27,098 bases of DNA, taken from the IMG/VR virus record IMGVR_UViG_3300020043_003224, positions 1 through 27,098 of that record; one strand, 5' to 3'. The first letter of the stretch is position 1. Every line of letters begins with the position of its first letter. Source of the DNA: a virus (taxonomy: Duplodnaviria > Caudoviricetes). A model generated the notes under the pieces. The model did not search any database, had not been told where the DNA came from, and saw only the letters and a program-made list of their open reading frames with translations. A program made the position numbers and the translations under genes. Positions 1 to 27,098 of the stretch are shown piece by piece.

Positions 1-123
1 TGGCTAGGTGGTGCGCCTACAGCGGGTAATGCTAGTGGTATTGATAGCTATCGTTATTTGATTATCAAGACTGGTAGTGCAACCTTTACAGTCTTGGCAA
101 GCAACACACAATTTAAGGCTTAA
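1..123 (+). CDS. 3' end of a tail-fibre-associated virion protein (partial)
   Basis: Frame 1 reads WLGGAPTAGNASGIDSYRYLIIKTGSATFTVLASNTQFKA-stop. Absent from the ORF track; resembles the C-terminal beta-rich module of phage fibre proteins. Confidence 0.7.
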   Translation, partial: WLGGAPTAGNASGIDSYRYLIIKTGSATFTVLASNTQFKA

Positions 124-127
124 CACT

Positions 128-2173
128 ATGCCATTACAAGCAACAAGTGGTGCGGCTTCTTATGATGCCTTTGGTGGTGGTGTTCCTGTTGTGCCTAACT
201 ACATTGAGGAAGTGTTCAGTAGCTACCTATGGACAGGAAACAGCACAACTGGTGGCACTCAAACAATTACAAACAATATTGATTTATCTACAAAAGGTGG
301 AATGGTTTGGGTTAAAGGTAGAAGTGCGGCTTCAAATCATATATTGACAGATACTTCTCGTGGCGTTGGTTCAAGCTCTACTGACAATAATGCTTTGTCA
401 AGTAATTTAACAACCGAAGAAGACTTAGGGTTCATTGATTACGATTATTTGTCAGCTTTTAATACTACTGGTTTTACTGTAAAGCAAGGTGGGACAACAA
501 CAGCGACAAGAGGAACAAACTATAACGCTGTAACCTACGCCTCGTGGACATTCCGAAAGCAACCAAAGTTCTTTGATATTGTGACTTATACGGGAAATGG
601 GACAACGCAAAACATAGCCCACAATCTTGGTGTGTCTCCTGCTGTGGTTATTATTAAGAAGCGTTCCGCAACTAGTAACTGGACTGTGTGGCATAGAAGT
701 TTGACCAGTGGGAATTACATCCTTTTGAATACAACAGCGGCACAAACTACCAGCTCTGCGGTGACGATGTTTGGAGACAACACCACAACAGTTGACCCTA
801 CTTCAACGCAATTTACAGTTGGGCAATCTACACAAGTAAACGAGAATGCATCAAGTCACGTAGCCTACCTATTCGCCCATGACGCAGGAGGCTTTGGACT
901 GACTGGTACAGACAATGTGATTTCGTGTGGGTCTTATACGGGCAATGGAACTGCAACTGGGCCTGATGTGAACTTAGGGTATGAGCCACAGTTCTTGCTT
1001 GTTAAGAATGCATCTGCCGTTGGTAGCTGGTTTATGTGGGATTCCATGCGTGGAATTACAGCAGATGGTTCAGTACAAAACTTAACTGCAAATGCTTCAA
1101 CTGCAGAAACTAATAGCACTTCTGCGATGTCAATTAACGCTACTGGATTTAGCCCAAGGTCGATTGTATTTAGCGGCTCTGGCTCAACTTACATCTACAT
1201 AGCCATTCGTAGAGGCCCAATGAAAGTGCCTACTACTGGCACAAGTGTTTTTAGTCCTGTAGCACGAGCAGGTACAGGAGCTACTGCTTCCATAACAAGT
1301 GCTGGATTTTCGCCTGATTTAGTGGCAATAAAATCTCGCGATGCGGCTTATTCAAATGCATGGACAGATAGGCTTCGTGGAAACGGTCTGATTTTGTTTA
1401 CAGATGCTACTGTAATTGACCAAAATTATGGGTCAACGTCAGTAAATTTAACAAGCAATATGGGTGTAAGTTTAAGTTCAGAAACTTTGGTAAATCAAAG
1501 CGGAACAAATTACATCAATTACTTATTTAGACGTGCCCCCAGCTTCTTTGATGAGGTTTGCTATACAGGGACTGGTGTTGCAAGGACTATTAGCCACAAC
1601 TTAGGCGTTGCGCCTGAGTTAATTATTGTTAAAGCTAGAAACGATAGTACGAATTGGGGTGTGTATTCAAAACCAACAACTGCTCTTCGATACCTATTTT
1701 TGCAGTCAAACGCTGCGCTTCAGCCAGATACACCTTTGTCAATTTGGAATGATACAGAACCAACGGCATCTGTTTTTAGTTTAGCCGGAAGTTCAGCAAC
1801 TGATTACACAACTGTTAACGATGGCGCTGGCATCAACTACGTCGCCTACCTCTTTGCAACTTGCCCAGCCGTTTCAAAAGTAGGTTCATACACAGGAACA
1901 GGAACAACTAAGCAGATTGATTGTGGTTTTACAAGTGGCGCTAGGTTTGTGCTTATCAAACGCACAAATTCAACTGGCGACTGGTATGTATGGGACTCTG
2001 CCCGTGGCATCGTTAGCGGTAACGACCCGTATCTGATCTTGAACGACAATCCCGCAGAAGTCACCAACACTGACTATGTAGACACCTACTCTGCTGGTTT
2101 TGAAATCAGTAGCACAGCACCTGCGGCGATCAACGCCAACGGTGGTAGTTTTATTTTCTTTGCCGTGGCCTAG
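128..2173 (+). CDS. Tail fibre/receptor-binding-like protein with about six internal ~110-aa repeats (DUF7483-like)
   Basis: ATG at 128 just after the upstream stop is preferred to 77. Recurrent YTGNG/YTGTG...HNLGxxPxxxIxKxR...W...YxAYLF units; Ser/Thr/Gly-rich; followed by a fibre chaperone. Confidence 0.75.
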   Translation: MPLQATSGAASYDAFGGGVPVVPNYIEEVFSSYLWTGNSTTGGTQTITNNIDLSTKGGMVWVKGRSAASNHILTDTSRGVGSSSTDNNALSSNLTTEEDLGFIDYDYLSAFNTTGFTVKQGGTTTATRGTNYNAVTYASWTFRKQPKFFDIVTYTGNGTTQNIAHNLGVSPAVVIIKKRSATSNWTVWHRSLTSGNYILLNTTAAQTTSSAVTMFGDNTTTVDPTSTQFTVGQSTQVNENASSHVAYLFAHDAGGFGLTGTDNVISCGSYTGNGTATGPDVNLGYEPQFLLVKNASAVGSWFMWDSMRGITADGSVQNLTANASTAETNSTSAMSINATGFSPRSIVFSGSGSTYIYIAIRRGPMKVPTTGTSVFSPVARAGTGATASITSAGFSPDLVAIKSRDAAYSNAWTDRLRGNGLILFTDATVIDQNYGSTSVNLTSNMGVSLSSETLVNQSGTNYINYLFRRAPSFFDEVCYTGTGVARTISHNLGVAPELIIVKARNDSTNWGVYSKPTTALRYLFLQSNAALQPDTPLSIWNDTEPTASVFSLAGSSATDYTTVNDGAGINYVAYLFATCPAVSKVGSYTGTGTTKQIDCGFTSGARFVLIKRTNSTGDWYVWDSARGIVSGNDPYLILNDNPAEVTNTDYVDTYSAGFEISSTAPAAINANGGSFIFFAVA

Positions 2174-2188
2174 ACATAAGGAAGCATC

Positions 2189-2629
2189 ATGGAAATCAGA
2201 ATCAGACAATCAGGCGCAGTAGTCACCGATGGTGAGTTCCGTGCCATGTTCCCTAACACGGGATTCCCTGTCCAACTGACAGAACAGATCATCAACGACT
2301 TTGGTGGTGATGTGGTCTTTGAAGGCCCACAAGCTCAACCAACACGCTATCAGGTTGGATTCCGTGATGGCGTAGAGCAAATCAATGGCAAGTGGTTCAC
2401 CAAGTATTCCGTGTCCGACATGGACGATGAAGCTAAAGCGGCTTTAGATGCACAACAGGCTAAGTCTGTGCGTAATGACCGCACCAATCGCTTATCTGAG
2501 TCTGATTGGACGCAACTTGCTGATGCGCCTGTTGATAAAACAGCTTGGGCTACTTATCGTCAAGCCTTGCGTGATGTGACGACTCAAGAGGGTTTCCCTT
2601 GGTCTGTTTCTTGGCCTGTTAAGCCTTAA
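2189..2629 (+). CDS. Phage tail (fibre) assembly chaperone-like protein
   Basis: C-terminal RxxRxxxLxxSDWTQLxDAP...WxxYRQALRD...FP...WP signature. Confidence 0.85.
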   Translation: MEIRIRQSGAVVTDGEFRAMFPNTGFPVQLTEQIINDFGGDVVFEGPQAQPTRYQVGFRDGVEQINGKWFTKYSVSDMDDEAKAALDAQQAKSVRNDRTNRLSESDWTQLADAPVDKTAWATYRQALRDVTTQEGFPWSVSWPVKP

Positions 2630-2640
2630 ACGGAAGAAAA

Positions 2641-2880
2641 ATGACCCCTGAACTACAAAAGTATTACGAAGATCGTTTTTCCATGATGGCGACTCAAGGA
2701 TGGAAAGATTTACTTGAGGATATTGACAACATGGTAAACGCTTTGAATAATATATCCGTAGTTCAGGATGAGAAAGACCTCATGTACAAGAAAGGCGAAT
2801 TGTCTATCTTGACTTGGCTGAAAACCTTGAAAGAGGTCAGCGAACGGGCTTATGAGGAACTGAATGAAAAGAATGTATGA
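2641..2880 (+). CDS. Small phage head-module hypothetical protein
   Basis: 79-aa helical ORF in the operon, overlapping the next gene, upstream of scaffold. Confidence 0.75.
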   Translation: MTPELQKYYEDRFSMMATQGWKDLLEDIDNMVNALNNISVVQDEKDLMYKKGELSILTWLKTLKEVSERAYEELNEKNV

Positions 2881-3097
2881 ATTTGTGTGTGGTGAATGCC
2901 ACCATGTCACTGAGAAACTGACTGGTTATGAGACAGTCGATGTCCAGTGTAATGCCTGCGGTAACTCCGCAGTACGCAAACTAAGTGCTCCAGCAATCAA
3001 GTTGGAAGGATGGTCTGGGAGTTTCCCAGGTGCGGCTAACAAGTTTGACCGCATACATCGTGAAAAGTTGGCTGCGGAGCAAAAAGCGAACTCATAA
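2864..3097 (+). CDS. FmdB-family zinc-ribbon protein
   Basis: MYEFxCxxC...CxxCG...RKLSAP pattern. Confidence 0.8.
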   Translation: MKRMYEFVCGECHHVTEKLTGYETVDVQCNACGNSAVRKLSAPAIKLEGWSGSFPGAANKFDRIHREKLAAEQKANS

Positions 3098-3156
3098 ACA
3101 AGGTGTTGTCGAGTTCATATCTCCTAGAACCGTAACGGCAGGAAAAGGAAAAAACC

Positions 3157-3918
3157 ATGCTAGTTGACAATGAAGACGAGAAGTTGGGTGAGGAAATCAA
3201 GATTGAAGAACAGACCCTAGAAAAGTCTGTTGAGCCAGCAACTTCAGAGATTCCCGAGAAATATCGGGGTAAGTCCCTAGAAGACATCGTAAGGATGCAC
3301 CAAGAGGCTGAAAAGTTGATTGGTAAGCAGGCTCAAGAGGTTGGCGAAGTTCGCAAACTTGCTGATGAACTCATCAAACAGAACCTCGGTGTCAAGCAAC
3401 AAATGGTTAAAGAGGAAGAGCCTGAAGTAGATTTCTTTGAGAATCCTCAGAAGGCTGTTCAGAAGACTGTTGAGAAGCATCCTGATGTATTGGCGGCCCG
3501 TCAAGCGGCTTCCGAGTTCAGGAAGATGCAGACTCAGCAAAGGTTGTCACAAGTTCACCCAGACATGGGCGAGATTGTGAAAGACCAAGGCTTTGCAGAT
3601 TGGGTTAAAGGCTCTTCAGTGCGCCTAGCCTTGTTTGCCAGAGCTAATGCTGAGTATGACTTTGAGGCGGCTAATGAACTGCTTTCCACCTATAAGCAGC
3701 TTCGTGGCGTAAAGGCAAAGCAGACTGAGAATGCTGGAGAGCAGCTCAGAAAGCAGAACCTAAAGGCTGTTGGAGTTGACAGTGGTGGTACTGGAGAGTC
3801 TACAAAGCGAGTTTACCGACGGGCCGACCTTATTCGGCTGAAGATGACTGACCCTGGAAGGTATGAGGCACTCTCAGATGAGATCATGCAGGCTTACCAA
3901 GAGGGTCGTGTGAAGTAA
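3157..3918 (+). CDS. Capsid scaffolding protein
   Basis: Acidic N-terminus, coiled-coil, IPEKYRGKS and C-terminal AYQEGRVK; directly upstream of the major capsid gene. Confidence 0.8.
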   Translation: MLVDNEDEKLGEEIKIEEQTLEKSVEPATSEIPEKYRGKSLEDIVRMHQEAEKLIGKQAQEVGEVRKLADELIKQNLGVKQQMVKEEEPEVDFFENPQKAVQKTVEKHPDVLAARQAASEFRKMQTQQRLSQVHPDMGEIVKDQGFADWVKGSSVRLALFARANAEYDFEAANELLSTYKQLRGVKAKQTENAGEQLRKQNLKAVGVDSGGTGESTKRVYRRADLIRLKMTDPGRYEALSDEIMQAYQEGRVK

Positions 3919-3938
3919 CTTTTTTTGGAGATTGAATC

Positions 3939-4910
3939 ATGGCAACAGCTTTTTCCCCAGCAAACAGTGTAACGACCACTACCGCAGCAACTTTCATTCC
4001 TGAGATTTGGAGTGATGAGATTGTTGCCGCCTATAAGAAGAACCTTGTGATGGCGAACCTCGTCAAGCGCATGAACTTCAAAGGCAAGAAAGGCGACACC
4101 GTTCATGTCCCCGCTCCCACCCGTGGTAGCGCCAACGCCAAGACTGCCACCAATGCAGTGACCTTGATCGTTGCGACTGAAACCGAAGTGCAAGTTTCCA
4201 TCAACAAGCACTACGAATACAGCCGTTTGATCGAAGACATCGTTGAAGTGCAAGCCCTGACCAGCCTGCGTTCTTTCTACACGGAAGACGCTGGTTACGC
4301 CCTGGCAAAGCAGATCGACGCTGACTTGGTGCAATTGGGTCGTGCTTTCAACGGTGCTACCGTTGGCACTGATGACTACGCCACCAGCAACTCGTCCACC
4401 AAAGCCTATATTGGCTCTGATGGCACGACTGCTTACAACTCGACCACTTCCAATGCCGCCGCCCTGACTGATGCTGCCATTCGCCGCACCATTCAGCGTC
4501 TGGACGACAACGATGTGCCGATGGATGGTCGTTTCTTCATCATCCCCCCGTCGAGCCGCAACACCCTGATGGGCTTGGCTCGCTACACCGAGCAGGCTTT
4601 TGTGGGTGACGGCAACGCCATCCGTAATGGTGAGATCGGCAACCTGTACGGCATCCCCGTGTTTGTGACCAGCAATGCCGACTTTGGCGCTGGTAACAGC
4701 GGTGCTGACCGTATCTGCTTGATGGGCCATCGTGATTCGATGGTTCTGGTTGAGCAGATGGGTGTTCGTACCCAGACCCAGTACAAGCAAGAATACCTTG
4801 CTAACTTGCTGACCGCTGATACTCTGTACGGCGTGAAAGCAATGCGTACTGCGGCTACAACTGGTGCGGCTCTGTCTTCCAGCGCCTTCGCTCTGGCTGT
4901 TCCTGCCTAA
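3939..4910 (+). CDS. Major capsid protein (HK97 fold, P22/T7-like)
   Basis: FIPEIWS...KGDTVHVP...G.IG.LYGIPVF.SN...DTLYGVK motifs; GGAG RBS; strong codon bias; followed by a terminator. Confidence 0.92.
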   Translation: MATAFSPANSVTTTTAATFIPEIWSDEIVAAYKKNLVMANLVKRMNFKGKKGDTVHVPAPTRGSANAKTATNAVTLIVATETEVQVSINKHYEYSRLIEDIVEVQALTSLRSFYTEDAGYALAKQIDADLVQLGRAFNGATVGTDDYATSNSSTKAYIGSDGTTAYNSTTSNAAALTDAAIRRTIQRLDDNDVPMDGRFFIIPPSSRNTLMGLARYTEQAFVGDGNAIRNGEIGNLYGIPVFVTSNADFGAGNSGADRICLMGHRDSMVLVEQMGVRTQTQYKQEYLANLLTADTLYGVKAMRTAATTGAALSSSAFALAVPA

Positions 4911-4918
4911 TTGCAGTT

Positions 4919-4958
4919 GCCATCCCCTTCCCTGACGGGCGGGGGGTGGTCTTTTTTT
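4919..4958 (+). terminator. Rho-independent terminator after capsid gene
   Basis: GCCATCCCC...GGGGTGGT stem followed by T7. Confidence 0.75.
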
Positions 4959-4982
4959 AATCTGTAATTGGAGGAATGAAAA

Positions 4983-5312
4983 ATGGCAAACGCAACTTCC
5001 GTTGTTGTCCGTCAAGGTAACGACCAATTTCGGGGCTTGTTCTCTGATACTTGGTTAGTTCGTGCGACCCTAAACGCTGATAGTCTTGCCGATGGCGCTG
5101 GTGACACCGATACGGTGGCAGTTCCTGGCGTGGCTCTTGGTGATATGGTAATTGGCGCCTCTTTGGGCGTTGATCTTGTTGGTTTGACTGTGACTGGCTA
5201 TGTGTCAGCAGCCAATACTGTCAGCATCCGTTTCCAGAACGAATCTGGTGGCACTGTTGACTTGGCTTCTAGCACACTTCGACTTGTCATCGTTCGACCG
5301 CTGGCGGTGTAA
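4983..5312 (+). CDS. Putative capsid decoration/cement protein
   Basis: 109-aa beta-rich protein right after the capsid gene with a GGAGG RBS. Function inferred from position. Confidence 0.6.
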   Translation: MANATSVVVRQGNDQFRGLFSDTWLVRATLNADSLADGAGDTDTVAVPGVALGDMVIGASLGVDLVGLTVTGYVSAANTVSIRFQNESGGTVDLASSTLRLVIVRPLAV

Positions 5313-5317
5313 ACAAT

Positions 5318-5344
5318 AGGGGGGCTAATAACCCCCCTTCTCTT
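5318..5344 (+). terminator. Probable terminator hairpin
   Basis: AGGGGGG-ctaataa-CCCCCCT followed by a short pyrimidine tail. Confidence 0.6.
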
Positions 5345-5357
5345 ATCAGAGGCTTTC

Positions 5358-5591
5358 ATGGCAACATTTCGCTGCAAGAGAAGCGGTCAGACCGTAACTT
5401 TTACACTTCAGCATGACATTGATAGCATGAGAGGTCATCCTGACTATGTGCTGGTAGATGAAGAGACTAATGAGGAAAAACCCTTAGTCAATCATGATGC
5501 TGTTAGGACTGACACTGCTTTCAGTGCGCCTGTGCCTCCAAGGAAGAAACTTGGTCGTCCACGCAAAGAGGTAGCAAATGTCGGAGATTGA
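5358..5591 (+). CDS. Hypothetical protein with C-terminal AT-hook-like motif
   Basis: KKLGRPRK near the C-terminus; in operon. Confidence 0.7.
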   Translation: MATFRCKRSGQTVTFTLQHDIDSMRGHPDYVLVDEETNEEKPLVNHDAVRTDTAFSAPVPPRKKLGRPRKEVANVGD

Positions 5592-5784
5592 TGCTCGTGA
5601 GTTTGGTCAACTGGAGGCTGAAGTTCGTCAGCTTCAGAAAGATGTGACTGAACTCCGTGATGATGTAAAGAAACTGCTTGCACTTGCCAATAAGAGCAAG
5701 GGTGGGCTATGGATGGGAATGGCAATGGCCTCCTTTATTGGGGGGTTAGTCACTTTTGTAACTGGAAGATTCATAAAGGGGTAA
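5578..5784 (+). CDS. Small coiled-coil plus single-TM membrane protein
   Basis: Heptad-rich N-terminus, then KGGLWMGMAMASFIGGLVTFV. Confidence 0.7.
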   Translation: MSEIDAREFGQLEAEVRQLQKDVTELRDDVKKLLALANKSKGGLWMGMAMASFIGGLVTFVTGRFIKG

Positions 5785-5787
5785 ATC

Positions 5788-5958
5788 ATGCCGATGGTTG
5801 ACGGAAAGAAGTATCCTTACACGAAAAAAGGTAAGCAAGAGGCGGCTAGTGCCAAGATCAGCAAACTGCGTAAAGAGGGAATGCCTCAGAAACAGGCGGT
5901 TGCTGTTGGTTTGAGCATGGCTGGACTGTCCAAGCCCAAGAAAAAGGCTAAAAAGTGA
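5788..5958 (+). CDS. Small basic protein, 56 aa (not in ORF track)
   Basis: MPMVDGKKYPYTKKGKQEAASAKISKLRKEGMPQKQAVAVGLSMAGLSKPKKKAKK; AAGGGG RBS; fills the operon gap. Confidence 0.75.
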   Translation: MPMVDGKKYPYTKKGKQEAASAKISKLRKEGMPQKQAVAVGLSMAGLSKPKKKAKK

Positions 5959-6128
5959 AGAAATCAACGGTTAACGCCGCTGGTAACTACACCAAGCCGA
6001 CCATGAGAAAGCGCCTTTTTGAGCAAATTAAGGCGGGTTCTAAGGGTGGCGACCCTGGCGAGTGGTCTGCTCGTAAGGCGCAGATGTTGGCTAGGGAATA
6101 CAAGAAGGCTGGCGGGGGATACAAGTGA
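5955..6128 (+). CDS. Small basic protein, DUF5872-like, 57 aa (not in ORF track)
   Basis: GTG start overlapping the previous stop (GTGA); NYTKPTMRKRLFEQIKAGSKGGDPGEWSARKAQMLAREYKKAGGGYK. Confidence 0.75.
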   Translation: MKKSTVNAAGNYTKPTMRKRLFEQIKAGSKGGDPGEWSARKAQMLAREYKKAGGGYK

Positions 6129-6355
6129 AAAAGCCCCAACAAAGCCTGAAAAACTGGAGTGAGCAGAACTGGCGCACTTCGGATGGTTCGCCTTCTAAGG
6201 GCAAAAAACGCTATTTGCCTGATGCAGCATGGAAAGCGCTGTCTGCTGGTGAGAAAGCGGCTACAAACAGGGCAAAAGCGGCTGGAAACAAGCAGGGCAA
6301 GCAGTTTGTCAAGCAACCAGCCTCCATTGCCAAGAAAACAGCCAAATACCGCTAG
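6125..6355 (+). CDS. Small basic hypothetical protein
   Basis: GTGA overlap; QQSLKNWSEQNWRT...RYLPDAAWKALS...GKQFV. Confidence 0.75.
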   Translation: MKKPQQSLKNWSEQNWRTSDGSPSKGKKRYLPDAAWKALSAGEKAATNRAKAAGNKQGKQFVKQPASIAKKTAKYR

Positions 6356-6366
6356 AAAGGCGTTTT

Positions 6367-6666
6367 ATGAAGACTCCTGCATGGCAAAGAAAAGAGGGGA
6401 AATCTGCTAGTGGGGGGTTGAATGCCAAGGGCAGAGCCTCTTATAATGCGTCAACAGGGGGCAATTTGAAGCCTCCAGTTAAAAGCGGCGACAACCCTCG
6501 ACGGGCCTCCTTCTTGGCAAGAATGGGCAATATGCCTGGGCCTGAATACAAAGATGGGGAGCCGACAAGACTACTCCTATCCCTCAGAGCCTGGGGTGCA
6601 AGCTCAAAAGCAGATGCCAAGGCGAAAGCCAAGGCAATTTCTGCCAGAAACAAGGCAAAGAGGTGA
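6367..6666 (+). CDS. Basic phage protein (DUF6321-like)
   Basis: PAWQRKEGK..GGLNAKGRASYN...RRASFLARM pattern recalled from phage proteins. Confidence 0.7.
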   Translation: MKTPAWQRKEGKSASGGLNAKGRASYNASTGGNLKPPVKSGDNPRRASFLARMGNMPGPEYKDGEPTRLLLSLRAWGASSKADAKAKAKAISARNKAKR

Positions 6667-6669
6667 TCA

Positions 6670-7332
6670 ATGGCTCTGCCGACATATCTTGAGATCGTAA
6701 ACGATGTCCTCGCTCGTATGCGTGAGACTACTGTTACGACTGTCGATCAAACAACCACATCAGCACTGGTTGGCAAGTTTGTTAACGATGCAAAGCGGCA
6801 AGTCAATGATGCTTTTGACTGGTCTGCATTGAATACTTCTGTCAATGTCACCTTGGTTTCTGGACAAACCAACAATTACACCCTGACTGGCTCAACAGCC
6901 AAATTCAAGATTGTTGACATTATCAATACAACGAAGTTTTACCAAGTCGGACTGGTTTCGGCTGCTAGGTATGACACGATGTATTACTCAACAGCCACCC
7001 CTCCGAGCACCCTTGTGAACTATGTTGCACTAGATGGATTGGACTCTAACGGCGATCAAAAGATCAAGTTTTATCCTGCTCCTAGTTCTGCCGACAATGT
7101 CCGTTTCTCAATCATTGTCCCTGAAGTAGATTTCAGTGCTGACACGGACACAACCAAGATGCCTAAAGATGCAATCATTTTTGGTGCTTTGGCTCGTGCT
7201 TTGGTTGAGCGTGGAGAAGACGGTGGATTAAGTTCTTCTGAGGCTTTTGGCCTGTATCGTGCAGCATTGGCTGATGCGATTGCCATTGAGAACTCTCGTG
7301 ACCCGAGCAAATACGCATTTGAGGCTATTTAA
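6670..7332 (+). CDS. Head-tail adaptor (tail tubular protein A-like)
   Basis: TYLEIVNDVLARMRE...VNDAKRQV...DW; 220 aa; position before the nozzle gene. Confidence 0.7.
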   Translation: MALPTYLEIVNDVLARMRETTVTTVDQTTTSALVGKFVNDAKRQVNDAFDWSALNTSVNVTLVSGQTNNYTLTGSTAKFKIVDIINTTKFYQVGLVSAARYDTMYYSTATPPSTLVNYVALDGLDSNGDQKIKFYPAPSSADNVRFSIIVPEVDFSADTDTTKMPKDAIIFGALARALVERGEDGGLSSSEAFGLYRAALADAIAIENSRDPSKYAFEAI

Positions 7333-8891
7333 TGGCTCAGAGACTGCAAACCTACTCAATCACAGCCCCAGGCTTCTTTGGGCTGAATACGCAAGACTCA
7401 TCTCTTGATCTTGCTTCTGGGTTTGCTTTAGTTGCCAACAACTGCATCATTGACCAGTATGGTCGTATTGGTGCTCGTAAAGGCTGGACGAAGGTCAATT
7501 CTTCTACAAATGCAGACCTTGGAACGAATCAGATTCAGGCGATTGGTGAGTTGATTGCCAATGATGGTACTTCTTACATCATCTGCGCTGGCAACAACAA
7601 GCTATTTAAGGTCAGTGGCACTTCACTGGTGACATTGACCTATGGGGGGGGAGGTACTGCCCCGACAATCAGCGCAAACAATTGGCAGATGGCTACTTTG
7701 AATGGCGTTTTAGTGCTATTCCAGTCAGGCCATGACCCTTTGCAGTTTGACCCAAGTGTTTCCACAACGACTTTCAAGCGCATCAGTGAGGCTACTGGGT
7801 ATGCAGGCACTGTTCAGCTTGGAAACTGTGTTCTATCCGCTTCTGGTCGTCTTTGGAACGCAAGCACATCGACAAATAAAGTTGTTGTTCAATGGTCTGA
7901 CCTGAAAGCACACCAAACTTACACAGGTGGCTCATCTGGAACTCTGGATACGACTACTGTATGGCCTAATGGCACTGACACCATTGAGGCACTAGGCTTT
8001 CACAACGGCTTTTTGTTCATCTTTGGCAAAAACAACATTCTTATTTATACAGGTGTTGATGACCCTGCCACGATGACTTTGTACGATGTTGTGACTGGCA
8101 TTGGCTGTATCGCAAGGGATTCTCTTGCTTACACAGGCACTGATCTTGTTTTCCTGTCTTATACAGGAGTTCGCTCTGTCCTGAGAACCATTGCAGAGAA
8201 GTCTGCGCCTTTTAGAGATTTGTCTAAGAATGTTCGCAACGACTTGATGGCAATTGTGAACAGCGAGACATTGGCAAACATCAATGCTGTCTATTCTCAG
8301 AACGATGCCTTCTATTTGCTCACACTGCCAAGCAGAAGCATTGTTTATTGCTTTGACATGAGGGCTGGATTGCAAGATGGCGCTTCTCGTGTGACCACAT
8401 GGGATTCAATCTTGCCTAGAAGCCTGTTTGCCTCTCAGAATGGCACTTTGTACATTGGCAAAGAAGGCTATTTGGGGACTCATACTGGCTACAACGATGA
8501 CACTGCTACTTATCGGATGCAGTATGAGACAAACCATACTGATCTTGGTGAGCCGACTGTTACAAGTATTCTGAAAAAGATCATTCTGACTGTCATTGGT
8601 GGCTCAAACCAGTATGTAACGATCAAATGGGCGTATGACTTTACTGGTGACTTTCACTCAGAAAATGTATTGATTCCAACGCAAAGTGTTGCTCAATATG
8701 GCATTGCTGAGTATGGGGCGAATGGCTCACCAGTTGCTTACTACGCTGGTGGCATTGCAATTCAAAAATTGTCATCTGCCGCTGATGGCTCTGGAAAAGT
8801 TGTTCAAACTGGATATGAAGCAGAGATCAACGGAAGTCTGTTGAGTTTCCAAAAGATTGAAATTCATGCCAAGAATGGCAAAGTGATTTAA
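7332..8891 (+). CDS. Tail nozzle (tubular protein B / P22 gp10-like beta-propeller)
   Basis: GLNTQDS...N..ID..G.I..RKG start, GIGCIARDS, beta-rich 519 aa. Confidence 0.75.
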   Translation: MAQRLQTYSITAPGFFGLNTQDSSLDLASGFALVANNCIIDQYGRIGARKGWTKVNSSTNADLGTNQIQAIGELIANDGTSYIICAGNNKLFKVSGTSLVTLTYGGGGTAPTISANNWQMATLNGVLVLFQSGHDPLQFDPSVSTTTFKRISEATGYAGTVQLGNCVLSASGRLWNASTSTNKVVVQWSDLKAHQTYTGGSSGTLDTTTVWPNGTDTIEALGFHNGFLFIFGKNNILIYTGVDDPATMTLYDVVTGIGCIARDSLAYTGTDLVFLSYTGVRSVLRTIAEKSAPFRDLSKNVRNDLMAIVNSETLANINAVYSQNDAFYLLTLPSRSIVYCFDMRAGLQDGASRVTTWDSILPRSLFASQNGTLYIGKEGYLGTHTGYNDDTATYRMQYETNHTDLGEPTVTSILKKIILTVIGGSNQYVTIKWAYDFTGDFHSENVLIPTQSVAQYGIAEYGANGSPVAYYAGGIAIQKLSSAADGSGKVVQTGYEAEINGSLLSFQKIEIHAKNGKVI

Positions 8892-8901
8892 GGAACAGAT
8901 C

Positions 8902-9177
8902 ATGTCAAATTACAGTAAGACAACCAACTTCGCTGCCAAGGACTCACTTGCCACTGGCAACGCAAACAAGATTGTTCGTGGAACTGAGATTGATACTGAG
9001 TTCAACAACATTGCTACGGCGATTGCAACAAAGATTGATGGCACATTCACCAACTTCTCATTTGTTGAGACTTCTGGTGTTTTGTACATTGTTTCTAGTG
9101 GCACGAATGTGGCAAAGATTGATGGCTCAGGAAACTTGACTGTGCTTGGCAATGTCATCGCTAACGGGACGGTGTAA
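8902..9177 (+). CDS. Short tail-attached protein (fibre N-terminal anchor-like)
   Basis: KIVRGTEIDTEFNNIATAIATK resembles fibre/needle attachment domains; only 91 aa. Confidence 0.6.
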   Translation: MSNYSKTTNFAAKDSLATGNANKIVRGTEIDTEFNNIATAIATKIDGTFTNFSFVETSGVLYIVSSGTNVAKIDGSGNLTVLGNVIANGTV

Positions 9178-9179
9178 AT

Positions 9180-9542
9180 ATGAAACCATCTGAAATCATC
9201 CGAAAAGACGCTATCAGGAATAAAGTTGACCCTGATCGCATACTTCAAAGCATTTCAAATCAACTTTCCTCTAAAACTGCAATCATGTTGCAGTCGGGTG
9301 ATTCAGTATTGATTCTGAAAAAACTTGGTGGTGGAAATGTTGAGCTACATCTGTTTACCGTTGAAGAGCCTAAAGCATTGATACGCTCTTTAAAGACATT
9401 CATTGAGAAAATTCGTGCCACAGACATTGAGTATGTTTATGGGCGTGCTGATAACCAACAGATTTTGAAAATGCTGAGAATGCTAGGGGTTGAGGTTGAG
9501 GAATCTGACATCAAGCCTTACAACTGGAGGGCGAAAGTATGA
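9180..9542 (+). CDS. Hypothetical protein, possible GNAT-fold assembly factor (T7 gp13 position)
   Basis: Lies between tail and internal virion genes; C-terminal VYGRADNQQILKMLRMLG resembles GNAT motif B. Fold is inferred. Confidence 0.5.
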   Translation: MKPSEIIRKDAIRNKVDPDRILQSISNQLSSKTAIMLQSGDSVLILKKLGGGNVELHLFTVEEPKALIRSLKTFIEKIRATDIEYVYGRADNQQILKMLRMLGVEVEESDIKPYNWRAKV

Positions 9543-11242
9543 GAGCACATCGATTTGATTTTCCTGATCTGCCAATCAATGCGTTTTTGCATATCGGGGA
9601 TAGACGCATTAAGCCTCATGGCCCTGTATCAAGTGCAGTTGAAACAGTTAGTGATGTTGTCGGTGGCGCGGTTGAATCTGTTGGCGATATTGGCTCGCAA
9701 GTTGATGACTTTGTTAACGAAGAAATCCCTGGTGGCTGGGCAACAGTTGGTATTGCCGCTGGTGTAGCTGCTGGCCCTGATCTTTTTGGCGCTGGAGCAG
9801 CAGAGGCGGCTGGCGCTGAAGGTGGTCTTTTAGGCGGGTTGGCTGAAGATGTTGCTGCTCAACAAGCCGCCGCCTCTAGTATGGCTGGTGGTGGACTGCC
9901 TGGAGTTACATTTTTAGATGATGTATATGCTCAACAAGCCGCTGCCGCTGGCATGGCTGGTGGAGAACTTGCAGGAGCTACATTTTTAGACGATATAGCC
10001 GCACAACAAGCCGCTGCTGCGGGTATGTCTGGAGCAGGAGCCGCAGGATTAGGTGCTGCCGCAGGAGCCGCAGGAGCCGCAGGAGCAGGGACTGCTGGTG
10101 GTGCTCTTGGCGCTACTGGAGGCGGTCTTCTAAGTGGTGTTGCTTCTGGAATTGCAAGAGGATTAACTGGCCCACAAACAGTTCAAGGACTGTTGACTGG
10201 CGCAGGCGGTCTAATTCAAGGTCAACAGGATGTTGAGGCTCGTCGTCAGTTGGCAGATCAACTTCGTGCCGCTGCTCAACAGGCTTCTGCTCAGGCTCAA
10301 TTCCGACCTGTTGGCATTACTACACGATTTGGCACATCAAACTTCCAAGTTAATCCGCAGACTGGTCAGCTAGAAGCCGCTGGATACGAAGTTTCTCCTG
10401 AAATGAAGGCTTTGCAAGACCGTTTAATGGGTCTAGCAGGCACTGGATTGACTCAGGCAGAGCAGGCTCAAGCTGAGTTTGCTCCGTTGGGCGGTGCGGC
10501 TCAAGGTCTGTTTGGTCTTGGTGAGAAGTATTTGGCTCGTACACCGCAAGAGGTTGCCCAACAATATGTTCAGCGTCAACAAGCCTTGTTACAGCCTGAA
10601 CAAGAGCGTCAATTGGCAAGCATCCAAAACCGTTTACAGCGAACTGGTCGTGGTGGTTTGGCAGTGGCTCAAGGTGGTCAACTGCAACCTACAAGCCCTG
10701 AATTGGCTGCTTATTACAACGCTCTTGCCCAGCAGAATCTGCAATTGGCGGCTCAGGGTGAGCAGGCTGGTCAGCAAGCCACTCAGTTTGGCGCAGGATT
10801 GTTTGGCACAGGGGCTAACTTGCTTGGTCAGCGATATGCTGGTCAACAGGCGGCTTTGACTCCGTTTAGCCAGTATTTGGCTGGTGTTGGCGGGATTGAA
10901 TCTCAAGCTCAACAACCTTTGACTTTATCCGCTAACTTAGGTCAACTTGCTTCAAATGCGGGTTATCGTGCTGGTGCGCTTGGACTGCAAGGCAATTTGG
11001 GTGCTGCTCAAGCAATGTATCCTGCAAATGCTTACAGCCCGACCTCTCAGATTCTTGGTGGCTTAGGCCAGAGTCCTTTGGCGGCTGGATTGATTGGTCA
11101 AGGCGTGAGTGGTTTGCTTGGCGCAGGGATTGGAATGCTTGGAAGTGGAGCACAGGCTGCTCTTTCCAACACTGCTTTAGGTAGTTCAGGGTTTGGCACT
11201 GGTCTTGCCTATGGAAACGAAGACTACAGCGTGTATATCTAA
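9539..11242 (+). CDS. Internal virion (ejection) protein 1, Gly/Ala/Gln-rich
   Basis: 567 aa, low-complexity G/A/Q, first of three consecutive large helical ORFs after the tail genes. Confidence 0.7.
   Translation: MRAHRFDFPDLPINAFLHIGDRRIKPHGPVSSAVETVSDVVGGAVESVGDIGSQVDDFVNEEIPGGWATVGIAAGVAAGPDLFGAGAAEAAGAEGGLLGGLAEDVAAQQAAASSMAGGGLPGVTFLDDVYAQQAAAAGMAGGELAGATFLDDIAAQQAAAAGMSGAGAAGLGAAAGAAGAAGAGTAGGALGATGGGLLSGVASGIARGLTGPQTVQGLLTGAGGLIQGQQDVEARRQLADQLRAAAQQASAQAQFRPVGITTRFGTSNFQVNPQTGQLEAAGYEVSPEMKALQDRLMGLAGTGLTQAEQAQAEFAPLGGAAQGLFGLGEKYLARTPQEVAQQYVQRQQALLQPEQERQLASIQNRLQRTGRGGLAVAQGGQLQPTSPELAAYYNALAQQNLQLAAQGEQAGQQATQFGAGLFGTGANLLGQRYAGQQAALTPFSQYLAGVGGIESQAQQPLTLSANLGQLASNAGYRAGALGLQGNLGAAQAMYPANAYSPTSQILGGLGQSPLAAGLIGQGVSGLLGAGIGMLGSGAQAALSNTALGSSGFGTGLAYGNEDYSVYI
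9845..10035 (+). repeat. Intragenic 72-nt (24-aa) tandem repeat, about 2.5 copies
   Basis: GC(T/A)CAACAAGCCGC recurs at 9857, 9929 and 10001; protein unit AQQAAAxxMAGGxLxGxTFLDDxx. Confidence 0.85.
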
Positions 11243-11252
11243 GGAGTAAAGA

Positions 11253-12482
11253 ATGGCAACAGACATCGTTGGAAGCCTGTTTGGTATATCTCCTGAGATG
11301 TACCAGCAACAGATGAACCGTCAGGCACTGCAAGATGCAGTTGCCATGCAAAGACTCAGCCCATTGGAGCGTGCTGGCGCATTGACTCAGGCTGGTGCTT
11401 ACATGGCTGGTCAGGGTGTTGGGGGTGCTTTTGGCATTGAAGACCCGATGCTAAAGATAATCACGGCTCGACAGCAAGTTGGTGGCACTATTGATTTCAC
11501 AGACCCAGAATCTATTGCTGCTGGTGTCCGTCGGCTTGCAGGCATGGGAGATACACAAGGTGCTGGACTCCTTGCTCAAGAAGGAAGAAAAGCTCTTGAA
11601 AGTTCTGCCCTTGTTGCTCAAAGACAAGCCTCAGCAAAAAGAGAGCGTCAACAGGCAATTCCTGCTTCAATTCAGGTGGCAAATGAACTAGCAAACCTTG
11701 ATTTGGCAAGAGTGCAAGTTGAGGCAATGCCAGATAGTCCTGAAAAAACAGACGCACTTAGAGTTATTCGTGTTCGCACTGAGGCCTTGCAAAAGCAGGG
11801 TAAAGAATTTGCGCCAACTGAAATCCAAAAGTTGCAAGAATATAAGGCATCTCTTGTGGAACAAGGCGCTCCAGCAGACCAAATCGCTGAAGTTGATGCA
11901 ATCATTAAAGCTCTTCCTGGCAGAGGTAAAACGACAATCACAAATATTCTTGGCTCTGAAAAGATTGGTAGCATCCCTGATTTCAGAAACAATGTTCGAC
12001 AGACAATTAAGCCACAACTTGATGTGATTACATCAACAGATCAGGCTTTGAATCAGCTTCAGTTGTCTATAAACAACAACAACCCTGCGGCTTTTAATGC
12101 TGCACGACTTCAATTGGCTCGTGCGATTGGAGGAAGTGGTGATATATCCAATAAAGAGATTCAGGCGGCTGGTGGTGACCCATCGCTTTATGGAAGAATA
12201 ATTGATACAACATCGTCAATTATTACTGGAACTCCAAGTATTGAGACTCAGAATAACATTAAAAAGACACTCAATGCACTTCAGACTATTGCTAAGAAAA
12301 AGGCAAATGATGAGATTGGCGTTCAGATTCGTCTTGGTGTTCGTAGCAAAATTGGCACTGAATCTGAACTTAAAGAAGCCTTTGATTTTCCTGAGTTGAG
12401 AGGTGGAACTGGTGGTAGCGTTGGTATTGATGATCTGGCTTCACAGGCCGCCGCTGAACTTGCTCGCCGTCAAAAACGCTGA
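11253..12482 (+). CDS. Internal virion (ejection) protein 2
   Basis: 409-aa helical A/Q-rich protein; AAGGAG RBS; position. Confidence 0.65.
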   Translation: MATDIVGSLFGISPEMYQQQMNRQALQDAVAMQRLSPLERAGALTQAGAYMAGQGVGGAFGIEDPMLKIITARQQVGGTIDFTDPESIAAGVRRLAGMGDTQGAGLLAQEGRKALESSALVAQRQASAKRERQQAIPASIQVANELANLDLARVQVEAMPDSPEKTDALRVIRVRTEALQKQGKEFAPTEIQKLQEYKASLVEQGAPADQIAEVDAIIKALPGRGKTTITNILGSEKIGSIPDFRNNVRQTIKPQLDVITSTDQALNQLQLSINNNNPAAFNAARLQLARAIGGSGDISNKEIQAAGGDPSLYGRIIDTTSSIITGTPSIETQNNIKKTLNALQTIAKKKANDEIGVQIRLGVRSKIGTESELKEAFDFPELRGGTGGSVGIDDLASQAAAELARRQKR

Positions 12483-12493
12483 TAGGAATAAAC

Positions 12494-15169
12494 ATGGCAC
12501 TTGATCTATCAAAACTCACCGATGCTGAACTGCAAAGCATTTCTTCTGGTAATCTAAGCAATTTATCAGACGAAACATTGCGAATGATTGCTGGTGAGCA
12601 AGCGCCTGCTCCTGCTGGTGACTATCGTGTAGAGGCTTTGCGCCGTGGTTTTGCTGGCACTGCTGGCGCTGTTTCTGGCATATCAAATGTGGTTTTTGAT
12701 ACTCTTGCTAAACTTGGTATAGACCCACTTCGCCTTAGCAGACAAGCAACTGGTAGACCTGTTGAGCCTCCTGCCGCAACGATTGGAGAGGCTTTTACTG
12801 CTGGTCGTGCTGGCGTTGAGCAACCTTTAATGCAAGCTCTTGGCTCCACTGGAGCTATGCCTCAAACTGGCCCTCAAAGAATCATTGCAGGCGGCTTAGA
12901 AGCAGTTACATCGCCAGAATCGTATCTTTTCCCGCCTTTAGCTGGTGTTCGCCGCATGGGATTGCTTGGGCAAACTATTATGCGTCCTACTGAACAGGCC
13001 GTTATTGGTGCAGGCGGTCAGGCTGGGGCTATTGCTGGAGAGGAAGTTCAGCGAAAGGCTACTGGCGAAACGGGCATGACTGGTAGTATTTTGGGCGGTT
13101 TGCTTGGAGGTGCTGGTTCTGCTTATGGTCTTGGTACATTTCTTAAGGCTGGCCCTTTGGCTGGAAAAGGATGGGATGTTGCTAAAGGACAATGGGATAA
13201 AGTTCGTGGCACAGTCCCTGAAGATGAGTTGCTCAAGGATGTGGATAACCGCATCAGCAACATCTTTATTGCCGCTGGAGCCGCTGACCCCAACTTTATG
13301 AAGGTGCTTGAAGAGGCCGCCAAAGCTCAAAAAGGCGCATCTTTGAAAGCTCCTGGAGGTCAAGAAGTACAGATGCCTTTGAGTGCATTATTGGCTGACA
13401 ACCCTGTCATCAACAACTTTATCCAAAGTCTGTCATCTAAAGACCCTGTTTTCAGGGCACAGTATGGCAATCAGTTTGAGGCCGCAAAACAAGCATTGGT
13501 TGCCAATCAAATCAAGATTTTTGGCGACCCAACAAAAGTTACTGTTAACTTACAGCCAACCGATCTTGGAAAGATTCAGGCTCGTAAAGTTCAAAGCCTT
13601 GATGAGCAACTTCAGTCTGCTTCTCGGGATTACTCAATTGACCCAAATGCTGTTGGTCAACGCATCGATAACTTGGTTTTGCAAAAAGAGAAAGCGGCTC
13701 GTGCTCAGGTTCAGCCTCTTTATACAGAGGCTTTTGATATTGCCAAACAAAAGAATGTTGAATTGCCTGCTGCATCTGTTGATGACATTTATAACTTTGT
13801 TGCTGGCGAACAGGCTTCTGACATCTTCAAAACCTTCCCATCTATCTACAACAGAGTTCGTGCAAAATTCCGTCCTGAAACGACAGAACCTAGCGCAATC
13901 TTGACTGAAACTGGCGCTCCAATGCGTCCAGGTGGGGTTCAGTTTTCTGCCGCCACTGTTGAAGACCTTGATTCTCTGAAGCGTGAAATCAATGCTCAGT
14001 TGCGTAAAGCCAATGACCCTGCTGACATCCGTTTGCTATCTGAGCTAAAGAATCGAGTTGGAGGTCACATTGATGCGCTTGACACTGATTTTGTCACGGC
14101 TTATCGCAATGCCGACAATGCTTATTTACAAAATGTTGGACTTCCTTTCTCGTCTGAAACGCTGAGATCAGTTGATCGAAAGAAGTTTGTTGAGCAGATT
14201 GTTCCCGCCATCATTGGCAACAAGTCAAATGTTGATGAGTTCATCAGAGTCACTGGCGCTGATGGAGAAAAAGTGGTTCGTGATGTATTCCTTGACAGCT
14301 TTACCAAGGCTGCTTTGAAGAACGATGTCATTGACCCCAAAGCCGCTAATAAATGGCTTGCCAAGAATCGTGGCGGCGTGAGCCTTGTCCCTGGGTTAGA
14401 AGATGAACTTCGTGGCTCTATTGATAATGTTCAGGCTTTGATTAACCAAAAGAATCGCTTGAATGCAGACTTCCAGCGTGTTGCTGGCGAGCAAATTCTT
14501 GGTAAAGAAGGCTTTTCTAGCCCACAACAGTTAGTAAACAAGATGTATGGCGATTTGAACTTCACGACAAAGTTCATGTCAAATTCTGGCTATGGTCAGA
14601 ACAAAGATGCCGTAAATGCGGTTCGCTCGTTCATGCTGGATGACATTGTGAATAGTGCTGACCCTGTTGGATTGTTAACTGACAGAAACAAAGCGGCAGT
14701 GTTCAACCGAGTGTTTGGCCCGACCTATGCTCAGAAAGTAGCAGATTTTGCTACCGTTTCTGACAGATTGCTGAAAGACATTACTCAAGTGCCATTCCGT
14801 GGCGAAACTGTGCCAAAAACGCCAATTGAGACACTTACTGGCATTCCTCCTGAACAGATCATTAGTCGCATCTACAACCCTGTTTCTGGCCCGTTGTATG
14901 CGATTACTTCGTTGTTCAGCAAATATTGGGCAAATCAAGCGTCCAAGCAAACTGAGGAAAAACTCAAAGAGTTGTTGTTAAATCCTTCTGATGCAGTGAA
15001 AGTGTTTAGGTCTGTTGAGTCAAAAGCCCAAGCCTTTGACCAGAAAAAGATTCAAGAAGCCATTGATATTGGCAAAAAATACGGTATTCAGTGGGTTGCT
15101 GATGCTGTAAACGACTTGTCTACTGGTGCGGCTCGTGGCGCCATTCAGCAAATGGAACCAGTTGAGTAA
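12494..15169 (+). CDS. Large internal virion (ejection) protein 3
   Basis: 891 aa, Gly-rich hydrophobic N-terminal part and helical remainder; last structural gene before lysis. Confidence 0.65.
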   Translation: MALDLSKLTDAELQSISSGNLSNLSDETLRMIAGEQAPAPAGDYRVEALRRGFAGTAGAVSGISNVVFDTLAKLGIDPLRLSRQATGRPVEPPAATIGEAFTAGRAGVEQPLMQALGSTGAMPQTGPQRIIAGGLEAVTSPESYLFPPLAGVRRMGLLGQTIMRPTEQAVIGAGGQAGAIAGEEVQRKATGETGMTGSILGGLLGGAGSAYGLGTFLKAGPLAGKGWDVAKGQWDKVRGTVPEDELLKDVDNRISNIFIAAGAADPNFMKVLEEAAKAQKGASLKAPGGQEVQMPLSALLADNPVINNFIQSLSSKDPVFRAQYGNQFEAAKQALVANQIKIFGDPTKVTVNLQPTDLGKIQARKVQSLDEQLQSASRDYSIDPNAVGQRIDNLVLQKEKAARAQVQPLYTEAFDIAKQKNVELPAASVDDIYNFVAGEQASDIFKTFPSIYNRVRAKFRPETTEPSAILTETGAPMRPGGVQFSAATVEDLDSLKREINAQLRKANDPADIRLLSELKNRVGGHIDALDTDFVTAYRNADNAYLQNVGLPFSSETLRSVDRKKFVEQIVPAIIGNKSNVDEFIRVTGADGEKVVRDVFLDSFTKAALKNDVIDPKAANKWLAKNRGGVSLVPGLEDELRGSIDNVQALINQKNRLNADFQRVAGEQILGKEGFSSPQQLVNKMYGDLNFTTKFMSNSGYGQNKDAVNAVRSFMLDDIVNSADPVGLLTDRNKAAVFNRVFGPTYAQKVADFATVSDRLLKDITQVPFRGETVPKTPIETLTGIPPEQIISRIYNPVSGPLYAITSLFSKYWANQASKQTEEKLKELLLNPSDAVKVFRSVESKAQAFDQKKIQEAIDIGKKYGIQWVADAVNDLSTGAARGAIQQMEPVE

Positions 15170-15670
15170 ATGGAACCAATCAGCACTGCTCTTGCCGCCT
15201 TTGCAGCCGTTCAGAAGGCTGTACAAGTCATCAAACAGGCTCAGAAGACTGTTAACGATGTTTCCTCACTTGCCCCTATGTTGGGGCAATATTTTGGGGC
15301 AAAGAAAGACGCTACACAGGCGCTAGAGCAGGCAAAGAAAGAGGGTGGCTCATCCCTTGCCAAAGCGGTTGAGATTGAGATTCAACTGATGCAACAAAGG
15401 GAGTGGGAAGAGGGTCTGAAGATGATCTTCTTCCAGACTGGACGGGCTGATGTCTGGGAAGCCATCCAAAAGCGTGTGGCTGAGGGCGAAGAGGCTGAAA
15501 GAGAGGCTCGTAGACGGGCTAATGATGCCGCCAAGAAGAGGGCCAAAAAGATGGCTCAGATGGTTGAGATAGGCATTGCTGTTGGCCTCTTGGTGATTCT
15601 GGTTCCTCCGCTGATTTGGGTGCTGATTCAGGGCCTGCTGTATGCCAAAGACAATGGGTGGTTCAAATGA
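15170..15670 (+). CDS. Membrane-anchored coiled-coil protein
   Basis: Charged helix followed by C-terminal TM IGIAVGLLVILVPPLIWVLI. Confidence 0.7.
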   Translation: MEPISTALAAFAAVQKAVQVIKQAQKTVNDVSSLAPMLGQYFGAKKDATQALEQAKKEGGSSLAKAVEIEIQLMQQREWEEGLKMIFFQTGRADVWEAIQKRVAEGEEAEREARRRANDAAKKRAKKMAQMVEIGIAVGLLVILVPPLIWVLIQGLLYAKDNGWFK

Positions 15671-15918
15671 ATGAAGAAGACCCGATGGGCTACTTTCTCA
15701 AGAAGTTGGCCCTATACACCATCGCCATGCTCTATATCGTGTTGTTGGCTGGCATTCTCACAGGCTGCGATATGCCCGAGTTCTACCGCTACCAGTGCAT
15801 GGACTCAAAGAACTGGGATAAACCCGCCTGTAAGCGTCCTGAATGCGAGATTTTGGGCGAATGTCCTGACCAACTGATGAAGCCAGAACTGACTAAGGGG
15901 CAAACCAATGAACGCTGA
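15667..15918 (+). CDS. Cys-rich lipoprotein (possible o-spanin-like lysis accessory)
   Basis: ATGA overlap start; KK, hydrophobic stretch and LTGC lipobox; four further Cys. Confidence 0.65.
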   Translation: MNEEDPMGYFLKKLALYTIAMLYIVLLAGILTGCDMPEFYRYQCMDSKNWDKPACKRPECEILGECPDQLMKPELTKGQTNER

Positions 15919-16258
15919 AACTATTGAAGCCAAGATCAAACTGATGATTGCCGCCACCTTCTGTTTTACAGTGGTGTGCATGGTCAGTCTGTCCATGTTT
16001 AGTCTTGTGTTTGTTCCCCAGCCCATGTCTGGGATTGCCCCTGCTGACAAACAGTTTTTCTTCCTTTTGTCTGACATGAGTAAGTACATACTTGGCTCAT
16101 TGGGCACTTTGCTGGCAATCAAGGGCAAAGACATGGTGAAAGAGGCTTTGAGCAAGGAGCCTGACCCTGAGAAGCCTGAAGAAAAGGGCACTTGGACGGG
16201 TAGAGGCGATAAACCTGAATGGGTAAAGGAGAAAACCGATGCTACCAATGATCGCTAG
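15908..16258 (+). CDS. Two-TM membrane protein in lysis cassette
   Basis: Two hydrophobic segments and a charged C-terminal tail. Confidence 0.7.
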   Translation: MNAETIEAKIKLMIAATFCFTVVCMVSLSMFSLVFVPQPMSGIAPADKQFFFLLSDMSKYILGSLGTLLAIKGKDMVKEALSKEPDPEKPEEKGTWTGRGDKPEWVKEKTDATNDR

Positions 16259-16718
16259 TATTGTTTCTGGGCTGATTAGCAATGGCTTGCCAAAGGTCGC
16301 TGATGCGGTCATGGAGAAGGGTGTTGACTATGTTCAGGGCAAGTTGGGCGTAGAGTTAAAGCCTGAAGGTCAGATGAGTCAGGAAGATGTCTCTAAGCTC
16401 AAAGAAGCGGCTATGAAACACGAAGAGTTCATGGCTGAACTGGACGAAAAAAGCCGTCAGAGAGCCACTGATATGCAGATGCAGGCCATGAAGTCAGATG
16501 ACCCATTGGTGCGCCGTTTTGTCTATTTCTTCATTGGTTTTTGGTCTATCTTTGCCGCAGCATTCATTCCCAGCCTGATTTGGCTGGACATTCCTGACCA
16601 GAATATGCGCTTTGCAGACACGATTGTGGGCTATGTAATGGGCAGTGTTGTGACCTCTATGTTTGCCTTCCTTCTGGGGTCTAGCCAAGGCTCACGGATG
16701 AAGGATGACAAGAAATGA
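16239..16718 (+). CDS. Putative holin
   Basis: Two C-terminal TMs, FLLGSSQGSRMKD end; overlaps the endolysin start. Confidence 0.65.
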   Translation: MLPMIASIVSGLISNGLPKVADAVMEKGVDYVQGKLGVELKPEGQMSQEDVSKLKEAAMKHEEFMAELDEKSRQRATDMQMQAMKSDDPLVRRFVYFFIGFWSIFAAAFIPSLIWLDIPDQNMRFADTIVGYVMGSVVTSMFAFLLGSSQGSRMKDDKK

Positions 16719-17365
16719 CCCCTGCAATAGAGCAATTGGTAGCCGCTGGCGTGAAAGAGCCTGATAAATGGCTCTCAGCCATCCAACATACTTGCAGTCA
16801 GTTTCAGATCAGTAATGAGCGTAGGATTGCTGGTTTCTTGGCTCAGACTGCCCATGAATCGGCTGGATTTACTGCTCTGACAGAGAATCTGAACTACTCT
16901 GCCGACACAATGGCGGTAGTTTGGCCCAATCGATTTGCTGAAAAAGGGCCTGATGGCAAGCCTATCAAAGAAAATGGCAAAAATAAGCCTAACAAGTTTG
17001 CCCTTGCTCTGCATCGCAAACCAGAGATGATCGCTAATGTAGTCTATTCTGCCCGAATGGGCAATGGGTCTATTGAGTCTGGAGAGGGCTGGAAATACCG
17101 TGGTAGAGGCTTAAAACAGCTCACAGGCAAGGATAACTACACTCGGTGTGGTCAGGGGCTAGGAATCGACCTTGTAGGCTCTCCTGACCTCCTTTTAGAG
17201 CCTCAGTACGCTGCCATGAGTGCTGGGTGGTTCTGGAAGACCAATAAGTGCTTTGAATTTGCTGACAATAACGATTTTGAAGGTCTAACCAAACGAATCA
17301 ATGGTGGTTTAATCGGCTTGGCAGACCGCAAAAGTCGCTATGAGCGTGTTTTGGCGACATTCTAA
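16715..17365 (+). CDS. Glycoside hydrolase family 19 endolysin
   Basis: FLAQTAHESAGF..L.ENLNYS, YRGRGLKQLTGKDNY, SAGWFW and TKRINGG..GLADR motifs. Confidence 0.93.
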   Translation: MTPAIEQLVAAGVKEPDKWLSAIQHTCSQFQISNERRIAGFLAQTAHESAGFTALTENLNYSADTMAVVWPNRFAEKGPDGKPIKENGKNKPNKFALALHRKPEMIANVVYSARMGNGSIESGEGWKYRGRGLKQLTGKDNYTRCGQGLGIDLVGSPDLLLEPQYAAMSAGWFWKTNKCFEFADNNDFEGLTKRINGGLIGLADRKSRYERVLATF

Positions 17366-17652
17366 GTTCTTATGTCCACCCATCTGCTTTTGCAAACCTC
17401 TTTGAATCGATCTTTGGGGTGAGGGCAATCTTGTGGCGGGATAACCACCATAAAGACTGCCTGATACTGACCCCTTGACCCAGGCTCTCTGACCCACCTA
17501 TCAATGTAGGCATCAGGCATCTTTCTCAAGCTGCTCTTGATGGTTTTGATGTGGTAGATGTGAGGCAATTCAGCATGGATTTGCTTTGCAGTTTTGCCAT
17601 TAGGGTTGTCCCTGAGAACTGCTCTGATTGCTGGTGTATGCGGCTTTTTCAC
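17362..17652 (-). CDS. Putative winged-helix DNA-binding protein
   Basis: GTG start after GGAGG preferred to 17676; IRAVLRDNPNGKTAKQIHAEL pattern. Confidence 0.6.
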   Translation of the reverse strand: MKKPHTPAIRAVLRDNPNGKTAKQIHAELPHIYHIKTIKSSLRKMPDAYIDRWVREPGSRGQYQAVFMVVIPPQDCPHPKDRFKEVCKSRWVDIRT

Positions 17653-17809
17653 GCTGCCTCCTGAAGAACCAATCAATAGCCCATTTGCTCACTCCAAACC
17701 GACTGGCAATCTCTTGGTGAGAAAACCCCTGTTCTTTGAGTTTCTGTGCCCTTGCATGATCAAAATTAGCTGGCTTTTTCCCAGCCCCTGGTCGTGCTCC
17801 ACCTCTCAT
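17600..17809 (-). CDS. Small HTH protein
   Basis: ATGA-coupled start; RGGARPGAG then GFSHQEIASRFGVSKWAI helix-turn-helix. Confidence 0.75.
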   Translation of the reverse strand: MRGGARPGAGKKPANFDHARAQKLKEQGFSHQEIASRFGVSKWAIDWFFRRQREKAAYTSNQSSSQGQP

Positions 17810-18018
17810 TTGTTTCCTCTGCTTTCTATTGCAACAGCACAGTCCCAAGCCGTTCCATCATCTTCCCATAAGTCTTCACACAGTTGGGCACACGCCTCAC
17901 GCTCATGGGAAATAACAAGATCGTAAAAACGCACCAATTCTTTACGATGGTTAATCATGGCATCGTGTGACTCAAAACCAGCCTCCCGTGCCATTTGGAG
18001 AATTTCATCTTGGGTCAT
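17806..18018 (-). CDS. Hypothetical phage protein (EREACA-type)
   Basis: MTQDEILQMAREAG...EREACAQLC...AIESRG; ATGA coupling at both ends. Confidence 0.75.
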   Translation of the reverse strand: MTQDEILQMAREAGFESHDAMINHRKELVRFYDLVISHEREACAQLCEDLWEDDGTAWDCAVAIESRGNK

Positions 18019-18197
18019 TTGTTTCCCCTTGCTTCGTCTTCTGTTTTGTAATCCAACCCCAACTCTCTAGCGTTTTCCGCTTTCTTGTCCAAGGCTTGTT
18101 TGATTTTGGCGATGGTTTTCTTGTGGTTGGGGTATCCGCTTATCTTGTCGGCTCTTTCCAACGCCACTAACGCCAGTCTCAATGCTTCATCTTTCAT
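18015..18197 (-). CDS. Hypothetical protein (MKDEALRLAL family)
   Basis: ATGA coupling; shares its N-terminus with the adjacent gene. Confidence 0.75.
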   Translation of the reverse strand: MKDEALRLALVALERADKISGYPNHKKTIAKIKQALDKKAENARELGLDYKTEDEARGNK

Positions 18198-18496
18198 GTG
18201 TTCTTCTCCTTGAGTGGGGATGTGTAAAGTGGCGTGACCATTGCTCTCAGCTCATCTGGTTTGGTCTTGGAAAAATAATTCGGCTCATCCTCATTGCCAA
18301 AATCAACATACCAAGCAAACGGCTCATGTTGCGTTTTTTCTATTTTTGCGACAGGTTCTTGTGATGTGTTGCTGTCGGCAACAGATTGTTTCAAGGCTTG
18401 TTTGATGGCGGCGATGGCTGGCTGTCTTGCCTCAAGCCATGATGGCCCAGGATATTCCAACGCCTTCAACGCCAGCCTCAATGCTTCGTCTTTCAT
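18194..18496 (-). CDS. Hypothetical protein (MKDEALRLAL family)
   Basis: Start at 18496 is coupled to the upstream stop; QEPVA...EPFAW...PLYTSP motifs. Confidence 0.75.
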   Translation of the reverse strand: MKDEALRLALKALEYPGPSWLEARQPAIAAIKQALKQSVADSNTSQEPVAKIEKTQHEPFAWYVDFGNEDEPNYFSKTKPDELRAMVTPLYTSPLKEKNT

Positions 18497-18648
18497 TTCA
18501 TCCCCCTCATTTCCCATCCCAGAAGAAAGTATTTCCAGCGGGTCTGGACAGTGTTGCTCACATAGCCCTGATTTTTTCTTTTCAACTCTTCTTTTGAATA
18601 GCCATTTGCCTTCATCAAAGTTTCAAAGACTTTTTGAGCTTCAGTCAT
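18493..18648 (-). CDS. Hypothetical protein, 51 aa (not in ORF track)
   Basis: MTEAQKVFETLMKANGYSKEELKRKNQGYVSNTVQTRWKYFLLGWEMRGMK; ATGA overlaps on both sides. Confidence 0.75.
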   Translation of the reverse strand: MTEAQKVFETLMKANGYSKEELKRKNQGYVSNTVQTRWKYFLLGWEMRGMK

Positions 18649-18962
18649 ATTGCCCTCATGATTCGCTGATTCCGACCTGATTTGCCTTTGCGAACACCAA
18701 TAATTTCAATGTGACCCTTTTCGTATAGGGCCTTGAATCTACCAGTCACAGAAGAGTATGGGAGATGCGGGAACTCGGCAAGCACTTCATCTGAAATACA
18801 ACCCTCTGGGAAGCGTTTTATGGCCTCTAAGACCATTTGCTCCATCTTTGTTGTATCGATTTTCTCTGCTGCCTCATACGAGGTTACAGGGTCATCTCTA
18901 CGCACCAGCCTATGGAGGGGTGTGCCGAACTTCTCTTTGACGAATTGAAATGGATTGAACAT
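18645..18962 (-). CDS. Putative winged-helix DNA-binding protein
   Basis: RRDDPVTSYEAA...SSVTGRFKALYEKGHI...RKGKSGRNQ; AGGAG RBS. Confidence 0.65.
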   Translation of the reverse strand: MFNPFQFVKEKFGTPLHRLVRRDDPVTSYEAAEKIDTTKMEQMVLEAIKRFPEGCISDEVLAEFPHLPYSSVTGRFKALYEKGHIEIIGVRKGKSGRNQRIMRAI

Positions 18963-18981
18963 GATTGACTCCTATGAAAAA

Positions 18982-19091
18982 TGGTGGGGTACTCGCTGCG
19001 TCTGTGGAAGGAATCGAACCCTCGCCTCCAACCTAGCTCAAAAGCCAAGCAGTTGCTCTACCAAACGCGCTCACAGCATCCGCTTTCCCCC
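18982..19091 (-). ncRNA. tRNA-like structured RNA with extended acceptor stem ending ACCA
   Basis: Minus strand has a D-arm-like TGGTAGAGCA, T-arm GAGGG-TTCGATT-CCTTC, CTGTG/CACAG stem, and outer GGGG/CCCC stem followed by ACCA. Fills an intergenic gap. Confidence 0.65.
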
Positions 19092-19096
19092 GTAAC

Positions 19097-19351
19097 TCAA
19101 AAAGGCAAATCCGAATCGTCATCAATTGGCTTTGACGGACGAGGAGTTGACTTGGCAGGCGGTTGCTCATCCTTGGGCGAAAGTGCCAGACCCATGAACT
19201 TGCCACTCTTGCCCTCTTTAATCCAGGCTGACAGCCAATAGTCTGTGCCATTGACAATCATGCTGCCCTTGTAATCGGGGTGTTTCTCAGACTCTTTCTT
19301 GTCGTTCTTGAACAAAACGCCTGAGTTATCTCGTGCTTGCTTTTCCATCAT
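19097..19351 (-). CDS. Single-stranded DNA-binding protein-like (DUF736-like)
   Basis: [10 protein letters not shown]....PDYKG...W.SAW; acidic tail ending DDDSDLPF; adjacent to ERF. Confidence 0.75.
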
Positions 19352-19965
19352 TTGCCTTTCAGTGATTCATTGTGTTTCTTGAGTGCTGATCGCACATTGC
19401 TGGGCAGTTGCCCCCAAACATGGGTTTTCTCGTCAGCGTCTGTCAGACCTGAGAACTCTTCCCATGCGCCAATAATGTCGTCGGCATCAAAGCGGTCTTG
19501 GATGGCGATTGCGACATCTTGTAATAGGCTCTCTCGTGACTCGTCTACCTCTACTTTGGTAGGACGAACGACAGGGCCATCACCTTTCTTGCCTGTTGTG
19601 GCATCTAGCGCATCATGCTCAACAATCTCAAGTGCTGCCACCCACAGATAGCGTCTGAGGTAGGTCTGCACAGCGCCAAGGTTTTGCACCTCATGGCAAC
19701 CTTTGAGTGCGGCTGATGACATGGGGGATTCAATAACGATGACCTCATCTGGCTTCTCGTTGTTGACAATACGCATATCTGCTGTTTCTTTGCCAAAGCT
19801 AATCACTGAGGTTAGACCAACCTCTTTGAAGATTTGCAAGGCGGGGACTACGAAGTCTGAGAGTTCAAAGTATTTGTAACCAGCGAACTTGTTTTGACCA
19901 GACTTATTGAGTTTTGATTGATGGAAGCGTTCACGAGCTTCATTGAGTTTTTGATACACATTCAT
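19348..19965 (-). CDS. erf: ERF-family ssDNA annealing protein
   Basis: KSGQNKF..YKYFEL.D and [13 protein letters not shown] (GSxxTYxRRY-type) motifs. Confidence 0.88.
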
Positions 19966-19992
19966 AGGTAACTCCTGTTGATTGAAGATTCA

Positions 19993-20196
19993 TTATAAAT
20001 TTTTGTCGCCTGTTGACTCAAGTTTTTTCAGCAGATCAGAGATGATGATTGACATTCTGTGTATCTGCTTGTTGTGTTGACCCAACATGATCACAAAGTC
20101 ATTCACCTGAGTTTCCAAAGAGTTAAGCCTTGTGAGCAACTCTTCTTCTCTCGGGCTATTGCTAGTCAGGCTGATAGAACCAGTCTCTGTATTCAT
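19993..20196 (-). CDS. Small coiled-coil hypothetical protein
   Basis: In operon; heptad pattern. Confidence 0.55.
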   Translation of the reverse strand: MNTETGSISLTSNSPREEELLTRLNSLETQVNDFVIMLGQHNKQIHRMSIIISDLLKKLESTGDKNL

Positions 20197-20425
20197 GTTT
20201 TAGCCTTTCAATGACTTTCTTGATGTCTTTGATGATGTTCTCTGGCAGATCGCCTGTGGACGGCTCATCTTCATCATTTTTGAAGACAGGCTCATCATCA
20301 TCGTTGATGAAGATTTCATATTTACATTCAAATCTTCCATCGCAATCAATGTCTTGATCAATGACTTTCATGTAATACCAGTCGTCATTGAACGACCCTA
20401 AATCTTGCCAAGCATCGTCACTCAT
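20162..20425 (-). CDS. Acidic hypothetical protein
   Basis: ATGA-coupled start MSDDAW with AAGGAG RBS; D/E-rich. Confidence 0.65.
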   Translation of the reverse strand: MSDDAWQDLGSFNDDWYYMKVIDQDIDCDGRFECKYEIFINDDDEPVFKNDEDEPSTGDLPENIIKDIKKVIERLKHEYRDWFYQPD

Positions 20426-20613
20426 TTGAAGCTCCTTTTGAGTTGCTCTGCTGCAATCCAAGCACCCAGTAGGGTTGCCTTAGAGTGCAACTCAGCAATG
20501 TCAGCCATATAGCCCTGATACTGCTTGTGTAGGCACTTGTCGTGCAGACTTCTGACCACACGCTCCATCTCCATCAGCAAACTGCTGTAATCGATAAAAT
20601 CACTTTTGCTCAT
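20422..20613 (-). CDS. Hypothetical protein
   Basis: Start MSKSDFIDY after AAGGA preferred to 20694. Confidence 0.65.
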   Translation of the reverse strand: MSKSDFIDYSSLLMEMERVVRSLHDKCLHKQYQGYMADIAELHSKATLLGAWIAAEQLKRSFK

Positions 20614-20776
20614 AATGCTTTTCCTTGTTCTCAATTGGCTGCCATCCAAACTTCTTCCAAGTCTGTGTGACATCAGTGGCTGATGCTGGCACATACACGA
20701 ATTTCTTGTCTAGCAAGGTCTGAGGGCGAACCTCAGTCTGTGGGCGATGTTCCATCTGGATTGCTTTGAGTTTCAT
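20600..20776 (-). CDS. Hypothetical protein, 58 aa (not in ORF track)
   Basis: MKLKAIQMEHRPQTEVRPQTLLDKKFVYVPASATDVTQTWKKFGWQPIENKEKHYEQK; ATGA-coupled. Confidence 0.7.
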   Translation of the reverse strand: MKLKAIQMEHRPQTEVRPQTLLDKKFVYVPASATDVTQTWKKFGWQPIENKEKHYEQK

Positions 20777-20952
20777 TTGACCCCCATTAAGTTTAAGATT
20801 GCGTCAATTGTTTTCCTGTCATAGGTTCCGTGGCACTCCAACTTGGCAACTGGAGTTCTAGTCATGTTCACAATTTTGACTGTGACCAAGAACTTGTCTC
20901 CCTTCTTTGTTGGGTCTGGAATGTCCATGCTAATTCCTGTTGGCTTAGTCAT
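20773..20952 (-). CDS. Hypothetical protein, 59 aa (not in ORF track)
   Basis: MTKPTGISMDIPDPTKKGDKFLVTVKIVNM...NLMGVK; TAATG and ATGA coupling. Confidence 0.65.
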   Translation of the reverse strand: MTKPTGISMDIPDPTKKGDKFLVTVKIVNMTRTPVAKLECHGTYDRKTIDAILNLMGVK

Positions 20953-21155
20953 TATTTTCCATCCAGTTCATCATCAAGCAACGAATCAACGATGTAGTCT
21001 TGCTGTTCCTTGTCCATCTCGGCAAAAGTCTCGTAGTGGGCCTCACCACAGCAGCCAAGGCGATATTTTTCTTGCCCACAATAGCAGCAATACTCTGTTG
21101 AGTCTCTCATCTGGTCGTCCCAGATCAGTTTACGCAAAGCCTCTTTGTCCATCAT
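20952..21155 (-). CDS. Small Cys-rich (zinc-binding?) protein
   Basis: EYCCYC...GCCG motif. Confidence 0.7.
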   Translation of the reverse strand: MMDKEALRKLIWDDQMRDSTEYCCYCGQEKYRLGCCGEAHYETFAEMDKEQQDYIVDSLLDDELDGK

Positions 21156-21361
21156 TTGCTCTCCAACTGGTTGAGATAGTTGATGGCGATGGAATAGCGA
21201 CTGTCAGCAGACAGATCACGGAACTTGAGCCAGGATGACTGACCGCAGCACTCATCACGGCTCAGACGCTCTCTCATGCAGAAATAGCAATATTCCATGC
21301 CTGAATGAGCATCGTATGCCTCGTTGATCTTCTTCTCAGAATGAATCTTCATTTGCATCAC
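21152..21361 (-). CDS. Small Cys-rich (zinc-binding?) protein, paralogue of neighbour
   Basis: EYCYFC...ECCG motif. Confidence 0.7.
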   Translation of the reverse strand: MMQMKIHSEKKINEAYDAHSGMEYCYFCMRERLSRDECCGQSSWLKFRDLSADSRYSIAINYLNQLESK

Positions 21362-21840
21362 ATCTCTCCCAAAGTTTCAAGAAGTGCTTTTGCATCCTTG
21401 TAGATGGTGTTGTCTGTTGTGCCGACCATGATGTCAGTTTTGACATAGCGTTTGAGTGAGTTGATCAGCATGAGGTTGATCTCATGCACTTTGAGTTCAT
21501 CATCGTCTAGTGCGAGTTTATTTGTGATGGCCTGTTTTTTACGCTCTAGGGCTTGTTGCTGACGCTCTATCTGGCGCAGTTGGTATTCCTCAAGCTCTTG
21601 CACATCATCAATTGGCTTTGTAGGGTATTCATCATCCATGACCATGACACGGAACTCTGCTGTCATCTGAGCAGTGTTCTCAATGCGATTCCTGATGATG
21701 TCGGCTACATCAGTCCAGTGGTTGTTGCGGATGGCTTGACAGAGTGCTTCTGAGCCTTGGATGGCCTCAGTGATGTCGTCAATGTTGATGTCTTGGATGA
21801 ACGCCCATTTCTCAAATTTGATTTTGTCAGATTCATTCAC
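21358..21840 (-). CDS. Hypothetical protein, first gene of leftward operon
   Basis: GTG at 21840 with AGGAG RBS; the extension to 22047 runs through promoters and is rejected. Confidence 0.7.
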   Translation of the reverse strand: MNESDKIKFEKWAFIQDINIDDITEAIQGSEALCQAIRNNHWTDVADIIRNRIENTAQMTAEFRVMVMDDEYPTKPIDDVQELEEYQLRQIERQQQALERKKQAITNKLALDDDELKVHEINLMLINSLKRYVKTDIMVGTTDNTIYKDAKALLETLGEM

Positions 21841-21883
21841 TTTTGTGACTCCTATTGAACACTGCGTTGTTGCAGTGGGGTCT

Positions 21884-21911
21884 ATTGTGCATTGATTACA
21901 CACTTGGTCAA
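21884..21911 (-). promoter_or_regulatory. Leftward sigma70-type promoter
   Basis: TTGACC-N16-CACAAT upstream of the 21840 start. Confidence 0.6.
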
Positions 21912-21933
21912 TAGGGTGTGCAAAAAAGCAACG

Positions 21934-21968
21934 ATTGTATTTTTCTATTAGATTTGATCTGTTGATAG
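21934..21968. promoter_or_regulatory. LysR/OxyR-like operator, copy 1
   Basis: ATTGTATTTTTCTAT-N13-TTGATAG, same architecture as 26587-26621. Confidence 0.6.
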
Positions 21969-21980
21969 TATGTGAATAAC

Positions 21981-21995
21981 TAGGGAAAACACCTA
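21981..21995. promoter_or_regulatory. Palindromic operator-like site abutting the -35 box
   Basis: TAGG-GAAAACA-CCTA. Confidence 0.4.
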
Positions 21996-21998
21996 CAC

Positions 21999-22026
21999 TT
22001 GACAGTGTTAAGTTGCCGTGTATAAT
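21999..22026 (+). promoter_or_regulatory. Rightward sigma70 promoter
   Basis: Consensus hexamers TTGACA-N16-TATAAT. Confidence 0.85.
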
Positions 22027-22032
22027 GCAAAG

Positions 22033-22197
22033 CATCTGGAGTGGCATCTAGGTGGTGAAAACATAGTAAGAACCCCGCAGGTTTCTGTGTGGTCTTGTCA
22101 GGTAGCAAGCGAGTCTTTTGACTATGTTTTCAAACGCCTTGCTGCTGCTCACGCCAAGAGCCAAGACCACAGAGCGACTTTCGGGGTTTTTTCTTTT
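22033..22197 (+). ncRNA. c4-like antisense RNA with upstream target sites and U-tail
   Basis: Nested stems AACCCCG/CGGGGTT, TGTGGTCTTG/CAAGACCACA, GGTAGCAAG/CTTGCTGCT and GCTC/GAGC; loops complementary to upstream TGAAAACATAGT and TGGC. Confidence 0.7.
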
Positions 22198-22532
22198 GGT
22201 GCAGATCGGACTCCATCCGTTAGAAATGCACCCAGTCCTGGTGGCGTGGAAGAGAAGGGATGCCGTTTCAGTGATGACCCCGACGGCGTGGCGTTCCGTA
22301 GCGACCACAAAAACGAGCAGTTATACCGACTATCAGCGGCTGGCCCACGACACAGGGCGCTCGACAATTGGAATACGGCGTTTTGCGAGTAGCAGACTTT
22401 TTTTAACAGGAGTGAATGAGCATGGTCAATGAGAGTCAAGAGCAGGGTTGGCTAAGAGCTACCATAGACTGGACAGGTCGGGTATCTCGGGGTTATCCTA
22501 TGGTCAAAACAAAAGTAAAGAGGAGTTGATAA

Positions 22533-22745
22533 ATGAAAATGTTTCGAAGTTATCAAACAGAGTTCTATGTTTCAGATGCTGGGTTTCTTGTCATAAAGCA
22601 AGATTGTTTTTTTGATGGTGAAGCACCTACATTCTTACTGTCACCCGAGCAGACGAAACTTCTTTTCAGCTTGTTGCCAGAATTGATGGAAGAGCAAGAA
22701 GAACTCTGGACTGGTTTGATGAAAGATGATGACAAAGATGTTTGA
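22533..22745 (+). CDS. Small acidic hypothetical protein
   Basis: GAGGAG RBS; flanked by a 16-bp direct repeat. Confidence 0.7.
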   Translation: MKMFRSYQTEFYVSDAGFLVIKQDCFFDGEAPTFLLSPEQTKLLFSLLPELMEEQEELWTGLMKDDDKDV

Positions 22746-22776
22746 TGAGAGTCAAAAAAAGTAAAGAGGAGTCAAG

Positions 22777-23142
22777 ATGTTATTTGAAAGCCAATTCGAT
22801 AAGTTCTGGAAAGCATGGCCTAGTTCACCAAGAAAAGGGGCTAAGTCTGAGTGCAAGAAGAAGTGGGACAAACTTGGGTGTGATGGTGAGATTGACCAGA
22901 TCATCAAGCACATAGAATGGTTAAAGACCACAGACCAGTGGATTCGGGGCAATGGGTCGTTCATACCCGCCCCTTTGGTCTACCTCAATCAAAAACGATG
23001 GGATGGTGCAGAAGTGCCTGAAATCAAGCCTACAAGCGTCAAAGACGATACCCTGATCAAACTGGAAGAAAGCAGAAAAACGGCGATTCCTATGCCAGAA
23101 GAAATCAGGCAGCGATTGGCACAACTTAGGAGGGTAATGTGA
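22777..23142 (+). CDS. Phage replication initiator C-terminal-domain-like protein
   Basis: FDKFWKAWP..RK..K..CKKKW.KL...QW....G.FIPAP..YLNQKRWD pattern. Confidence 0.75.
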   Translation: MLFESQFDKFWKAWPSSPRKGAKSECKKKWDKLGCDGEIDQIIKHIEWLKTTDQWIRGNGSFIPAPLVYLNQKRWDGAEVPEIKPTSVKDDTLIKLEESRKTAIPMPEEIRQRLAQLRRVM

Positions 23143-23879
23143 ATGAGTTGGCTCTTTTCGCAGGTGCTGGTGGAGGAATACTTGGGGGAAAACTCCTTGG
23201 ATGGCGAACAGTCTGTGCAGTTGAATGGGAACCCTATCCAGCAAGCGTATTGTGCGCCAGACAAAATGACGGACTTCTCCCGCCTTTCCCGATTTGGGAT
23301 GATGTACGAACCTTTGATGGAAATCCTTGGAGAGGAATTGTTGATGTGGTATCTGGAGGGTTTCCATGCCAAGACATATCCGCAGCAGGGCGAGGGGCAG
23401 GGATTGATGGAGAGCGATCAGGAATGTGGCGAGAAATGGCACGCATCATTCGTGAAGTTCGACCCCGATTCGTGTTCGTGGAAAACTCACCAATGCTCAC
23501 TTCTAGGGGACTTGGAGTTGTTCTCGGAGACTTGGCCTCAATGGGGTTTGATGCGAGGTGGGGAGTGTTGGGAGCAGACTCCGTTGGGGCTTGTCACCAT
23601 AGAGAAAGAATTTGGATATTGGCCTACACCAACGGCGACAGATTGGAAGGCAACTGGGAAATTAGAAACATTAAAACGGCAAGGGGACAAGAATGGGGTT
23701 GGGCATCAAAACAGACCTCAATACCACTATGCCCGCAAATTCAACATGAAAATGCCGTTGGCAGCGCAAGAGATATTGATGATGTGGCCGCTAGGGTGGA
23801 CAGACTTAAAGCCATTGGAAATGGACAAGTTCCCTTATGTGCAGCAACAGCCTTCAGAATCCTGAGTAAAGACCTATGA
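23139..23879 (+). CDS. DNA (cytosine-5) methyltransferase, alpha-type polypeptide (motifs I-VIII and X)
   Basis: LFAGAGG (I), GGFPCQDIS (IV), FVENS (VI), HHRERIWI (VIII), RLKAIGNGQVP (X); no motif IX in this frame. Confidence 0.9.
   Translation: MNELALFAGAGGGILGGKLLGWRTVCAVEWEPYPASVLCARQNDGLLPPFPIWDDVRTFDGNPWRGIVDVVSGGFPCQDISAAGRGAGIDGERSGMWREMARIIREVRPRFVFVENSPMLTSRGLGVVLGDLASMGFDARWGVLGADSVGACHHRERIWILAYTNGDRLEGNWEIRNIKTARGQEWGWASKQTSIPLCPQIQHENAVGSARDIDDVAARVDRLKAIGNGQVPLCAATAFRILSKDL
23143..23865 (+). CDS. Overlapping +1-frame methyltransferase beta-type polypeptide (TRD and motif IX)
   Basis: 240 codons open inside the MTase; WPTPTATDWK and EILMMWPLGWTDL (motif IX-like). True start uncertain. 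Confidence 0.7.
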   Translation: MSWLFSQVLVEEYLGENSLDGEQSVQLNGNPIQQAYCAPDKMTDFSRLSRFGMMYEPLMEILGEELLMWYLEGFHAKTYPQQGEGQGLMESDQECGEKWHASFVKFDPDSCSWKTHQCSLLGDLELFSETWPQWGLMRGGECWEQTPLGLVTIEKEFGYWPTPTATDWKATGKLETLKRQGDKNGVGHQNRPQYHYARKFNMKMPLAAQEILMMWPLGWTDLKPLEMDKFPYVQQQPSES

Positions 23880-24061
23880 ACATTGAACAAGCCAAAAGAA
23901 TCCTTGATGAGCACAAAGAAACTGGATGCCATTCGCTACTCACAGTCACCAGAGCATTGTGGGCGACCGGAGATTTATGTGGAGTGGATGGACACTTGCT
24001 TGAGGCTGGCGAGGAACCCTGGGTGGAAGGCGCACATCTGGTGGAGAGTGCAAGACCTTGA
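23876..24061 (+). CDS. Hypothetical protein
   Basis: ATGA-coupled to the MTase stop; AKRILD...AL.ATGDL. Confidence 0.55.
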   Translation: MNIEQAKRILDEHKETGCHSLLTVTRALWATGDLCGVDGHLLEAGEEPWVEGAHLVESARP

Positions 24062-24131
24062 TGCTGACACATCTGGGCTATTCAAAGGCTTCAAAGAAGA
24101 TTTTTTAACCAGAATCAAGGCGATTAAATGA
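23883..24131 (+). CDS. Hypothetical protein overlapping the previous ORF (start uncertain)
   Basis: Stop is ATGA-coupled to the RuvC start; protein-like C-terminal half PGWKAHIWWRVQDLD. Confidence 0.5.
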   Translation: MNKPKESLMSTKKLDAIRYSQSPEHCGRPEIYVEWMDTCLRLARNPGWKAHIWWRVQDLDADTSGLFKGFKEDFLTRIKAIK

Positions 24132-24625
24132 CAATTTACTGCGGCATAGACCCTGGTTTGATCAGTGGTGCGGTAGGTGCTCTTGATCAGCATGGCAACT
24201 ACATCGAAGCATGGTTCATTGAGCATCAGGACAAGCGCATACTGCCCATTGTGTTCAAAAACGCCCTACTGAAGGCCATAGACCCCAAGGAAGGGGCGCA
24301 AATCTGCATTGAGAGCGTTCACAGTATGCCAGGGCAGGGAATCGCATCTACTGCCCGATTTATGCGAGCAGTAGGGGTTATTGAAGCAGTGTGTGAGTTG
24401 ACCCGCTACCCTGTCCACTTTGTCAGCCCCCAAGCCTGGAAAAAGTATTGGGGGTTAACCAGCAACAAAGATGAAAGCCTAGATGTGGCTCGGATGATGT
24501 GGCCTGAAGCGCCACTCAAACGAAAAAAAGATCATGGGGTGGCTGAGGCGTTGCTGATCGCAGACTATTGGAGGCAACTACATACAGGGTTGAAGCGTGA
24601 AAAAGCAGATACACCCCTACCTTGA
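24128..24625 (+). CDS. ruvC: RuvC-like Holliday junction resolvase
   Basis: GIDPG, CIESV, VSPQAWKK and DHGVAEALLIA catalytic motifs. Confidence 0.88.
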   Translation: MTIYCGIDPGLISGAVGALDQHGNYIEAWFIEHQDKRILPIVFKNALLKAIDPKEGAQICIESVHSMPGQGIASTARFMRAVGVIEAVCELTRYPVHFVSPQAWKKYWGLTSNKDESLDVARMMWPEAPLKRKKDHGVAEALLIADYWRQLHTGLKREKADTPLP

Positions 24626-24881
24626 TCAAGCCAGCATCGACATCCTGCTAAAACTGGGGCAGGGAAACATGAACGAAGGGGTCAGGATATGTGTTGCATG
24701 GGCGCAACACTTCTACAACATTGGACTAAGGGACGATCTAAATTTAGATCATATTGGGCTGGCGGTCAGGGTCAATCCTAAACAGACGATGGATTGGGAT
24801 GATTGGGAAGCCCTTAAAAATGCCCACAGAACCGATTTAAACGGCTTTTGGGACGATTTTTCAGGGTCAGACAATAGGTGA
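24597..24881 (+). CDS. Hypothetical protein (possible small DNA-binding protein)
   Basis: Overlaps the RuvC end; ILLKLGQGNMNEGVR. Confidence 0.55.
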   Translation: MKKQIHPYLDQASIDILLKLGQGNMNEGVRICVAWAQHFYNIGLRDDLNLDHIGLAVRVNPKQTMDWDDWEALKNAHRTDLNGFWDDFSGSDNR

Positions 24882-24929
24882 TTAGGGTAGAGGCGCTCAG
24901 AGGCTGATTTATGGGTTTGGATGGGGACG

Positions 24930-24952
24930 AAAAAAAGCCCCTAAAGAGGGGC
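24930..24952 (-). terminator. Rho-independent terminator of leftward early cluster
   Basis: Minus strand GCCCCT-cttt-AGGGGC-T7, at the convergence point. Confidence 0.8.
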
Positions 24953-24978
24953 AAGCCTTGGGGAAAGTGAGTAGGCGT

Positions 24979-25032
24979 TTACTTGCGTTTAAAAATGATT
25001 CTAAGGATTAGGGCTATGGAGGCGTAAATCAT
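24979..25032 (-). CDS. 17-aa hydrophobic micropeptide (not in ORF track)
   Basis: MIYASIALILRIIFKRK; GAGG RBS; sits between the last gene and the terminator. Confidence 0.5.
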   Translation of the reverse strand: MIYASIALILRIIFKRK

Positions 25033-25041
25033 GGACTGGCC

Positions 25042-25239
25042 TCAATGTATTGGGACATACTTTGACCCGTTCCATACTTGCAGATGGTCAGGAATAGCGT
25101 TATCCCATGTGAGGGAGCGCTGGGCTTCCCTAAGTGCGTCCTGATGGTCTGTTGCACCGATCATGATGTAACCAAAACGGCCTTGGTAACGATAAGAGGT
25201 CAGGCCAGCGACAGCTAAGGGGAGATCGTGGGTTTTCAT
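25042..25239 (-). CDS. Early hypothetical protein
   Basis: AGGGG RBS; SYRYQGRFGYIMIGA. Confidence 0.7.
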   Translation of the reverse strand: MKTHDLPLAVAGLTSYRYQGRFGYIMIGATDHQDALREAQRSLTWDNAIPDHLQVWNGSKYVPIH

Positions 25240-25249
25240 GGTCTACCCC

Positions 25250-25576
25250 TTAAAAATCACGATAAACGAAACCGCCTTCAACTTCGCCAACCAATGCACC
25301 ATTGGCCTCAAGGCAGGCTTTAACTTCTTCTATGCGATCTTCGTCTGTTTCGCATTCGCTGAGGTCAAAATCGTAATTTTCGGCAATGTTTTGCCAATCA
25401 TCCTCGGAAAAATCGCAACAGATGGCGATTACATCAAGCTCAAGCTCAACGCCTGAGTCCCCTTCATATTGCTCAAGGTAGTCCCAAAGCACGCCCAGCC
25501 CTTCGCCTGAGAAGTTTTGGGGGCGAAGTTGCTCAAATGCTTGGCAAAATTCACGAAAACCGATTGTCTGTTTCAT
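25250..25576 (-). CDS. Highly acidic early protein
   Basis: Start MKQTIG at the repeated TAGGTGTCAACATG motif; 28 D/E versus 6 K/R in 108 aa (hand count). Confidence 0.8.
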   Translation of the reverse strand: MKQTIGFREFCQAFEQLRPQNFSGEGLGVLWDYLEQYEGDSGVELELDVIAICCDFSEDDWQNIAENYDFDLSECETDEDRIEEVKACLEANGALVGEVEGGFVYRDF

Positions 25577-25652
25577 GTTGACACCTATGAATTGAAACCC
25601 TGGAAAAGCCCAGGCCAAAGCCCACTAGGACTAATGGGCAATGGTATGGGTT

Positions 25653-25862
25653 TTATCGGAAGGCGGGTATTTGATACTGCCCGTATTGACCCGAACGCAT
25701 CCCGCCAGCGGGGATGACATTGGGTGCGTCAATGCACCCGCCAAGCAGGGCAAAACAATGCAAGGGTTCAAGGTTCCCAAGGGTTTCCCGCCATGTGTCC
25801 TGATCGGTGAAACCTTGGCGAACGAGGGTTGATTTAGGGGTTGAGAATGTATCAAGTTTCAT
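25653..25862 (-). CDS. Early hypothetical protein
   Basis: GGGGTG RBS; fits the operon. Confidence 0.6.
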   Translation of the reverse strand: MKLDTFSTPKSTLVRQGFTDQDTWRETLGNLEPLHCFALLGGCIDAPNVIPAGGMRSGQYGQYQIPAFR

Positions 25863-25865
25863 GGT

Positions 25866-25949
25866 TCACCCCCAGATAGCAATGATGAAGGTTAAGCACA
25901 ATGCCCCGATAAGGGACGCATAATAGACGATAAGATCAGGTTTTTCCAT
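25866..25949 (-). CDS. 27-aa single-TM micropeptide (not in ORF track)
   Basis: MEKPDLIVYYASLIGALCLTFIIAIWG; starts at the repeated TAGGTGTCAACATG motif. Confidence 0.7.
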   Translation of the reverse strand: MEKPDLIVYYASLIGALCLTFIIAIWG

Positions 25950-25960
25950 GTTGACACCTA

Positions 25961-26215
25961 TTAAGAATTGGGTTGGTTGAGTGAAAGTTTAGCGGCATTA
26001 AAGGCGGCATTGTTCCATTGGACAATTTCTGATTTAAAGTTTTTTGCGCTTATGACGCGAACCTGCCTAAGATCATTAACTGGCCTTGCGTGTCGGAAAT
26101 CCGATGCAATTTCTTGAGCTTTGTTTTTTGTCATCGCCCCGTCAATGGTAAACCAACCCGTGGCGCCCATGTTGGAATTGTTTGTTTGCAATTGAATCAA
26201 ATATTTTGCTTTCAT
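25961..26215 (-). CDS. Early hypothetical protein
   Basis: Starts at the repeated motif. Confidence 0.7.
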   Translation of the reverse strand: MKAKYLIQLQTNNSNMGATGWFTIDGAMTKNKAQEIASDFRHARPVNDLRQVRVISAKNFKSEIVQWNNAAFNAAKLSLNQPNS

Positions 26216-26260
26216 GTTGACACCTATTTGAGTGGATGCCCGCCGAAGCGGGCGGGTTGA

Positions 26261-26500
26261 TCAAAGAACGAAAGAATGTAGGTTAGTGGCGTAACAGACA
26301 TCGCCAGTTGACAAAACATACACGGGTTCGTCACGGCGATACAATTGGTTGCGCTTCACGCCAGCAAAGCGGATGCCTACAATTGTGCCCTCTAAGGTTT
26401 CCCCGTCTTGATGAATCATTGTGTTGCGCACAATAGCTGTCTTAAACAGCTCATATTTTTTGGGGTTGCGCTGGTAGTCTTGAAAATTGAATTTATCCAT
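26261..26500 (-). CDS. Early hypothetical protein, first gene after promoter
   Basis: Start MDKFNF at the variant AGGTGTCAATCATG. Confidence 0.7.
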   Translation of the reverse strand: MDKFNFQDYQRNPKKYELFKTAIVRNTMIHQDGETLEGTIVGIRFAGVKRNQLYRRDEPVYVLSTGDVCYATNLHSFVL

Positions 26501-26547
26501 GATTGACACCTTTTAATCTGGCCCAGGAATCTGAACCATTGGGAACA

Positions 26548-26575
26548 ATTCTACATTGAAAACACATTTTGTCAA
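26548..26575 (-). promoter_or_regulatory. Leftward sigma70 promoter
   Basis: TTGACA-N16-TAGAAT. Confidence 0.8.
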
Positions 26576-26586
26576 CCCCTACCATC

Positions 26587-26621
26587 ATTGTATTTTTCTA
26601 TCAACGCTAGCACCTTGATAG
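26587..26621. promoter_or_regulatory. LysR/OxyR-like operator, copy 2
   Basis: ATTGTATTTTTCTAT-N13-TTGATAG; includes CTATCAA-N10-TTGATAG inverted repeat. Confidence 0.6.
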
Positions 26622-26635
26622 CATCGTGATAGCAC

Positions 26636-26661
26636 TCTGATATCTTATATAAGACATAAGA
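26636..26661. promoter_or_regulatory. GntR/HutC-family (SdhR-like) operator
   Basis: TCTGATATCTTATATAAGACATAAGA matches its symmetric form TCTTATGTCTTATATAAGACATAAGA at 24/26; assignment to SdhR is recalled. Confidence 0.55.
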
Positions 26662-26706
26662 CATTATGTAATGCTTATGTGATAATTGTCTGTTATATTC
26701 TTAATT

Positions 26707-26721
26707 TGGCATGAAGGTTGC
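26707..26721 (+). promoter_or_regulatory. Sigma54 -24/-12 site
   Basis: TGGCAT-GAAGG-TTGC fits TGGCAY-N5-TTGC. Confidence 0.5.
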
Positions 26722-26851
26722 GGATTACATAAGTAAAAGTAGATTATCGCCAGATCGTTGATTGGTTGACAATTTATCGAAACCAATCGAAGTGTCCCGA
26801 AAATTTGTTCAAGCCCCCTTGAGATGGTGCTTCCGCTTTTCCTATTCCCCG

Positions 26852-26874
26852 ACCGACCGGTCGGTTAATTAACC
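26852..26874. promoter_or_regulatory. Overlapping perfect palindromes (TetR-type operator-like)
   Basis: ACCGACCGGTCGGT (26852-26865) and GGTTAATTAACC (26863-26874). Confidence 0.55.
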
Positions 26875-26927
26875 CTCTTGCATGGCTTGCGTGGCTGGTG
26901 TTGTTTTTGAGAGACATGGTAGGGGGG

Positions 26928-27098
26928 TGAAATGAAAGACGAAGCATTGAGGCTGGCGTTGAAGGCGTTGGAATATCCTGGGCCATCATGGCTTGAGGCA
27001 AGACAGCCAGCCATCGCCGCCATCAAACAAGCCTTGAAACAATCTGTTGCCGACAGCAACACATCACAAGAACCTGTCGCAAAAATAGCAAAAACACA
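26928..27098 (+). repeat. Inverted duplicate of 18330-18500 (5' part of the MKDEALRLALKALEYPG gene; ATG at 26932, truncated by window end)
   Basis: Identical by eye over 26928-27088, then two mismatches in the last 10 nt. Confidence 0.9.

Follow-up and report, generated by a model that had tools for sequence, protein, structure and literature searches.

Copies of host operators on one side of a candidate packaging element in uncultured freshwater phages

Near-consensus copies of host operators lie on one side of a conserved G7AG4 element in a lake phage and its relatives. They are densest next to the G-run and are swapped between relatives. The window (the whole stretch of DNA analysed, 27,098 bp) is an entire virus record, and its strip of sites spans approximately 350 bp from the first early gene to the element. 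Judging from sequence comparison, we suggest that the strip may be an interchangeable landing pad for host proteins at the predicted first-entering end of the genome, and give this reading a probability of about 0.45.

Genome context of the strip

The window encodes tail and capsid proteins, endolysin, Erf, an initiator, a methylase and RuvC. Two fully overlapping frames on the same strand, 23139-23879 and 23143-23865 (246 and 240 aa), both match DNA methyltransferase PHROGs. No close cultured phage was found, and terS has no match in any cultured phage. The best public contigs matching the window come mostly from freshwater or aquatic metagenomes. Six relatives were recruited by RuvC (93-98% identity). 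The natural order in relatives is: small leftward genes, the site strip, the G7AG4 run, approximately 430-490 non-coding bp, and then terS, terL and the portal gene. A prophage search for a host link in 121 genomes produced a single match, only 32% identical. The sites themselves point to Burkholderiales hosts for these phages without cultured relatives.

The start of the G7AG4 element upstream of terS occupies positions 26918..26927 on the plus strand, the last natural bases of the contig. By its sequence and position the element looks like a candidate terminase site, that is, a packaging or terminus site. Among 56 terL loci whose upstream DNA is long, 49 have a G-run ahead of terS, and the element is single-copy in seven of eight near-complete genomes. 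Throughout a large phage family (L412-L489) the region upstream of terS, from the G-run to about +90, contains G7AG4-5, approximately 14 arbitrary positions, AAATTTGT, CCTCC, CCACA and an A-tract. Assembled public contigs bridge the G-run, with no pile of ends there; the handful of contig ends close to it (L082, L103, L418, L430, L438) form no clear cluster.

The last 178 bp of the window (26921..27098, plus strand) repeat 18507-18330 in inverted orientation (98%), the junction being a short shared stretch at the G-run. In the complete relative G156 the 18507-18330 sequence occurs in a single copy. This tail is likely a chimera that arose in assembly or amplification, since public contigs continue from position 26927 with the sequence of the relatives and not with the tail of the window. 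Thus the open frame starting at 26932, an inverted duplicate, was discarded as a candidate for the gene that follows the array.

On the other side, the first leftward early gene (26261..26500, minus strand) encodes 79 aa from ATG without a family match and is exchanged for other genes in relatives. It is the first gene of a cassette whose small, variable genes have a ribosome-binding repeat in common. The repeat CATGTTGACACCT, covering the ribosome-binding site and the start, is common to four leftward genes within 25571-26517, and at this repeat genes are missing or exchanged in public contigs; this region is a recombining gene cassette.

The earlier note had assumed one promoter. Consensus scanning predicts two sigma70-type leftward promoters. 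P1, TTGACA-16-TAGAAT (26548..26575, minus strand), has 11 of 12 consensus bases, and its hexamers are identical in L353, L356 and L358. P2, TTGTCA-18-GATAAT (26743..26772, minus strand), had been missed; its consensus is identical in all four close sequences (the window, L353, L356 and L358) and absent from L355 and L357. The predicted P2 leader folds no better than shuffled sequences (z -1.14).

Candidate sites in the strip

All strings listed earlier for the strip were found at their positions, and the region contains no credible open reading frame: only short frames with TTG or GTG starts cross it, and indels break them in relatives. The strip has no Rfam match at threshold. With arms of at least 6 and spacers of at most 14, it contains nine inverted repeats, clearly above the shuffle mean of 1.03 (0/1000 shuffles reach nine). 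Aligned with close relatives, it is a mosaic of well-kept and poorly kept parts, and in public contigs from several strains the segment 26760-26880 is replaced. In the alignments relatives have different sites in the same strip, so that the prediction of swapping between relatives holds.

The 26-mer at 26636..26661, named earlier as the motif of SdhR (GntR/HutC family), is confirmed as a host-type SdhR operator sequence. It has 24 of 26 positions in common with the 26-bp palindrome TCTTATGTCTTATATAAGACATAAGA given for SdhR in PMC4494728, and the gene context in hosts agrees. The same motif, searched as a 19-bp core, precedes genes of the TCA and glyoxylate pathways and a GntR gene at host loci of Betaproteobacteria, and 72 of 80 host loci with long flanks have peptide signatures of GntR, mdh, aceA, icd or acn. 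The number of bacterial stretches with the core is estimated at 4600; among the 120 matches listed, nearly all are from Betaproteobacteria and a few from Alphaproteobacteria. In close relatives the site is retained in L353 and L358 (92% and 85%) and absent from L355, L356 and L357.

The SdhR core was also found in at least 116 viral loci, some of them near-duplicates. In 44 of 80 such loci with long flanks a terS homologue lies 352-1025 bp downstream, always on the same side. Of the 36 remaining loci, 34 were compared through 60 ORFs irrespective of orientation, and nine lie near terminase genes that belong to other families. GenBank record MW202796, annotated with a DNA polymerase and a head-tail connector, has three SdhR sites against a G-run, together with Fur, FNR, DnaA and sigma54 matches. 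One contig (L017/L018, 675-6510) contains two SdhR cores approximately 2.8 kb apart, in opposite orientation, flanking a terS gene; near the second core is a site that we take to be IscR-like.

The motif ACCGA-N4-TCGGT, named earlier as PaaR/TetR-type, was upheld by its host gene context. The copy in the window (26849..26874) consists of the core ACCGACCGGTCGGT at 26852-26865 with an TTAATTAACC flank. In hosts ACCGACCGGTCGGT lies beside or before paa genes at 22 of 25 fetched loci, with NCBIfam matches for paaG, paaA, paaY, paaN and paaK, and it is confirmed as a host-type operator sequence of this TetR-family regulator. Of 151 genomes from the Limnohabitans family, 30 have the motif, which is not above the reversed control (raw count 38 vs approximately 57). 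The site is 94% retained in close relatives; L355 has Fur-like boxes instead. The flank ATTAACCGACC accompanies host PaaR-type sites as well (L368, L371, L384), and GGTTAATTAACC, listed earlier as a separate site, overlaps the PaaR site. The bare 14-mer is mostly scattered among viral contigs in unrelated contexts. The phage-type flank is present at 18 of 116 loci, and a G-run is nearby at nine of these 18 vs two of the other 98.

The region 26587..26632 has the form ATTG-N7-CTAT-N16-ATAG-N7-ATAG with a 31-bp spacing of centres and GCTAG-N7-ATAGC inside (26606-26622). For OxyR, ATAG-N7-CTAT repeats are described at -66, -44 and -35. Without inducer the protein binds IR1 and IR3, whose spacing is 31 bp; upon induction the pair spacing changes to 22 bp (PMC5002191). 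The candidate site fits the uninduced geometry at 13 of 16 bases, which was equalled by 6 of 1000 shuffles, and at the sequence level it is an OxyR/LysR-type site, OxyR having been proposed earlier; another LysR protein or a host repeat may account for it instead. Its first half is 87-93% retained in three relatives.

The 31-bp form occurs in the 27-kb window only here and at 21934..21979, each time adjoining a predicted leftward promoter. The second site, whose first 15 bp are identical to those of the first, lies between divergent predicted promoters. In the region 21850-22050 the spacer of the leftward promoter resembles that of P1 and the 15-bp ATTG-N7-CTAT element lies 11 bp (one helical turn) further upstream, an arrangement retained in L353 and L357. 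The site next to P1 probably tunes P1 as well. Among the 51 terL-selected relatives described below, 16 have the 31-bp form (0-2 in shuffles), six have it on the terS side, and two have the induced 22-bp form.

In host genomes the OxyR-type pattern has 10 matches vs 1 in the control, two of them before rubrerythrin genes. The exact phage half site was found in none of 151 host genomes, and by eye two of four host ahpC promoters have only a half of the ATAG-N7-CAAT type. The site overlaps the motif of a dispersed Rhodoferax repeat: GCTAK-N7-ATAGC occurs approximately 120 times in one Rhodoferax genome, against 0-5 times in four other genomes. The genome with the repeat (G002, the genome of L140, Rhodoferax bucti) has about 120 dispersed copies of GCTAT-N7-ATAGC vs 1-6 in the control. 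In two host genomes (L496, L500) the 31-bp pattern stands just before a phage-capsid gene (supported by a Pfam match for L496); these loci are possibly satellites.

Other candidates are weaker. A sigma54-type -24/-12 match, TGGCAT-N5-TTGC (26707..26721, plus strand), faces the G-run. As claimed earlier, it is present, and 3 of 2000 shuffles equal its strength. However, three more matches exist elsewhere in the window; the site is 73% retained in three relatives and recurs in 1 of 51 terL relatives and 3 of 31 relatives, and we grade it as weak to moderate. In MW202796 the corresponding match is on the same strand and side as in the window. The string CATTATGTAATG (26662..26673), 25-75% retained in relatives, was not sustained as a site; it has four mismatches to a dyad of relatives, TTTCACA-W3-TGAAA, which we take to be IclR-like. 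This dyad occurs in the arrays of 20 of 51 terL relatives, with 33 sites; the terS side has none and shuffles have 0-4. Nor did GATTGGTT-N13-AACCAATC hold up: an 8-bp dyad appears in 72 of 1000 shuffles, retention is 41-45%, and no terL relative of 51 has it. The -35 box of P2 sits within this non-conserved dyad. The block 26722..26756, holding the -10 box and the predicted start region of P2, is 80-86% retained; it has one match among 61 host genomes. Finally, GATGGTGCTTC (26823..26833), presumably an NtrC-like half site, is 91-100% retained, as is ATGGTGCTT in close relatives. NtrC-like half sites occur in 18 of 51 arrays vs a shuffle mean of 2.9, and there are also 12 in terL coding DNA.

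Arrays in terminase-selected relatives

The terL gene was used for a locus search because the terS alignment is too variable. The terL patterns of this very common group of uncultured phages match approximately 5500 stored stretches. A motif-blind set was made from the best 80 of 590 terL loci: 54 have a G-run and at least 300 bp upstream, of which 51 are non-redundant, and 29 were dropped. The 400 bp flanking the element on the early side were searched with consensus motifs, and the terS side and shuffles served as controls.

DnaA, PaaR, Fur, NtrC, FNR and LexA motifs and two further dyads are enriched on the early side over both controls. The counts on the early side, on the terS side and the shuffle mean in the 51 loci are 36, 3 and 2.2 for DnaA; 6, 0 and 0 for PaaR; 12, 3 and 0.5 for Fur; 8, 1 and 0.5 for NtrC; 8, 3 and 1.3 for FNR; 33, 3 and 0.6 for AGGG-W4-CCCT; and 35, 1 and 1.6 for GTTAG-N6-CTAAC. 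The AGGG-W4-CCCT dyad is also enriched in hosts (20 vs 3). CTAT-N7-ATAG is not enriched in these arrays (1 vs 1.0) and the TACGTA motif is absent from them; a SlmA-type motif seen in relatives has 19 matches in five host genomes vs 17 in the control.

At least one of ten motif classes is present in 40 of 51 early-side arrays (3-10 in shuffles, 13 on the terS side), and at least two in 26 arrays (0-2 in shuffles, one on the terS side); the remaining 11 arrays contain none of the ten tested motifs. The 40 loci have 26 different combinations of sites, and no one regulator is kept across the lineage. Of 201 site calls in 55 sequences, where some overlapping motifs count twice, 104 are no more than 100 bp from the G-run, while the first genes start mostly 310-470 bp from it. 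In eight near-complete genomes, 25 stringent sites fall into 3.6 kb of zones vs 17 in the other 282.6 kb; seven of the eight had been picked for having a site, and the element of G166 was reassigned by hand.

One subclade (L416, L419, L421, L429, L443, L452, L484) has a leftward TGGCACG box at about -240 to -390 from the G-run, together with an IHF consensus at -20; NtrC-like halves lie upstream at 130-160 bp. The -12 element is degenerate or shifted by 4 bp, which makes an odd sigma54-like early promoter.

Possible roles and known systems

Three functions had been offered for the array, namely a sponge, a sensor panel and a landing pad. The position of the sites favours a landing pad linked to the genome end. 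The terminase would cut at or just past the G-run and package towards terS, and the strip would therefore be packaged last and ejected first. Proteins that bind constitutively would load at once: SdhR, PaaR and uninduced OxyR in the window; DnaA, Fur, LexA and others in relatives. Such a coat would hold the end in the cytoplasm and delay nucleases attacking it. Host RNA polymerase at P2 and P1 would then reel in the remaining DNA; in T7, RNA polymerase pulls in the genome.

The strip may work as a landing place for host proteins, since relatives fill it with different sites. Occupancy of the place appears to matter more than the signal sensed, as the identity of the sites is interchangeable, their quality is near-consensus, they are amplified in tandem, the OxyR geometry is the uninduced one, and the sites crowd against the element. 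That the strip would be packaged last, enter first and be coated by host proteins is suggested by the resemblance of the element to a terminase site and from the layout of the Kuravirus phiEco32. There, leftward early genes and rightward terminase and portal genes diverge from a gap holding the physical end, as described in PMC9965538; a 193-bp terminal repeat lies in the gap equivalent to that of the strip. The portal of L357 matches Pfam SU10_portal, the family carried by the genus of phiEco32. However, phiEco32 has a genome twice as large without the G7AG4 element, its portal link is distant, and it is not a close relative; the comparison is one of layout.

Somewhat against the odds, the strip may even be a cis-acting end cap that needs no phage protein. 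Abundant freshwater phages of several terminase families would have evolved a shuffled operator strip at the first-entering terminus, where any tight-binding host regulator would anchor and disguise the incoming end. The identity of the regulator would be irrelevant, and the strip would be a read-out of the regulator set of the host.

Several points count against the landing pad. SdhR and PaaR are probably present in few copies. A second OxyR-type site lies beside promoters at 21934, a long way from the element, and the pattern also scores on the terS side of some relatives. The TGGCACG box, IHF and NtrC arrangement of the subclade looks like an ordinary enhancer-type promoter. The one-sidedness could reflect constraints of the terminase on the terS side. 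A simple shield may also fail, since RecBCD is described as evicting tandem arrays of tight binders (bioRxiv 10.1101/142224). Given this eviction, termini that are only predicted, the OxyR-type site at an internal promoter pair and the enhancer geometry of the subclade, other roles retain some weight; pad, sensor, sponge and fence are not mutually exclusive.

The first of these roles, unlikely as a full account but a serious contender, is a sensor panel. Host regulators would gate the tandem promoters P1 and P2, with the OxyR-type site, IHF and NtrC activating and SdhR or sigma54 polymerase acting as a roadblock, and the lytic programme would be started or deferred according to the state of the host. 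The OxyR-type sites adjoin both predicted leftward promoters of the window, with centres at about -53 and -64, which makes this role plausible for them; a P2 transcript would cross the sigma54 and SdhR sites; and relatives have the sigma54-like box, IHF and NtrC geometry. CtrA (PMC9437464) and Spo0A (PMC2731898) provide precedents. However, apart from the OxyR-type site, the sites are not enriched on predicted sigma70 cores, 22 of 201 overlapping cores of consensus-scan promoters vs 22.6 expected by chance, and for 31 of 68 the distance upstream of the farthest -35 box exceeds 60 bp. The PaaR site precedes the P2 start by approximately 115-130 bp. Unrelated signals are exchanged between relatives whose RuvC is nearly identical (Fur for PaaR in L355; SdhR lost in L356), and no integrase was found in five of five relatives searched, all five at least 90% complete.

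A pure sponge is improbable. Here replicated genomes would titrate host repressors and proteins of replication and division (SdhR, giving more TCA flux; DnaA, Fur, LexA), and the strip would simply occupy a tolerant non-coding gap. This would agree with near-consensus, tandem-amplified sites (up to five SdhR copies and seven GTTAG-N6-CTAAC calls) and with the host SdhR motif preceding mdh, aceA, icd and acn. It is weakened because the sites are few, 1-7 stringent ones per genome, and confined to one spot in each (in the eight genomes, seven of them picked for having a site). The other gap of the window (approximately 22050-22530) has no SdhR, PaaR, Fur or DnaA motifs, the density is highest against the G-run, and titration of PaaR would bring no obvious benefit.

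More doubtful still is a packaging fence, with host proteins bound on the early side orienting the terminase or slowing the motor before the terminal cut. IHF has a comparable role at lambda cos, in many relatives sites come as close to the G-run as -8 to -16, and the element, single-copy in most of the near-complete genomes, is followed by conserved A-tracts. On the other hand, packaging motors strip proteins from DNA, early promoters are interleaved with the sites, and the identity and distance of sites vary widely.

It is hardly credible that the palindromes are chance or serve phage proteins (terminase, initiator or repressor): although the block 26722-26756 is nearly unmatched in hosts, two listed dyads are not conserved and the bare PaaR 14-mer is mostly scattered, the SdhR and PaaR motifs have host gene context, one terminase family adjoins 26 different site sets, and no cognate GntR, TetR or LysR regulator was found in five of five relatives per search (five, three and three of them, respectively, at least 90% complete).

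The landing pad may be compared with several known arrangements. The injection-stop region of T5 contains eight DnaA boxes (bioRxiv 10.1101/866236). It, too, is non-coding, rich in palindromes and part of the DNA that enters first, and its host-protein sites have been proposed to govern entry; DnaA boxes occur in 10 of the 51 relatives, although none in the strip of the window itself. In T5 a single host protein is involved and the layout, set within a long terminal repeat, is conserved; the T5 model, as presented there, is itself a proposal. Here many unrelated, interchangeable regulators are represented within approximately 350 bp of the terS-proximal element. The CtrA-site clusters of Alphaproteobacterial phages, linked to 'lytic deferment' (PMC9437464), are similar in that sites for a host transcription factor crowd a large intergenic region in lytic phages of several lineages. 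In that description there is one master regulator, the sites are in promoter regions and regulation has been shown, whereas here there are many specific metabolic repressors, whose sites are not enriched on promoter cores and go with the packaging element. In phi29 and Nf (PMC2731898), Spo0A boxes are sites of a host regulator at the early promoters and origins of a virulent phage; they involve a single regulator with fixed logic in a terminal-protein genome, and the abstract does not mention site swapping. The host operators of SdhR, PaaR and OxyR share their sequence with the strip, as well as, for OxyR, the 31-bp IR1-IR3 spacing (PMC4494728, PMC5002191). Unlike them, the sites of the strip are stacked back to back with no regulated metabolic gene or regulator gene nearby.

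The known cases of host-regulator sites in lytic phages involve one regulator wired to promoters, whereas those considered here are unrelated, interchangeable and tied to a packaging element. Within the literature covered, with most subscription journals outside it, no paper was found on shuffled multi-regulator arrays at a phage packaging element.

If the landing-pad reading is true, these phages would allow protein-assisted DNA entry, and the protection of ends without a phage protein, to be tested in a natural system. Were the strip a sensor or a sponge, it would still represent multi-input host control of a lytic phage. If the end-cap reading is true, the strip could be used for prediction of hosts.
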